From contig CAXXIA010000002.1 of NCBI GenBank assembly GCA_963666985.2, positions 2,400,001 through 2,464,000 on the forward strand: DNA of 64,000 nucleotides, written 5' to 3'. A program made the translations under genes and the position numbers. Below the pieces are notes generated by a model that worked only from the letters and a program-made list of their open reading frames with translations, searched no databases and was not told the origin of the DNA. The stretch is from Spirochaetia bacterium. Its GTDB lineage: Bacteria > Spirochaetota > Spirochaetia > DSM-2461. Positions 1-64,000 of this stretch are shown piece after piece; within the stretch, counting starts at the first letter, position 1; the number at the start of each line of letters is the position of its first letter.

Positions 1-295
1 TCAGCGAGGGAGAGGGGCGGCGCCGCTCGGATAAGCTCTCCAGGCAGTAGTCCGCCAGGGGGCGCAGCTCGTCGGTTTCTTCTTCCACGGCATGGCCCAG
101 AAGAGCCATGATTCGGTAGCGGATAACCGCCCGGTCTTTGTACACGCAGCAGCGGGACGAATCGCCCGAACGCGGCCTGAGTTCCAGGGGAATTCTGTCG
201 ATTTTTTCCATCAGGGTTCCCTCAAAAGCCGCCTGGGCAATCGTTTCAATAAGCCTGGTCCGCAGATATCCGGCTTCGTTGCGTGAGGTCAGCAT
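1..295 (-). CDS. [FeFe]-hydrogenase, HfsD-like (5' part; runs off the window edge)
   Basis: Absent from the ORF track. Manual translation from ATG at 295 (overlapping the stop of 289..561) gives MLTSRNEAGYLRTRLIETIAQAAFEG...IDRIPLELRPRSGDSSRCCVYKDRAVIRYR, open to the edge. The RCCxYKxRA motif and operon position fit monomeric group B hydrogenases. Confidence 0.7.
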   Translation of the reverse strand, partial: MLTSRNEAGYLRTRLIETIAQAAFEGTLMEKIDRIPLELRPRSGDSSRCCVYKDRAVIRYRIMALLGHAVEEETDELRPLADYCLESLSERRRPSPSL

Positions 296-561
296 ACATC
301 ACCCCCAACGGCTTCCATGATCAATTCCACCAGCCGCTCCATGTCGACTCCTCCGTAAATCTCTCCGTCGACGGAAACATAGGGCGGCCGATTTTTTTCA
401 GAGCGTTCGCCGCATCGGTTCATGCATGAGGAGCCTTGCAGAATGATGTATTTGGAGTATCTTTTGGGCAGTTTCTCCTTGACCGTGAGGAGTTCCGATC
501 CTCCCAGAATGTAGCAGGCGGTGCCTGTGCAGACGGTTACGGTGACTGTTCTCATGTTCAT
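289..561 (-). CDS. thioredoxin-like [2Fe-2S] protein (NuoE-like)
   Basis: VCTGTACYILG and GSSCMNRC motifs, PPYVSVDG. Confidence 0.85.
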   Translation of the reverse strand: MNMRTVTVTVCTGTACYILGGSELLTVKEKLPKRYSKYIILQGSSCMNRCGERSEKNRPPYVSVDGEIYGGVDMERLVELIMEAVGGDVC

Positions 562-570
562 ATCCTTATC

Positions 571-1755
571 TCAGACGTACATAACGTCGGTTTTTTTCAA
601 ATACAGGGTTTCAAGGGAACGGCGTATTCTTTCGATAAGGGTGCGCCGGATTCCCAACTCAATCGGCAGTGTCGGATTGTGATGTGCTTCATTGATTCTG
701 GTTCCAACCAGAAACGAGACTTCGTCGCTTTCACGGAGAAGAGCGGCCAAGTGTTCGGCCGCGTTTGTTTCTTCCGGAGAAACCGTTTTGTGGGATTCGA
801 GGATCTCGGCTGTTTTTCCCAATGTGAGCATGCCTTCCGTAACAAGGTCGACTCCTTCCAGGTTTGCCGAAGGAGGAACTTCGTCGGTTCGGTTTTTAAG
901 ATTCACATGCAGGGGACGATTCCATTCCCGGGCGACTATGGAGGCGGTCGTGCCTCCGCAGATAACCTTGCGGCCTTTGAATCCGGCCAGACGGCCGGCA
1001 AGCTGCGTATCCCAATCGCGTTCGAACGGAGGTCCGGTGGCCAAGAGAAGTTTTCGCGGGCGTCGGACATAGGCAACCACGCAGGAAATGTCGTCTCGTG
1101 CCCGGTATCCGTCGTTCGCCATCGCCCGCCGGACCACTCTTAACGCCATATCGCCCGCCGAAATCTCCGGATTTCCGCGGACGAGTTCCTCAAGGAATCG
1201 CTCGAAGCCTTCCATCCTCCAGCCCAGAGGGTGCGCGGCGGTTCCCATCCCCGACTGCACCACGCCGTCGCTGCAGAACACAAGTCTGTCCTCGGGCAGG
1301 AGGGTGCAGGCGGCGGAACGAAGAACTTCGGGCCGGAACGCGTCTTTTCTGTTGAGATGTTCTTTCGTCCGTTCGATTTTTCGAACGGCCCCGTCCCGAA
1401 TCCAGAGAGTCGGCGGATTGTCGTATTCAATGAGATTGACGGTGCCGTCCGTGCGTATGTCCGCCAAGGTAAATGTGGCGTAGCTGATTTTCCTCTCGCG
1501 GCAAACGGGCAGCGTGTTGAGAATCACCTCGGCGCTTTTCTTCACATCGGCGTCCGAAAGAACGAACCTTTGTCCCATACCGGCGGTAAGCGTGGCCAAG
1601 ACATTCGCTTTCACTCCGCTTCCCATACCGTCCGAAAGTGTCGCGACGATGCGTCCGGATGCTGCATGACGTTCCATCAAAAAGACATCGCCGCAGATTC
1701 GCATGCCGTCCTTGGTCATCTGACAGGCATCCATTTCAATAAAGGAGTCATTCAT
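571..1755 (-). CDS. SpoIIE/PP2C-family Ser/Thr phosphatase (HfsC-like)
   Basis: ICGD, LSDGMGSG, FCSDGVVQSG and RDDISC PP2C motifs; directly downstream of the sensory hydrogenase. Confidence 0.9.
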   Translation of the reverse strand: MNDSFIEMDACQMTKDGMRICGDVFLMERHAASGRIVATLSDGMGSGVKANVLATLTAGMGQRFVLSDADVKKSAEVILNTLPVCRERKISYATFTLADIRTDGTVNLIEYDNPPTLWIRDGAVRKIERTKEHLNRKDAFRPEVLRSAACTLLPEDRLVFCSDGVVQSGMGTAAHPLGWRMEGFERFLEELVRGNPEISAGDMALRVVRRAMANDGYRARDDISCVVAYVRRPRKLLLATGPPFERDWDTQLAGRLAGFKGRKVICGGTTASIVAREWNRPLHVNLKNRTDEVPPSANLEGVDLVTEGMLTLGKTAEILESHKTVSPEETNAAEHLAALLRESDEVSFLVGTRINEAHHNPTLPIELGIRRTLIERIRRSLETLYLKKTDVMYV

Positions 1756-3439
1756 TGAAGGCTCCTATGAGGGAATCGAGAATGAGCTGTGTTTCGGCGG
1801 CATTCTCTCCGAGAAGCGAAGCGATCTGCTGAACGCTGGAGAGGTTCTTTTGAATGACTTCTTCCGCTTTTTTGATCACGGTTTCTTTTTTAACCTGCGG
1901 CGAGGTGATGTCCTGAAACACCGCTCCGGCGGAATTCTCGCCATCCACGGGGAATACCGTGGCTCTGTAGATGCGGTTTCGGCTGGCGATATTGCCGGAG
2001 AAAGACGCTATTTCACCGCTGAGAACCCGTCGTATGGAAGAGGTGTCTTCCATGTAATTCGCCAGCGATCGGCCGCGTATTCGGATAAGGACGTCTTTCG
2101 GAGGATCGAAGTCCAGATCGGTGAACAAACGGAGAAAACGTGCGTTGCATTCCCTGATGCACAGATTGCGGTCGGCGATAACCGCACCGAGAGGAAGAGA
2201 CTGCATCAGGGCGTCGCTTTGTTTCTGGGCCCGCCGGCGCATCACCGAGATGCACATGGATTCCTCGGCCATTCCGTTGAGAACGGCCTTCGCGAAATTC
2301 CGGCAGCTTTCGTAACCGCAGCTGCCGCAGTCCGGATCGTCTTCGAGGGAAGGGCGTCCCAGAGAGGTGAGAAAAGCCCTGATGTCGGCTTCATCGGTTT
2401 CTTTCGGCGGCAGAGCCGGAGCCGGGTTCGGCGGCCGGGCGACTAAGGCCGAGATGAGCGGATCGATACCGGAAGATTCCCGAATCCCGGCGGCCGTTTC
2501 CAGTCCCAACCGCCCTTTCAGACGCCTTTCCAAAGGAGAATCGTTCAGTGTCATTCCGGGGCCGTTCTGACATCCTCCGGAACAGGCGAGGAGTTCAAGA
2601 GGCGGTAATTCTTCGAAACTTTCGGCGGACCATCCGTCCAGACTCGCAAGGATGGAATCCAGCCCGGATATGGCGATTCCCTCGGGAATGTCTCCCGTCG
2701 CATTCGATTTTTCCAGAGCCTTCAGAAAACCTCCTTCCAGGAAGAAATCTTCGCAGTTGTGCTCAAAGGGCAGTCTTTCCTCGGCCGGAGAGTTCTCCGG
2801 ATTAGACTCCCGATCCATCCATTCCTTCAGTTCCCGGAACGTGATGGCGAGATCTACCGGAGAGGAGGGATTATCGGCCTCCAGTTTTTTGGCGACGCAG
2901 GGACCGATGAAAACCACCGTTGTTTCTTCGCCGAAGCGCTGTTTTACGGATCCCGCATGGACTTCCAGAGGTGAGGCCGCCGGAGAAAGGAGTTTCAAAA
3001 GAGAAGGACGATACCGAGCGATGTACTCCACGATAACCGGACAGGCTCGGCTGATGCCCCGCGCCATGTTCGGATTCGTTCGGCACGCTTCGGCGATGAG
3101 TCTTGCCCCTGTCGCCGTTTCCTCAACAGCCGTGAAACCGAGTGCGTATAACCGTCCGATAAGCTTCGGATCATCCGGGAATTCGGCAACCCATGACGGC
3201 GCCAGAGAGGCGACGACCGGTCCTCCCAAACGAATTGTCTGACGAACTCGGGCGATATCCGAGCGGATCTTTTTCGCTTCGGCCGGGCATTCATTGAGGC
3301 ATCGGCCGCAGTTCAGGCAGAGTTCCTTTTGAACTTCCGCCTTGCCGTCGATAATCCTGATGGCCTTAACAGGACAATGGCGCAGGCATCTGTAACAGTC
3401 CTGACAGGCCGTAGTTTCCGTATAAACCGGACCAATCAT
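1748..3439 (-). CDS. PAS-fused sensory [FeFe]-hydrogenase (HydS/HfsB-like, group C)
   Basis: N-terminal 2x[4Fe-4S] (CQDCYRCLRHCP, CLNCGRCLNECP); H-cluster motifs SRACP, GPCVAKKLE, ELLACSGGCQNG; CGSCGYESC FeS domain; C-terminal PAS. Confidence 0.92.
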   Translation of the reverse strand: MIGPVYTETTACQDCYRCLRHCPVKAIRIIDGKAEVQKELCLNCGRCLNECPAEAKKIRSDIARVRQTIRLGGPVVASLAPSWVAEFPDDPKLIGRLYALGFTAVEETATGARLIAEACRTNPNMARGISRACPVIVEYIARYRPSLLKLLSPAASPLEVHAGSVKQRFGEETTVVFIGPCVAKKLEADNPSSPVDLAITFRELKEWMDRESNPENSPAEERLPFEHNCEDFFLEGGFLKALEKSNATGDIPEGIAISGLDSILASLDGWSAESFEELPPLELLACSGGCQNGPGMTLNDSPLERRLKGRLGLETAAGIRESSGIDPLISALVARPPNPAPALPPKETDEADIRAFLTSLGRPSLEDDPDCGSCGYESCRNFAKAVLNGMAEESMCISVMRRRAQKQSDALMQSLPLGAVIADRNLCIRECNARFLRLFTDLDFDPPKDVLIRIRGRSLANYMEDTSSIRRVLSGEIASFSGNIASRNRIYRATVFPVDGENSAGAVFQDITSPQVKKETVIKKAEEVIQKNLSSVQQIASLLGENAAETQLILDSLIGAFNE

Positions 3440-3441
3440 GA

Positions 3442-3684
3442 TTAGGCCTCCTCAAGATATCGGTTGACGACTTCGATGACTCCTTCCGGAGCGACGAGAT
3501 CATGAGAATCGCCATTGATGAGAATGTGGGGACCGCAGGAGCAGCGATTCATGCAGAGTCTGCCTGTTAAGGTGATTTCTTTTTCAAAACACCCCTCTTT
3601 AATGAGGTTCTCCAGGATTTCCAGCGTTTCCCGGTTGCCTCTGGCAAAGCAGGAACTTCCCATGCAGATTTCAATGTTGATCAT
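3442..3684 (-). CDS. thioredoxin-like [2Fe-2S] protein (HfsA-like)
   Basis: ICMGSSCFARGN and GRLCMNRCSCGP motifs; start moved to ATG 3684, which has a GGAGAG RBS. Confidence 0.88.
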   Translation of the reverse strand: MINIEICMGSSCFARGNRETLEILENLIKEGCFEKEITLTGRLCMNRCSCGPHILINGDSHDLVAPEGVIEVVNRYLEEA

Positions 3685-3728
3685 GCCGGCTCTCCTTCTT
3701 GATAACCGAATAATAAGATAATTAAATA

Positions 3729-3796
3729 TCGATAAAAATATATTGACATAAGAACGGATTTTAATCAAGATATTATTATCGATATAAAAATATCGA
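3729..3796. promoter_or_regulatory. two 7-4-7 inverted repeats (Rex-like geometry) in the hfs/adhE divergent promoter
   Basis: Perfect TCGATAT-AAAA-ATATCGA at 3779-3796; degenerate TCGATAA-AAAT-ATATTGA at 3729-3746 overlapping TTGACA (3743-3748). Confidence 0.5.
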
Positions 3797-3852
3797 ATAA
3801 ATCGGAACGAAGCGGTGGAGAATCACCGTGGAAACGGACAAGGAGTTGCCTT

Positions 3853-6489
3853 ATGGCGGAGAGGAAAGAAACGAATAGCATGGTTGAAGAACGGAAGGCC
3901 GACGGAAAGGTTCTTCTTGATGATACGATCCGCAAGGCCGTAGAAGCTCAGGAAGCTTATTCCCGGTTTTCACAATCCCGGGTGGATGAGATTTTCAGGG
4001 CCGCGGCGACGGCGGCCAATGAAGCAAGGATTTCTCTGGCCAAACTCGCCCGGAGTGAAACCGGCATGGGTATTGTGGAAGATAAGGTGGTGAAGAACCA
4101 TTTCGCGTCCGAGACAATCTATAACAAATACAGGGATTTGAAGACTTGCGGTGTTGTCGAAGAGGACGAATCACTGGGTATCCGGAAAATCGCCGAACCT
4201 CTGGGTGTTCTGGCCGGCATTATTCCGACGACGAATCCCACCTCTACGGCGATTTTTAAAACCTTGATTGCCCTGAAAACACGAAACGGTATAATCCTTT
4301 CACCTCATCCCAGGGCCCGGCTATCCACCATAGAAGCGGCCGGAACGGTTTTGGATGCGGCCGTAAAGGCGGGCGCGCCCGAGGGTCTTATCGGATGGAT
4401 CGATACACCCACCGTGGAACTTTCGGCCTACCTGATGTCTCATCCTTCCATCAGCGCCATTTTGGCCACGGGCGGGCCGGGTATGGTGAAAGCCGCCTAT
4501 TCAAGCGGAAAACCGGCATTGGGCGTCGGCGCCGGAAACACGCCGGCCATTATCGATGAAAAGGCCGACATTGAAATGGCCGTCAGCAGCATTCTTTTAA
4601 GCAAGACGTTCGACAACGGAATGATCTGCGCTTCCGAGCAGTCGGTTGTTGCCGTCAATGCTGTTTATGCGGCGCTCAAGAGCGAATTCATTCGCCGCGG
4701 CGCTTATGTTTTATCGGCTTCCGAGAAGGAGAAAATCGCCGCCGTCATTATTAAGGACGGACGGGTTAATCCGGATATCGTGGGCCAAAGCGCCGCGACA
4801 ATCGCTTCCATGGCCGGTTTCAGTGTTCCGGGAAAAACGAAGGTTCTTCTCGGCGAGGTTCGGAAGGTTGGTGAAGATGAGCCTTTTTCATGGGAAAAAC
4901 TTTCCCCCCTCCTCGCTCTTTATAAAGAGCGGGATTTCACGGCCGCTTTGCAAAGAGCTCGGGAATTGGTGGAATTCGGCGGTCCGGGCCATACGAGCGT
5001 GCTCTACACCGATCCTTCCGACATCGAGCGGATTACGATTTTCGGCGAGACGATGAAATCCGGCCGAACCTTAATCAACATGCCTGCAAGTCAGGGCGCC
5101 ATAGGCGATTTGTACAATTTCTCATTGGCTCCGTCCCTGACTCTCGGCTGCGGCAGCTGGGGAGGCAATTCGGTCAGTCAGAATGTCGGTCCGGAGCATC
5201 TTCTCAACTATAAAACGGTTGCGTTTCGCAAGGAAAACACTCTCTGGTTCAAGCTTCCCGAAAAAGTTTATTTCAAGAGCGGCTCCACCGGTGAGGCCCT
5301 TAAGGATTTGGCCGGTAAGAAACGGGCTTTTCTTGTTACCGACCGGTTCCTTCATACCAACGGATACGCATCGGGTGTTATCGGGCATCTGGAATCGCTG
5401 GGCATACGTACGGAGGTTTTCTCGGATGTGGAGCCCGATCCCACTCTTGAAACCGCCTACGCCGGGGTGAAGCATATGGATGCCTTCAAACCCGACGTTA
5501 TCGTGGCCTTCGGCGGAGGATCCCCCATGGATGCCGCCAAGATTATGTGGCTGCTTTATGAACACCCGGAAGCCGATTTTAAGGATATGGCCATGCGGTT
5601 CATGGATATCCGCAAGAGGGTTTACCGTTTTCCCAAGCTGGGACGCAAGGCCGAGTTCGTTGCCATACCGACAACATCGGGAACCGGCTCGGAGGTAACT
5701 CCGTTTGCCGTGATTACCGATGGTAAGACCGGAGGGAAGTATCCCATCGCCGATTATGAGCTTACACCGGATATGGCTATCGTGGACGCGGATTTGGTGA
5801 AGGACATGCCCAAAGGTCTGACCGCGTTCTCCGGTATCGACGCCCTTACACATGCTCTGGAGGTGGTGGTGAGTGTTTTGGCCACCGAATACACCACACC
5901 GATGGCCCTTGAAGCCGCCAGGCTTCTCTTCGAATATCTGCCGCGTTCATACAAGAACGGCGGTGCCGATTCCGAGGCCCGGGAAAAGGTGCATCATGCC
6001 GCGAACATGGCGGGCATGGCCTTCGCCAATGCGTTTCTCGGTGTCTGCCATTCCATGGCTCATAAATTGGGAGCCAGACACGGACTGCCTCACGGTCTTG
6101 CGAACGCTCTTTTGATTGAAGAGGTGATACGGTTCAACGCCGAGACGGCTCCGACCAAGCAGGGAATGTTTCCTCAGTACAAAAAACCCGAATCTCTTGA
6201 ACGATACGCCCGAGCGGCAAGGTACATCGGATTACAAGGGAACAATGACGAGGAGCTTCTGGAGCGTTTGATCGATGCGGTCGCCGCGCTGAAAAAAGAA
6301 GTGGGCATCCCTGAGGATATTGAAAGCGCCGGCGTATCCGAACAGGCGTTTTTTGAAACCTTGGACCTGATGAGCGAGGATGCTTTTGACGATCAATGCA
6401 CGGGAGCCAATCCCCGTTACCCGCTTATTACCGAGATTCAAAAGATGTATACGCAGGCGTTCAGGAAAAAGGAGAAACGAAACAAATAG
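3853..6489 (+). CDS. adhE: bifunctional acetaldehyde-CoA/alcohol dehydrogenase
   Basis: PTTNPTST, ATGGPGMV, FDNGMICASEQ, linker GCGSWGGNS, GGGSPMDAAK, TTSGTGSE, HSMAH...HG; AGGAG RBS. Confidence 0.98.
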   Translation: MAERKETNSMVEERKADGKVLLDDTIRKAVEAQEAYSRFSQSRVDEIFRAAATAANEARISLAKLARSETGMGIVEDKVVKNHFASETIYNKYRDLKTCGVVEEDESLGIRKIAEPLGVLAGIIPTTNPTSTAIFKTLIALKTRNGIILSPHPRARLSTIEAAGTVLDAAVKAGAPEGLIGWIDTPTVELSAYLMSHPSISAILATGGPGMVKAAYSSGKPALGVGAGNTPAIIDEKADIEMAVSSILLSKTFDNGMICASEQSVVAVNAVYAALKSEFIRRGAYVLSASEKEKIAAVIIKDGRVNPDIVGQSAATIASMAGFSVPGKTKVLLGEVRKVGEDEPFSWEKLSPLLALYKERDFTAALQRARELVEFGGPGHTSVLYTDPSDIERITIFGETMKSGRTLINMPASQGAIGDLYNFSLAPSLTLGCGSWGGNSVSQNVGPEHLLNYKTVAFRKENTLWFKLPEKVYFKSGSTGEALKDLAGKKRAFLVTDRFLHTNGYASGVIGHLESLGIRTEVFSDVEPDPTLETAYAGVKHMDAFKPDVIVAFGGGSPMDAAKIMWLLYEHPEADFKDMAMRFMDIRKRVYRFPKLGRKAEFVAIPTTSGTGSEVTPFAVITDGKTGGKYPIADYELTPDMAIVDADLVKDMPKGLTAFSGIDALTHALEVVVSVLATEYTTPMALEAARLLFEYLPRSYKNGGADSEAREKVHHAANMAGMAFANAFLGVCHSMAHKLGARHGLPHGLANALLIEEVIRFNAETAPTKQGMFPQYKKPESLERYARAARYIGLQGNNDEELLERLIDAVAALKKEVGIPEDIESAGVSEQAFFETLDLMSEDAFDDQCTGANPRYPLITEIQKMYTQAFRKKEKRNK

Positions 6490-6509
6490 GCCGCGTTTCC
6501 GCAAAGGCC

Positions 6510-6540
6510 TCCCGCCGTCCGCTTCCGCGCGGCGGCGGGA
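6510..6540 (+). terminator. GC-rich hairpin after adhE
   Basis: TCCCGCCG...CGGCGGGA stem with a weak U tail. Confidence 0.4.
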
Positions 6541-6673
6541 TGTTCCCCGGCACCGATAACCGAACCGTCCCTGATTCGCGAAAAAGCCGTTCCCGATATT
6601 CTCATCATCGGTTCACGGACGGTTCATGGAATTCCGGGAAAATCCTTCTGAAGACTTATGAAGAAGGTAGAAA

Positions 6674-7183
6674 ATGAAATTCTCAAAAATCATTCCATTT
6701 ATGGCCGCCGCGCTTATTGCGGTGCTGTTCGCCTGCAGTACGGACAATCCGAATTCCATGGGAGCCGGTAAACCCCCTTCCGGCGGCCCGGGCATGAGCG
6801 GCCCCGGCGCCGCCGCGGGGCCATCGAACGGATCCTCTCCCGGCGGTCCGGAAGGCCCGAACGAAATGCCTCCTGAAATACGGATTCCCGATGAAGCGGA
6901 AGACTATGAAGGAACCTTTGTTCTGCTCGGCGGTATGACGCCGACGCTGACCCTTGAGGACGGAGCGGTTTATTATCTGATTTTCCGTTTCCCGATATCC
7001 AATGACGGAATGCCCGAAGACGGAACCGTTCTGCACGTAAAGGCCGTTCCCGAAACGGATCATCCCGATCGTCTTGAAGTGTATTCGGCCGATATCGACG
7101 GTGTTCCTCTTCGGCCGGAAATGCCGGAAAGAAGCGGCCCTCCGGGGGGCGGCGGTTCCGCTCCCCCTCGGCCGAAGGGCTGA
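6674..7183 (+). CDS. hypothetical lipoprotein, Pro/Gly-rich ends
   Basis: MKFSKII leader, hydrophobic stretch, LFAC lipobox; AAGG RBS. Confidence 0.7.
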   Translation: MKFSKIIPFMAAALIAVLFACSTDNPNSMGAGKPPSGGPGMSGPGAAAGPSNGSSPGGPEGPNEMPPEIRIPDEAEDYEGTFVLLGGMTPTLTLEDGAVYYLIFRFPISNDGMPEDGTVLHVKAVPETDHPDRLEVYSADIDGVPLRPEMPERSGPPGGGGSAPPRPKG

Positions 7184-7356
7184 GACGACGCCGTTACTCC
7201 GCCGCCTTTTGCGGGTGGCCGGAGTACCGAAGGGCGGACGATTCAATATGCCGCCTTCCACAGGCGGCCGGAGAATGAAAAATCACGGTTCTCCGGCGAT
7301 AAATCCCGTTCCGCTTCCGCCCGTTTTCTTTAGGATTCGCCCGCTTTTGAAAAGCA

Positions 7357-8658
7357 TCAAAACATCTGCGGCAGCAGGAGCTGGGGCAGCCACAGCGCGA
7401 TTCCCGGAAAAATCACGATCAGACTTAACACAATAATCATCACAAAGAGGAACGCACCGACATCCTTTAGGGCTTCGGCGCTGTTGATTCCGGCGATATC
7501 GCTGGCGATCAGCAGGCAAAGACCGTACGGAGGCGTTATCAAACCGAAACTTAAGGAGATAACTCCCACGATGGCGAAGTGCAGGGGATGAATCCCGGCC
7601 GACTCGGCCAGGGGATAAAGAAGCGGTCCCATGATAACGATTGCCGGAATGGTATCCATGAATGTTCCGACAAGAAGAAAGAGAATAACGATGATGAACA
7701 GAAGCAGCGTCGGAGACCCCAGAGCGAAGTTCAGTGTCGAAACAAGAAAACCGGGGATTCTGAGATAGGCGAGAACCCAGCCGTAGATGGAGGACGTTCC
7801 CACCGCGAAGAGGGAAATCGAGGCGAGTTTTGCCGTATTGAGCAGATGATCCGGAATCTCTTTAAGTTTCAGGGAATGGTAAATCACAAGCCCCAGGAGC
7901 AGGGAATAGACGACGGTTACCAGCGAGGCTTCCGTCGGAGTTACGATGCCCCCGACAATGCCTCCGATGATAATAAGCGGTGTAAACATCGCCAGAACGG
8001 ACTCCTTGCCGCTTCTTCCGATTCCTTTAAAGTCGATTTTCGCCTCAATGGGATAGCCGCGGCGCTTCGCGTAGAAGATTACCAGGAGCATCTGGGAGAG
8101 CCCGATCATTACTCCGGGGATGAGACCGGCGAGAAAAAGAGCCGCGACGGATGTGTTGAGAATCCCTCCCCAGATAATCATGTTGATGCTCGGCGGAATA
8201 ATAACGCCCATCACGCTGGAACAGGCCGTAACCGCGACGGTGAAGCTTTTATCGTATTTTTCCTTAATCATCGCGGGAATCAGAATGGAGCCGATTCCCG
8301 CGGCATCCGCCGTTGAAGAACCGGAGATTCCGGCGAAGAGCATGCTGACGATCACATTGACATGGGCCAATCCGCCGGGAAGCATGCCGACAATCGATTT
8401 CGCGAACCGAATCAGACGATTCGTAATCCCCGCGGCGTTCATGATATTGGCCGCCAGCAGGAAGAATGGTACGGACAAGAGAATAAACGATCCGTAGGAG
8501 GTCATCATCCGCTGCAGCATCATGATGGGCGGAATCCGGCTTTCCAGGAACAGTATGGGCAGAACGGCCAATGCGAGGGAAAAGGATACCGGAACCCGCA
8601 GGATGATAAAGATGACCAAAAGGCCGAACATGATGGAGAAAGCAAGACCGGCGCTCAT
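7357..8658 (-). CDS. dctM: TRAP transporter large permease
   Basis: FAGISGSSTAD, IIPPSI, TPTEA, GLITPPYG motifs; multi-TM. Confidence 0.95.
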   Translation of the reverse strand: MSAGLAFSIMFGLLVIFIILRVPVSFSLALAVLPILFLESRIPPIMMLQRMMTSYGSFILLSVPFFLLAANIMNAAGITNRLIRFAKSIVGMLPGGLAHVNVIVSMLFAGISGSSTADAAGIGSILIPAMIKEKYDKSFTVAVTACSSVMGVIIPPSINMIIWGGILNTSVAALFLAGLIPGVMIGLSQMLLVIFYAKRRGYPIEAKIDFKGIGRSGKESVLAMFTPLIIIGGIVGGIVTPTEASLVTVVYSLLLGLVIYHSLKLKEIPDHLLNTAKLASISLFAVGTSSIYGWVLAYLRIPGFLVSTLNFALGSPTLLLFIIVILFLLVGTFMDTIPAIVIMGPLLYPLAESAGIHPLHFAIVGVISLSFGLITPPYGLCLLIASDIAGINSAEALKDVGAFLFVMIIVLSLIVIFPGIALWLPQLLLPQMF

Positions 8659-9134
8659 GAATGTCTCCTTTCTCGGATTTCTTGAATGAGGTTGGAGGTG
8701 AGGAACAGCAGCCAGGAGACTCCCGCGACCGGAACGGAGAGATACACAACTCCGAGATTCAGTCCCGTTGCCTGGGATTCCTGGACATAACCCATAAGGA
8801 AGAAACGGTATCCGTAATAAATAAAAACACCGGTAATGATGAACATCAGAGTGTAATAGAGAACCCTTGATGTCATTTCGATGCCCCGTCCGACGTTCTT
8901 GGGAAGAAAATCGACGAAGAAATGACGTGATTCTTTAACTCCGATCGCGGCGCCGAGGAAGATAACCCAAATGAGCGTGATGTTCACCACTTCAACGGTC
9001 CAGATGTACCGGGGGATAAAGGGAACGTATCGTCCGAGTATCTGGAGCGTTACGGCGATGAGCAGTCCCGTCATCAGAATCATAATCAGGATTTCCAGAA
9101 TCCTTTTATAAATGCGAATAAACGTCTCGAACAC
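8655..9134 (-). CDS. dctQ: TRAP transporter small permease
   Basis: 4 TM segments, W.IFLGAA....HF.VDF pattern, located between dctP and dctM. Confidence 0.92.
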   Translation of the reverse strand: MFETFIRIYKRILEILIMILMTGLLIAVTLQILGRYVPFIPRYIWTVEVVNITLIWVIFLGAAIGVKESRHFFVDFLPKNVGRGIEMTSRVLYYTLMFIITGVFIYYGYRFFLMGYVQESQATGLNLGVVYLSVPVAGVSWLLFLTSNLIQEIRERRHS

Positions 9135-9164
9135 GGATACCTCCCTCTTGCCGACGTTTCATCA

Positions 9165-9196
9165 CGAAGCCGCGAACAGCATTGTTCGCGGCTTCG
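9165..9196 (-). terminator. perfect 14-bp hairpin after dctP (attenuator or mRNA stabiliser)
   Basis: CGAAGCCGCGAACA-GCAT-TGTTCGCGGCTTCG. Confidence 0.6.
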
Positions 9197-9203
9197 ATAT
9201 TCC

Positions 9204-10208
9204 TTATTTCAAGGCTTTGATGTTGTTCAGTATATCTTCCACTCCCAGTTCCGCCGCGTAAGCGTCCACGACCGGCTGGGCCAAAGCGTTCATTTCCGTG
9301 TTGTCGAATTCAACCAGGGTTATTTTGCCTTCCGCGGCGAATTTCTGCAGGGTTGCCCAATCTCCGGAAGATTCGGTATCCCGCGCCCATTTCGCGGCAT
9401 CGGCTCCGGCCTTCAGAATCGCTTCCTGCAGATCCGGCGGAAAGCTCTGGAATCGCTTTTCACTGAAGCAGAAAGGACGGACGGTAATGCTGTGCTGCGT
9501 CAGGATAATGTACGGCGCCACTTCATAGAACTTTTTCGACGGCAGCGAAGAGGCTTCGTTCTCCAGTCCGTCGACAACACCGGTTTTAACCGCGTTGTAC
9601 ACTTCGCCGTAGTCCATAGGGGTTGCCTGGATTCCCGTCGCGTTGAAAACCCGGGCCTGAATGGGCGATCCCATAACGCGCATCAGAACATTGGGGAAAT
9701 CGTCGACCGAATAAACAGGATCTTTCAAAATCATGTTGCGCACGCCGCCGCCGGCATATCCGAGAATCCTTACACCCGAATCAAGAAGATTCTTTTCAAT
9801 GGGTTCGAACACGCCGCCGCTTAATCCCTTGTTCCAGTGATCAACGCTGTCCCAGAGGAAGGGGGTATCCATGAAGGCGGCCTGCTTATCCCAGGTTGAA
9901 ATCCAGGAGGGAGCCACGATGGCGTAATCAACGGAAACGCCCTGCATCATGAACTCGAAGAAATCCTTCTCTCCGCCGAGGTCTCCCGAATGATGCACCA
10001 CGACTTCAACGTCGCCGTCGTAGTAATTCTTCAGGAATTCTCCGAATTTAATCTGGGCCTGGGTATAAATGTGTTCTTCGGGCTGTTGGGTGGCCCCGAC
10101 GATGACGTACTTCTCCGCTTCACCGTCCGCTTTTCCCGATGCCGTTGCGCAGATAACCGGAATGACAAGAATCAAAATACTCAAAATGAGCTTGCCGATT
10201 GTTTTCAT
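9204..10208 (-). CDS. dctP: TRAP substrate-binding protein
   Basis: Signal peptide; LMRVMGSP with conserved Arg; EVYNAVKTGVVDGLEN; KFYEV. Confidence 0.95.
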   Translation of the reverse strand: MKTIGKLILSILILVIPVICATASGKADGEAEKYVIVGATQQPEEHIYTQAQIKFGEFLKNYYDGDVEVVVHHSGDLGGEKDFFEFMMQGVSVDYAIVAPSWISTWDKQAAFMDTPFLWDSVDHWNKGLSGGVFEPIEKNLLDSGVRILGYAGGGVRNMILKDPVYSVDDFPNVLMRVMGSPIQARVFNATGIQATPMDYGEVYNAVKTGVVDGLENEASSLPSKKFYEVAPYIILTQHSITVRPFCFSEKRFQSFPPDLQEAILKAGADAAKWARDTESSGDWATLQKFAAEGKITLVEFDNTEMNALAQPVVDAYAAELGVEDILNNIKALK

Positions 10209-10260
10209 ATTCTCTCCTTAATTTTTTTGTTTTTATATTACATCCGATGGAACCGAAGGA

Positions 10261-10995
10261 TTATTCCATAGGCGCCTCCTTGCCGCGTTCCGCGGATTTG
10301 CTTTCATGCCGGAGCGATTCGATCAGGCGTTCCCGGTGTCTGTCGATTTGTGATTTCATCTCGCTCAGAGCCGTCTCCCTCTCGCCCCGGTTCATGGCGT
10401 CCCACATGCGCCAATGAGAGGCCACGCTGTCTTCGGCGACCTTTTCGAAATCTGTTTTTTTGTCCATGCGCCGCATAACATCGATGTGGAACCTGGTTTG
10501 GGATATCAGCATCGGAATCCAGGAATTGCCGCAATTCCGATGAATGAGTTCGTGAATTCGGTAATCGCTTTTATGAAAAGCGTCGATATCGCCGTGTTTA
10601 TAATCACCTTCCGAACGGCGGATGGACGCGGCGATTTCTTCGAGAATTTCCGGCCGGCGGCGCGTCATGAAGAGATCAAGCGCAAGAACTTCGAGATTTT
10701 CGCGGATCGTTATGGTCTCTTCGACATCTTTAATGGAAATGCTGGGAATGTAGTAACCGTGCCATTGGCGTTTTTCGAGAATCCGGATGAATACAAGCTG
10801 GCCGAAGGCCTCGCGGACACTGTTCCGGCTGACTCCGAGTTCCGAGGCGATCATCATGTCCTCGACCTTTTCACCGGCTTCCCAGCGGCCCGAGAGTATT
10901 TGGCCCTTCAGGTATTCCGCGACGGCCTGAGAACGGCTGGTCCTTCCGAATCGGGCATCGGGGACGATGGTGTCCCGGCGGTCAATAAGGTCCAT
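10261..10995 (-). CDS. GntR/FCD transcriptional regulator
   Basis: IASELGVSRNSVREA HTH and D..IHELI FCD; start set to ATG 10995, overlapping the fucI stop. Confidence 0.9.
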   Translation of the reverse strand: MDLIDRRDTIVPDARFGRTSRSQAVAEYLKGQILSGRWEAGEKVEDMMIASELGVSRNSVREAFGQLVFIRILEKRQWHGYYIPSISIKDVEETITIRENLEVLALDLFMTRRRPEILEEIAASIRRSEGDYKHGDIDAFHKSDYRIHELIHRNCGNSWIPMLISQTRFHIDVMRRMDKKTDFEKVAEDSVASHWRMWDAMNRGERETALSEMKSQIDRHRERLIESLRHESKSAERGKEAPME

Positions 10996-12769
10996 ACAAA
11001 GGGCCCAGCGCCCGGCAGGCCAGGTGGTCGGAGGCGATCGAATCGACATTCCCGAGATGATCCCAAAAAGTCGGACGGAAAACGCGTTCTTCCGGAACGT
11101 TGTGCATGGACACGGGGATGCGCAGCAGGGACGCCAGAGTCATCAAATCGTCTCCTCTGTGTCCGAAGCAGAGCACCGCATGATTACTGTTCCAGTGTTT
11201 CATTACGGCGTAAACGTCTCGAAACGGTCCTTTCCCGGTTATCCGCGGAGCGAAGAATGTTTTTGGCCAGGTTGGGTCGGTCCGTCCGACCGCGCTTGCG
11301 TAGAGTTCGGAAGGAAGATCCAGACTCCATCCCTCGGCGAGCTGCAGAACAGGGCCGACTCCTTTGACGATATTGATGCGGAGCATGGTGAAGGGCAGGC
11401 CGCCCCGAGTCGTAAACGCGGAACTGAATCCGCCGCCCCTGAAAGTCCAAAGCTTGGCCGCTCCCCATTGAGCATCTTCAAGGCAGGCCTTTGCATCGTT
11501 TTCCGTGAAGTCCCAGAACGGCACCATCCCATGTTCATCCCCGCGAACCGCCGCGCAGCTTCCGTCGAGCGCGGCCGATCCTGAGTTCGTTAGATAAATA
11601 AATCCGTTATTCAGCGGCGATGATGAATCCGGCTCATATCCGGAGATTCTTTCAATGGAGCACGGGCTCCAGTAGGTGCGGACATCGGCGAAAATGGGCG
11701 AGGTTCCCGTCAGAAGATTTGTAAAAAGCATCCCGACGGCGTTCAGATGATCGTTTTCCGTTGCAACGATGTATTGGGGACGAATTCCGTTCCAGTCGAA
11801 AGGACTGTTGAGGACGGCTTCGGCCACATCGGCTGTTATGTGAAAATCCGTCCATTGCCGCTGCCCCTGGAATCCCGCGGCCAAGGCGTATTTCCCGTCG
11901 CTTTCCTCCCGGAATCCGGAATCGGCCAGTTTTTCGTTTCCGGCCATCAAATCTTTAATAATGAGCGCTATCTTCAGGGAATCGGTCCAGTCCGATTTCT
12001 TATCGTGTTCCGAGCGGCGCTTGCCCTCGGCGTTCGGATCATTCATTTCCTTAAAATGGTTCATAGCCCAGGCTTCGGCCTTCTCGAGTTCCTTCGTATC
12101 GAGAATGCCTCTTTCCATCCGCCGCTGCATTTCACTCATATCCACGTATTCGTAACGCATGCCCAGATAGGCTCTGAGGAAGGAATCATCAACCTTGGAA
12201 CTGGCGATTCCCATGCTGACGCCGCCGATGGACAGATAGGCGGTATCCCGCATGGCATCAGCGGCCGCCGAAGCGCGGACGAAGCGGAGAATCTCTCCGG
12301 CCACATCGTCCGGCACACTATCATCGCCGATATCCTGAATGTCCCGGCCGTAGATTTTGAAAATGGGAACGCCGATCTGATCGTGAGCGGACGTCAAGGC
12401 CGCCAGGTAGACGGCGCCCGGACGTTCGGTGCCGTTGAAGCCCCAAACCGCATGCGGAACAAGCGGATCCTGGTCCATTGTTTCAAAGGGATAGCACCAG
12501 CTCGGCGTTACCGTGATGGTGCAGCAGACGCCTTCCTTTCGGAAACGGCGATCGACGGCCGCGGCCTCGCGGTTGCCTCCGATTGTATTCTCGGGAACGA
12601 TGCATCGAACGAAAGAACCGTCGGCCGCTCGGAGCGTTGCGCTGATTAATTCGGCCAGGCTGCGGGCCAGGGAAAGCGTTTTTCCTTCCAGGGCCTCGCG
12701 CACGCCGTTTCGTCTGGCATCGATGGTAGGTCTTATTCCTACAACGGCGGGTCTGCGGGCGGGATTCAT
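10982..12769 (-). CDS. fucI: L-fucose/D-arabinose isomerase family protein
   Basis: GIRPTIDARRNGVRE, WCY..ETMD, GFNGTERPGAVYLAA, FQGQRQWTD, ATEND, FADVRTYWSP. Confidence 0.93.
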   Translation of the reverse strand: MNPARRPAVVGIRPTIDARRNGVREALEGKTLSLARSLAELISATLRAADGSFVRCIVPENTIGGNREAAAVDRRFRKEGVCCTITVTPSWCYPFETMDQDPLVPHAVWGFNGTERPGAVYLAALTSAHDQIGVPIFKIYGRDIQDIGDDSVPDDVAGEILRFVRASAAADAMRDTAYLSIGGVSMGIASSKVDDSFLRAYLGMRYEYVDMSEMQRRMERGILDTKELEKAEAWAMNHFKEMNDPNAEGKRRSEHDKKSDWTDSLKIALIIKDLMAGNEKLADSGFREESDGKYALAAGFQGQRQWTDFHITADVAEAVLNSPFDWNGIRPQYIVATENDHLNAVGMLFTNLLTGTSPIFADVRTYWSPCSIERISGYEPDSSSPLNNGFIYLTNSGSAALDGSCAAVRGDEHGMVPFWDFTENDAKACLEDAQWGAAKLWTFRGGGFSSAFTTRGGLPFTMLRINIVKGVGPVLQLAEGWSLDLPSELYASAVGRTDPTWPKTFFAPRITGKGPFRDVYAVMKHWNSNHAVLCFGHRGDDLMTLASLLRIPVSMHNVPEERVFRPTFWDHLGNVDSIASDHLACRALGPLYGPY

Positions 12770-13626
12770 TTCGAACCGCCTTCGGCGGCTTGATAGCCCG
12801 GAATGTTTTGCTGAAGCCAGCGGAGGCTTCTGAGTGCGGCCGCATCCGGATCGACGGTGTAGGAGAATCCCAGCTCTACCGTTAAGGCTCCTTTGTATCC
12901 GCTGTCCGCGAGGTTTGCGAGGAAGGGATTGAAATCGATTCGACCTTCTCCGGGAACCAGATGATCGTCCGTTGTTCCCAGATTATCATCAATGTGATAA
13001 TGCACCGGGCATTCCGATAAAAGGCTGGGAATCGCGGAAAGAGGTTCCCTGTTGATGCTGCAGTGGCCGGTATCCACGACAAGACCGATATCGGGAGTTC
13101 CTTCCATGTCGCGGAACAGCCTGAACGCGTCGTCCACCGTGGCGACAAGGTCGGTCTCCCAGCGGTTGGCCGGTTCCAGCATGATTGTCGGTGAATCGGA
13201 TTCGGCATTGCCCGCGAACCGTACGAGTTCGTTCAGGCTTTTTATCAGGGCTTCCCATGAAACCTCCCAGCCGAGATCAACATGGCAGAATCCGGGGCAA
13301 ACGCTGACATAAGGAGCGTTTACGGCCGCGGCGGCTTCAAAGTTCCGTTTGATATAGTCGACGCTTTTTAGTCTCATCTCCTCAATGGGAGAGGCGAGGT
13401 TGGTGGGATAGCGAAACTGAGCCGGAATCCAGGCGGAAACCGTAAGCCCGGTTTCCTTCAGCGTGTCATTGAGTTCCGCCAGTGTCTTTGTATTCATATC
13501 TTCCCAATAGGCGTGAGGGCGGCCGCCCCATATCTCGACTTGGTCGTACCCCATTTTCGCGTACCGTCTGACGGCTTCATTGAGCGAGAACCGATAATGG
13601 ACAAAGGATGATATGCTCGTTTTCAT
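12766..13626 (-). CDS. ketose 3-epimerase, FrlC-like TIM barrel
   Basis: EIWGGRPHAY N-terminus as in FrlC; metal motifs LEP..RWE, DTGH, HIDD, DHLVPGEG, TVEL. Confidence 0.8.
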   Translation of the reverse strand: MKTSISSFVHYRFSLNEAVRRYAKMGYDQVEIWGGRPHAYWEDMNTKTLAELNDTLKETGLTVSAWIPAQFRYPTNLASPIEEMRLKSVDYIKRNFEAAAAVNAPYVSVCPGFCHVDLGWEVSWEALIKSLNELVRFAGNAESDSPTIMLEPANRWETDLVATVDDAFRLFRDMEGTPDIGLVVDTGHCSINREPLSAIPSLLSECPVHYHIDDNLGTTDDHLVPGEGRIDFNPFLANLADSGYKGALTVELGFSYTVDPDAAALRSLRWLQQNIPGYQAAEGGSK

Positions 13627-13793
13627 GGGCTCCAGGATAAATGAGAATTGTTTAAACTACAAATTTAAAATTTAAAGTTTAGATATTTTTAACATTAATC
13701 TAACAAATTATCGACAGCTCATGGTTTTGAGGCGATTAAATCAAAAATCTTAACCCATGGACGCTTGTTCAGGTCGTGATTATCCTATGAGTC

Positions 13794-14477
13794 ATGAATG
13801 AAAGCCCTTCGATTATTCCGTTCGCCAAGTCGAGTCGGGGAGAAACGATATCGGATTACGTTAAGGAATGCATTATCAACGGGCTCTGGAAACCCGGTGA
13901 GCGTATCGACGATCAGGAACTTGCGAAGCAGATCGGCGTAAGCCGATTGACGGTACGGGAAGCTCTTTCCCGGCTTGTGGAGAACAGAGTACTCACTCAA
14001 GTTCATTGGCGCGGATTTTATGTTCGAACACTTTCCTGGGAGGAAATCGTCTCCATCGTTGAAATGCGGGAAATGCTTGAAGTCCTGGCTTTGGAAAAAT
14101 TCATGAAGAATGTCGACGACCGCTTACTCAAAGAACTTGAGAAATCGATAACCACTTCGGCCAAGGATTTGGAATCCGACGACCGCGAAGGCTTTTTTAC
14201 CAGTGATTTTCGATTTCATGAGGTTCTCTATATGAACTCGGGGAATGAGTGGGTTATCCATTTCTCCAAGCAGATTATGTTTTTTATCGATTTGCTGAGA
14301 ATTATGGACAAAAAGACGAATTTTCATGAAATCGCGGAAGCCAGCGTCGTGGAACATACGGCTCTTTATAAAGTGATCTGCAGCGGAGATTTGATTCAAG
14401 CCGTCGAGATGATGCGGGAACATATCGCACGATTCCTGGAGAGGCTTAGGACTTCATACGAAACCGCGGCGCAGTGA
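13794..14477 (+). CDS. GntR/FCD transcriptional regulator
   Basis: LAKQIGVSRLTVREAL HTH, DFRFHEVL. Confidence 0.93.
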   Translation: MNESPSIIPFAKSSRGETISDYVKECIINGLWKPGERIDDQELAKQIGVSRLTVREALSRLVENRVLTQVHWRGFYVRTLSWEEIVSIVEMREMLEVLALEKFMKNVDDRLLKELEKSITTSAKDLESDDREGFFTSDFRFHEVLYMNSGNEWVIHFSKQIMFFIDLLRIMDKKTNFHEIAEASVVEHTALYKVICSGDLIQAVEMMREHIARFLERLRTSYETAAQ

Positions 14478-14554
14478 TGTTTTTTTAGAGAACCGGGTGT
14501 GCGTGCGGGAACAGCCTCAAACAGCTTTCGGGCAAGAGGCGGCCTTAAAGGTTT

Positions 14555-15238
14555 TCACAAACCGGATTCTTCCATTATCCAGCCGTTGCGCTGGGCCAGC
14601 AGCGCCGCTTGGGTTCTGTCCCGCAAGTCGAGCGCCGCGAGAATCCCCGAGATGTAATTTTTAACGGTTCCTTCCGAGAGACAGACCTCGTCGGCGATTT
14701 CCCGATTGGTATCGCCTCGGGCCAGGCATTTCAGGATATCCCGTTCCTTGCCGCTTAAACCGTCCCAAAGGGCCTGATGTTCGGGAGTTACGGAAGGCCC
14801 GGATTGTCCGATACCGGAATCCAGACGTTCGGCCATGATTCCCAGAATCCCCGGCGCCATAACGCCGGAGCCTCCCATGGCCACACGGACGGCCTTGGCC
14901 AATTCGTCGGTGGGAATGTCTTTCATCAGATAACCCACGGCCCCGGCCTTCAAGGATTTAACAACGTATTCTTCATCATCGAATGTGGTGAGCATCACCA
15001 CTTTTATTTCCGGCATTTCTTCTTTAAGACGTTCGGCGGCCGCGATACCGTCCAGAACGGGCATGCGGATGTCCATAAGAACCAGATCCGGCCGGAGCTG
15101 TCTTGCATACATTACGGCCTCCCGGCCGTTTTCCGCCGTTTCGATCACCTCGATGCCTTCCTGCAGGGCTAGAAGCGAAGCAATCCCTTCCCGAACCAAT
15201 CTCTGATCGTCCACGACGAGAACCCGGATATCCTTCAT
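14555..15238 (-). CDS. NarL/LuxR-family response regulator
   Basis: VVDD, LMDIRMP, LTTFD; HTH TNREIA...LSEGTVKNY. Confidence 0.96.
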   Translation of the reverse strand: MKDIRVLVVDDQRLVREGIASLLALQEGIEVIETAENGREAVMYARQLRPDLVLMDIRMPVLDGIAAAERLKEEMPEIKVVMLTTFDDEEYVVKSLKAGAVGYLMKDIPTDELAKAVRVAMGGSGVMAPGILGIMAERLDSGIGQSGPSVTPEHQALWDGLSGKERDILKCLARGDTNREIADEVCLSEGTVKNYISGILAALDLRDRTQAALLAQRNGWIMEESGL

Positions 15239-15241
15239 TGT

Positions 15242-16537
15242 TCAATCCCGGCCTATAAGGGCCACCGGATCTCGGGGTGCCACGGCGCATAGGCTCGTTC
15301 CCTCTCCCGGTTTGGAAGCAATCGTCATCACTCCCCGAACCAGTTCCAGCCGTCCGCGGAGACCGCGAAGTCCGTATCCGCTTTGTTTTTTTTCGGAGTC
15401 TTCCTCGGGAACGGAGAATCCGATACCGTCATCGGTGAGTTCCACCCGCGCCTCCGTAGGTCCCAATTCCACGATCAGCGAAGCCTTGGAGGCTTCGGCA
15501 TGCTTCAAAATGTTGGTAACGCCTTCCTGAACGAAACGAAAAAGTCCCATTAATACCGAATAATTATAACCGTCTTCGCTGCCCGTGTATCGATATTCCA
15601 CTTGAAGGCCGCCGTCTTCCAGGAGTTTTACCAGACGGGGCAGACCTGTTGCCAGTGAAACGGCGGCATCCACACCGTTGATGCGTCCGAGAGATTCACG
15701 GATATCTTTCATGGCGTCTTCGGCGGTTGTTCTGGCCGCCTTGACCGCCGTCATTGATTCATCCGCGTCGACATCGCGATAGGCCTCGGCCTTGGAAAGC
15801 TGGATTTTTATCGCCGTGAGCGCATGTCCCAGGCTGTCGTGAATATCCCTGGCCAATCGGGTCCGCTCTTCCAAGGCCACGGTATGCGCCACGCGATCGG
15901 CGTATTCCCGCAGCCGTGCTTCGGATGCCTTGAGCCGCTCCATGAGCCGCTTGTTTTCTTCGGATTTTTTTCTTTCGGCGGATAAAAGCCCGGCCAGGAC
16001 ATAGAAGAAGAGAATGGCGAGTGTTCTGTATGTCAGAAATCCCAGAACGTTGGTATCCCAATGAGAAGTATCTCTGGCGATGAATTCAAATCCTATGGGT
16101 ATGGCGAGAGATAGAATCAGGATGAAAAGGCTGAGACTTCGGGAAAAGGCGAAATGAGCATAAAAGGGAATAAGGCTTAAAAGCATAAAAGTCTGTGAAG
16201 GCATGGCGAACTGAATATATTTTGAGCCGACCGGACCGATGAACCGATTAACCAAAGGAAGTCCGATATAGGGTATGGCCAGAATCAGCAGCCGAAGGCC
16301 GAACAGCAGTCGGGAAAGAGCCGTATCCTTAAAATGATAGGAACGATGGGTATATTCAAAGATTTCCAGAGCCAGATAAAGAATACTTATTAAGAGGGTG
16401 AGAAAGAACATAATCGTATCGGCCCTTGAGGAAGAGAAATCTCTTCTTCGTGAGAAGAGAAATCCCGGAGCCATAAAGAGAAAATAGAGAAGAACCGTAA
16501 CGAGACGGATGGAGTCTTGAGTGTTTCGGCGATTCAC
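15242..16537 (-). CDS. HisKA_3 membrane sensor histidine kinase
   Basis: ERTRLARDIHDSLGH, QEGVTNILKHA, DDGIGF, GYGLRG; N-terminal TM segments. Confidence 0.95.
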   Translation of the reverse strand: MNRRNTQDSIRLVTVLLYFLFMAPGFLFSRRRDFSSSRADTIMFFLTLLISILYLALEIFEYTHRSYHFKDTALSRLLFGLRLLILAIPYIGLPLVNRFIGPVGSKYIQFAMPSQTFMLLSLIPFYAHFAFSRSLSLFILILSLAIPIGFEFIARDTSHWDTNVLGFLTYRTLAILFFYVLAGLLSAERKKSEENKRLMERLKASEARLREYADRVAHTVALEERTRLARDIHDSLGHALTAIKIQLSKAEAYRDVDADESMTAVKAARTTAEDAMKDIRESLGRINGVDAAVSLATGLPRLVKLLEDGGLQVEYRYTGSEDGYNYSVLMGLFRFVQEGVTNILKHAEASKASLIVELGPTEARVELTDDGIGFSVPEEDSEKKQSGYGLRGLRGRLELVRGVMTIASKPGEGTSLCAVAPRDPVALIGRD

Positions 16538-16610
16538 CGAAAAACCTCCTGTATCTTTAAGTCTATCAATCGTACGGAAAGGCGCACAGGCCCGAGATCA
16601 TGGATTTGTA

Positions 16611-16644
16611 TGACTCCGGTCACATTCCCCAATGACCCCGGTCA
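16611..16644. promoter_or_regulatory. paired TGAC-N4-GTCA palindromes (candidate response-regulator sites)
   Basis: TGACTCCGGTCA at 16611-16622 and TGACCCCGGTCA at 16633-16644, starts 22 bp apart. Confidence 0.6.
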
Positions 16645-16726
16645 GTCATATTCCTGTCCGCGGACACTGGGGTTTTACCCAAGAAATGGGAATATTAGTA
16701 TCATGACTCCACAGAGGAGAAGAAAT

Positions 16727-18034
16727 ATGAAGCGGATTTTGATGATATCGGTTCTGAGCGCGATTTTCGCGCTGTCCGGATGGGCCGATTCCATAACGCT
16801 TGATTTATCCACATGTATCGACTTGGCGCTGAAGAACAATTCGGATTTCAAAATTTCCGGAATCGAACTGGAAACCGCCGAGAGGGCGGAAAAGTATTCC
16901 TGGAATCAATTTCTTCCGAGTTTGAGCGCGAGCACCAGCCTCAGTGCCGGTTCCACTCTTTTTTCTTCGGCCGGAAGCGGCGATACATCCTGGAGCTTTG
17001 GTGCTTCCGTCAGTGCCTCTTTACCGATTAACGCATCACTGACGTATTCCATTCGCGAGATTGCTTTGGCCTATGAAAGCGAAGAAATCTCGTACGAAAC
17101 GGCCAGATTGAATCTGGTTGCATCCGTTGAGCAGGAATTCGCTTATCTGGTGGCCTCGGCGGCCGGCATGGACATTGAAAAAGGCAATTTGGATTTGGCT
17201 AAAAAGAGGTATGAACAGACCATGACGAATTTTTCTCATGGACTGGCCTCGGAGCTTGAAGTTCTTCAAGCCAAGGTTACAGCCGCCAATCTGGAGCCGA
17301 CGTATTTGGAAACGGTTTCCGATTACAAAACGCAGGTTCGTGAATTTCTTCTTGTTCTGGGGCTCGATCCTGAAACGGAAGTCGTTCTGGATGGAAATCT
17401 GGAGCCTGAAATTGTTGAATTTGATGTCAACGATCTGATTGCCGGAAGACTTGAGGAGCGTCAGGATATCAAAGAGCTGCGTCTTGCGCTGGAAACCCTG
17501 CGGAACGGCCGGAGCTTAACGGCGGCCGACGGACTTACTCCTTCGCTGAGTCTGTCTTTGAACTGGAATACGAGTGTATCCGATGCCTTTGATTCTGCTT
17601 CCTGGCAGTCCGGAAGCTGGGAGGACGGCCTCAGTGCCGGAATCGGACTTTCCATTCCTCTTGACGGATATATCCCCGGTTCCGAAACATCCCTTTCCCT
17701 GAAGGAAATCGATGATGAAATTGAAGCCGCTTCCATTAACTTGGCTCAGGCAATCAGCGAAGCCCGTTTGGAGATTCTCAATCTCGTCGAGCAGCTGAAA
17801 ACAGCCGCGGCGAGCATGGAGCTTTCCGAGCTGAATGTTGAACTGGCGAAAAAATCTTACGAAATGAGTGAAGAAAGCTTTTCACGGGGAACCGTACAGC
17901 GGCTGGATGTGGAAGACGCCCAGCAGGAGTATTCCTCGGCCAAACAGCAGTATCTCTTGAGTCAATATACGTATATTTCGGGACTGATCGACTTGAGAGT
18001 GGCCCTTGGTCTCGATGATTGGAAAAATCTTTAA
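16727..18034 (+). CDS. TolC-family outer membrane efflux channel
   Basis: Start moved to ATG 16727 (GAGGAG RBS, signal peptide); LALKNN, LPSLS, F..GLASELEVLQA repeats. Confidence 0.9.
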   Translation: MKRILMISVLSAIFALSGWADSITLDLSTCIDLALKNNSDFKISGIELETAERAEKYSWNQFLPSLSASTSLSAGSTLFSSAGSGDTSWSFGASVSASLPINASLTYSIREIALAYESEEISYETARLNLVASVEQEFAYLVASAAGMDIEKGNLDLAKKRYEQTMTNFSHGLASELEVLQAKVTAANLEPTYLETVSDYKTQVREFLLVLGLDPETEVVLDGNLEPEIVEFDVNDLIAGRLEERQDIKELRLALETLRNGRSLTAADGLTPSLSLSLNWNTSVSDAFDSASWQSGSWEDGLSAGIGLSIPLDGYIPGSETSLSLKEIDDEIEAASINLAQAISEARLEILNLVEQLKTAAASMELSELNVELAKKSYEMSEESFSRGTVQRLDVEDAQQEYSSAKQQYLLSQYTYISGLIDLRVALGLDDWKNL

Positions 18035-18133
18035 GAATCGGGATTCCCATACGAGCTGAGAGTTGATTTTGGCGGCAATTTATTCCCGCCAATCCGCGGC
18101 GCTGCCGTGGAATAAGATAAGGAGACAAGAAAC

Positions 18134-19114
18134 ATGACCCGCAATGAAAATACGGAATCTTCACAGGCGGTCGGCCGGGGGGACAGAATTGTCCAGATTG
18201 TCCTGCTGGTTCTTATTACCGCTGGAATTATTGGAATCCTTTTGATGATGAAAGGCGGAAATGAAGGCGGCAGCGCCGGACCCGGCGGCTCCGGAGGTTT
18301 CCCAGGCGCTTCCGCATCGGCGGAAACGGAAAAGGTGTCGAGGATTCGGGTTGTTGAAGCGTCTCTCGGAAGTGTCCGGGAACATATCCGGGTGAACGGG
18401 GATGTGGACGCCGAATCTTCGGTGAACATTTATCCCGATACTTCCGGAAAGCTTATTTCCGTTTCCGTATCTCCGGGCGACAGCGTCCGGCGCGGTCAGA
18501 CCATCGCGGTGGTGGACCCATCGCTTCCGGGGCAGGTGTACGGACCAAGCGCCGTAACCGCGACGATTAAAGGTACGGTTACCGCGGTAAACATCGATGT
18601 CGGTGAAACAGTCGGAACATCCACTTCGATTGCCGTTATAGGCGATTTATCAACTCTCCAGATTGTTACTTATGTACCGGAACGTTTTGTCGGTTCCGTT
18701 TCTCTCGGTATGGAAGCCGAGGTGGTGCTGGACGCCTATCCGGATAAAGTCTTTCGGGCCCGGGTGACTGAAATCAGCCCCGTTCTTGACTTGACATCGC
18801 GGTCCCAGAAAATCGTTTTGGATATTCTGGATGCCGATTCCCGCGTGAAGGCGGGTATGTTTGTGAGTACCCGTATCGTGGTGAAAGAGGCCGTTGACGT
18901 CGTGACCGTCCCTCCGGCGGCTTTGACAACGTACTACGATAAAGATGTGGTATTCGTGGTTAACGATGATGTGGCGGAACGTCGTGAAGTAACAGTCGGG
19001 CTTTCTTCTTCGGATGCCGTTCAGATATTAGAGGGGCTTTCTCTTGGAGAGACCGTGATTGTTCAGGGGCTGTCGGGAGTTGCCGACGGATCTCATGTGC
19101 GGATTATTGATTAG
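18134..19114 (+). CDS. RND periplasmic adaptor (MFP), hairpin-less BesA type
   Basis: TM anchor, lipoyl halves separated by only a few residues, VPE, I..ISP..D..SR, GMF. Confidence 0.9.
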   Translation: MTRNENTESSQAVGRGDRIVQIVLLVLITAGIIGILLMMKGGNEGGSAGPGGSGGFPGASASAETEKVSRIRVVEASLGSVREHIRVNGDVDAESSVNIYPDTSGKLISVSVSPGDSVRRGQTIAVVDPSLPGQVYGPSAVTATIKGTVTAVNIDVGETVGTSTSIAVIGDLSTLQIVTYVPERFVGSVSLGMEAEVVLDAYPDKVFRARVTEISPVLDLTSRSQKIVLDILDADSRVKAGMFVSTRIVVKEAVDVVTVPPAALTTYYDKDVVFVVNDDVAERREVTVGLSSSDAVQILEGLSLGETVIVQGLSGVADGSHVRIID

Positions 19115-19123
19115 GGGGAGCCG

Positions 19124-22100
19124 ATGAATCTTTCTGAAGTTTCCGTTAATCGTCCTGTTACCATTGCCGTTATTACAGTACTTCTTTTGGGAATCTCTTT
19201 TTTTATGATTCCCAGTTTGGCGGTGGAGCAGATGCCGGATGTAAGTCCTCCGGTGGCCCTGGTTCAAACAACCCTCGAAGGCGCCAGTCCCAAGGAAGTT
19301 GAACAGAGCATTACCGAACTTTTGGAGAAACAGCTGGCCAACGTCAGTGGTCTGGAAGACATTTCTTCCACATCGAGCGCGGAGAGCAGCATCGTTATTC
19401 TCGAATTCGGTTTTGATAAAGACATGACCGAGGCTACAAACGATATCAGAGATTCCCTCGATCAGGTTCGAAACAGTCTGCCGGATGATGCGACAACACC
19501 GATTATCATGAAGTTCGACAGGAATTCCGAGGCCATCATGAATCTCATCATGATTGGTGAAGAGACGCCTGATACGCTGAAGCGTCTGGCCGAGGATGTC
19601 GTACAGCCCCGGCTGGAGAGAATAGAGGGTGTTGCTTCGGCTGATGTGAGCGGCGGCGAGACACGGGCCGTCCGCGTTGACCTTTCCCTCAATCGACTGG
19701 AGGCTTACGGTATTACCGCCGACAACGTGAGTGATGCTTTGGAGGCCCAGAATCTTCAAATGTCCGGTGGGAGTATCGAAAGCGATGGGATGGAATACGA
19801 TCTTCGTGTGGATGAGCGCTATGAATCCATTGAGGATATAGCCCGAACCGTCGTTGCGACACTCTCCCCAGCCTCCGAAGATTCTTCGGTGAATCGCTCC
19901 AATGTCGTCCGGCTGGAAGATGTGGCCGATGTTTATGAGGGCGCAGAGGACGAAGACAGTCTTTATTACATTGACGGCCGTTCGGCCATCTCCATCTCCG
20001 TTTCTAAGGAGAGCGATACGAATTCGGTGCAGATTGCCGAGTCTGTGAATGCCGCCCTTTCTGAAATCGACAAGGAATTACCCGATGGCGTTACGGTGGA
20101 TCTTCTCTATGACGGAACGACATATATCAAATCGGTCATGAACCAGGTTTATAGTTCCGCCTGGCAGGGCCTGCTCCTGGCAATGATTATTCTGATGCTG
20201 TTCCTCCGGAATACCCGAAGTACTCTTATTATCGGGATATCCATTCCGGTATCGATTCTTATCACTCTCATGGCCATGTTCTTTTTCGGTATCACGCTGA
20301 ACATGATGTCCCTGACCGGTCTTATTCTGGGTTTGGGGATGATCGTAGATAACTCCATCGTTATTTTGGAGAATATACACCAGTACAGGGAACGGGGAGC
20401 GAAGCTTCGTGCTTCGGCGATATTGGGCTCTCATGAAATGCTGAATGCCATCATTGCCTCCACATTGACAACGTTATGCGTGTTCCTTCCGATGATTATC
20501 TGGAAAGACGGCCTGGATATGTTCGGGGAATTCTTCAGCGACATGATGTTTACAGTTGTTATTTCCCTGACCGTTTCTTTTTTTACGGCTGTTACACTGG
20601 TACCGGCTTTAAGCAGTAAGCTTATTAAGCTTTACACACATCGGCAGCGTCCCATAAAAAATCCGCTGCTCAAGAGTCTCGATGCGGTTGGTGAGCGGGC
20701 TTTAAACGGGCTGGGGAATGCCTATCGGCGAGGCCTTGTATTCGTCTTGCGGAACCGGCTGATGGTGATTTCCCTGGTGGCTGTTCTTCTGGTGCTTTCA
20801 CTCGTAAAGTTCAGTTCCATGGGTATGAGTCTGATGCCGCGCGGTGATTCCGATGATGAGGTACAGATAGATGTAACTCTTCCTGTGGGAAGTACGATGG
20901 AAGCCACCGAGCAGGTTCTCGTCGGTCTGAGCCGTATTGTGGAAGAAGAAGTGACCGGATATGAGCATCTCAGTATGAGTGTTGCGACTTCGGGACGGTT
21001 CAGCACCAAAGGGAATAACGAAGGGAAACTGGAAATCACCTTGCCGAGTCTGAAAGAGCAGACGGTAAGCGCCAGTGAAATTCAGACAATTCTACGGAAG
21101 CATCTTAACGACTTTCCCGATGCCGAGATTACCATCAGTTCCGGACGAACATTCGGCAGCTCTTCGGCTATCGATGTGGTGGTATATTCTGACAATCTTG
21201 ATTTGGCGCAGGAAACGGCGGTTGAAATCCGTGATTTGATTAAAGAGAATATTCCCGAAGCGGTGGATCCGGTAACCGATCTGGACGAAGGAACTCCGGA
21301 GTACCGTTTGGTTGTCGATAGGGACAGGGCTGCCTCGTACGGGCTTACCGTATCTCAGATTGCCGCGGCGGTGAACGGACTTGTAGACGGAACCACTCCA
21401 ACCAGTTATTGGGACGACGCCACCGAGCTCGATGTTATCCTCCAGTTGGCCGAGACGGACCGTGCCGATCTGGAAGATCTGGGGAGTCTCTTCATTCTTT
21501 CTTCTTCGGGAGAAGAAGTGGCCCTTTCCAATCTTGTGAAATATGAATTGACAACCGGTCCGTTGGAAATCAACAGGGAAAATGAAACCCGAACCGTTCA
21601 TGTAACCGGTGATATTATTACCGGCGCCGCGGCGAATATCGTCCAGCCGAAAATCGCCGCGCTGCTTGAGGAAAAGCTTATTCTTCCCGACGGCGTTACC
21701 TATGATTTCGCCGGCGACCGGATGAATCTGGCTGAAATGATACCGACTGTCATCACGATCGGCATTGTCGCCATCATGATGATTTTCGCGGTGATGGCCA
21801 GCCAATTCGAGTCCCTAGTGGATCCGTTCATCATCTTTTTTTCCATTCCGCTGCTGTTTATCGGAGTAGTTGGAATCTATCTTATTACCGGTGCGGTACT
21901 GAGCGTTTTTTCACTGATCGGAATGATTGTTCTCATGGGAATAGTCGTAAACAACGGTATTGTTATGGTGGATTACATGAATCTGCTGCGTAAACGCGGA
22001 GCCACGGTTCATGAAGCCATTCTGGAAGGGGCAAAAAGCCGTCTGCGCCCCATATTAATGACCAGCCTTACGACTATTTTGGGAATGGTTCCCATGGCCT

Positions 22101-22291
22101 TCTTTCCCGGAGAAGGTACCGAAATGATTCGGCCCATCGGACAGACAATCGTGGGAGGACTCACCGGCAGTACCTTAATTACTCTGTTTGTTACGCCGGT
22201 GATGTATTCGTTGGTAAACCGGGAACGCAAGAAAGACCGGAATCGTCCGGAGTACGGTCCTACTGACGCCGTCGAGGAGGCCATCGCATGA
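19124..22291 (+). CDS. RND efflux permease (AcrB family)
   Basis: SVNRPV, GASPKEVE, GMIVDNSIVILENI, GIVVNNGIVMVD, RLRPILMT. Confidence 0.97.
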   Translation: MNLSEVSVNRPVTIAVITVLLLGISFFMIPSLAVEQMPDVSPPVALVQTTLEGASPKEVEQSITELLEKQLANVSGLEDISSTSSAESSIVILEFGFDKDMTEATNDIRDSLDQVRNSLPDDATTPIIMKFDRNSEAIMNLIMIGEETPDTLKRLAEDVVQPRLERIEGVASADVSGGETRAVRVDLSLNRLEAYGITADNVSDALEAQNLQMSGGSIESDGMEYDLRVDERYESIEDIARTVVATLSPASEDSSVNRSNVVRLEDVADVYEGAEDEDSLYYIDGRSAISISVSKESDTNSVQIAESVNAALSEIDKELPDGVTVDLLYDGTTYIKSVMNQVYSSAWQGLLLAMIILMLFLRNTRSTLIIGISIPVSILITLMAMFFFGITLNMMSLTGLILGLGMIVDNSIVILENIHQYRERGAKLRASAILGSHEMLNAIIASTLTTLCVFLPMIIWKDGLDMFGEFFSDMMFTVVISLTVSFFTAVTLVPALSSKLIKLYTHRQRPIKNPLLKSLDAVGERALNGLGNAYRRGLVFVLRNRLMVISLVAVLLVLSLVKFSSMGMSLMPRGDSDDEVQIDVTLPVGSTMEATEQVLVGLSRIVEEEVTGYEHLSMSVATSGRFSTKGNNEGKLEITLPSLKEQTVSASEIQTILRKHLNDFPDAEITISSGRTFGSSSAIDVVVYSDNLDLAQETAVEIRDLIKENIPEAVDPVTDLDEGTPEYRLVVDRDRAASYGLTVSQIAAAVNGLVDGTTPTSYWDDATELDVILQLAETDRADLEDLGSLFILSSSGEEVALSNLVKYELTTGPLEINRENETRTVHVTGDIITGAAANIVQPKIAALLEEKLILPDGVTYDFAGDRMNLAEMIPTVITIGIVAIMMIFAVMASQFESLVDPFIIFFSIPLLFIGVVGIYLITGAVLSVFSLIGMIVLMGIVVNNGIVMVDYMNLLRKRGATVHEAILEGAKSRLRPILMTSLTTILGMVPMAFFPGEGTEMIRPIGQTIVGGLTGSTLITLFVTPVMYSLVNRERKKDRNRPEYGPTDAVEEAIA

Positions 22292-22581
22292 AGCGTCTGG
22301 AAGTTATCGCCAATCAGGCCGTTGAAGAAGATATCATTGAAGTTCTGGAGGCCGTCGGTCACGGAGAATCCTTTACCTATTTTCACCCGGTTTACGGCCG
22401 GGGGAAGAAGGGACGGCGGGAAGGTTCGGCTGTCTGGCCGGAGACTAATGTGTATTTTCTTGTCTATTTGGAGAGCGAAGCGGCTCATCGATTCATGGAG
22501 AAGCTTCGAACCGTTAAGGAATCTTTTCCCGAAGAAGGCATCCGCTGCTGGCTCAGCGACGTTGTTGTAGAATCGGTCTAA
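22288..22581 (+). CDS. PG0541-family transporter-associated protein (P-II-like)
   Basis: FT....VYGRG..G.REGSAVWPETN; overlaps the RND stop. Confidence 0.75.
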   Translation: MKRLEVIANQAVEEDIIEVLEAVGHGESFTYFHPVYGRGKKGRREGSAVWPETNVYFLVYLESEAAHRFMEKLRTVKESFPEEGIRCWLSDVVVESV

Positions 22582-22800
22582 ACAAAAGTTTCCGAAATCA
22601 GTGAAAAGAATCCGTTGCCAAGGGAACTGTTAAGTCGGCCATTTTCTTTGACAACGGTGATTTGTCATTATTTATCTACGGATTTAAATGGAATGTTAGT
22701 TTATTATATGCAATACTTAAAGAAACGTATATAATAAATTTGCATTGGAATCATAATTTTACGAGAATTAAGGGCAGTTTATCCATGGAGCTGCCCTTAT

Positions 22801-24897
22801 ATGAATAGTATCCAAGCCAAAGTTCTACTACCTATGGTTTTATGTTTCACCATTATTCTCGGTGTTTTTTTTGTATTCCTTTTTTTTCATGAAAAAGGTC
22901 TGCGTATTAAAGAAACCGATGAGATGATCATGCAGATTCTTCATGGTCGGTCCGCCCAGGTGGATGCCGTTATTTCCGGGCTTGAGGAGCAGGGACTCAT
23001 TTTTAGTATGCTCCCGGAAATCAACAATTTGGATCCCGAAGTTTTACCTGAATTCCTCGCCGATTTGGAAATGGACGATCTCATCAAGGAAATAGCAGTA
23101 ATACCTCGTGACGGAACTTTATTCATTCCGAACCTCCATCGTACGGATCTGGATCTCAAGACGCGTCCTTATTATCAGGGAATATTGGAAGAGGATCGGG
23201 ATTTCTTCCTGTCGGCGTTTCATGGGACTCAGGGGTATCCTGTGCTTGCCATTTCGCTTCCTGTTACCGATTTGGTCACGGGTGAACGTAAAGCCGTCAT
23301 GAATGTATCATTAAATTTGAACGATTTTTCCATCAAGGTTTCCGACGACATTGCGATTCTCGGCGGAAGTGGATACATCTTCGATAAAAACGGTAATATG
23401 ATTACCAATCGGAATGCCGATTACATCCTTAATCTTGATATGACAGCCGAGAATAATGATTGGCCGGAACTGGCCGGTCTTGTCTCGGCCGCTAAAGCCG
23501 AATCGAATGGGATCTATTCTTATGTCGATGAGAATGGTGTTCCGATCGTGTCGTATTTTACTGAGATTTCCTTTAATCCCGATTGGATCCTCGCCGTTAA
23601 TGTACCGCTGAAGAACATCATGAAACCCGTACATCGTCTTCTTGTTTCTCTTGGCATCGGAATCGTTATTGTTTTAGGCGTTTTGATAACGATTATTTGG
23701 ATTGTTCTCAGGATTTTCGTCATCAAACCCGTGCATTCAATGACTGATATGCTTAAGGCGATTGCCGGCGGCGGCGGTGATCTGACAGGTCGGATTAATG
23801 TCGGCAACAAAAAGGGAAAAGGGGATGAAATTACCCGAATGGCGGGTTATTTCAACGATTTCATCGGCAGTTTGAACAAAATGATCGTTGATCTAAAGAA
23901 TGCCAGTCGAGATAATCGCTTATTTGCTGATGTATTAGCGTCAAATACAACAGAAATCTCCTCAAGTTCGCTGGAAATGTCGGCAACGACAAAGTCAATC
24001 AGTGAACAGGTAACTCAATTGACCGAAAGAATTGGAGAGTCGGCAGTAAAAGTCAAAAACATTAAGGAACAGATTCAACAAGTTAATTCCAATATTGATG
24101 ACGAAGCGGCTTTTATCACAGAATCATCTTCCGCCATTACGGAAATGGTCGCTTCAATTCAGAATCTTTCCCGCATTTCCACAGAAAAACAGATAATAAT
24201 TAATGATTTAGCTGATAATGCCCAGACGAGCGGTCAGGCTATGGAAGAAACGGCGAGGGAAATAATCGAAATATCGAATTCCGTTGATACCATCGTCGAA
24301 CTGGTGGATGTGATTAATGACGTCTCGCAACGAATCAATCTTTTGTCTATGAATGCGGCTATTGAAGCCGCTCATGCCGGTGATGCGGGTAGGGGATTTG
24401 CGGTTGTTGCCGAAGAAATTCGAAAACTTGCTGAAATGACCAACGAACAATCCTCACGAATTAGCGAGTCGGTAACCCATATTGCCAAAAAAATTGCCAT
24501 TTCCGGAAAAAGCTCCAAGAATACCGAGGAATCCATTTCAAAGATCACTTCGAATATTCAGACTATCGCGGAAACAATAAATGAAATGGTTCTCGGAATG
24601 ACGGAAATCTCCGAGGGCTCCAAGCAAATTATTGAGTCTTTGGAATCGTTGGTATCTTCTTCACAATCTGTCCGGAATTCATCAAAAGTCGTGGACGAAA
24701 ACTCAAACGAGGTTCTCAAGGATATCGAGGAGATTGATCGAATTTCCATTCGGAGTCATGAAGGTGTAGAGGAGCTTGTTGTCGGTAACAATCATATAAG
24801 CCAAGCTATCGGAGAACTGGCTGAAATGGGTGAAAAGAACAACGAGAATATTAATGTGATCGATAGAAAATTGGATCAGTTTAAAGTCGATGAGTAA
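22801..24897 (+). CDS. methyl-accepting chemotaxis protein (Cache-like sensor, HAMP)
   Basis: Two TM segments, [49 protein letters not shown]. Confidence 0.95.
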
Positions 24898-24977
24898 TGA
24901 TATACCTTTTTCTTCTATGGTTTTGAAGAGACGCATATGTATGTCGGCGGGATTTCGGAATCCACCAGGCATGAATC

Positions 24978-25624
24978 ATGGATAAAGACGATTATGAGGG
25001 AGCCCGCAGGGAGGAAGAAAAGCGTTTTTGGGACGGATATGCGGAAGTGTTGTAAACGGAAGAAAGAAAGCTCCTAAAAAGTATCGCATAATCGCTGAAA
25101 CTCTAAGCAAATGGTTCGATGAAAATGCGGAAATGCTCAAAGTCGCTACCGGACCGGGGATTCTTGCGTTCCTGCCGGCAGGGCATTTTAAAGCGATTAC
25201 GGCTTGCGATTTATCCGAAGAAATGGTGCGGGTCGCAAATCGGCGCTTAAAAGGCTCGGGGATTTCCAATCTCGTCTTCAAGGTACAGGATGCTTACGAT
25301 TTGCCGTATCCATCCGGCCGATTCGACATTGTACTGGCGGCGAACACCCCCATGTGATGAAAGAGCCCCGCCGGGCTCTTGCTTCCATGAAACGAGTTGT
25401 GAAAGACGGGGGCAAAGTCATAGTTCCGGCCTTTTGTCATGGCGAGAATCTCCTAAGCCGTGTTTTCTCCGCTTTTATGACTTTTTCAGGATTTCAGGCG
25501 GTCGGCAGGTGGTCTATTAAAGGAGTATAAAGAGTTTTTAGTCTCTGAAGGGTTTCGAATAATCGATTGTCCTTTGGTAACCGGAATAATTCCCGTGGCT
25601 GTTGCAGTACTGGAGAAAAAATAG
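24978..25624 (+). pseudogene. class I SAM methyltransferase with three frameshifts
   Basis: Segments in shifting frames: KRFWDGYA; VATGPG..ACDLSEEMV..DAYDLPY..FDIV; HVM..P..AL..MKRVVKDGG; EYKEFLVSEGF..IPVAVAVLEKK*. Confidence 0.75.
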
Positions 25625-25662
25625 AATTACGGTTCTACCGGAATCGACGGTTTGAATTTCTA

Positions 25663-26226
25663 TTATTCTCGCGAGGTTCTTAGGCGGCGTTCTCTTTCTT
25701 CTTTAGAATAAATACACCCGCAGTAATTCTGATGTTTGATATTTAAATCATGGGCGAGTTTGTTGGCTTTGGAATATCCGTCCTGTTTCTTGAAGTTTTC
25801 GGCAAGAAAGGGAATGTCGAATTCCTCGGAGAGGCTTTCGCCTTCTTTGTTGATTTGTTTTGCATTTTTATAAGGGCTGATGGAGAGGGTGGAGGCCACG
25901 ATATCAAAGTGCTTCTCCGATGCCATCCGAAAAGTTTCCCGGAGCCTGTGATTAAAGCAGACGGAACATCGCCGGCCTCTTTCGGGTTCTTCTTCCAGAC
26001 CTTCGACGGCTTTATTCCAAGTCTCCGGATTGTATTCTCCATAGATGACCTTCCAGTTCTGCAATTCCGCGATGCGTTTAAGTTCTTTTTCGCGGAAGCG
26101 GTATTCCGATTCCGGCTGAATGTTGGGATTATGGAAGAAACACGTTACATCGTACGACTGTGAAAGGAGGCGGTAAACATAAACGGCACAGGGTGCGCAG
26201 CAGGCATGCAGAAGAAGTTTTTTCAT
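25663..26226 (-). CDS. queH: epoxyqueuosine reductase
   Basis: LLLHACCAPC, NPNIQP..EY..R, ERGRRCSVCF, STLSISPYK, QNYCGCIYS. Confidence 0.95.
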   Translation of the reverse strand: MKKLLLHACCAPCAVYVYRLLSQSYDVTCFFHNPNIQPESEYRFREKELKRIAELQNWKVIYGEYNPETWNKAVEGLEEEPERGRRCSVCFNHRLRETFRMASEKHFDIVASTLSISPYKNAKQINKEGESLSEEFDIPFLAENFKKQDGYSKANKLAHDLNIKHQNYCGCIYSKEERERRLRTSRE

Positions 26227-26280
26227 TGTAGCGTATAATACACCACCGCCCGGCGGACGGCGGTGTCTATTCCTTACAAA

Positions 26281-26970
26281 TTAGTGAATTTCTCCATTTT
26301 CCCAGGTTCCCGAACGGCTTTCGCCTTCCTTTGAAGGAATGGTAAGAATCATATCGGGATAGATAAGATCCGGATTGTTCGGACGGGGCATTTTGTCTTT
26401 GTTGGCCTCGTAGAGAAGACGCCACGAGAAGGGATCGTTATAGATAAATTCATACCCCGCGATGTTCCAGAGACAATCCTTATTTCCCGGCAGGAGACGA
26501 ACCCGATAATACGCGGGCAAAGTATCTCCCTTTGATGCCCCGGCTCCGATAGCCGAAAGAAAGGCAAGAGCTTCTTCACAGGTTTCCATGCAGAGAGGGT
26601 ATTCCTTATTGTTGTATTCGCCGGAGGCTTTTTCATAGAGTGCTCTGCCTTCGGCGAGTTCTTCCGGATAACGCTGTCTCATCCAGGGGCGGTCCACTTC
26701 GGCCAGTTTATTTTTTACCCTGGTGAGTGCCGAACGCGCCCGGAAAGCGGCGAGCTGATTGGCAATCCACTGATCCGAGAGTTCCTTATAGCTTTGCGCT
26801 TCATCCGCCAAACGTTTGGCCTCGACATAATCGCCTTCATTGAACGCAACCTCGCTTTGAGCTTTGAGTTCCACCATTTTTCGGTAATATTCGTTGTCCT
26901 GAAGAGATTGAGCGTTAATGGAGACGACGGCAAAGAGGGCGGTCGCGATTATGAGAAAAATCTTTTTCAT
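26281..26970 (-). CDS. exported helical protein with C-terminal LysM-like domain
   Basis: Signal peptide; YRV...DCLWNIAG..IYNDP..W..LYEAN......NPDLIYPDMILTIP. Confidence 0.85.
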   Translation of the reverse strand: MKKIFLIIATALFAVVSINAQSLQDNEYYRKMVELKAQSEVAFNEGDYVEAKRLADEAQSYKELSDQWIANQLAAFRARSALTRVKNKLAEVDRPWMRQRYPEELAEGRALYEKASGEYNNKEYPLCMETCEEALAFLSAIGAGASKGDTLPAYYRVRLLPGNKDCLWNIAGYEFIYNDPFSWRLLYEANKDKMPRPNNPDLIYPDMILTIPSKEGESRSGTWENGEIH

Positions 26971-27404
26971 TCTTGCCCTTCCTCTTCGGCGGTTTTCAGA
27001 GCCGCATCGGCCGCCGATTCCGTATCGGCGATGGCCTTGTCGGCTGCCTTCATCGCGGCGATGGCTTCTTCCCGGGCTTTATCGGCCGCATCGGCCGCCG
27101 TGTTGAATGCCGCGACCGCGGACGTATAGGATTCGAAGGCTTTGGCCACGTCACCGGCCGTTTCCGCTGAAGTGCCTTTATCGTAGAGGAGAACGGCCGC
27201 TTCGTATTCGGAAGAAGCCGCTTTAGGCGCTTTGGCCTCGTCCGCGCGGACGCGTGCCTGGTCCGCATCGGATTTTGCCTGTTCCATGGCCGTTTTATCG
27301 ACGACGGCGGTTGTGCTCGTCGTATCTTCAACCGGAGCGGTTGCGCATGACGCCCAGAGAAGGACCGATGTTAGGAGTATTGTCCAGAGTGCTTTTTGAA
27401 TCAT
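26967..27404 (-). CDS. Ala-rich helical lipoprotein
   Basis: WASC lipobox; overlaps the start of the LysM gene. Confidence 0.75.
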   Translation of the reverse strand: MIQKALWTILLTSVLLWASCATAPVEDTTSTTAVVDKTAMEQAKSDADQARVRADEAKAPKAASSEYEAAVLLYDKGTSAETAGDVAKAFESYTSAVAAFNTAADAADKAREEAIAAMKAADKAIADTESAADAALKTAEEEGQE

Positions 27405-27632
27405 TTTTCCATCCTTTCCTTCATTATAGAAGGCATAACCGATTCCTTAGTTACATGGATGACTGAGGGGAATCGGACTGTGGCTTATTATATCGCAGAA
27501 GGAACAATTTTACGGACTAATAGATTCTGATAAGTTCATTATTGGAGGTAGTTAACTGTTATATCGGTTTTTAGAATGATTATGAAGATAAAGAAATTTA
27601 GGGAGAATCTTGAAAATTCCCCCTAAAACGGC

Positions 27633-28598
27633 TCAAATCAGCGGTATTTGTTTAATCGTTGTTAAAAAATAATCCAAGTCTTTCTTTAGAATCCATTCCC
27701 AGGGCGGAAAAATATACTTATCGCCTTCTTCGGCGTTCGCCGGCAAGGGCACCGAAGGATCGGAGACGACGGCGTGAGCCATGTCTTTATAGAATTCGTG
27801 GTATTCTTGCGAGGCCGCCGAGGCCTTCAGAAAGTTCATGGTGTCTTCATCATCTTGATGATCAAAGTTCCCGCTGCGTACGGCGGCGGCATAAGAGGGA
27901 AGAACAGGCATTCCTTCCTTGGGACGAACTGCAAAAATTCTGTCTTTCGGTCCCGGTCCCGAAAAAACCCCCGGAAGGATTCCGATGGGGAATTCCCCTT
28001 TGATAAGACCGTGGCGAACCGCCGACGGTGCGGATTTCTGCCGCCAGTTCCGAACGCAGGTTTCCAAACCTTCATCTCCGAACAGATACCACATGGCGAA
28101 AAGAACGGCTTGCCCCGAGGGCAGTTCGGTATTGCCGATAAAAACCTTCCCCTCCCATCGGGAATCCAACAGTTCTTCCAATGACGACGGCGCGGGTTCG
28201 GAACCCTGAACTTCGGAATTACAGACGATAAAATGGGGGAGGATCGCCAGGGGATAATAAAGATGAAAAGGATCTTCCACGCCGGCGCGCTTAATTTCTT
28301 CGCGAATCGGCAGAATCTCTCCTATGGGAAGAAGATTATCTTTCCGGCCCAATAGGTAACGGCCGGAACAGAAAAGATCGAACCGCGTACTCACCAGAAG
28401 GTGGAATCCCAGTTTCCCGGAATCAATGTCCTCTTCCAGTTTCTGATGAATTTTGACTTCTTCGGTATCTCCGAGATAAATCATTTCATAAGCGTTCCCC
28501 GTTTCCCCGTTCCAGGTTTCGGAGGCTTTTTCCATCAGTTCGCTTTCCTTGCGGTTCAGGATGCATACGTTGGCCCAGTAAATTTTCTTTTTGCTCAT
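27633..28598 (-). CDS. ABC substrate-binding-fold protein lacking a signal peptide
   Basis: P.SLEELLD..W.GKV motif of Fe/polyamine-class SBPs; hydrophilic N-terminus MSKKKIYWANVC. Confidence 0.7.
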   Translation of the reverse strand: MSKKKIYWANVCILNRKESELMEKASETWNGETGNAYEMIYLGDTEEVKIHQKLEEDIDSGKLGFHLLVSTRFDLFCSGRYLLGRKDNLLPIGEILPIREEIKRAGVEDPFHLYYPLAILPHFIVCNSEVQGSEPAPSSLEELLDSRWEGKVFIGNTELPSGQAVLFAMWYLFGDEGLETCVRNWRQKSAPSAVRHGLIKGEFPIGILPGVFSGPGPKDRIFAVRPKEGMPVLPSYAAAVRSGNFDHQDDEDTMNFLKASAASQEYHEFYKDMAHAVVSDPSVPLPANAEEGDKYIFPPWEWILKKDLDYFLTTIKQIPLI

Positions 28599-29386
28599 GC
28601 CCTTATTACCTCCATGGCCTCGAAGATTTCCGGTTCAACACGTTCCCCGGAACGCAGTTTTTCCTGAACCTCGGCGAGTGTTTTTGTATACCGGCCGAGA
28701 ATCTCTTCGGCTTTGATTTCTCCTTCGCTTCGTTCCAGAACACAGTCCATGCCCCCGTTTTTCATCACGACCCGGCGTTCGCCCAGAAGGGCCAGCTGGG
28801 GGTCGTGAGTGACAATAAGAACGATTTTTCCCCGGCCGGTCAGAAGATCCAGGGCGCATCGCCGGTCTATCCCGGCGTTTTCCACCTCGTCGATGAGAAT
28901 GATGGGCGAATTGCTGATATGGGCCACGTCCGCGATCATCAGGGCCCGCGACTGTCCGCCGGAAAGGCGGGTAAGAACGTCCGCGGGCTTTAAAGCCTCG
29001 CCCGCCAGAGAGTTGGCCGAATCCAGAACGGTTTTCAGGGACGTTTCGTCCGCCGCAAAACCCCGGCACTCGGCATGGAGCCCCAGGAACTCCATCACGG
29101 TCATTTCCAGGGCGAAATTCATATTCTGGGAAAGCTGGGCCACCAGTTTGGATTCCGGGTGGAAGCGGATTTCGGGATTCGGCGCTTTCCCATTGATAAG
29201 GATGCTTCGTCCCGTAACCGTGTCGCCTTGGGCCATTTGTTCTATATCGCCGATAAGCTGGCTTTTCCCGGAGCCTGTGAAGCCTACGATGCTGTAGATT
29301 TGCCCGCCGGAAATATCAAGTCGTTCCACCCGTTCGGGATTTCCGGATTTGTCGCGGCCCGCGAGGATGCTGACGGTACTGATCAT
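28595..29386 (-). CDS. stand-alone ABC ATPase
   Basis: GFTGSGKS, LSGGQ, ILIDE, VTHD; no permease in the operon. Confidence 0.92.
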   Translation of the reverse strand: MISTVSILAGRDKSGNPERVERLDISGGQIYSIVGFTGSGKSQLIGDIEQMAQGDTVTGRSILINGKAPNPEIRFHPESKLVAQLSQNMNFALEMTVMEFLGLHAECRGFAADETSLKTVLDSANSLAGEALKPADVLTRLSGGQSRALMIADVAHISNSPIILIDEVENAGIDRRCALDLLTGRGKIVLIVTHDPQLALLGERRVVMKNGGMDCVLERSEGEIKAEEILGRYTKTLAEVQEKLRSGERVEPEIFEAMEVIRA

Positions 29387-30138
29387 GAGTTTTCCCCCAT
29401 TGCCCCGGCGCCGGCGGATTCGGCGGCTGTCAAAGTTTCAACAGAGGGAAACGTCATCTTGTACACCGCTCCCTGCTGGAACGAGGTTCCCACGCGCATT
29501 TCTCCCATGCAGTAAGAACAGATGGCCGTCGGCATGGGATGACGCAGGCGGGAGCCGATGAGTTCCTGCCGAAGGGCCCGCCGTTCCAGAACATTGGCAA
29601 GGTGCTCGCCTCCGGCGCCGGTGATGCCGTTGACTTCCACGATCTCCGCGTTCGGATTGATGCGGTGAATTCGGTTTCGGAACACTTCCCGTTCGGCTTG
29701 ACTGATGGAATCCCCTTTGGTTACCACAACCACATCGGAAGTGGTGAGGATGGGGCCGATTTTTTCCGGAATCTTGATACTGGAATGACTGTCGATAACG
29801 CAGATCGCCAAGGCTTTGTCTATTCCGGGGGCGCATCGGTGGCAGAGCCCTGCGGTTTCCACAACGAGCACATCGGCGCGGTTCGCTTCGGCCCAGTCCC
29901 GCATTTCTTCCAGATTGACCACGAAGTAGTGGTCCGGGCAAATATCTTCGCTCAAGCCCACCGCTACCGGTACTCCGATATCCTTGTATCGCCGGTCGTC
30001 CTCGGTGGCAAGACAGTCGATTTTTACGACTGCCGTTCTGATCTCCGCGCGCTGAAGGCAGCTTATGGCGTGGATCATAACGGACGTCTTGCCCGAGGCC
30101 GGAGGCCCGGCGACGATGACCGTTCTCGGTACGTCCAT
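29383..30138 (-). CDS. G3E-family (HypB/UreG-like) metal-binding GTPase
   Basis: GPPASGKT, DICPDH, VETAGLCHRC, TKGD, C-terminal CSYC; start set to ATG 30138 (GAGGAG RBS). Confidence 0.88.
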   Translation of the reverse strand: MDVPRTVIVAGPPASGKTSVMIHAISCLQRAEIRTAVVKIDCLATEDDRRYKDIGVPVAVGLSEDICPDHYFVVNLEEMRDWAEANRADVLVVETAGLCHRCAPGIDKALAICVIDSHSSIKIPEKIGPILTTSDVVVVTKGDSISQAEREVFRNRIHRINPNAEIVEVNGITGAGGEHLANVLERRALRQELIGSRLRHPMPTAICSYCMGEMRVGTSFQQGAVYKMTFPSVETLTAAESAGAGAMGENS

Positions 30139-30349
30139 GCCTCTCTCCTCAAGTATTTCGTTTGGTATGATCCCTCCGGTCACGAAGCGATTCGCTTCCG
30201 GTCAGAACGAGTTTGTTATATATCTTAGGTTAACAAAAGTCAATTCTGTTGTAAGAGGATTATTTGTTCTTCCTATTGACAGAATGTTCTCGGACAATTA
30301 ATTCTAATGCCGAATAGTACCCCCTACATATTTTAGCGAGGTGGAATAT

Positions 30350-31534
30350 ATGAAGCGTTTTCTTACGATCGCTGTCGCGATTTTATTCGTATGTGTTTTT
30401 CCCGTTTTCGGAGGCGGTTCCGGTGAATCTTCCGCCGCGGACGAAGCGGCCTCCCAAAAGGCGGCCGAGGCGAACGCCGCGGATACGGCTCCCGATTCGA
30501 TTACCATCGTCGACGACCGGGGAGTGGAAGTGACCATTGAGCTTCCCGTGGAGCGGGCGGCGACATTCCCTCTGCCCCATCCTCACATTATCGCGGCCGT
30601 GGACGGCGGTTTGGATAGGGTTGTCGGCGCAAGTTCCATGTCGGTTTCGGCCGCGAAGATTTCGGTCCTGGGAACGATGTATCCGGATTTCCTGAACGTC
30701 GATACAAGTTACCTGGACGGACAGAGTCTGAATCTGGAGGAGCTTGCCCGCATCAATCCGGATGTGTTCTTTACCGACAAGGTTCTTGAAGGAATGGATC
30801 AGCTGGAAGCCACGGGAATCCCGACCGTGTACATGGGCTTGAAAAAGGAAACCGTGCCGTACGGCGGCGGAGACGCTGAGGCCTACAGCCCCAAGGCCAC
30901 CATGAAGGACTGGGTGGGCTATACAGCGGCCGTACTCGGCAAGAACGAATCCCATGCCTTGGACATCGCCGATCTTTGGGAAGAAACCGAGAACGAAATC
31001 GCCGAAGTCGTTTCCAATGTGCCCATGGAAGATCGTCCCAAAGTTTTGATCATGTTCAAAACAAAAGCCTTGATGGCCGCCGGAGACGCTACGTTCGGAC
31101 ATTACTGGATTGCCCGAACCGGAGGCATTAATGCGGCCGAAAAAGCGAAGGGCAATCATCCGGCTTTTGTGAAGATCGGCAGCTTCGAGGACATCCTGAA
31201 TTGGAATCCCGACGTGATTTATCTGAGTAATTTCGAGGACACGATGCCCTCGGACATCTATGGAAACACCATCGACGGCCAGGACTGGTCACGGATTTCC
31301 GCCGTGGAGAACGGCCGTGTGTACCGCATCCCTCTGGGAATCTACCGGTGGTATCCGCCCAGCCTCGACGGACCGCTCATGCTCAAGTGGATGGCACAGA
31401 AGAATTATCCGGAACTCTTCGATTACGACATGAAAGAAGAAGTGCGGGAGTATTTCAAAGAGTACCATCATTATGATCTAAGCGATTCCGAGATTGAAGG
31501 GATTCTGGACCCGGCTTCTTCGGGCACGCTGTAA
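30350..31534 (+). CDS. metal-chelate/siderophore ABC substrate-binding protein
   Basis: Signal peptide, IVDDRGVEV, NLEELARINPDV, EDILNWNPDVI, W..ISAVENGRVY; start at ATG 30350 (GAGG RBS). Confidence 0.9.
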   Translation: MKRFLTIAVAILFVCVFPVFGGGSGESSAADEAASQKAAEANAADTAPDSITIVDDRGVEVTIELPVERAATFPLPHPHIIAAVDGGLDRVVGASSMSVSAAKISVLGTMYPDFLNVDTSYLDGQSLNLEELARINPDVFFTDKVLEGMDQLEATGIPTVYMGLKKETVPYGGGDAEAYSPKATMKDWVGYTAAVLGKNESHALDIADLWEETENEIAEVVSNVPMEDRPKVLIMFKTKALMAAGDATFGHYWIARTGGINAAEKAKGNHPAFVKIGSFEDILNWNPDVIYLSNFEDTMPSDIYGNTIDGQDWSRISAVENGRVYRIPLGIYRWYPPSLDGPLMLKWMAQKNYPELFDYDMKEEVREYFKEYHHYDLSDSEIEGILDPASSGTL

Positions 31535-32557
31535 ATGGAGAAATCCCGCGGGGGCTTTACGGCTTTCCTTGTTATCACAACGGCTCTGCTGACGGCCGCC
31601 TTTATCGCGGCCTTGGCCATCGGCCGTTACCAGGTGGCTCCCCGCGATGTGGTTCGGATTCTGATGAATCCCGGGGCCGAAGATCTTCCCGGGGAGCTTT
31701 CTCTGGCGCAGAGCGTCATTTTAAATATTCGCCTGCCCAGGGTGATGCTGGCCCTCTTCGGGGGTGTGGGGCTGGGCGTAAGCGGCGCCGTGTTTCAGGG
31801 TGTTTTCCGAAATCCCCTGGTGAGTCCCGGTGTTGTGGGTGTTACCAGCGGTTCGGGTTTCGGGGCCGCCTTGGCGATTCTGATTTTCGGATGGGGCCCG
31901 ATGCCCCAGCTCTTCGGTTTTCTCTTCGGTGCCGCTGCCCTGGGCACAACCTGGTATATCGCCCGCAGGAGCGGAACGAATTCCCTGCTGGTTTTCGTGC
32001 TGGCCGGGGTGATTGTAAATATGTTCTTTCAGGCCATGATTTCCCTGGTAAAGTTCACCGCCGACGCCGAGGAGAAACTTCCCTCCATCGTTTACTGGCT
32101 GATGGGTTCGCTCAGTTCCGCATCCTGGAGAAAAGCGGCGCTGGCCATCCCTGTTATTCTGATTTCCTCTTTGGTTCTTGTGGGAATGCGGCGGCGGATT
32201 AATCTGCTCTCTTTGGGCGAGGAAGCGGTTCGGGGTTTGGGGGTTGATCCCCGGGGGCCCATGGCCTCCGTTTTGATTTTTACGACGCTTTCGGTGTCCG
32301 CGGTGGTATCGGTTGCGGGCATCGTCGGGTGGATCGGTCTTGTGGTGCCGCATATCACCCGGATGATCGTCGGGCCCGATCATGACCGGCTGCTGCCGGC
32401 CTCCGCCCTGGTGGGCGCACTCTTTTTCCTGGTGATTGATACGCTGGGGCGGACGATTTCGGCCCAGGATATTCCGCTGGGGATTCTGACGGCCCTGGTG
32501 GGCGCCCCGGTTTTTATCGTTTTGCTCATCCGCTCGAAGGGACGATGGGTCTTGTGA
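31535..32557 (+). CDS. FecCD/BtuC-family permease
   Basis: IRLPR, QGVFRNPLVSP..GV..G, GWIGLVVPH, IPLGILTALVGAP. Confidence 0.96.
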   Translation: MEKSRGGFTAFLVITTALLTAAFIAALAIGRYQVAPRDVVRILMNPGAEDLPGELSLAQSVILNIRLPRVMLALFGGVGLGVSGAVFQGVFRNPLVSPGVVGVTSGSGFGAALAILIFGWGPMPQLFGFLFGAAALGTTWYIARRSGTNSLLVFVLAGVIVNMFFQAMISLVKFTADAEEKLPSIVYWLMGSLSSASWRKAALAIPVILISSLVLVGMRRRINLLSLGEEAVRGLGVDPRGPMASVLIFTTLSVSAVVSVAGIVGWIGLVVPHITRMIVGPDHDRLLPASALVGALFFLVIDTLGRTISAQDIPLGILTALVGAPVFIVLLIRSKGRWVL

Positions 32558-32564
32558 GCCTCTT

Positions 32565-33377
32565 ATGAAGATTTCCTTAACCGATGCATCTTTTGCGTAT
32601 AATCCCGAACAGCTTGTGTTTCGAGATTTATCCTTTCAACTGGATTCCGGCCAAATCATGTCGCTCATCGGTCCCAACGGCTGCGGGAAAACGACGCTTC
32701 TTAAATGTCTGGTCGGCATCCGCTCTTTCTCCGGCGGACTCTTGGAACTCGACGGGAAAGCCGGTCCGTCCGATTCCGATCGGACACGTCTGTTCGGATA
32801 CGTGCCGCAGCTCGCCGGAGATCCGGTGCCGTATTCGGTGGAGCAAATGGTTCTTCTCGGAAGAGCCAGATTCATGGGACCGTTTTCCCGTCCCGATCCT
32901 CAGGATATCGCCATAGCTGAAACGTCCATGGAAATGGTGGGTATTACTCGGTTGGCGGACCGCGGCTTTCATTCCCTCAGCGGCGGAGAGAGGCAGCTGG
33001 TTCTTATCGCGCAGGCCCTCACCACAGGTGCCACGACTTTGGTGTTCGACGAGCCGACTTCGGCTCTCGACTTGGTAAACCAGCATGATACGGTCGATCT
33101 GCTCAGGCGTTTATCCCATGACGAGGGCTATACGGTTATTTTTAGTTCCCACGATCCCTCCCATGCGCTGCATATTTCCGATCAATGCCTTTTGATGGAT
33201 AAAACGGACGGGTCTCGTTTCGGTCCGGCCGAAGAGGTTATTACGGAGGCGGAATTGCGCCGGGTTTTCGGCGTGGAATCGCAGGTCATCCGGCATGAGA
33301 GAAAGGGACAGGGAACATCCATGGGCGTGCTGCCGATTCTTAAGCCGTACTTTAAAAAGACGGGAAAAGCGGGATGA
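32565..33377 (+). CDS. FecE/BtuD-type ABC ATPase
   Basis: GPNGCGKT, LSGGERQ, DEPTSALD, SHD. Confidence 0.96.
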   Translation: MKISLTDASFAYNPEQLVFRDLSFQLDSGQIMSLIGPNGCGKTTLLKCLVGIRSFSGGLLELDGKAGPSDSDRTRLFGYVPQLAGDPVPYSVEQMVLLGRARFMGPFSRPDPQDIAIAETSMEMVGITRLADRGFHSLSGGERQLVLIAQALTTGATTLVFDEPTSALDLVNQHDTVDLLRRLSHDEGYTVIFSSHDPSHALHISDQCLLMDKTDGSRFGPAEEVITEAELRRVFGVESQVIRHERKGQGTSMGVLPILKPYFKKTGKAG

Positions 33378-33646
33378 GATACGCGGTAATCGGTATCTGC
33401 ATCGGCTTTAAGGGCAGCATCAGGGATGTGAATACCCTTATAACGGATAACGGCGATATTGTTCTCGGACGCATGGGTTTGCCCATAAGGGAAAAAGGAC
33501 TCAGACTGATTTCCCTGATTGTGGAAGGGAATACGGACGCCATCGGCCGATTGGCCGGAAAACTGGGACAGCTGCCCGGCGTGGAAGTGAAATCCATGAT
33601 GATGAAAAATGTTCCAAACGATCATTCCCGAGAAAAAATCGGGTGA
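33374..33646 (+). CDS. TM1266-family ACT-like putative regulator
   Basis: R.AVIGI, VN.L......IVLGRMGLP......ISLIVEG..D.I..LAGKLGQLPGVEVKS family pattern. Confidence 0.85.
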   Translation: MRYAVIGICIGFKGSIRDVNTLITDNGDIVLGRMGLPIREKGLRLISLIVEGNTDAIGRLAGKLGQLPGVEVKSMMMKNVPNDHSREKIG

Positions 33647-33678
33647 ATCGTCTTTTCAAGAAAATCTTAAAAAGACAA

Positions 33679-35466
33679 TCAGACCTTGAAGATTTCCAAT
33701 TCCTTATTAATTCTTTCAACCGCCTCAAGGTTTGTCTCGCCGATTCTTGAAACCTTTGTAACCACCGCATCGATTTCCTGCGTATTCTCGGCCACACCTT
33801 CAATAAGGCGATTCACGTCTTCCGTGATATCGATGAGGCTTTTCATTTCACCAAAGACCTGACGGCTTCCGATTTTCATTTCTTTTGATCCCTGATTAAC
33901 GCTGGATGAGATCGCGGACATTTTTTCCAGCGAGTCCAGGATTACTTGAGATTCGCTGTTCTGTTCGGTAATGAGCCGTTCCACTTCTTTCTCCAGCCTG
34001 CTTACGGTTTCTATAAGGCCGTTGACGTGTTGGAACATTTCTTCGGTAATCTTGGAAGTCTCCACGATATTTTCAACAAGGGTGATAACGGAATTCAGCC
34101 GGGATTCGATTAGCTTGGATTGAAGAGTTGTCGATTCGGCAAGTTTCCGAATTTCATCGGCAACAACAGCAAAACCTTTACCGATTTCTCCGGCATGAGC
34201 GGCTTCAATCGCGGCATTCATGGCCAGCAGATTCGTTTGGGAGGCAACATTGGAAATAATGCGGTTTGTCTCTTTTAATCCTTCCGATTCATGTGAAACC
34301 TCGGTAATTATCGAGTTTGATTTCTCTATGTACTCCAATCCGCGTTCCGAAGCGGTTTTTAAATCTTCGAAACTGCGGTTCACCTCAGCGATATTTTTCG
34401 TTGCAAAACCGATATTTTTTACCATCTGTTCGATGGATTCGGACGATTCACCGATATTCAGCGACTGAGTTTCTATTAATCCGCCCAGAGAGTCGATGTT
34501 GGAAACGACTTCTTCTATAGCGGCGGATGATTCCGTGATTGATGCTGATTGGTCGGCTATGCGGTCTTTAACGGTTCGGACATTGCTGGAGATTTGTATG
34601 GATGATGCGGCTGTCTGCTCCATGTTTATGGCAAGTTCATGACCGACGGCCATCAAATTTGTTCCGGTATCCTGAATATTCTTTACCCGGTTCGAGAGTT
34701 GGGAGAGAAAATCATTCATATGGCCGCCGAGCCGGCCGATTTCGTCTTTGGAAGAATCTCCGATCCTCACCGAAAGATTCCCCTGAGATCCGGCGGAAAA
34801 GCTTTCGTAGAATCGTGTCAGAGGTTTTGAAATCGTTCGCGTGAGTATGATCGCGATGAAAACGGCGGCTATAACGGAAGTCCCTATGAGGATTAAAGCC
34901 GTTATGAGGGCCTTTTCTATTGTTTGATCGGCATCGGCCATAAATGTTTCGGCATTTCCGTCGGTCAGAGTCAGAACTTCTTGAACGTTTCTATCCAAGG
35001 TTGAGATATAAACGGCCCCCGATCCGGTATTGATTTTTCTTACTTCTTCCAGTTTCCCTTTTTCCGTCAGAGAGATTATTTCGTCCCGAATCGGCTTCCA
35101 TCCGACAAAATCTTCATTCAAATCTTCGATGATCGATTTATTCCCAAGAAAACGCTCCTCCAATATTTTAAATTCTTCGAGAGTTTGAGTTTCCAATGAG
35201 TTTATTCTGGCTACGGCGGCGGCAAATTCCGCGGCGTTCCGGGCGAGGGCGATGTCTTTCATGGATCGGTGTATCGCGATGATGTTGCTTTGAATCTTCA
35301 GCGAGGCTGTGCTGGCGGCGTACGGATGGCGATACAGCTGTTCCGTTAAATCGGCGGTTGTTTTTATCGTGTTTATCAGGAGAACGCAAAGTCCCAACAG
35401 TAAAGCAATTATGAATCCGATACCGATTGATAAGCGTATGCCTATTCTGATGTTTCGAATTTTCAT
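33679..35466 (-). CDS. methyl-accepting chemotaxis protein (four-helix-bundle sensor)
   Basis: TM-4HB-TM-HAMP layout, [17 protein letters not shown]. Confidence 0.95.
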
Positions 35467-35619
35467 GAAGATCTCCCGATATGTTATTGTTAAGTTATAT
35501 ACATGTGTGCATGTAAATACTTATTAACACAATATCATATATAATGCGAATTAACTACAGCAAGATAGGTGCTGGAAGATGAGAATAAAGCGGGTCTTCT
35601 GAAAATTGAACGCTTTGAA

Positions 35620-38031
35620 TTATCCGGCTCTTCGGTAGTTTCCTTTTAAAACGAATCGAATCGGCTCTTCTCCGACCGCGAATATTAATGAGGTTGTTCC
35701 GGACTTTTCAGCCGCGGGAGAGCCTTGATTCTGCAGATTCGGGAACATGGAGAATCCGGGCGGTGCGTTCAGGATGAAGCTTCGGCCTTTACTCGGCGGC
35801 GACCAGGGATTCTCATCGCTGCGAACCAGTTCTCCGGTCCATTCGTCGGCACCGGCCGGAATCAGAGAAAAGCTCCAGGTATTCCATTTCCCCTCGGAGA
35901 GCCTCGATTCACCGTCATCTTCAAAATGAGTATGGAAGATTGGATCCGGGCCCGGGTAGATGTCGAATCGGACTTCCGGAAACCAGCCTGTTTTCAGAGA
36001 ATCGGCCCCCGGTGAGCGCGTAACGATACTGCCGGCTTTGACCAGATAGCGCGCTCTGTTTGGATTAATCGGCGCTTGAACGACCGTGCCGCCGGACAGA
36101 AGAACGCCTTCGTCCGGATCGTACCAGTCGGCACCGGCCGGAAGTCGGACCGGAATAATCGCCTTGCCGCTTTCGAATGAATTAACGGCCAGGACGGCAT
36201 CTCCGAACAGGTAGTTCCCATCATCGCTTTTCAAATCCTTATCGCCGGGGAATTCCAGCAGCAGGGAGCGCTGAATCGGCGTGCCGGTCAGATGGGCCAG
36301 ATAGGCATGGGAGTAGGTATAGGGCATGAATTCATAATGCTGACGAACCAGAGATTTAAGGTCCTCCAGGATGTCCGGATAGCTCCAGAGTTCGGTCGGG
36401 AGTCCGTCGTCGTTCCAGGAATGAACGACGAAGCGCGGCTGGAACACCGCCGACTGGCACCATCGCAGAAAGAGTTCCGAATCGGGATGAGGACCGAAGA
36501 AACCGCCGATGTCGTGACCGAAATACGGCAGCCCGCTGAGGCCCATGGAAAGACCCATCAGATTGTTGGTGCGCAGACTCTCCCAGTCCGAGGTGTTGTC
36601 CCCGCTCCAGGTTCGGGCGTAGCGCTGGATGCCGATGCCTCCGGAGCGGGTGATGACCCAGGGGCGTTTGTTCGGATTTTTTTCACTCAGGGTTTCCCAG
36701 GCGATGCGGCACATCCTTAAGGCGAATGTGCTCCGCTGAGCATGGGCCGGTACGGTAACGTCTTCGATTTCCAGTTCGTTGTTGTCGTTCCAGATACCGT
36801 CGATGCCGTAGTCGATAAGCCGTTCTCCGAGCAGCTTTTTCCAGGCATCCGCGGCTTTTCGGCTTTTAAAATTCCAGAAGGAGGCATCGGCGCCCCAGTA
36901 ATACTCTTTGTACGGACGGCCTTCGGAATCCGGGACAAGAAAACCTTTCTCCGCATAGTCTCCGTAGCGCGGATGGGTTTCGAGAATGCCCGGTTTGATA
37001 TTCGCGGCGACATGGTATCCGCGCGAACGAATGGATTCTATGAAAACTTCCGGATTCGGGAATTTCTTCTTGTTCCATTCGAAGGCATAGCGTCTTCCGT
37101 CTTCGGCTCTGCAGTAGCCGCTGGAGAGATAGAGTCCTTCGCAGGGAACTTTATGCTTTTCAACGGCGTCGATATAGGCCGCGACTCTCTCGGAGGCATC
37201 ATCCGGATCGGTATAGTCCATGGATGATCCTAAGAAGCCGAAGGTAAAGGCCGGGGGGAAGGCCGGACGGCCGGTGAGCCGGGTGTATTTATTTAGGATG
37301 TCCCGGTAGTTATCACCCGTAAAGAGGGCGTAGCGGAACGGACCGTTTTCCAGAGAAAAGGAATAAAAATAGGGGCTTTCAACGCCGAAATCGGCGGCGG
37401 TGACATCGGGCGCCAGGAGGGCCAATCCGCTCCAGATTTTCGAATCCGGGTTCCACTTGATGAAAAACGGAATGGATTTGTAAAGAGGATCGGAAAAACT
37501 GCCTCTGTAGCCCAGAGCATCGCGGTTGTGCATAAGAAAGCGGCGGTCCCGTCTGTCCGGATCGCCGCCTTTGTCGCCCAAACCGAAGAAGCGGTCACCG
37601 TGTTCGAGGCGAAAATTGAACTTGCCGCGGACATTCCCCGGAGATGAACCGTGAACCCGAAGCGGGTAGCGGGGAAGAACCGTATCGGCCGAACCAATTC
37701 TGCCGCCGTGGACGGTTTGTCCGTTTCGAAACACCTCGATCAGCCCGTTGGCAAGGGTTATTTCGAAAGTGACTTCGCCGTCGCGTGCGCGAAAAACGTT
37801 CTCCCCGTTTTCCCGAATCCAGTCTTCCGGTTCGGCACGGTATTCGGGATCGATAAACAGCTGGGAAGCCTCATCCAAATCTTCCGGGATGGGATAGGCG
37901 GAAAAGTCGTAGCGGATACCGTAGGCCCCTTCGAAAAGGCGCTTTACCGTCAGTTTCGAAGTAGGGCCTTCGAACAGGAGAACATGATCGTCACCCCGGC
38001 GGTACTCCAGGGAATGAGGTGCCCGAACCAT
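35620..38031 (-). CDS. GH31 alpha-glycosidase
   Basis: FGLGDK, DPLYKSIPF, nucleophile WNDNNE, WSGDN, GHDIGGF; start set to ATG 38031, overlapping the permease stop. Confidence 0.93.
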   Translation of the reverse strand: MVRAPHSLEYRRGDDHVLLFEGPTSKLTVKRLFEGAYGIRYDFSAYPIPEDLDEASQLFIDPEYRAEPEDWIRENGENVFRARDGEVTFEITLANGLIEVFRNGQTVHGGRIGSADTVLPRYPLRVHGSSPGNVRGKFNFRLEHGDRFFGLGDKGGDPDRRDRRFLMHNRDALGYRGSFSDPLYKSIPFFIKWNPDSKIWSGLALLAPDVTAADFGVESPYFYSFSLENGPFRYALFTGDNYRDILNKYTRLTGRPAFPPAFTFGFLGSSMDYTDPDDASERVAAYIDAVEKHKVPCEGLYLSSGYCRAEDGRRYAFEWNKKKFPNPEVFIESIRSRGYHVAANIKPGILETHPRYGDYAEKGFLVPDSEGRPYKEYYWGADASFWNFKSRKAADAWKKLLGERLIDYGIDGIWNDNNELEIEDVTVPAHAQRSTFALRMCRIAWETLSEKNPNKRPWVITRSGGIGIQRYARTWSGDNTSDWESLRTNNLMGLSMGLSGLPYFGHDIGGFFGPHPDSELFLRWCQSAVFQPRFVVHSWNDDGLPTELWSYPDILEDLKSLVRQHYEFMPYTYSHAYLAHLTGTPIQRSLLLEFPGDKDLKSDDGNYLFGDAVLAVNSFESGKAIIPVRLPAGADWYDPDEGVLLSGGTVVQAPINPNRARYLVKAGSIVTRSPGADSLKTGWFPEVRFDIYPGPDPIFHTHFEDDGESRLSEGKWNTWSFSLIPAGADEWTGELVRSDENPWSPPSKGRSFILNAPPGFSMFPNLQNQGSPAAEKSGTTSLIFAVGEEPIRFVLKGNYRRAG

Positions 38032-38852
38032 CAGCCTTTCACTCCGCCGGCGGTAAGGCCTTTGATGAAGTATTTCTGGAATGCCAGGAATACGATAATC
38101 ATGGGCAGGATGGCGATGACGGTCATGGAAAGCAGCTTGGACCAGTCCACGTCGTATTGTCCCACGAAATTGGAGAGGGCCAGCTGCAGGGTGTATTTCT
38201 TCTGTTTGCTGATAACGATGAACGGCCAGAGGAAGTCGTTCCACCGCCACATAAAGGAGAAAATGGTGATGGTGGCGATAATGGGCTTGGCCAGGGGAAG
38301 AATGATCTTCCGGAAAATAAACCACTCACCGCTGCCGTCGATTCGCGCTGATTCGATCAGGGAGTTGGGAATGGTCATCATATACTGACGGGCCAGGAAT
38401 ATTCCCGTGGGCGTGGCCGCGGGCGGAATTATGATGCCCCAGAGGGTGTTTAAAAGTCCCAGATTTTTTTCCAAGAGGAAAATGGGAATCATGATGACCT
38501 GCAGGGGAATCATCAGGGTGGCGATCATGATGAAAAAGATAAGATCGCGGCCTTTGAAGATGTATTTACTTAAGGCATAGCCGGCCATCGTGTTGATCAT
38601 CACGGTGATGAAGGTGGCGATGACGGTAACATATCCGCTGTTGCCGAAGTAGCGCAGGAAGGTGCCGCTTCGGAACGCTTCGCGGTAATTATCCAAGGTC
38701 GGATTCGCCGGGAAAATGGTCAGGGGATAGGTGAAGAGTTCCGACTGTGTTTTCAGGGAACTTAAGAGGACCCAGAGAACCGGAAAGAGAAAAATGATTG
38801 TGAGCAGAGTATAGGCGATGTAAATGGAAACGGTACGGCCTTTCTTATTCAT
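38031..38852 (-). CDS. carbohydrate ABC permease
   Basis: ESARIDG EAA loop, WNDFLWP. Confidence 0.96.
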   Translation of the reverse strand: MNKKGRTVSIYIAYTLLTIIFLFPVLWVLLSSLKTQSELFTYPLTIFPANPTLDNYREAFRSGTFLRYFGNSGYVTVIATFITVMINTMAGYALSKYIFKGRDLIFFIMIATLMIPLQVIMIPIFLLEKNLGLLNTLWGIIIPPAATPTGIFLARQYMMTIPNSLIESARIDGSGEWFIFRKIILPLAKPIIATITIFSFMWRWNDFLWPFIVISKQKKYTLQLALSNFVGQYDVDWSKLLSMTVIAILPMIIVFLAFQKYFIKGLTAGGVKG

Positions 38853-39732
38853 TGGAGTATTCCTTCCGGTTCAAGCGGAATTGAATCATGGTGAGGATTC
38901 CGATGGTAATCATCAGCATCACCGCCATGGCCGATGCGTACCCGAGACGGTCTTCTTCGAAGGCCACCTGGTAAATGTTCTGAACCAGAAATTTCGTGGC
39001 CGAACCCGGACCGCCTTTGGTGAGGGTGAAGATAAGTTCAAAGGCCTTGAAGGAATTGATTGTCGCCAGCACCAGAACAACAAGCGTCGTGGGCCGGATA
39101 AGCGGGAGTTTGATGTGCAGGAAAACCTGCCGCCGGTTCGCGCCGTCGATGGATGCCGCCGAAAACAGATCTTCCGGTATGGCCTGGAGGCCGCCGATGA
39201 ACATCACCATGTAAAAGCCGCAGAGCGACCAGACCGAAATAAAAATGAGACTGGCGAACGCGGTACGGGGCGTTGAAAGCCATTTGACCGTTTCTCCGCC
39301 GGAGATGTCCAAAATATAGTTCAGGATGCCCAGTTCATCTCCGAGAATCCACCGCCAGGTGATGCCCACGATAATGAGGCTCAGCATGGTCGGAAGGTAG
39401 AATGTTCCGCGGAAAATCGAAACACCCGGCCGATTATCACAGGTGAGAAGGGCCAAACCGAGGGAAGCTGCCGTAATCAGCGGGACGACGATGAGAACAT
39501 ATTTGAGTGTGTTCAGGAAGGTTTTCCAGAAATCGCCGTCGCGGAAAATATTGCCGAAATTCTCAAAACCGATAAAGTTTTTTTCGCCGAGAATGCTCCA
39601 GTCGTAGAGGGATAATCGCAATCCGCTGATGGCCGGAATAATAATGAAAACGGCGAAAATAAGCATGTTCGGCGTGAGAAACAGCATCGGCGCGAGTGTC
39701 TGGTGAAAAGAGCTTTTTGTTTTTTTGCTCAT
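38845..39732 (-). CDS. carbohydrate ABC permease
   Basis: GLQAIP..L..AASIDGA, LTKGGP. Confidence 0.95.
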   Translation of the reverse strand: MSKKTKSSFHQTLAPMLFLTPNMLIFAVFIIIPAISGLRLSLYDWSILGEKNFIGFENFGNIFRDGDFWKTFLNTLKYVLIVVPLITAASLGLALLTCDNRPGVSIFRGTFYLPTMLSLIIVGITWRWILGDELGILNYILDISGGETVKWLSTPRTAFASLIFISVWSLCGFYMVMFIGGLQAIPEDLFSAASIDGANRRQVFLHIKLPLIRPTTLVVLVLATINSFKAFELIFTLTKGGPGSATKFLVQNIYQVAFEEDRLGYASAMAVMLMITIGILTMIQFRLNRKEYSNE

Positions 39733-39797
39733 AGTGGATTCCGATCGGCCCTCATCTCGGGGCATTGTTTGATGCTAAAAGTTTAAAATACAGAATA

Positions 39798-39822
39798 CCC
39801 GGCCGGCCGGAAGCCGGCCGGG
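39798..39822. terminator. 10-bp GC hairpin after the sugar-binding protein gene
   Basis: CCCGGCCGGC-CGGAA-GCCGGCCGGG. Confidence 0.6.
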
Positions 39823-39856
39823 CTTTTTTTATAATTCGTCCGATACGAAGCGGTGA

Positions 39857-41113
39857 TTAAAAGAAACTGTTTCCTTTGTCCTGAATATTCTGTGCGGCCT
39901 GCTGCATGGTGATGTTGCCGAGAAGTCCTTCGACAATCTGTTCCCGAATGTAGGAGTAGATTTTGTTGAGTTCCGCGCTTTTCCAGTCCTCGGCCGTAAT
40001 GGCCGGAGTAACGGAAAGATCGGCGGCCATGGTCGCGAAATCTTCCGAGCGGGAAGGATATTGAATGTTCACGTCGGTTCTGGCCGAGAGGTTGAACGTA
40101 TCGCGGCAGTACATGGCGTTATGCTCGGCATCGGAGAAGTGCATAATCAAATCAAGAGCCGCCGCTTCGTTTTCGGCACCCTTGAAGCTGCCGATGAATT
40201 TACCGCCGGCAACGGAACTTCGGATTTTTCGTTTGGGCATGTTTACGGCGGCCCATTCGAAGTCTTTGATTTCAGAAGCATACTTGTTGATGCACCAGGA
40301 ACCGCCGATGTGACTGGCAACCAAACCGGCCGTGAAGAGTTCCTGCGGATTTTCCGAGCCCATCCAGACCGATGCGGGGCAGAGTTCTTCGTCATGGAGT
40401 TTCTTGAAGAAGTTCAGAGCGTCGAGGGCTTCGGGCGTGACGAAATTCATGGCCGATTCATCGTCGTTGAGAAAGCGGCCGCCGGCTTCGAAGAGCAGGG
40501 TGGACCAGCGGTGGGGACTGAAGTCGTAGCCGAGTGCATAGTCCAGACCGTCGTTGGCCGCGACAACCGCTTTCATGGCTTTATACCAATCGTCCCAGGT
40601 CCATGTTTTGGAAAGCTTTTTGATGTCGATGCCCGCATTCGCGAAGTAATCGACGTTGACGATCATGCCGTTCGCCGTCGCTTCGGTGGGCATGGCCAGA
40701 ATGCTGCCGTCCGGGTGAGTGGCGAAAGCGACCGATGCGGCGCCGAAGTTCTTGAGTTCGGCTTCAAGTCCTTTAGCCTTGCCGTTCAGGGGAAGAAGTT
40801 CGTTCACGAACATGGCCACTTGGTTGTTGGTGATGCGGGCGACGTCGGGGGGATCGCCGCCGGCAATCATCAATTTTAGACGCTTTTCGTATTCCCCGAA
40901 GGGCACGAGCTGCAGTTCGATGGTGACATTGGGATTCTCATCCAGATAATCCTGTACGGTGTTCAGAAATACTTCCGACTCGTTGGCATCGTTGAACCAA
41001 AGGACATCCAGGGCAACGGGTTCTTGGGCTTCGGAACTCGACGCGCCGTTGCTCCAAAGGAATCCTGCGGCCAGCATGACGATTAATACCGAAAATCCGA
41101 CTTTTCGTAACAT
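39857..41113 (-). CDS. sugar ABC substrate-binding protein
   Basis: Signal peptide, AGGDPPDVAR, WTWDDW; start at ATG 41113 (GAGGAGG RBS). Confidence 0.93.
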   Translation of the reverse strand: MLRKVGFSVLIVMLAAGFLWSNGASSSEAQEPVALDVLWFNDANESEVFLNTVQDYLDENPNVTIELQLVPFGEYEKRLKLMIAGGDPPDVARITNNQVAMFVNELLPLNGKAKGLEAELKNFGAASVAFATHPDGSILAMPTEATANGMIVNVDYFANAGIDIKKLSKTWTWDDWYKAMKAVVAANDGLDYALGYDFSPHRWSTLLFEAGGRFLNDDESAMNFVTPEALDALNFFKKLHDEELCPASVWMGSENPQELFTAGLVASHIGGSWCINKYASEIKDFEWAAVNMPKRKIRSSVAGGKFIGSFKGAENEAAALDLIMHFSDAEHNAMYCRDTFNLSARTDVNIQYPSRSEDFATMAADLSVTPAITAEDWKSAELNKIYSYIREQIVEGLLGNITMQQAAQNIQDKGNSFF

Positions 41114-41132
41114 AGAAACCTCCTCTTCATTG

Positions 41133-41202
41133 TCAAAACGTTTTGATATCCTAAAACCGCGAAAATGAGATGTCAAGCGATTTTGTCAAAACGATTTGAC
41201 AA
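41133..41202. promoter_or_regulatory. two LacI-type operators
   Basis: TCAAAACGTTTTGA at 41133-41146 and TTGTCAAAACGATTTGACAA at 41183-41202, both with a central CG. Confidence 0.8.
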
Positions 41203-41241
41203 TTCGTTGTCTTCGGACGTATGTGCTGTTATTATGTGGTA

Positions 41242-42234
41242 ATGGTTAAAATCACCGACGTCGCCGAGGCGGCCGGCGTTTCCCCTTCGACGGTGAGCCA
41301 TGTTCTGTCGGGGAATCGCCCCATCAGCGAAGAAACAAAGAAGCGGGTTCTGAATATCATTAAGGAACTGGGGTATACACCCAATCCCAACGCCCGCGCG
41401 ATGAAAAGTTCCCGAACGGGGATTATCGGTTTTTTCGCGGGCGATATAACCGAGGTGTTCGTTACCGAAATCATTCGCGGTGTCGAATCCGTTATCGTTC
41501 CGGCCGGTTATCATCTTCTTCTGGTTTCCGGCTCCGAGTTCGACGACGATCCGAGGCAGGCCCTGGAATTCCTGATTTCCAGAAGAATCGACGGAGCAAT
41601 TATCAGCTACGGAACATCCGATATAAAAACGGATTCGGGATTCGGCAATATGTCTCTGCCTCTTGTTTTCATCAACAGAAGCTATAACGATGTGATTCCC
41701 TGTATCCGGCCGGATAATTACATGGGCGGAAAGGTGGTGGCTTCGCATTTTGCCGAATGCGGTGTTAAGAAAGCCGCCATTATCGGCGGTCCGGAAAAGC
41801 GTCAGGCCAGCAGGGACCGCATCAGGGGCTTTATCGAGCGGTCGGAGGAATTGGGAATGGAAGTTCCCGAAGGCTGTGTTTTCCATACCGAGTTCACATT
41901 TGACGGCGGCCGAAAGGCCATGAAAGTTCTTCTGGAACGGGGTAAGGGATTCGACGGACTCTTCTGCGCCAATGATTATATCGCCTGCGGAGCCATGACC
42001 GTTGCACAAGAAGCGGGGCTTTCCATTCCGGATGATCTAAAAGTTATCGGTTTCGACGACCGTGAGTTCGCCAGATTTTGGCCCACGCCGGTAACGACGA
42101 TGTCTCAGCCCCTGTTTCAAATGGGTCGGCTCGGTGCCCGGTATTTGGTGGATTTTAATGAAAAGGAAAAAGAAATTCCTCTGCTGACCGTTCTTTCCAG
42201 TTCCCTGATTCCCAGACGCAGTACGGGATTCTGA
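41242..42234 (+). CDS. LacI-family repressor
   Basis: ITDVAEAAGVSPSTVSHVL, YTPN..AR, IPDDLKVIGFDD. Confidence 0.97.
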   Translation: MVKITDVAEAAGVSPSTVSHVLSGNRPISEETKKRVLNIIKELGYTPNPNARAMKSSRTGIIGFFAGDITEVFVTEIIRGVESVIVPAGYHLLLVSGSEFDDDPRQALEFLISRRIDGAIISYGTSDIKTDSGFGNMSLPLVFINRSYNDVIPCIRPDNYMGGKVVASHFAECGVKKAAIIGGPEKRQASRDRIRGFIERSEELGMEVPEGCVFHTEFTFDGGRKAMKVLLERGKGFDGLFCANDYIACGAMTVAQEAGLSIPDDLKVIGFDDREFARFWPTPVTTMSQPLFQMGRLGARYLVDFNEKEKEIPLLTVLSSSLIPRRSTGF

Positions 42235-42317
42235 TTTTTTAAATCCCGCCGACTTCCGATGCGGGGTTTCCCCGTTTTCCGGGACTGAGATTTCTTTTGG
42301 TAAGAGGCCTTTCATTC

Positions 42318-42368
42318 TTGACAGCCGATTCACGGGAGCGTATTCTCCCGTAATCAAAACGTTTTGAT
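42318..42368 (+). promoter_or_regulatory. sigma70 promoter with a third LacI operator
   Basis: TTGACA (42318)-17 bp-TATTCT (42341); ATCAAAACGTTTTGAT at 42353-42368. Confidence 0.82.
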
Positions 42369-42376
42369 GGCGGTGG

Positions 42377-43327
42377 ATGATGAATACGAAATTTTTGGTT
42401 TTAACCGGCAAGTTTCAGGCTGATTTCGACGAGCGGATTCTTCCCGATCCTTCCGACGGTGAATTCCTTGTCCGCAACGATTTCAGTCTGGTGAGCCCGG
42501 GAACCGAGCTTGCGCTTTATACAGGCACTCATATCGGATTCGGCGATCCGGATATCGCATGGGCCGTCTATCCTTTGGATATCGGATACGCATCGGCCGG
42601 AACGGTTCTTCAAAGCAGGAATACGGCTTTCCCCGAGGGAAGCCGGGTTGTTCACTATGGAGCGCATGGGCCGCTGTCGCTTATAAACGAATCCGCCGTT
42701 GCGGCTGTGATTCCCGATGGGTTGGACGAAAAAACCGCCTGTTTCGGGCGCTTCGCTCAAATCGCCGCGAGTTCCGTTGAGGCTTGCGTGCGAAAATACG
42801 GAAAGGTTTTGGTTTACGGAGCGGGCATCGTCGGAAATCTTTCGGCTCAGTGGTTTGCCCTGAAGGGTGCCGATTCGGTGGGCATTCGTGATTTATCCGA
42901 AGATAGGATGCGGCGGGCTTCTTCCTGCGGGATTGCCGCGGACGGCGGATCCGATGAAGCTCCCTCCACCGTCATCGAAGCCACCGGTGTTCCGAGCGTG
43001 GTGAATGAAGCCCTCAGAGAGGTCGCACTCGGCGGTCAGGTTGTTTTACTCGGCTCCACGCGGGGGCCTGTGGAAATCAATGTTTACAAAATGATCCATA
43101 GAAAAGCCGTGGTTCTTTCGGGGGCCCATGAAACGATACTCGGCGGACGTACGCGGGAGGTTCTCGGCGAATCCTTGGATCGTCTGGCCGACGGGGGTTT
43201 GAAGGTCGCCCCGCTGATGACCCAAGTGATTAAACCCGAAGAGCTTCCGGGGATTTATGAACGCATTCGTGAAAATCCGGATAACTACCTGGGCGTTCAT
43301 GTTGATTGGAGCACATGGCATGATTGA
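42377..43327 (+). CDS. MDR-family (Zn-ADH-like) dehydrogenase
   Basis: SLVSPGTE, GYASAG, GAGIVG Rossmann motif, IEATG. Confidence 0.85.
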   Translation: MMNTKFLVLTGKFQADFDERILPDPSDGEFLVRNDFSLVSPGTELALYTGTHIGFGDPDIAWAVYPLDIGYASAGTVLQSRNTAFPEGSRVVHYGAHGPLSLINESAVAAVIPDGLDEKTACFGRFAQIAASSVEACVRKYGKVLVYGAGIVGNLSAQWFALKGADSVGIRDLSEDRMRRASSCGIAADGGSDEAPSTVIEATGVPSVVNEALREVALGGQVVLLGSTRGPVEINVYKMIHRKAVVLSGAHETILGGRTREVLGESLDRLADGGLKVAPLMTQVIKPEELPGIYERIRENPDNYLGVHVDWSTWHD

Positions 43328-44168
43328 TAAAAAGCGTCTTACGGGTATCGCCGATGAAGGCGCCGCGTCCATAGAAGGACAGTTGGAACTTCACAAGAGT
43401 CTCGGCTGGGATTCCATTGAACTGCGTTTTGTCGACGGCGTGAATGTCTGCGAAATGGACGATGCCGCCTTCGACAAGGTTGCATCGGCGATAGAAGAAG
43501 CGGAATTTCGGACGGTCGCGTTCGGTTCGGCCATCGCCAATTGGTCGCGCTCGGCGGAAGATCCTTTCGAGAGGGACCGGGACGATCTTTTGCGGTCCGT
43601 TCCCCGGATGCATCGGCTGGGATGTCCTTACATCCGCATTATGTCTTATATGCCGGGAAGTCTTCAGGGTGAAGAATGGGCCTCTGCTGCGATAAACCGG
43701 GTGAAGGAACTGACGCGGATCGCCTCCGGTGAAGGAGTGGTTCTGGTTCTGGAAAACTGTGACGGCTGGGCCGCGAAAAAACCGGAGAACTTTAGGCGTC
43801 TTTTTGAGGAAATCCCGGAGAAGACTCTGCGGGTGGTTTTTGATCCGGGGAATCCCCTCTCTCACGGTGATGCTCCCGAAAGTGTTATCGATTTCTTCCG
43901 GGCGGCCATGGATCGGATCGTTCATTTCCATATCAAGGACTGCTATCCGGATGATGAAGGCAAAGCGGTTCACTGCTTTCCCGGCGAAGGACGCTGCTGC
44001 AATGCTTCCTTCATCGCCATCCTTGAGAAGATGGGCTATAAGGGGATGTATTCCATCGAGCCCCATATGACCGGTCCGTTTCATGATACGGGAACCGCGG
44101 AAGAGGCCAAGGCCGCCGGTTATCTGGAATACGGACGGCGCGCCGAGGCGATGCTGAAGAGCCTATAG
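43320..44168 (+). CDS. sugar-phosphate isomerase/epimerase (xylose-isomerase-like TIM barrel)
   Basis: GIADE, IELR, LENC, FDPGN, HFHIKD, SIEPH; start at ATG 43320. Confidence 0.88.
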   Translation: MIDKKRLTGIADEGAASIEGQLELHKSLGWDSIELRFVDGVNVCEMDDAAFDKVASAIEEAEFRTVAFGSAIANWSRSAEDPFERDRDDLLRSVPRMHRLGCPYIRIMSYMPGSLQGEEWASAAINRVKELTRIASGEGVVLVLENCDGWAAKKPENFRRLFEEIPEKTLRVVFDPGNPLSHGDAPESVIDFFRAAMDRIVHFHIKDCYPDDEGKAVHCFPGEGRCCNASFIAILEKMGYKGMYSIEPHMTGPFHDTGTAEEAKAAGYLEYGRRAEAMLKSL

Positions 44169-44285
44169 GGTGTATCGGCGATAAGGCCGCCGTGTGCCGG
44201 AGTCTGCGGCGATAAGCGGCCGAGGAGGACGCCGATCTATGGATATGTTCTCTATGCGACCGGGAAGAGCCGGTATTCGGGTAAA

Positions 44286-44322
44286 TCCGATTCGCGCCGA
44301 TATCTCATGGGCGCGAGTCGGA
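44286..44322. terminator. hairpin between convergent genes
   Basis: TCCGATTCGCGCC-11 nt-GGCGCGAGTCGGA. Confidence 0.4.
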
Positions 44323-44351
44323 ATATGCCGGGATAGACCGATCCGAAAGAA

Positions 44352-45968
44352 TCAAAGTCCCACGACGTTTTTGTTCTTTTCTATGGTGTAAACAAGTTCC
44401 CGAACCGTTTTCTCCCGGGGTGAGAGCTCCGCGGACCATGTAATAAAGCCGTCCGCATCCGGCCCTTTGTATCCTTCCGATGTGTCTTTTTCATTGAAGA
44501 TGATTTTCACCTTCCCGATTTCCGATACCGGGATTCGCTCCTTAACCGTCAGGGTTTTCTTTGCCGCTCCGATGTTGCTGATTTTTATTCCGATCCTGTA
44601 TTCCGTTTTGTCTTTGGTGCCCAGCTTTCCGGCTTCTTTATACCGTGTGTCTTCGGTTCTGCGAATTCTGATATCCGGATCGGGACCCCAGCCCAGCGGG
44701 AAAATCTCCCCTGATTCCACATAGGCAACATGGGTGCGCCCAACCCGTGTTCCGTTCCGGATGAGTTCCACGGGACCGGCCAGAACGGGATAACTCCCGC
44801 CGTTCGTTTGACGGCTGCGGATAAATCCGTAGGGACTGAGTTCCGGCATGGCGATAAGATCGGTTTCCGAGGTGCCCTCGAAGGAAAGCAGGGCAAAATT
44901 GCGGGGACGGCCGTCCGAGGGAACATCCGCCGGTTTGCCGACCGTGAAGCTGCGGACAATACCGCCGTCGTCCACGCCCGGAAGGGATTCGGCCGACTTC
45001 CCCGAAGATTCCTCGGAGCCGAATCCCGCATCATCGACCGATTCTTCCCGAATCTCGACGACATCTTCCTTCTCTCTTCTTATGACTGTAACGACATCGT
45101 CGGAGAGAACCGGAGGTCCGCTGCCCAATGAGGGACGCCGGGTGGAAAGCGAAAGATTCACATCTTTCCAATCCTCGCCGGTTCTCTGCCATACCCAGCC
45201 GTCGGTTTCGAATCGGAGGCTGTTTCCGTCCAGAACCGCGCGGTATCCCGGACGCCAGCAGGCCGCCGGAACCGTGTACTCGACTTCGAGTCTGTAGCTT
45301 CCGGGCGTTAAAACCGTGATGTCCAGAACTGCAAAAGCGCCGCAGCGATTCGACGGAGTGATTCCCGCCGCTCTTACGGATTCAAGTTCGTTGATTTTTT
45401 CTTCGATATCTTCGAGTCCGCATCGTGTTTCATATCGTTTGCCGGCCAATTCTGCCAGCAGGCCGTCGAGTTTTTCCGGAGAGAATTCCGATTCCGCGGA
45501 CGCTGCTCTGCCCGTGGCGATATCCTCGGGGATTTCCCGGGCGGCCAGATCGATGATTTTTCTCAGATCTTCGCGCCTCTTATCGATGTTTCCGATTTCA
45601 TCGGTCAGCTCTTCCCGGCGTAAGCTCAGTTCTTTAATCAGGGAATCCACCTCGGCGCTGCCGGCTTCCTGAGGAGTTTTGAGAGTTCTTCGTACTGATG
45701 ACCCGACGACCGCCGCGCCGCGAAATCCTTCGAGCTCCGCGGAATCTTTTCGGCCGCTTCCGCCTTCGGTGTTCGGAGACTCCTCGCCGTTCGGACTTGA
45801 AAGCGCGGCCGTCAGCGACTTATCGGAAACAACCGGAGAGATTCCGGCTATCTCCACGATCGACGGTCCCTCCGGAAGCTTTATTGTTCCGATTCTGCGA
45901 ACACGGGCCCGATCTTCAAAGAGAGTAACGTCGGTAACGGGTGCGGCGGCTGCAATTCGATTCATCAT
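44352..45968 (-). CDS. DUF4140/DUF4139 (MuiA-like) protein
   Basis: VTLFEDRARVRR, coiled coil, EYTV..A.W.P.Y, QRTGEDW..V.LSLST, ERIPVS. Confidence 0.85.
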   Translation of the reverse strand: MMNRIAAAAPVTDVTLFEDRARVRRIGTIKLPEGPSIVEIAGISPVVSDKSLTAALSSPNGEESPNTEGGSGRKDSAELEGFRGAAVVGSSVRRTLKTPQEAGSAEVDSLIKELSLRREELTDEIGNIDKRREDLRKIIDLAAREIPEDIATGRAASAESEFSPEKLDGLLAELAGKRYETRCGLEDIEEKINELESVRAAGITPSNRCGAFAVLDITVLTPGSYRLEVEYTVPAACWRPGYRAVLDGNSLRFETDGWVWQRTGEDWKDVNLSLSTRRPSLGSGPPVLSDDVVTVIRREKEDVVEIREESVDDAGFGSEESSGKSAESLPGVDDGGIVRSFTVGKPADVPSDGRPRNFALLSFEGTSETDLIAMPELSPYGFIRSRQTNGGSYPVLAGPVELIRNGTRVGRTHVAYVESGEIFPLGWGPDPDIRIRRTEDTRYKEAGKLGTKDKTEYRIGIKISNIGAAKKTLTVKERIPVSEIGKVKIIFNEKDTSEGYKGPDADGFITWSAELSPREKTVRELVYTIEKNKNVVGL

Positions 45969-48067
45969 TCGGCCTCCCTGTTGTTGCCGTCCGGTATCTC
46001 GGTATTGGAGGGAATCTGTATGTCGTATTCGGCCAGCAGTTTTGTTTTTTCTCCGGCGGCCAGGGAGAGCTTCCAGCGGTATCCGCCTCTCAGATAATCG
46101 GTCTCTTCTTCATAGCGCTCCCATACCGGTTCCGTTTTCGTCAGCTCAATCTTCACCTTTTCTTCGGCCTTACCCTGATCGTCCGGTCTAACGGGAATGC
46201 GTTCCCTCACTTCCAGTTCCACGGGACGGGAAAGGTTGTTGACCGCATCGATGAGTATTTCGTGATGCAGCGTCAGTTGGGTGCCCGCAAGGCCCGAAGT
46301 CTTTTCTTCGAAGTGTGTGTTGCGGGCAATTTTAATGCCTTCCTCGGCGCCGAGACCCAGGATTGTTGTTCCTCCCGAAGGAATGGTCTCCAGATGTGTT
46401 GTCAGCAGGGGGGTGGATTCGACCGAGACATCCACGGGGCCTGCCGGAAGCGGAGCCTCATCTTCATTCTTAAACTCGGCTGCGGCGAAGACCGTTGAAT
46501 CAATGCGCGGAACCGAAATGTAGCGGACCGCAACCGGAACTTGTGCCGTTCGAACGGGAATCGAATGGAAGCGACCGTCGGACTCCACGGAGACCGGTAC
46601 GGCCGTTTTATAGACATAATCAAATCCGTCCACGTCGGTCGGGTAACGGCATCCCTGCGGCGGTACGGCCGCGAGCGTCTCCGCCGAACTTTCCGCCGAT
46701 TCAAGACGTTCCCAGACGGCCGAATCGAGTTTCGCCGATAATGCACCGGCCTTTTCGGCGTAGAGTTCCCTGCGTGTCGCCGGATGGAGTTCCGAGAAGC
46801 CTGTTTCTTCCGGATCGGGAAGGCGGAGCGCGGCATAGTCGAGCAGATCATTCCCCGGCTCCCGGGAAATGAACTCTTTTTCGGAATCTTTCATTTCCAT
46901 GGACGCCGCCATCTGCAGTTCCATCGATTCGGAACGGCGTTTTTTTGCGGCATGAACGGAAGGCGGAGCGGATGATTTCATTATTTCCATTCGGCGCTCT
47001 TCATATTCATAGTCTTCCGTGTCTTCGAAGATTTCTTCATCGTAATCATCATCTTCGATGTCATAGTCATCCTCATCCGGAAGTCTCTGAGAAATCGGAG
47101 CGGCCGCGGGAATGAAGCCTCCGATTCGTGAGTCGAAGAACGACTTGTAGTCCGAAAAGAGTTCTTGAGTTCCTATAGGAGCCTCTTTCCATCCTTTCTT
47201 TGAGCGGCCGCGTGCCGCCCGGCCGATACGGCGGCTGTTCAATTCGGGCAGATCCCGCCATTGCCCGGAGAAGGCGGTCGACAGGGTCAGAGCGGCCCCG
47301 GACCAATCTTCACCGCTTCGCTGACATACCAGAGCGCGTGTCTCCAGAACGGCTTGGGCGAACACGGCGTCGAACCGGAGGGCGTATGTGGGAACCCAGC
47401 GCGCGCCGGGGATTAAATATTCCAAGAAAATCCCAACATCTTCGCCTTCCGCTCCGGCGGAATCCATGGTCAGGACAACGGCCTTCCGAATCTCATTCCG
47501 GCGGCGCTCTTTTTCCGCCGATGCCGTCAATTCCCGGTTTCTCAGGAGTTCCAGTTTCTCAGAGGCTTCGGAAAGGCGATTCTTGATATCCCGCTTTTTT
47601 TTGAGAAGATCGGCTCTTCTCCGATTTATGTTTTCCGCGTACGCGGCTCTTTCGGCAAAAGGCGAGGAGATTGCCGCTGCGGGATTTTTCGTGACGGGAC
47701 GCTCGGGCCAGTCGGTCGTTTCCCGGCGAGAGATGGCCGCTTCGGTTTCTCCGAGCTCCTCTTTGAGCCTGCCGACGGTTCTCTCGGCTTCTTTGAGTTC
47801 TTCCGTACCGTGCGGATTATCTTCGGAGGCCAATTCGGGAATGTCCAGGACGATTCCGATATCCGTTATCCGGGAACTCGTTTTCTCTCCGAAAATACCG
47901 GCCCGGACGGTCTCGTCGCGGAGCGCCAAGGGAAGTCCCATGACGTTCCGGGAAATCTTTTCTTTGCTCTTCGAAGCCTTCACGGAACCGGTCCTTCTGA
48001 TGAGAGCACCTTCCCTGTAAACCGTAACCGACGTTATCACCGTATCGAGTGTTTGAATGGCCTCCAT
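45965..48067 (-). CDS. DUF4140/DUF4139 protein
   Basis: ITSVTVYREGA, EYLIPGARWVPTY, QRSGEDW...LTLSTA, VRERIPV; acidic central insert. Confidence 0.85.
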   Translation of the reverse strand: MEAIQTLDTVITSVTVYREGALIRRTGSVKASKSKEKISRNVMGLPLALRDETVRAGIFGEKTSSRITDIGIVLDIPELASEDNPHGTEELKEAERTVGRLKEELGETEAAISRRETTDWPERPVTKNPAAAISSPFAERAAYAENINRRRADLLKKKRDIKNRLSEASEKLELLRNRELTASAEKERRRNEIRKAVVLTMDSAGAEGEDVGIFLEYLIPGARWVPTYALRFDAVFAQAVLETRALVCQRSGEDWSGAALTLSTAFSGQWRDLPELNSRRIGRAARGRSKKGWKEAPIGTQELFSDYKSFFDSRIGGFIPAAAPISQRLPDEDDYDIEDDDYDEEIFEDTEDYEYEERRMEIMKSSAPPSVHAAKKRRSESMELQMAASMEMKDSEKEFISREPGNDLLDYAALRLPDPEETGFSELHPATRRELYAEKAGALSAKLDSAVWERLESAESSAETLAAVPPQGCRYPTDVDGFDYVYKTAVPVSVESDGRFHSIPVRTAQVPVAVRYISVPRIDSTVFAAAEFKNEDEAPLPAGPVDVSVESTPLLTTHLETIPSGGTTILGLGAEEGIKIARNTHFEEKTSGLAGTQLTLHHEILIDAVNNLSRPVELEVRERIPVRPDDQGKAEEKVKIELTKTEPVWERYEEETDYLRGGYRWKLSLAAGEKTKLLAEYDIQIPSNTEIPDGNNREAE

Positions 48068-48245
48068 AGAACCTCTCCGTTAGTTAAAGGATAACATGAT
48101 AATGAGCATCCGTGATTTTTTTCGCCCATTGCTTTACGGCGGTGTGAATAATTTCCGGAACCGCCGCGCCGAATATATCGAAAAAAAAGTTCCGTATGCG
48201 TTCGCCATTCTATAAACAGCGGAGCGCTTATGGAGGGCTTGCCCG

Positions 48246-49334
48246 TTATGGCTCCGAAAGCGCCCATCCTTCCGCGGCTTCGCGAACGGCATCGAAAACG
48301 GCATAGCCTTCCTGAAATGTTCCGAGGCGTCCCTGCCGGGCCACGATGCCGAAGTAACCGTACTTTTTATTCCAGAACGGATAGGCGCCGTAAGCGCCGG
48401 GTGAAGAAACCTGAACGGCTTCATCCGGATTCCATCCGGGAGCGGGGCATTCAATCCACATCCCGTATCCGTAATGCCATTCTTCGCCGAGCCGTTCCCA
48501 TGCCGGTGAATATCCGATTGCGGCCGAATCCAGCCGGTCTCCGCTCGCCTGAGAAATCAGGGTTTTGTCCTTATAGAAGCTGCCGTTTTTAAAGGCCCGG
48601 ATGAAATCGATGTAGTCTCGGGCCGTCCAGATCATTCCGCCGGCCAGGCGAGGGTTTGCAGCGGAGGGAAGCCTGTAGTCCGAGTTGGGAAAAAGCCCGG
48701 TTTTCGTTCGGAAGGCGTTAAAGAGTTCCGTCCAATTATCGTAGCCTCCGGCGCGGACGGCCATGGCGCCGGCCACCTGGAGATGAGCCGATCCGTAATG
48801 GAATGAGGCTCCGGGTTCTCCGGGGTCAGCGGAAATACCGCCATTCCTTTGTGCAATGGCGGTGATGCATCTGAAAAAGTCACCCTCCGGATTGTTCAGA
48901 CAGGGTACCTCTTCATCGAGTCCGGAAGTGAAGCTCAGAAGCTGCGCCAGAGTGATCCCGCGAAGCGGATCGTTTTCATTCGTCGGCCATTCCCGTTTAG
49001 CAAAGTAATCCTCGGGAGAATCATCGAGAGCCATAAGGCCGTTATCCGCCAGGGTTAGGATAATCGCCGCGGTAACCCACTTGGAGGTGGATGCCGGCTT
49101 GTAGGGCGTATCGAGTCCGGCGTTCCCTCTGGTATAAAGGTATTGTTCGCCGGCCGCATCCTCCAGAAAAAAAAGGAAATCAACGCTGCTTGAAGCGGCC
49201 TCCAGTTCGGAGGTTAAAAGGAGCGCCCATTCCGTTTTGGACTCCGGTTCTATGGAATCCTGCTCGGCGGAACAGCATGATAGAGGGAAGAGCGCGGCCG
49301 TAAGAAGAATTATAAGAGCGTGGAAAGTGTTCAT
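48246..49334 (-). CDS. serine hydrolase, beta-lactamase/class C-like, probably a lipoprotein
   Basis: ASTSK (SxxK), ITLAQLLSFTSGL, PG..FHYG, YGYGMW, SPGAYG; LSCC lipobox; start at ATG 49334. Confidence 0.85.
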   Translation of the reverse strand: MNTFHALIILLTAALFPLSCCSAEQDSIEPESKTEWALLLTSELEAASSSVDFLFFLEDAAGEQYLYTRGNAGLDTPYKPASTSKWVTAAIILTLADNGLMALDDSPEDYFAKREWPTNENDPLRGITLAQLLSFTSGLDEEVPCLNNPEGDFFRCITAIAQRNGGISADPGEPGASFHYGSAHLQVAGAMAVRAGGYDNWTELFNAFRTKTGLFPNSDYRLPSAANPRLAGGMIWTARDYIDFIRAFKNGSFYKDKTLISQASGDRLDSAAIGYSPAWERLGEEWHYGYGMWIECPAPGWNPDEAVQVSSPGAYGAYPFWNKKYGYFGIVARQGRLGTFQEGYAVFDAVREAAEGWALSEP

Positions 49335-49465
49335 TTCGCTCCCTTCCGGATTCTTTTTTTGTAAACGGGCGCCGGCCTCGCCTTGAACAGGTTTTCTAAG
49401 CCGCCTTTTTAGGAAATTGTATCGCGAAATAACCGATTCGGCCAAATTCAGCAGTCCTGGCGATT

Positions 49466-49530
49466 GACAGAATAGGACAGAAGATGACAATTAAAGACAG
49501 AGAGGTTCCATCCGGTACAATATAGGACGA
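49466..49530 (+). repeat. GACA(G/A) direct repeats phased at 10 bp upstream of the HTH-EIIA gene
   Basis: GACAG 49466, GACAG 49476, GACAA 49486, GACAG 49496; degenerate TACAA 49516 and GACGA 49526. Confidence 0.7.
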
Positions 49531-49558
49531 TAAGGACTTGACGGGGGAAGTAAAGACC

Positions 49559-50272
49559 ATGGATTACCAGCGAACGGCGTTGTCGATAGCCGATGTGGCG
49601 AAAATCCTTCAGGTTTCGGAAAAAACCGTTACGAGAATGCTTCGCGACGGAGCGATACCGGGATTCAAAGTAGCGAATCAATGGCGTTTTCATCCGGACG
49701 ATTTCGAAAAGTGGCTCAATTCCAAACGAGGGACGAATGACGATTCATCGGAACTCTCCTCCGTTGACGGTCTGGGTTATGAGCCGCTGCCGTTATCAAG
49801 GCTGACCGCGGAAGATCTCATTCTTCCGAACCTTTCCGCCGGATCGAAGCGGGAGGTTCTTTCCGCGCTGGTTAAACCACTGGCCGCCCGCGGTGTCGTT
49901 GAGGATAAGGAGGCCTTTGTCGAAGGTCTCTGGGCAAGAGAAAAAATGGTTACGACCGGTATCGGCGGAAGAGTGGCCCTGCCACATTTGAGAAATCCGG
50001 AGGACCAGCCGATTGAGCGCCCCCTTATGGTTATAGGCGTATCGAAAAAGGGTATCGATTGGTCGTCCATCGATAATCTCCCGGTACATCTTTTCCTGAT
50101 GCCGATTACCGGAAACGAAGTGCTTCATGTCAGAACACTTTTCGCGATTCGCCGAGCTCTGGCGGTTGAGGATTTTGTCGACAAAATTATCGCCGCAAAG
50201 TCGCGATCCGAAGTTTTATCCATTTTACTTATGGTTGAGACTCTGCAGATGAATCGAACGGAACTTACCTGA
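49559..50272 (+). CDS. excisionase-like HTH fused to a PTS EIIA domain
   Basis: LSIADVAKILQVSEKTV....G.IPGFKV..QWRF; AREK..TTGIG..VALPH. Confidence 0.9.
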   Translation: MDYQRTALSIADVAKILQVSEKTVTRMLRDGAIPGFKVANQWRFHPDDFEKWLNSKRGTNDDSSELSSVDGLGYEPLPLSRLTAEDLILPNLSAGSKREVLSALVKPLAARGVVEDKEAFVEGLWAREKMVTTGIGGRVALPHLRNPEDQPIERPLMVIGVSKKGIDWSSIDNLPVHLFLMPITGNEVLHVRTLFAIRRALAVEDFVDKIIAAKSRSEVLSILLMVETLQMNRTELT

Positions 50273-50287
50273 AAGGAGATATGTGTA

Positions 50288-50743
50288 ATGGAAATTCATG
50301 ATGTGATATCGGCCGACCGATGCCGGGTTTTGCATAGCCGAACGAAGACCGAAGCATTGTTGGAACTTATTGAAATCGTCGGCGAGGAGAATTCCGTCGC
50401 CGATTTGGAGGCTCTGAAGAAGGAAATCTTCTATAGGGAACAAATCATGAGCACGGGAATCGGTCAGGGGATAGGAATCCCCCATGTTCGTTTTCCCGGG
50501 ATGAAGGAACCGATTGTTCTTGTCGGAGTGAGTCCGAAAGGTCTTGAAGATTATGAATCCTTGGACGGAGAGATTGTCAAACTGGTTTTTATGATTCTCG
50601 TTGATGAAAATCATCATAAGGAATACTTAAGAATCCTTTCGCTTATTGTTCAGCGCTTGAAGGATGATGGTTTTCGAAAAGGCCTCTTCGGCGCTGAGAC
50701 GGATAAAGCCGTATTCGAATTGCTTACAGGCGGAGAAAAATGA
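50288..50743 (+). CDS. PTS EIIA (Ntr/Fru-type) protein
   Basis: REQIMSTGIGQGIGIPH, SLDGEIVKLVF. Confidence 0.93.
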   Translation: MEIHDVISADRCRVLHSRTKTEALLELIEIVGEENSVADLEALKKEIFYREQIMSTGIGQGIGIPHVRFPGMKEPIVLVGVSPKGLEDYESLDGEIVKLVFMILVDENHHKEYLRILSLIVQRLKDDGFRKGLFGAETDKAVFELLTGGEK

Positions 50744-52437
50744 ACGGTATACTTTCTTTCTTTTCATCACATGTGAGTCTGGAGCATATCAATGCCCTTT
50801 TGGTTCTCGGTGTTGTTCTTTTCGGAGGAACATGGGCCGGGCGTTTGTTTCAGACTTGGAAAATTCCTCAAGTGGTTGGATACATCACTCTCGGCGTTCT
50901 CTTGGGGCGAACCGGTTTGGGCTGGATTGACGCGGATACCCTGAAAAACCTTCAGCCCTTCAGTACCTTCGCCCTCGGCTTAATCGGATTCATGATAGGC
51001 GGAGAGCTGAAGATTCAAACCATTAAAAAATACGGCAGACAGTTCACCACCATTCTTCTTTTTGAATCTCTGGGGGCGTTTGTTATCGTTTCAATTCTTA
51101 TCGGAACGGCCGGCTGGTTCTTTTTCAAGAATGCCGCGTTTGCGATTTCATTGGGACTTCTTATGGGTTCCATATCATCGGCCACCGCTCCGGCCGCAAC
51201 AACGGATGTGCTTTGGGAGAATAAAACCAAAGGACCTCTGACAACGATAGTCCTGGGAATTGTCGCTTTGGATGATGCCGTTGCTCTGCTTCTTTTCGCC
51301 GTTTCTTCGAGTGTCGCGGGAATCCTCCTGGGCGGAGGCGCCGATCATAGTCTTCTTCCCAGTCTTCTGAATCTCATTTGGGAAATAGGAATCGCGGTGG
51401 TTTTAGGGGTTGGCATGGGATTCATCCATTACCGGAGTATTCGAAGCTTCGCCGATGAAAACAGAATATTGGCCTTTTCCATCGGTGCCATAGTCCTTCT
51501 GATCGGAATAGCGAATTTCCTTGATGTGGATGTCATTCTGGCGGCTATGAGCATGGGATTTTTTACCATTAATTTCGCTCCGCGGCGCAGCAAGGAAACG
51601 TTTAAGTTCGTAGAGCGTTTTACTCCGCCGGTATATGTTTTGTTTTTTGTCATGGTCGGAGCCAAGCTTAACGTAAGGGGGCTTTCGGCGATTACTTTGT
51701 TTATGGCGGGAATCTACCTAATCGGAAGAATCGCCGGTAAGTCCGTCGGGGCGATTCTCGGTGCTCTTGTATCGAAGGCTCCCGGATCGGTTCGCCGGTA
51801 TCTTCCCTTCTGTCTTTTAAGTCAGGCCGGCGTGGCCATCGGATTGTCCATTATCGCGGGGCAGGCTTTCGTCGGGACTCTCGGGGATACGATTGTCATG
51901 ATTATCACGGCCACCACGTTCATCGTGCAGCTCGCCGGCCCTCCTTTGGTAAAGATAGCCGCGCTGAAGGCCGGAGAGGTCGGTCTGAATATTACCGAAG
52001 AAGATCTTATCCGCCGGAGCCGAGCCAAAGATATCGCCGACAAGGACATTCCCTCCATTCCCGAAAACATGGATATCGGTTCGGTTGTGAAAATCTTCGC
52101 CGAGCACGACAATCTTTATTATCCGGTTGTGAATGACGAGGGTGTTCTTATGGGAATCCTGCCCATCGAGACATTGAAAGATACATTTCTTCTCTCCGAT
52201 CTTTCTCCGCTTTTATTGGCGCACGACATTATGGAACGAGCCGAATTCACATGCCGTGAAGAGACCGAGGCAACGGAGATAACGGATATTTTCAGGCAGA
52301 GAGGGGTTGCGTCGATCCCCGTTCTCGACGGAGAAGGACGAGTTACGGGAATGATTGAGTTTCGGCGCATGCAGCAGCACTTTGCCAGGCAGCTGGCGGC
52401 GCTTCGGGAAAAAGCGACGGCTTTGGAGGCGAACTGA
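50740..52437 (+). CDS. cation:proton antiporter (CPA2-like) with C-terminal CBS pair
   Basis: IPQVVGY..GVLLG, ATAPAAT, IVALDD, FFVMVGA, QAGVAIG; CBS YPVV...G / IPVLD...G. Confidence 0.92.
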   Translation: MNGILSFFSSHVSLEHINALLVLGVVLFGGTWAGRLFQTWKIPQVVGYITLGVLLGRTGLGWIDADTLKNLQPFSTFALGLIGFMIGGELKIQTIKKYGRQFTTILLFESLGAFVIVSILIGTAGWFFFKNAAFAISLGLLMGSISSATAPAATTDVLWENKTKGPLTTIVLGIVALDDAVALLLFAVSSSVAGILLGGGADHSLLPSLLNLIWEIGIAVVLGVGMGFIHYRSIRSFADENRILAFSIGAIVLLIGIANFLDVDVILAAMSMGFFTINFAPRRSKETFKFVERFTPPVYVLFFVMVGAKLNVRGLSAITLFMAGIYLIGRIAGKSVGAILGALVSKAPGSVRRYLPFCLLSQAGVAIGLSIIAGQAFVGTLGDTIVMIITATTFIVQLAGPPLVKIAALKAGEVGLNITEEDLIRRSRAKDIADKDIPSIPENMDIGSVVKIFAEHDNLYYPVVNDEGVLMGILPIETLKDTFLLSDLSPLLLAHDIMERAEFTCREETEATEITDIFRQRGVASIPVLDGEGRVTGMIEFRRMQQHFARQLAALREKATALEAN

Positions 52438-52438
52438 A

Positions 52439-53332
52439 ATGAAATTCGGATCGTTGGTGGATAAGGAATGCATCATAATCGGGAATGGCTTCAAGAGCAT
52501 TGACGAAGCTATCGATGGTTTAATTGAGCTTTTTTTCCGAAGAAAAAAGCTTCCTATGAATCCGGAGGAAGTCAGCCGAATTGTTCGAAATCGGGAACAG
52601 CTCGGCGGAACGGTTTTGCCGTCGGGGCTCGCCATTCCGCATGGCCGTATCGAGGGTTTTCACGATCTTTTAATCGGTATTTGGATTCCGGAATCTCCTC
52701 TTGAGACCGATCACGGCACGGTCCGGTTTCTTGTTTTTTCTTTAACTTCAAAATCCGGAACCGCTCTCTATTTGCCGATGCTTGCTGCCTTGGCCAGGTT
52801 TTCGCAGAACGAAGAGGCCATGGGACATTTCCTTTCGGTTCGGGATAAGCATGAAGCGCATCGGATTCTCGACGATATTATCCTGAAGCAGGAAATAACG
52901 GTTGAGGACATCATGACCCGAGAACCGGTAACTTGTAAGCCCGAAGCGACGGTGGCCGAATTGGCCGATATTTTTTATCAAAAGAATCTCAGCTATCTGC
53001 CGGTCGTGGATGGAAAAGGGACTCAGATTGGAGAGGTGACGATAAAGGATCTTATTTCCCGCGGAATCCCCGATTATGTCCGGCGGCTGGCGAATACCCG
53101 TTTTCTGAAAACTCTGGAGCCTTTTGAAGCTTTGCTGAAGGAAGAGGATAAAATCCAGGTGAAAGAAATCATGAGAAAGCCGTCGCGAAAGGTTACTCCG
53201 GATGCGTCGATTATCGAAGCCGCCACCCTTATGACCAATCACGGATTCAGGCATCTGCCGGTTCTGGAGAAAGGGAAAGTCATCGGTATCGTCAGTGAAA
53301 CGGACATCCTGAAGAAAGTCATCAGGGGGTAG
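52439..53332 (+). CDS. PTS EIIA + CBS domain protein
   Basis: RE..GGT....LAIPHGR; VEDIMT..P, LPVVD, RHLPV...GIVSETDIL; start at ATG 52439 (GGAGG RBS). Confidence 0.88.
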   Translation: MKFGSLVDKECIIIGNGFKSIDEAIDGLIELFFRRKKLPMNPEEVSRIVRNREQLGGTVLPSGLAIPHGRIEGFHDLLIGIWIPESPLETDHGTVRFLVFSLTSKSGTALYLPMLAALARFSQNEEAMGHFLSVRDKHEAHRILDDIILKQEITVEDIMTREPVTCKPEATVAELADIFYQKNLSYLPVVDGKGTQIGEVTIKDLISRGIPDYVRRLANTRFLKTLEPFEALLKEEDKIQVKEIMRKPSRKVTPDASIIEAATLMTNHGFRHLPVLEKGKVIGIVSETDILKKVIRG

Positions 53333-53335
53333 ACC

Positions 53336-54610
53336 ATGGTTCAAATCATTATCGGTGTAGCCTTCTTTATCCTGCTCTTCATTCTCATCTCTTTGGAAGT
53401 GGTTAATAAGACCATTCTTGCCATCCTCGGCGCCGTTCTGTTTATTTCCATGGGAATCCTCGATCAGTCCGAGGCCTTTAAAGATGTGGACTGGGATGTC
53501 ATTTTTCTTCTAATCGGCATGATGGTGATTGTCGGTGTAACGAAGCGTTCCGGGCTGTATCAATACATCGCCATAAAATCGGCCAAGGCGGTCGGCGGCG
53601 ATCCGGTGAAGATTCTTATTCTTTTTTCATTGATAACCGCAGTAATGTCCGCGTTTTTGGATAATGTCACTACCGTTCTTATTCTCACACCCGTGATGAT
53701 TTTAATTGCCGTTGAGCTGGGTTTGAGTCCCGTACCGTTCATTATCAGCTCCGCTTTGGCATCCAATATAGGAGGAACGGCCACTCTTATCGGCGATCCT
53801 CCCAACATCATGATTGGCAGCGCCGCCGGACTCGGTTTTACGGATTTTCTTATAAACCTTGGTCCGCTTATTCTGATTCTCCTGGTTATTCACTGCGGTA
53901 TGATTTTTCTCTTTTTCCGGAAGGATATGAATGTGAGCATGGAACGGCGCGCCCGAATTATGGAATTCGACGAGAGCGCGAGTCTCTCCGATCGCGCTAT
54001 TCTTGTAAAAAGCCTTTCGGTTTTGCTTCTTGTTATTGTCGGTTTTCTTCTCCATGGCGTAACGAATATCGAGCCGGCAACAATCGCTCTCGGAGGTGCC
54101 GCGCTTCTTATGCTTCTTGTCGGCGGAGAAGAAGTAGACGGTTATTTTCATGAAGTTGAATGGGAAACCATCTTTTTCTTCTTCGGTCTTTTCATCATGG
54201 TGGGCGGTTTGGTGGAACTGGGAGTTATCGATAAACTGGCGGCGGCCTATCTGAAACTTACCGGAGGGAATATCGAGAAGACGTCTTTTTCCCTTATATG
54301 GGTAAGCGGTCTTCTCTCGTCGTTCCTTGACAATATTCCTTATGTCGCGACGATGATTCCCTTGGTAAAGAGCATGGGAACCGAGATCGGCGCTTCGGCG
54401 ATAACACCCATTTGGTGGTCTCTGGCCATTGGATCCTGCCTGGGCGGCAACGGAACTCTTATCGGCGCTTCGGCCAATGTCGTGAGTTCCGGAATCAGCG
54501 GCAGGAGCGGATATAAAATCAGCTTTCTGGAGTTTACTAAATACGGTTTTATCTCCATGGTGATTTCTTTGGCGGTATCAAGCGTGTACATTTTTGTTGT
54601 TTTCCTCTGA
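53336..54610 (+). CDS. ArsB/NhaD (IT superfamily) transporter
   Basis: SAFLDNVTTV, SNIGGTATLIGDPPN, DNIPY, LGGNGTLIGASAN. Confidence 0.93.
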   Translation: MVQIIIGVAFFILLFILISLEVVNKTILAILGAVLFISMGILDQSEAFKDVDWDVIFLLIGMMVIVGVTKRSGLYQYIAIKSAKAVGGDPVKILILFSLITAVMSAFLDNVTTVLILTPVMILIAVELGLSPVPFIISSALASNIGGTATLIGDPPNIMIGSAAGLGFTDFLINLGPLILILLVIHCGMIFLFFRKDMNVSMERRARIMEFDESASLSDRAILVKSLSVLLLVIVGFLLHGVTNIEPATIALGGAALLMLLVGGEEVDGYFHEVEWETIFFFFGLFIMVGGLVELGVIDKLAAAYLKLTGGNIEKTSFSLIWVSGLLSSFLDNIPYVATMIPLVKSMGTEIGASAITPIWWSLAIGSCLGGNGTLIGASANVVSSGISGRSGYKISFLEFTKYGFISMVISLAVSSVYIFVVFL

Positions 54611-54986
54611 AGCCGGCATGATTTCAGACGGAATCCGAAGCTCTCATCGAGACTGATCTCTTCTGATTTTTCCTTTTTTTTCTTTCTTTACCCACCCGAT
54701 GGAGTCGTTTTTTCGGTAAGAAATTCATTTTTCTTGCCGAAAGGCGCTGAAGGAAAAGGAATCTATAAATAAACAAAAGATATCTCTTTGTAAAAAGGGA
54801 ATATTATAACTCACAAATATATCACAAATTAAATAAAACATAGAAAAAATTGAATTTAATATTAATTAATAACGAATTTATTCTGCTCTAATTATTATTG
54901 CGGCTTTAACTTCCATTAAGAAAAAGTGCTTGATTTCCGCGTTATTACACGTCGATGATATTTATGGAATGGGAGAGTTTTATGTC

Positions 54987-57142
54987 ATGAAGGATGTTGA
55001 AATCATTGCCGATACCGAGGACTCGGATTTTCTAAGAATTTTAGAGAATATTGAAGCCTTTGAAGAAGGCGATTTGCTTGGCTTAACCGCGATTAATGAA
55101 TTGATAAGAAAACTCTCTGAAAACAATGTAGATAATTTGGTGGGAAAAATATCGGAAATTATTATGCCCTGTTTTCAGGGGCTTGGAGTCATAGATTCTC
55201 AGAAGACATTCCTTAATGAAGTAAAAAGGGTGCTGAACTCGGCAAAAAAAATAAAATAAGCATTGAAGAAGCGGCGAATGTTCTTTCAAAATATTTTGCC
55301 CAAGAAGAATCTCCCGGTAATTGTAAAGCGGAAGAAGACACGGAACTCATTGTTACCGAAGAATGGTTTGAAGGCCTGATTCAGGATGAGGAAATGTTCC
55401 GAAAATTTGTTTCGGAAATTAGCGAACATTTGGAGAATGTTCAGTTGGCTCTTCTGGAACTGGAATATGATTCGGCGAATAAGGAAAACATCAACACGAT
55501 TTTCCGTGCCTTTCATACGATAAAAAGTTCTTCCGCATTCCTGGGCGTTAAAAACCTTGAAGAAACGGCCCATTACATTGAGAACATGCTGGCATTGGTT
55601 CGTGACGGAGAAATCCAAGTATCTCCGGAACTTGTGGATATCGTGTTTTACAGTGTCGGATTTGTTAAAGATCTGGCCGAGGTTTTTGAACGGGCTCAGT
55701 ATAAAAACGAAACCATAATTAAAAGTTTTCTCGGAATCGACATTCGTCCGATAATTCGCGTTATTAGAAAAATCACCACCGAAAGGCGAACGAAAAAAAT
55801 CGGAGAAATCCTCACCGAACTGGGCAAAATCGATGACGATAAGATTCAGGAAATTCTCGGACGGCAGAAGAAAGAGAATCGGCGCTTCGGAGAGATTGCC
55901 CTGGAAGAGAAGGTCGTGGCCGAGGAAGATATCGCCGCCGCCGTTCAGGTTCAGACGAGTCAAAAGAATAAATTTTCCTATGTGAAAGTCGCCTCCGCCC
56001 GACTGAATGATTTGGTTGATATGGTCGGAGAATTGGTTGTGAATCAGTCCATGATTCGTGAGGAAGTCGTCTCCGGTATACAGGTTCAGGAACGGGAACT
56101 TCGTCAGCTGAATCTGATTACAACAAACATTAAGAACATTGTTCTCTCGATGGGTATGGTGCCTATCGAAGAGGTGTTCAACAAGCTTCGCGTTGTCATC
56201 AGGAACGCCTCGCGTGAAACCGGAAAAATCGTTGAAACGGTTATCAGCGGAGAAGATACGGAACTGGATCGAAATCTCATTGAAGCGATTCACGATCCTC
56301 TGGTGCATATGGTGCGCAACGCGGTGGATCACGGATTGGAAGAAACCGCCGAGCGGGAGGCCTTGGGGAAGAAGCCCGTCGGCTTAATCAATATTTCGGC
56401 GGAACATAAGGGCAACGGCATTCAAGTCACCGTTCGTGATGATGGTAAGGGTATTGATCGAGAACGGATTGTTGAGAAAGCCGTAGAAAAGGAACTGATT
56501 AAGAAAGACGAAGCCCCGCGCTATCTGGCCGATGAAAAACTCTGCTACGAGCTGATGTTCAGCCCCGGATTTTCAACGGCCAAGAAGGTCACCGAACTTT
56601 CCGGCCGGGGAGTCGGTTTGGACGTTGTGAAGATGAATCTGGATAAGATTCATGGAAAAATTGAAGTTTTTTCCGAGAAAGGTCAGGGAACGTCGTTCAT
56701 AATCAAACTTCCCTTAACTCTTGCCATAATCGACGGCTTTGTAACGAGAGTCTGCGAAGAACGCTATATTTTCTCTTTCAATTTAATCAAAGGAATTATC
56801 GTTCCGACGGAAGAGAATGTACGAAAAATGGAGGATGGAGAAATAATCCTCTATGATCGCGGACGGCATATTCCCATTATTTTTACCGAAGAACTCGTTA
56901 CGGGGAATCCGGTTAATAAGCGGCCTGGTGAATACATTATTTTGCTTATTAATTACGAGGATTCACTTTATGGGATAGCCGTGGATGAGGTTTTGGGAAA
57001 GCAGGAAATTGTCATAAAAAGTCTTAATGAAGTTCTTCGGGAAATGAATCTTTTTTCCGGCGGAACGATTTTCGGAGACGGAACCATCGGCTTTGTGGTT
57101 GATATCGATGAATTTATTCGGAAAGCCCAATCGGATTACTAA
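54987..57142 (+). pseudogene. cheA: cheA copy 1, frameshifted at the A8 run 55244-55251
   Basis: The upstream ORF is homologous to the N-terminus of cheA copy 2 (IE.FEEGDLLGL, IIMPCFQ.LGV..SQK). One extra A joins it to 55394..57142 (FHTIKSS HPT, HMVRNAVDHG, GRGVGLDVV, CheW domain). Confidence 0.88.
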
Positions 57143-57685
57143 ATATTAGAAAAGGAGGGAAGAATGATAATGATCGTGGACGACTCGGCGATAGGCCGTG
57201 ACGTTATTAAAAAGGCTTTATCAATGAACGGTTATAAGGAAGTTCTTGAGGCCGAAAACGGTGCGGTGGGATTGGAAAAATCCAAAGCGAATCAAGGTGC
57301 GATTAAGTTGTATATCCTGGATATCAACATGCCGGTCATGGACGGACTGACCCTCCTGGAAGAGATTCGGAAATACGACACGGCGACTCCGGTGATTATG
57401 CTCACCACGGAAACGGATAAAGCAAAAATGGCACACGCGAAAAGTCTCGGTGCAACGGGTTGGATGATCAAACCGTTCAACGAAGAACAGTTAATGAACG
57501 TCATCAGAATGGTAGTGAAGGAGTAGGGCATGGCGAATAAAAAATCAATGGGTTTGTCGTTTAAGATCATTGGGATGGTGGTGATTCTTTTCTTGATTGT
57601 ATTGGGACTGATTACCATTTTGGTCAGTAAAAGAATCAACGATGGAATCAGTGAAGTTCAAATATCCAATATGGAACAATCCGCT
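55340..57685 (+). repeat. copy 1 of the duplicated cheA-cheY-mcp(5') segment; copy 2 about 6260 bp downstream
   Basis: Long identical tracts; for example the lines at 55501 and 61761, and at 57001 and 63261, match. Confidence 0.95.
57164..57526 (+). CDS. cheY: CheY-like receiver protein
   Basis: IVDDS, LDINMP..DG, MLTTE, KPF. Confidence 0.93.
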   Translation: MIMIVDDSAIGRDVIKKALSMNGYKEVLEAENGAVGLEKSKANQGAIKLYILDINMPVMDGLTLLEEIRKYDTATPVIMLTTETDKAKMAHAKSLGATGWMIKPFNEEQLMNVIRMVVKE

Positions 57686-59440
57686 CAGCAGTATCAGAGT
57701 CTGCTGGATGAGGTTTTTCTGAATCTGGGAAGAAGGGTTCAACTGGTTGCTCAGAAAAATGAAGTGATTCAGGCGTATAATGAGAACGATGAGGATTCTC
57801 TCCAATCGCTCAGCAGGGCAAGTTATGAATCTGTAGAGAATTCCTATGAAGCTTTTTTCACGGATAGTAATGGAGAAATCCTTTCCAGTTATCCAAATAA
57901 GGAGCGTATTGGTTTGGATATTGCCGATAGTGATTTCTGGGAGCCGGTATCATCACTGCATAAAACTTCATTTATTTCTTCGTATATTTATAAAAATGAA
58001 AAAGGAGTTTATGTCTTATCTTTTGCTTCTCCGGTCGTGATTAACAATCGTTTTTCCGGAATATTCGTAGTGGAACTGGATATGCAGAGTTTTGCGGATC
58101 AATACATCAATCCTTCCAAATATGGTGAATCCGGATACGCTTTCATTTTTGATGATAAGGGAACTTTAGCGGCTCATCGTACGGAAATGGGCGCTAATAT
58201 ATCTGGGGAGGCTTGGTTCCAGAAGATCGTTAAATCATCCGAAAAGTCAGGCATTGAGTATTATGAAAAAGACGGTCGGATGAAGTACCAGTTCTTTCAT
58301 CAATTATCCTCTTTGCCCTGGTATGTTTCCGCAAGTATTGATGAAAATGATTTATTAAGCCTTTCCATCCAAATGCGCAATCAAATCATTATAATCAGTG
58401 CCGTATCTCTTGCCGTTTTGGTTGTGATTTTAATATTGGCTATTATGCTCCTGGTCGGCCGGCCGATATCGAGAATAACCAACGACCTTTCTTCCGGATC
58501 AAATAATCTGGAATCCGCATCTTATCAGATATCCTCATCAAGCCAGGAGCTTTCCAGCGGATCTTCCGAGCTGGCTTCGAGCATTGAAGAAATCACCTCG
58601 TCCCTTGAAGAGCTTCAGTCCGTGGTGGAAATGAACACCAAAAATATCAATCAAAGCGAATTGATGATGAAGGAAACCACGGAAGGAACGGAAAAGGTGA
58701 CTCAGCGTATGGGGGAACTGAAATCCGCCGTAAATGAGATAGGGGAGAACAGCAAGAAGATCGTAAAGATCATCAAAGTGATTGAAGACATTGCCTTCCA
58801 GACGAATATTCTGGCGCTGAATGCGGCGGTGGAAGCGGCACGGGCCGGCGATGCCGGTCGGGGCTTCGCCGTTGTGGCCGATCAGGTAAAGGAGTTGGCT
58901 CATAAGAGTTCCGAGGCGGCAAAAGAAACAGCGGTATTGATTGAGAAAGCATCGGAGAGTGCCGACAGAGGAGAAAGCCTTGGCGGTGAGGTAATGGAAG
59001 TTCAGGCAAGCGCCGGGGAAATGGCCGCGAAGGTCGGGGTTCTTCTCGATGAGGTGAATCGGGCTTCCAAGGAGCAGATGAAAGGAATCAATCAGATTAC
59101 ACAGGCCATTACCCAGACCAATTCGGTTGTGCAGCAGACGGCCGCCAGTGCCGAGGAAACGGCGGCTGCCAGCGAAGAGCTTTTGAGTCAGGCCGAAGGC
59201 CTTAATGACGTCGTCGATCGATTGAACATTATCGTGAAGGGCCGTTCGGATAATGCCACAACGACCAAGAGGTCCGCTTCCGAGGGAACAAAGACCGTAC
59301 GGACGGAGAACGGCGAATCCGCGGTGAGAACGAAAATTTTAAAAACACCGAAAGCGGATCTTCGCTCTGAGGAATCGGGAATCAGTTTGGCTTCTGCGGA
59401 AGAGCAGATTCCGCTTGAAGAAGAATTCAGCGAGTTCTAG
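57530..59440 (+). CDS. methyl-accepting chemotaxis protein (dCache-like sensor)
   Basis: Two TM segments, [28 protein letters not shown]. Confidence 0.95.
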
Positions 59441-59451
59441 GAATAATCATT

Positions 59452-59913
59452 ATGTCGGAAATTGATAAATATTTGATTTTTTCCATCCTTTCGGAATATT
59501 ACGGAATCCCGATTATTAAGGTTCGGGAAATCATCCGGCATGAGAAAATCACACCGGTAAGAAAAACCTTGGAGTATATCAAGGGTGTGATTAATCTTCG
59601 GGGAAAAATCATCCCCGTGCTGGATTTGCGCAATAAGTTCGGACTCCCGGAAGTGGAATACGACGACAAGACGGTTTTCGTTATTGTGGATATCAGCGGT
59701 AAAATGGGATTCTACAATTTGGGGCTGGCCGTCGATGCGGTTCATGAAGTGGTGGATATCGCGAAGGACAATCTTGAGGATACTCCCCGGCTGGGGCTGA
59801 AGATGAAGTCTCATTATTTGTTGGGCATCGCCCGAATGAAAGATGAAATGACGATGATTTTGAATCTGGATACGATTGTGTCGGCGGACGAGATTATCAG
59901 TCTCACTGAATAA
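59452..59913 (+). CDS. cheW: chemotaxis adaptor
   Basis: YGIPI.KVREII, GVINLRGKIIPVLDLR, GLAVDAV.EV. Confidence 0.96.
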   Translation: MSEIDKYLIFSILSEYYGIPIIKVREIIRHEKITPVRKTLEYIKGVINLRGKIIPVLDLRNKFGLPEVEYDDKTVFVIVDISGKMGFYNLGLAVDAVHEVVDIAKDNLEDTPRLGLKMKSHYLLGIARMKDEMTMILNLDTIVSADEIISLTE

Positions 59914-59918
59914 TAGGT

Positions 59919-60992
59919 GTGAAAATGGTCCGGGTACTTATTGTTGATGACTCTGCCATTGTACGGAGTGTTCTTGAGGAAGAGTTAAGCAAGTATCCCG
60001 ATATCGAGGTATTGGGAACGGCCCCGGACCCTTTTGTCGCCCGAAACAAGATATTGAAGCTGAAACCGGATGTTCTCACGCTGGATATCGAAATGCCGAG
60101 GATGGACGGTCTGACGTTCTTGAAGAAACTGATGACCTATTATCCATTGCCCATAATCATCGTGAGTTCGGTAACGGCGGATGATGCCAAGGCCTCGATT
60201 CGTGCGTTGGAACTCGGCGCGTTCGATGTTGTAAATAAACCGTCGGGAGCCATATCGATAAAGGATTCGATAGACGAGATTCATGAGAAGCTCTTGAGCG
60301 CCTGGCAGGTAAAAGATACCTATCTGAGCAGACGGAGTGCGGTTCTCAGTAAGCTTCAGCCGAATAAAGTTACGGTGAAGGAGGAGTATCTCCAGCAGCT
60401 GAAAACCACCGATACGGTAATTGGGATTGGCTCTTCCACGGGAGGTACCGTTGCGCTGGAGCATATTTTCACCTCTCTTCCGGCGAACCTTCCCCCGATA
60501 CTTGTGGTTCAGCATATGCCTCCCGGATATACGGATTCGTTTGCCAAAAGACTGAACGAGCTTTCGGCCTTGACCATTAAGGAATCGGAAGACGGAGAGC
60601 TGGTACAAAAAGGGACGGTGTATATTGGGAAAGGCGGATATCATATCAAAGTCCGCCGCCGCGGTGCCGCGCTGTACATTGTTCATACCGAAGAGGAAAA
60701 GGTTCAGTATCAGAGGCCGTCCGCCGATGTTTTATTTTTCTCCATGGCGGAGGTTATCGGCCGGAATGCCGCCGGTTTCATCCTTACGGGAATGGGGAGG
60801 GATGGAGCGGAAGGATTGCTGAAGATGAAGCGCTCCGGTGCCTGGACCGTGGCTCAGGATGAAGAGAGCAGCATTGTATGGGGAATGCCGCGAGCGGCGG
60901 TTGAACTGAATGCTGCGCATAAAGAGGTGTCGCTGAACGATATCCCTCGTTCCATCGTCGATTTCTCCACCGGAAAAAACTCAAAAGACTAA
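59919..60992 (+). CDS. cheB: chemotaxis methylesterase
   Basis: Receiver domain plus GSSTGG, VQHMPP, RPSADVLF, LTGMGRDG. Confidence 0.97.
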   Translation: MKMVRVLIVDDSAIVRSVLEEELSKYPDIEVLGTAPDPFVARNKILKLKPDVLTLDIEMPRMDGLTFLKKLMTYYPLPIIIVSSVTADDAKASIRALELGAFDVVNKPSGAISIKDSIDEIHEKLLSAWQVKDTYLSRRSAVLSKLQPNKVTVKEEYLQQLKTTDTVIGIGSSTGGTVALEHIFTSLPANLPPILVVQHMPPGYTDSFAKRLNELSALTIKESEDGELVQKGTVYIGKGGYHIKVRRRGAALYIVHTEEEKVQYQRPSADVLFFSMAEVIGRNAAGFILTGMGRDGAEGLLKMKRSGAWTVAQDEESSIVWGMPRAAVELNAAHKEVSLNDIPRSIVDFSTGKNSKD

Positions 60993-61239
60993 TCGGAGGG
61001 GATGTTTTACGCGGCGAATAACCATAAAACATTCACATTGAATCCCATGAGTCATTTCAGGTTCCATAATCCTTTATAGAATCCTAAGTATACTTTTTGA
61101 AAGAAGCTGCTTAAAAACAGCCGGCAGAGAAGTTTTTTTAATCGAATATATTACAAAAAGAATAATACAAACGGACAAATTTGATTTTTCTCCTATTGAA
61201 GCACGAGAATTGGTGTGCGGATAGGAGTTTGATAAAACC

Positions 61240-63402
61240 ATGGATAAAACCGGGAAAATTCCTGTGAGTAAGGGGATAAGGAGTGATAAATTTTGGGAAA
61301 GTATAGAAAACTTTGAGGAAGGTGATCTTCTCGGCCTCGCCTCAGTTGGTAATTTTCTCAAAAAACTAGCGGAAGAAAAGAACGATACTCCTCTCGGCCT
61401 TATTTCCCAAACGATTATTCCCTGTTTTCAAAAAATCGGTGTTCTTGAATCTCAAAAGAATTTTATTGATGAGATAAAGACATTACTCCTGGCCGCTGAA
61501 AATAATGAAGCAGGGACTGAAGAAGCGGATCAGCTTATTGCAGAGTATTTTCCGGAAAATACGGGCTCTTCTGAAGAAGTTAATGAAGCCGAAGACGATA
61601 CGGAGCTCATTGTTACCGAAGAATGGTTTGAAGGCCTGATTCAGGATGATGAGATGCTTCAGAAATTTGTTTCGGAAATCAAAGAGCATCTGGAGAATGT
61701 TCAGGTTGCTCTTCTGGAATTGGAATATGATTCGGCGAATAAGGAAAACATCAACACGATTTTCCGTGCCTTTCATACGATAAAAAGTTCTTCCGCATTC
61801 CTGGGCGTTAAAAACCTTGAAGAAACGGCCCATATCATTGAGAACATGCTGGCATTGGTTCGTGACGGAGAAATTCAAGTATCTCCGGAACTTGTGGATA
61901 TCGTGTTTTACAGCGTCGGATTTGTTAAAGACTTGGCCGAGGTTTTTGAACGGGCTCAGTATAAAAACGAAACTATAATTAAAAGTTTTCTCGGAATCGA
62001 CATTCGTCCGCTTATTCGCGTTATTAGAAAAATCACCACCGAAAGGCGAACGAAAAAAATCGGAGAAATCCTCACCGAACTGGGGAAAATTAGTGATGAG
62101 AAAACTCAGGAAATACTCAAGCGGCAGAAGAATGAGAACCGGCGGTTCGGAGAAATTGCTCTGGAAGAGAAGGTCGTGGCCGAGGAAGATATCGCCGCCG
62201 CCGTTCAGGTTCAGACGAGTCAAAAGAGTAAATATTCCTATGTGAAAGTCGCCTCCGCCCGACTGAATGATTTGGTTGATATGGTCGGAGAATTGGTTGT
62301 GAATCAGTCCATGATTCGCGAAGAAGTCGTCTCCGGCATACAGGTTCAGGAACGGGAGCTTCGTCAGTTGAATCTGATTACAACGAACATTAAGAACATT
62401 GTTCTCTCGATGGGTATGGTGCCTATCGAAGAGGTGTTCAACAAGCTTCGCGTTGTAATCAGGAACGCCTCGCGTGAAACCGGAAAAATCGTTGAAACGG
62501 TTATCAGCGGAGAAGATACGGAACTGGATCGAAATCTCATTGAAGCGATTCACGATCCTCTGGTGCATATGGTGCGCAACGCGGTGGATCACGGATTGGA
62601 AGAAACCGCCGAGCGGGAGGTCTTGGGGAAGAAGCCCGTCGGCTTAATCAATATTTCGGCGGAACATAAGGGGAACGGTATTCAAGTTACCGTTCGTGAT
62701 GATGGGAAAGGAATTGATCGCGAACGGATCGTACAGAAGGCTTTAGACAAGGGTTTGATAAAAAAGAAAGATGCCCCGCGCTATCTGGCCGATGAAAAAC
62801 TCTGCTATGAGCTGATGTTCAGCCCCGGATTTTCAACGGCCAAGAAGGTCACCGAACTTTCCGGCCGGGGAGTCGGTCTGGACGTTGTAAGAATGAATCT
62901 TCAGAAGGTGAATGGAAAAGTTGAAATATTCTCCGAGAAAGGTCAGGGAACATCGTTCATAATCAAGCTCCCCTTAACTCTTGCCATAATCGACGGCTTT
63001 GTAACGAAAGTCTGCGAAGAGCGCTATATTTTCTCTTTCAATTTAATCAAAGGAATTATCGTTCCGACGGAAGAGAATGTACGAAAAATGGAGGATGGAG
63101 AAATAATCCTCTACGATCGCGGACGGCATATTCCCATTATTTTTACCGAGGAACTCGTTACGGGGAATCCGGTTAATAAGCGGCCCGGTGAATACATCAT
63201 TTTGCTTATTAATTACGAGGATTCATATTATGGAATCGCCGTGGATGAGGTTTTGGGAAAGCAGGAAATTGTCATAAAAAGTCTTAATGAAGTTCTTCGG
63301 GAAATGAATCTTTTTTCCGGCGGAACGATTTTCGGAGACGGAACCATCGGCTTTGTGGTTGATATCGATGAATTTATTCGGAAAGCCCAATCGGATCATT
63401 AA
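61240..63402 (+). CDS. cheA: chemotaxis histidine kinase, copy 2 (intact)
   Basis: N-terminal extension, HPT, MshEN-like motif, dimerisation, HATPase and CheW domains. Confidence 0.96.
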   Translation: MDKTGKIPVSKGIRSDKFWESIENFEEGDLLGLASVGNFLKKLAEEKNDTPLGLISQTIIPCFQKIGVLESQKNFIDEIKTLLLAAENNEAGTEEADQLIAEYFPENTGSSEEVNEAEDDTELIVTEEWFEGLIQDDEMLQKFVSEIKEHLENVQVALLELEYDSANKENINTIFRAFHTIKSSSAFLGVKNLEETAHIIENMLALVRDGEIQVSPELVDIVFYSVGFVKDLAEVFERAQYKNETIIKSFLGIDIRPLIRVIRKITTERRTKKIGEILTELGKISDEKTQEILKRQKNENRRFGEIALEEKVVAEEDIAAAVQVQTSQKSKYSYVKVASARLNDLVDMVGELVVNQSMIREEVVSGIQVQERELRQLNLITTNIKNIVLSMGMVPIEEVFNKLRVVIRNASRETGKIVETVISGEDTELDRNLIEAIHDPLVHMVRNAVDHGLEETAEREVLGKKPVGLINISAEHKGNGIQVTVRDDGKGIDRERIVQKALDKGLIKKKDAPRYLADEKLCYELMFSPGFSTAKKVTELSGRGVGLDVVRMNLQKVNGKVEIFSEKGQGTSFIIKLPLTLAIIDGFVTKVCEERYIFSFNLIKGIIVPTEENVRKMEDGEIILYDRGRHIPIIFTEELVTGNPVNKRPGEYIILLINYEDSYYGIAVDEVLGKQEIVIKSLNEVLREMNLFSGGTIFGDGTIGFVVDIDEFIRKAQSDH

Positions 63403-63422
63403 AGAGGAGAAAGGAGCACGGA

Positions 63423-63785
63423 ATGATAATGATCGTGGACGACTCGGCGATAGGCCGTGACGTTATTAAAAAGGCTTTATCAATGAACGGTTATAAGGAA
63501 GTTCTTGAGGCCGAAAACGGTGCGATTGGATTGGAAAAGGCTCGCGAAAATGAAGGAAAAATAAAACTTTACATACTGGATATCAATATGCCTGTTATGG
63601 ACGGACTGACACTTTTGGAAGAGCTTCGAAAGTTTGATGCGGCAACACCGGTGGTGATGCTCACCACGGAAACGGATAAAGCAAAAATGGTACATGCGAA
63701 AAGTCTTGGTGCAACGGGTTGGATGATCAAACCGTTCAACGAAGAACAGTTAATGAACGTCATCAGAATGGTCGTGAAGGAGTAG
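63423..63785 (+). CDS. cheY: CheY-like receiver protein, copy 2
   Basis: Near-identical to 57164..57526. Confidence 0.93.
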   Translation: MIMIVDDSAIGRDVIKKALSMNGYKEVLEAENGAIGLEKARENEGKIKLYILDINMPVMDGLTLLEELRKFDAATPVVMLTTETDKAKMVHAKSLGATGWMIKPFNEEQLMNVIRMVVKE

Positions 63786-63789
63786 AATC

Positions 63790-64000
63790 ATGGCAAATAA
63801 ACGGTCAATGGGTTTATCGCTCAAAATTATCGGGATGGTGGTGATTCTTTTCTTGATTGTATTGGGACTGATTACCATCTTGGTCAGTAAAAGAATCAAA
63901 GAAGGAATCAGTGAAGTTCAAATCGCCAATATGGAGCAGTCATCGGGACAGTTTCAAGAATTGCTGGATGCGGTATTTTTTGATTTCAGCCGTCAAGTCA
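63790..64000 (+). CDS. MCP copy 2 (5' part; runs off the window edge)
   Basis: [36 protein letters not shown].. matches the start of 57530. Confidence 0.85.
   Translation, partial: MANKRSMGLSLKIIGMVVILFLIVLGLITILVSKRIKEGISEVQIANMEQSSGQFQELLDAVFFDFSRQV

Follow-up and report, generated by a model that had tools for sequence, protein, structure and literature searches.

An operon of a Spirochaetia bacterium that joins EIIA domains, CBS pairs and two ion transporters in separable cassettes

Gene products and upstream region

A tightly packed operon of a Spirochaetia bacterium (DSM-2461 lineage) raises the question of what EIIA domains of the phosphotransferase system (PTS) may be doing among genes for ion transport. 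Its five genes, here numbered g1 to g5, were delimited from open reading frames and from Pfam and NCBIfam profiles, and all lie on the + strand at positions 49559–54610 of the window (the whole 64-kb stretch of DNA that was analysed). The first gene, g1 (49559..50272), encodes a 237-aa protein in which an HTH_17 domain (excisionase/MerR-like) is fused to an EIIA domain of the Ntr/fructose type; g2 (50288..50743) encodes a stand-alone EIIA of 151 aa; g3 (50740..52437) encodes a 565-aa cation/proton antiporter of the Na_H_Exchanger family with the DD motif ALDDAV and a C-terminal CBS pair; g4 (52439..53332) encodes a 297-aa fusion of an EIIA and a CBS pair; and g5 (53336..54610) encodes a 424-aa permease of the ion-transporter superfamily, resembling CitMHS, ArsB, NhaD and DASS proteins. 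The domain profiles bore out the order given in an earlier note on this DNA (HTH-EIIA, EIIA, antiporter-CBS, EIIA-CBS, transporter). The Pfam profile search likewise agreed with its statement that the operon has no EIIB or EIIC gene, so its EIIA domains are not encoded together with EIIB and EIIC as in a sugar enzyme II.

The genes are separated, in order, by 15 nt, by a 4-nt overlap of the g3 start with the g2 stop, by 1 nt and by 3 nt. The g4 start was assigned to the ATG at 52439, 1 nt past the g3 stop, because all of the 29 aligned homologues start there; translation most likely begins at this codon and not inside g3.

In g1, the HTH_17 profile (56.1 bits against a cut-off of 27; 4.6e-15) and the excise domain profile TIGR01764 (37.7 against 28.8) were both passed. 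The PTS_EIIA_2 profile (PF00359; cut-off 27) was passed by g1 with 104.8 bits (5e-30), by g2 with 91.7 bits (5.6e-26) and by g4 with 58.1 bits (1.3e-15). The antiporter g3, full-length homologues of which are present in Spirochaetota, passed PF00999 with 103.3 bits against 26.2 (1.7e-29) and stayed below the subfamily models for CPA2 (TIGR00932, 49 against 238.3) and for the K+/H+ antiporter (NF003716, 47.5 against 355). CBS profiles matched two stretches, that is, a tandem pair, in both g3 (4.6e-16) and g4 (1.2e-33). The strings GEVTIKD and GIVSETD, one in each CBS domain of g4, resemble the presumed adenosyl motif G-h-h-S/T-x-x-D and may mark a ligand site; judged by the same presumed motif, those of g3 look less canonical. 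The confident AlphaFold model of g4 (pLDDT 91.8, pTM 0.79) was compared with solved structures: its EIIA half superposed on PtsN (3urr, TMt 0.84), its C-terminal half on CBS pairs solved with a nucleotide bound, AcuB among them. None of the solved chains that Foldseek matched spanned both halves (best TMq 0.45).

For g5, only a broad model was passed, CitMHS of Pfam (311 bits against 31.9; 1.1e-92); Pfam also gave ArsB at 7.5e-18 and a weak NhaB match. The NCBIfam models were led by MamN (207.8 against 500; 2.4e-61), followed by DASS (110.2 against 198.6) and ArsB (105.9 against 457), with NhaD_1 at 34.5 against 80 (1.1e-08); because all of these scores are below their cut-offs, the substrate class is not readable from them. 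The nearest solved structures were the dicarboxylate transporter VcINDY (5.5e-22), ArsB (3.9e-14) and SLC13 proteins. A complex prediction for g4 and g5, with an alignment for each, scored 0.02 against a mark of 0.32; run without controls, this value speaks neither for nor against binding.

Upstream of g1, a sigma-70-like sequence, TTGACA-16-GACAAT (49464..49491, + strand; 10 of 12 matches), is a promoter candidate only, because such sites are no commoner in the region than expected by chance (six found against 7.0 expected); promoter and terminator scans in general gave counts at chance level. Four GACA motifs exactly 10 bp apart (49466..49499, + strand) overlap this candidate and may form an operator. 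The phased array has one match in the window against 0.01 expected from shuffles, and it was not found upstream of the g1 paralogue or of locus L015. An Rfam scan of 48900–55500 at E <= 0.1 returned no RNA family, hence no riboswitch or leader was detected there.

EIIA domains, phosphorelay genes and conserved cassettes

The translations upheld the claim that the phosphorylatable histidine is kept in all three EIIA domains (ALPH in g1, GIPH in g2 and AIPH, as His68, in g4). In alignments with the PtsN proteins of E. coli and Burkholderia, this residue falls in the column of the aiPH histidine, and the motifs of all three domains align with the PH of the solved PtsN structures 1a6j and 3urr. 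For g2, the nearest solved structures were those of PtsN (4gqx, 1a6j and 3urr), with its PH motif aligned. The histidine was invariant in 30/30 EIIA-CBS proteins and in all eight EIIA domains compared within the genome, and was kept in 25/25 extracted HTH-EIIA homologues, a set that leaves out the own-genome paralogue at locus L023, whose histidine was seen in the within-genome comparison. Together with the preceding proline and the RE motif, it is invariant across divergent EIIA families. The second active-site position, which we take to be that of His111 in IIA-Mtl and His120 in E. coli IIA-Ntr, is a histidine in g1 and in most EIIA domains and a tyrosine in g2 and g4; in g4 this is Tyr111, invariant in 30 of the 30 EIIA-CBS proteins.

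None of the operon EIIAs reached the NCBIfam cut-offs for PtsN (TIGR01419 and NF008145); for the equivalog model TIGR01419 (cut-off 138.7) the scores were 49.9 (g1), 67.9 (g2) and 25.7 (g4). Nor do they stand in an rpoN-hpf-ptsN-rapZ-npr setting: an rpoN-hpf-hprK-HPr cluster lies elsewhere in the genome (L028) and has no EIIA gene. This cluster holds an HPr gene; for the relay, the genome as a whole has three full EI genes (576–584 aa), two HPr genes and one HprK gene. The genome encodes 11 EIIA_2 domains, two of which belong to a single sugar-PTS locus, and all of the nine orphans are fused to or located beside non-PTS transport genes: three in the present operon, two in a V-type ATPase operon (one being an HTH-EIIA at its head), two beside further CPA antiporters and two fused to amino-acid permeases. 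A search for PTS_IIB, PTS_EIIC, EIIC-GAT and EII-Sor in the genome, which is 93% complete, gave one PTS_IIB match and one weak PTS_EIIC match, both on another contig (C1), and no EIIC-GAT or EII-Sor match. A diadenylate cyclase is also present.

Loci related to g4 were found with a 15-sequence alignment (A2) as query. The results showed that a g5-like gene stands directly beside the g4 homologue in 15/18 bacterial loci, and in 25/28 loci of an independent genome sample. The genes around the pair differ from locus to locus (MCP, tRNA synthetase, PAP2, histidine kinase), and in one locus (L068) an EIIA and a CBS pair are separate genes ahead of the same type of transporter. The EIIA-CBS gene and its transporter are the conserved core of the composite operon. 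An EIIA gene lies directly upstream in only four of the 29 best CPA-CBS loci of other genomes, and the g2-g3 association is facultative. Within the genome, an EIIA and CPA pair at L022 was considered as a recent duplicate of g2-g3 and rejected: the pairs are about 24–25% identical and are therefore old, separate pairs.

A protein search with g1 gave only 10 proteins (a word-index limit), and the genome search showed that full-length HTH-EIIA relatives are widespread. Of the g1-like loci in other genomes, the best 29 were examined, and 17 of these adjoin an ion-transport gene: eight have the order HTH-EIIA, EIIA-x, CPA; three adjoin CPA-CBS; three lie directly upstream of Proton_antipo_M; and one each goes with EIIA/CBS/CitMHS, with a CPA, and with an EIIA and then a CPA. 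The other 12 had no transport gene within 1.5 kb. In Spirochaetota at large, genes for HTH-EIIA and EIIA proteins are repeatedly found next to those for CPA antiporters and Mrp-like subunits, and next to a V-ATPase operon. For the HTH-EIIA genes of Treponema-like genomes, a position heading a V-ATPase operon was considered and rejected, with no V-ATPase subunit match in loci L060–L088.

The sub-cassettes g4-g5, g2-g3, g1-g2-g3 and g2-g3-g4-g5 are all found again in other genomes; none of the other loci examined has the five genes complete and in this order. Because g2-g3 accompany g4-g5 in only 3/18 loci, and in 0/28 of the second sample, the five genes are separable cassettes that this lineage has joined, and not one dedicated branch. 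The proposal of a dedicated non-sugar PTS branch is supported only in part, and the Na+/K+/anion substrates that it names are putative. The synteny of the g4-g5 pair and of the HTH-EIIA and EIIA genes beside CPA antiporters, the orphan EIIAs, the EI, HPr and HprK genes and the PtsN-YcgO precedent discussed below all agree with EIIA domains dedicated to transport genes.

Proposed mechanism and alternatives

We consider it likely (probability about 0.6) that the operon places two cassettes, each of a transporter and its regulator, after the gene of an HTH_17-EIIA protein, and that its three Ntr-type EIIA domains, once phosphorylated through EI and HPr, adjust transcription as well as transporter activity to the PEP/energy state. 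In such a scheme, HPr~P would phosphorylate the histidines of g1, g2 and g4. When in one of its two phosphorylation states, the g2 protein would bind the CBS tail that g3 exposes to the cytoplasm, and so inhibit or release the antiporter, by analogy with PtsN and YcgO. The g4 protein would serve as a regulatory subunit of g5 with two inputs: its EIIA histidine would be phosphorylated, and its CBS pair would bind ATP, AMP or c-di-AMP as the adenine nucleotide. The g1 protein would bind the DNA around the operon promoter, the phased GACA repeats being one possible site, and its phosphorylation would govern this binding. Monovalent cations would be exchanged against H+ by g3, and some ion or anion would be carried by g5.

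The closest precedent for EIIA gating of adjacent transporters is that of E. coli, where PtsN in its unphosphorylated form inhibits the CPA1 K+/H+ antiporter YcgO (CvrA) by binding to its C-terminal region in the cytoplasm (PMC11808508). The same parts list, an Ntr-type EIIA and a cation/proton antiporter with a cytoplasmic C-terminal regulatory region, is found in g2 and g3. However, the PtsN gene lies in the rpoN operon whereas g2 overlaps the gene of its presumed target, and g3, which ends in a CBS pair and not in an RCK/CorC region and has a DD motif, is not a YcgO orthologue by its NF003716 score.

The same YcgO result, in which the unphosphorylated form is the active one, would also suit EIIAs that act as phosphorylation-independent regulatory or scaffold modules, binding a ligand or the transporters and keeping the histidine for structure. 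The tyrosine at the second active-site position of g2 and g4, invariant in the EIIA-CBS proteins, and the scores of all three EIIAs far under the PtsN equivalog cut-offs point the same way. Yet the invariance of the phosphorylatable histidine, its preceding proline and the RE motif across divergent families argues against such modules, as does the fact that the genome, with only one sugar permease locus, retains three EI and two HPr, and we regard this explanation as improbable. Slightly better placed, although still unlikely, is a control of carbon uptake, in which g5 would import an organic anion (a di- or tricarboxylate, as in DASS/CitMHS-like proteins), g4 would be a brake of the inducer-exclusion type set by PTS state, and g3 would do no more than return the coupling ion (Na+ or H+). 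CitMHS as the best Pfam model of g5, VcINDY and SLC13 proteins as its nearest structures, and the textbook control of non-PTS carbon uptake by EIIA at LacY, MalK and LacS (PMC10710835) are consistent with it; but the best NCBIfam model is MamN, ahead of DASS and ArsB and like them below cut-off, no catabolic genes flank the g4-g5 pair in the loci examined, and the genome's other orphan EIIAs accompany cation antiporters and a V-ATPase.

That the five genes are unrelated and their operon-like layout a product of chance is very improbable. The absence of the five-gene order from all other examined loci and the chance-level promoter and terminator scans would fit such a coincidence, whereas gaps of only 15, -4, 1 and 3 nt and the recurrence of the sub-cassettes in other genomes do not.

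The regulation of both cassettes by phosphorylated EIIAs can be extended into a broader and more tentative proposal, which we hold at somewhat below even odds: spirochaetes may use the Ntr-type EIIA as an all-purpose switch module for ion transport. It would appear as a hitherto undescribed family of HTH_17-EIIA transcription factors, lacking a PRD, at the head of antiporter, Mrp-like and V-ATPase operons, as stand-alone EIIA subunits for individual CPA antiporters, and as EIIA-CBS proteins, a new type of regulatory subunit, that gate an elevator-type ArsB/NhaD/CitMHS transporter by two inputs, HPr~P and an adenine nucleotide.

Relation to known systems and significance

In proteobacteria, the PTS-Ntr controls K+ homeostasis via TrkA and KdpD. 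There, as proposed here, monovalent cation transport is tied to the metabolic state by a PTS branch that lacks permeases; the present genome differs in that none of its three EIs carries a GAF domain, HprK is present, and many specialised EIIAs take the place of one PtsN. The transcription regulators MtlR and LicR contain PRDs and are controlled by the PTS. Like g1, they combine a DNA-binding domain with an EIIA-type domain, PTS-phosphorylated in MtlR and LicR, in one polypeptide, whereas g1 has neither a PRD nor an EIIB-like domain, is only 237 aa long, has an HTH_17/excisionase-type domain and lies among ion-transport and not sugar genes.

Fusion of EIIA to a non-PTS transporter, or its binding to one, also has precedents: LacS carries a fused EIIA-Glc-like domain, and EIIA-Glc exerts inducer exclusion on LacY and MalK (PMC10710835). 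In those cases, as proposed here, transporter activity is tuned by the HPr/PTS state, but the EIIA is of the Glc type and not of the fructose/Ntr type (PF00359), the transporters belong to other families, and neither a CBS pair nor a DNA-binding fusion is involved as it is here. Among transporters regulated by CBS pairs, OpuA responds to c-di-AMP, and MgtE and CorB respond to ATP/Mg2+ (from the same source). The present operon likewise places tandem CBS pairs at its transporters, fused in g3 and on a separate subunit in g4, where they would act as allosteric nucleotide switches; unlike in these systems, the g4 pair is joined to an EIIA domain.

Among spirochaetes, Treponema denticola reportedly has EI, HPr, HprK and IIA-Ntr, a permease-poor regulatory PTS said to have been described by Gonzalez and colleagues in 2005. 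The present genome resembles this type in its EI, HPr and HprK, its rpoN-linked HPr and its few or no PTS permeases, and an rpoN-linked ptsH cluster has been described in Spirochaetales (PMC2405797). The available portions of these spirochaete papers apparently name no targets; here, adjacency and fusions give candidates. No paper on an HTH_17-EIIA or EIIA-CBS architecture was found in the open-access literature searched.

To our knowledge, the targets of permease-less PTS are known mainly in proteobacteria (TrkA, KdpD and YcgO), and those of spirochaetes are largely unnamed. The adjacency and fusions described here suggest as spirochaete targets a CPA antiporter, a permease of the ion-transporter superfamily, amino-acid permeases and an operon for a V-type ATPase. 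HTH_17-EIIA proteins would form a novel class of transcription factors under PTS control, and EIIA-CBS would offer a small, simple model of how one regulator merges phosphorelay and nucleotide signals.

Gene layout and EIIA active sites of the operon

Five open reading frames, g1 to g5, lie almost unspaced on the plus strand at 49559–54610, with gaps of 15 nt (g1–g2), 1 nt (g3–g4) and 3 nt (g4–g5) and a 4-nt overlap between g2 and g3. Pfam searches showed HTH_17 and PTS_EIIA_2 (5e-30) in g1 (49559–50272, 237 aa), PTS_EIIA_2 (5.6e-26) in g2 (50288–50743, 151 aa), Na_H_Exchanger (1.7e-29) and two CBS stretches (4.6e-16) in g3 (50740–52437, 565 aa), PTS_EIIA_2 (1.3e-15) and two CBS stretches (1.2e-33) in g4 (52439–53332, 297 aa), and CitMHS (1.1e-92), ArsB (7.5e-18), Na_sulph_symp and a weak NhaB match in g5 (53336–54610, 424 aa). 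The gene order and domains described in the earlier note, with three EIIA domains, two CBS pairs and two transporter-type genes, were thus borne out. The longest frame of g4 begins within g3; because the Met from ATG 52439, one base past the g3 stop, is the start in all 29 aligned g4 homologues, g4 was taken as 52439–53332. For g1, the string GGGGGAAG lies a few bases 5′ of the start ATG 49559, alignment of the homologues begins at residue 7–8, and HTH_17 covers residues 15–63 counted on a longer TTG frame.

Upstream of g1, a promoter-like TTGACA-16-GACAAT is present at 49464–49491, a type of site that is found here at chance level by comparison with shuffled sequence. Four GACA motifs (GACAG, GACAG, GACAA, GACAG) at exact 10-bp spacing (49466–49499) overlap this −35/−10-like site. 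In the window the phased pattern has a single occurrence, where 0.01 would be expected by chance; it is not seen upstream of the own-genome HTH-EIIA paralogue or the L015 homologue. The repeats are a candidate operator. An Rfam scan of 48900–55500 gave no match. Upstream of the operon, the minus strand carries a beta-lactamase-family hydrolase and a DUF4139/DUF4140 protein. Directly after g5 lies an AT-rich gap (54611–54929, about 36–42% GC), and past it, at 54930–59440, a 109-aa ORF without Pfam match is followed by plus-strand ORFs of 582, 120 and 636 aa which by eye resemble CheA, CheY and a methyl-accepting protein.

The translations contain ALPH, GIPH and AIPH in the three EIIA domains. 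In a HMMER alignment of g2 with solved PtsN proteins (1a6j, 3urr, 4gqx), 'gigiPHvr' stands opposite 'giaiPHgk' and 'gvaiPHgr', the His of this PH motif being the phosphorylation site (His73 of E. coli IIA-Ntr). All three domains keep the His reported previously as phospho-His. This residue is invariant among eight aligned own-genome EIIA domains, including that of the only sugar-PTS locus, as well as in the EIIA-CBS proteins (30/30); it is kept in each of the 25 HTH-EIIA proteins taken from other genomes and in the own-genome HTH-EIIA paralogue. At the second active-site His position, g1 has His, in contrast to the Tyr of g2 and g4; throughout the EIIA-CBS family (30-sequence alignment) Tyr111 does not vary, and the 25 HTH-EIIA proteins divide into 19 with His and six with Tyr. 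The second His of IIA-Mtl matters for onward phosphotransfer to EIIB. If this role holds here, its loss would fit a terminal regulatory acceptor. Among solved structures, PtsN proteins are closest in sequence to the EIIA parts of g2 and g4, and none of the three EIIA proteins reaches the NCBIfam PtsN cut-offs.

The EIIA-CBS protein and the two transporters

The AlphaFold2 model of g4 (30-sequence alignment) is confident, with a mean pLDDT of 91.8 and a pTM of 0.79. Foldseek against the PDB matched its N-terminal half to PtsN (3urr, TMt 0.84, rmsd 2.2) and its C-terminal half to CBS pairs, including AcuB with AMP and ADP; no chain among the matches listed covers both halves (best TMq 0.45). G-h-h-S/T-x-x-D is the ribose-phosphate motif of CBS domains, and each CBS domain of g4 has a string resembling it (GEVTIKD and GIVSETD); the g3 strings at this place look less canonical. 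The genome encodes a diadenylate cyclase, so c-di-AMP is a possible CBS ligand beside ATP, ADP and AMP. The inter-CBS linker (GIPDY...N..FLKTLEPFE.LL) is among the best-conserved parts of the family alignment and may be a contact surface.

Of the transporter profiles, the broad Na_H_Exchanger model is the only one whose cut-off g3 reaches; g3 scores 49 against a cut-off of 238 for CPA2 and 47.5 against 355 for the K+/H+ antiporter model. It contains the string 'ALDDAV', and a DD pair in this position is a mark of electrogenic antiporters of the CPA2 type. Similarly, g5 passes CitMHS only; its best NCBIfam model is MamN (207.8 against a cut-off of 500), followed by DASS, ArsB and NhaD_1, all under cut-off, and the solved structures closest to it are those of VcINDY (5.5e-22) and an ArsB (3.9e-14). 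The profiles identify the substrate of neither g3 nor g5, and it is the company of the genes that suggests the label 'ion homeostasis'.

The homologue search yielded 82 protein clusters with the EIIA-CBS architecture, the named ones almost all from Spirochaetota. A first sample of g4 homologues, obtained with the EIIA-CBS alignment, comprised 19 genome loci, of which 18 were bacterial and full length. The result showed a g5-like gene within about 60 nt 3′ of the g4 homologue in 15 of these 18; the other three belong to two Cloacimonadota MAGs and one Calditrichota MAG. In the latter (L020, 164–9545), the g4 homologue follows three Proton_antipo_M genes (Mrp-type) and DUF502, near Na_Ca_ex, which is a further ion-transport context for an EIIA-CBS protein. 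A second sample, which may share genomes with the first, was drawn from 301 Spirochaetota genomes, 25 of which, including our own, had matches at E <= 1e-25. Outside our own genome, the matches comprised 28 loci in 24 genomes, and 25 of these loci had a g5-like neighbour on the same strand (24 downstream, one upstream; exceptions L101, L114 and L115). Flanks of the pair vary by locus (MCP, tRNA synthetase, PAP2, histidine kinase, PfkB). In the closer pairs g5 is the better conserved, with 53–66% identity versus 34–45% for g4.

Conservation of the remaining genes

Of the 301 genomes, 77 had matches to g3 (E <= 1e-30), which include some CPA-only paralogues. Of the 29 best such loci outside our own genome, four (L030, L033, L035, L058) have a g2-like EIIA gene immediately 5′ of the g3 homologue. 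Two of the four (L033, L058) also have a g1-like gene ahead, and no EIIA gene was found within the flanks of the other 25. Matches to g1 (E <= 1e-12) were found in 204 of 301 genomes, many spanning the EIIA part only. At 17 of the 29 best g1 loci in other genomes an ion-transport gene adjoins the g1-like gene: eight loci of other Spirochaetota (L060–L067) show HTH-EIIA, then a 276-aa protein with EIIA and a C-terminal part without Pfam match (EIIA-x), then a CPA antiporter, seen for L065 and L066 in the g3 genome search rather than the g1-locus family scan; L069 has a CPA of the type at own-genome locus L022; L071 has an EIIA gene, with a CPA farther along; a CPA-CBS gene adjoins at L072, L079 and L081; at L076, L082 and L084 the gene is directly upstream of a Proton_antipo_M protein; and at L068 the EIIA and CBS pair follow as two genes, then a g5-type transporter. 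The other 12 loci have neighbours that are unrelated or without Pfam match. At L076 (1–3669, minus strand), in another spirochaete genome, a DUF1275-EIIA fusion, HTH_17-EIIA and the Proton_antipo_M (Mrp/NDH-like) subunit stand in a row.

An HTH-EIIA gene lies directly 5′ of g4–g5 at L015, and g2-g3-g4-g5 occur together at L003, L006 and L008, where the g4 homologues are those most closely related to g4. No g1-, g2- or g3-like gene was present within 1.5-kb flanks at any of the 28 second-sample loci, and the full order g1–g5 was found in no other locus examined. The synteny survey suggested by the earlier note thus upheld the g4–g5 pair and not g1–g5 as one conserved unit. Comparison of these loci indicates that two cassettes, one (HTH-EIIA)-EIIA-CPA and the other EIIA-CBS-transporter, are joined in this operon in a lineage-specific way.

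Phosphorelay context and proposed control

The genome (4.86 Mb, three contigs, 93% complete) encodes two HPr, one HprK and three full-length EI proteins (576, 584 and 581 aa). All three EI have the N-terminal, mobile and PEP-binding domains, and none has an extra N-terminal domain. The 581-aa EI gene (L119, G000:C2:1936000-1944000) adjoins genes for a phage-type integrase and a terminase large subunit, and may lie at the border of a prophage remnant. An rpoN-hpf-hprK-HPr cluster (L028:2600-5660, plus strand), which lacks ptsN, is followed by histidine kinase, sigma-54 activator and LexA genes; PMC2405797 likewise mentions a cluster of ptsH with rpoN in Spirochaetales.

PTS_EIIA_2 domains number 11. 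PTS_IIB has a single match genome-wide, PTS_EIIC a single weak one (5.6e-5, below cut-off), and EIIC-GAT and EII-Sor had no match in this 93% complete genome. The IIB and IIC matches both lie at L024 (contig C1) with two EIIA domains, a GH38 mannosidase, HPr and EI, so the absence of EIIB and EIIC noted for the operon holds. The remaining nine EIIA domains are all found with transport genes, three of them in the operon. At L022 a 150-aa EIIA overlaps another Na_H_Exchanger protein, also of 565 aa, at its start; this pair is only about 24–25% identical to g2 and g3, which rules out a recent copy and indicates an old, separate pair. At L025 (3638–5790, plus strand) a 441-aa Na_H_Exchanger protein is directly followed by a 276-aa EIIA-x (EIIA N-terminal, about 130 aa without Pfam match C-terminal), and two AA_permease amino-acid permeases carry PTS_EIIA_2 fused at the C-terminus (L026:5139-6974, minus; L027:3702-5558, plus). 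In a V-type ATPase operon (subunits C/AC39, I, A, B and D; about 4988–15244 of L023, minus strand, G000:C2:237500-257499), the HTH_17-EIIA paralogue comes first, and a Usp protein and a stand-alone EIIA of 148 aa come last, which makes it a second ion-pump operon with EIIA proteins at both ends.

We propose that EI and HPr would relay phosphate from PEP to the conserved His of g1, g2 and g4. In one or the other phosphorylation state, g2 would bind the CBS tail of g3 and activate or inhibit antiport; g4 would likewise bind g5 in a state-dependent manner and change transport, its CBS pair reading nucleotide; and g1 may alter operon transcription. The closest experimental precedent for such EIIA control of a transporter comes from E. 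coli (PMC11808508). There PtsN, when unphosphorylated, inhibits YcgO, a CPA1 K+/H+ antiporter, and binds to its cytoplasmic C-terminal region; once PtsN is phosphorylated, the binding is weaker. PMC10710835 describes non-PTS transporters under fused or trans-acting EIIA control (LacS, LacY, MalK) and transporters under CBS control (OpuA, MgtE, CorB).

Regulation of cation transport by Ntr-type EIIA is already known. As far as our searches go, three features are new: dedicated EIIA paralogues adjoining transporter genes, an EIIA-CBS fusion tied to an ArsB/NhaD/CitMHS-type transporter, and PRD-less HTH_17-EIIA proteins at ion-transport operons. In open-access papers and bioRxiv, no publication was found on an HTH_17/excisionase plus PTS EIIA architecture and nothing relevant on PtsN/EIIA with a CBS domain or a spirochete antiporter. 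Comparative genomics argues that the system is real and coherent and lends partial support to the dedicated non-sugar PTS branch proposed in the earlier note, and the operon makes the targets of the spirochaete regulatory PTS directly testable.
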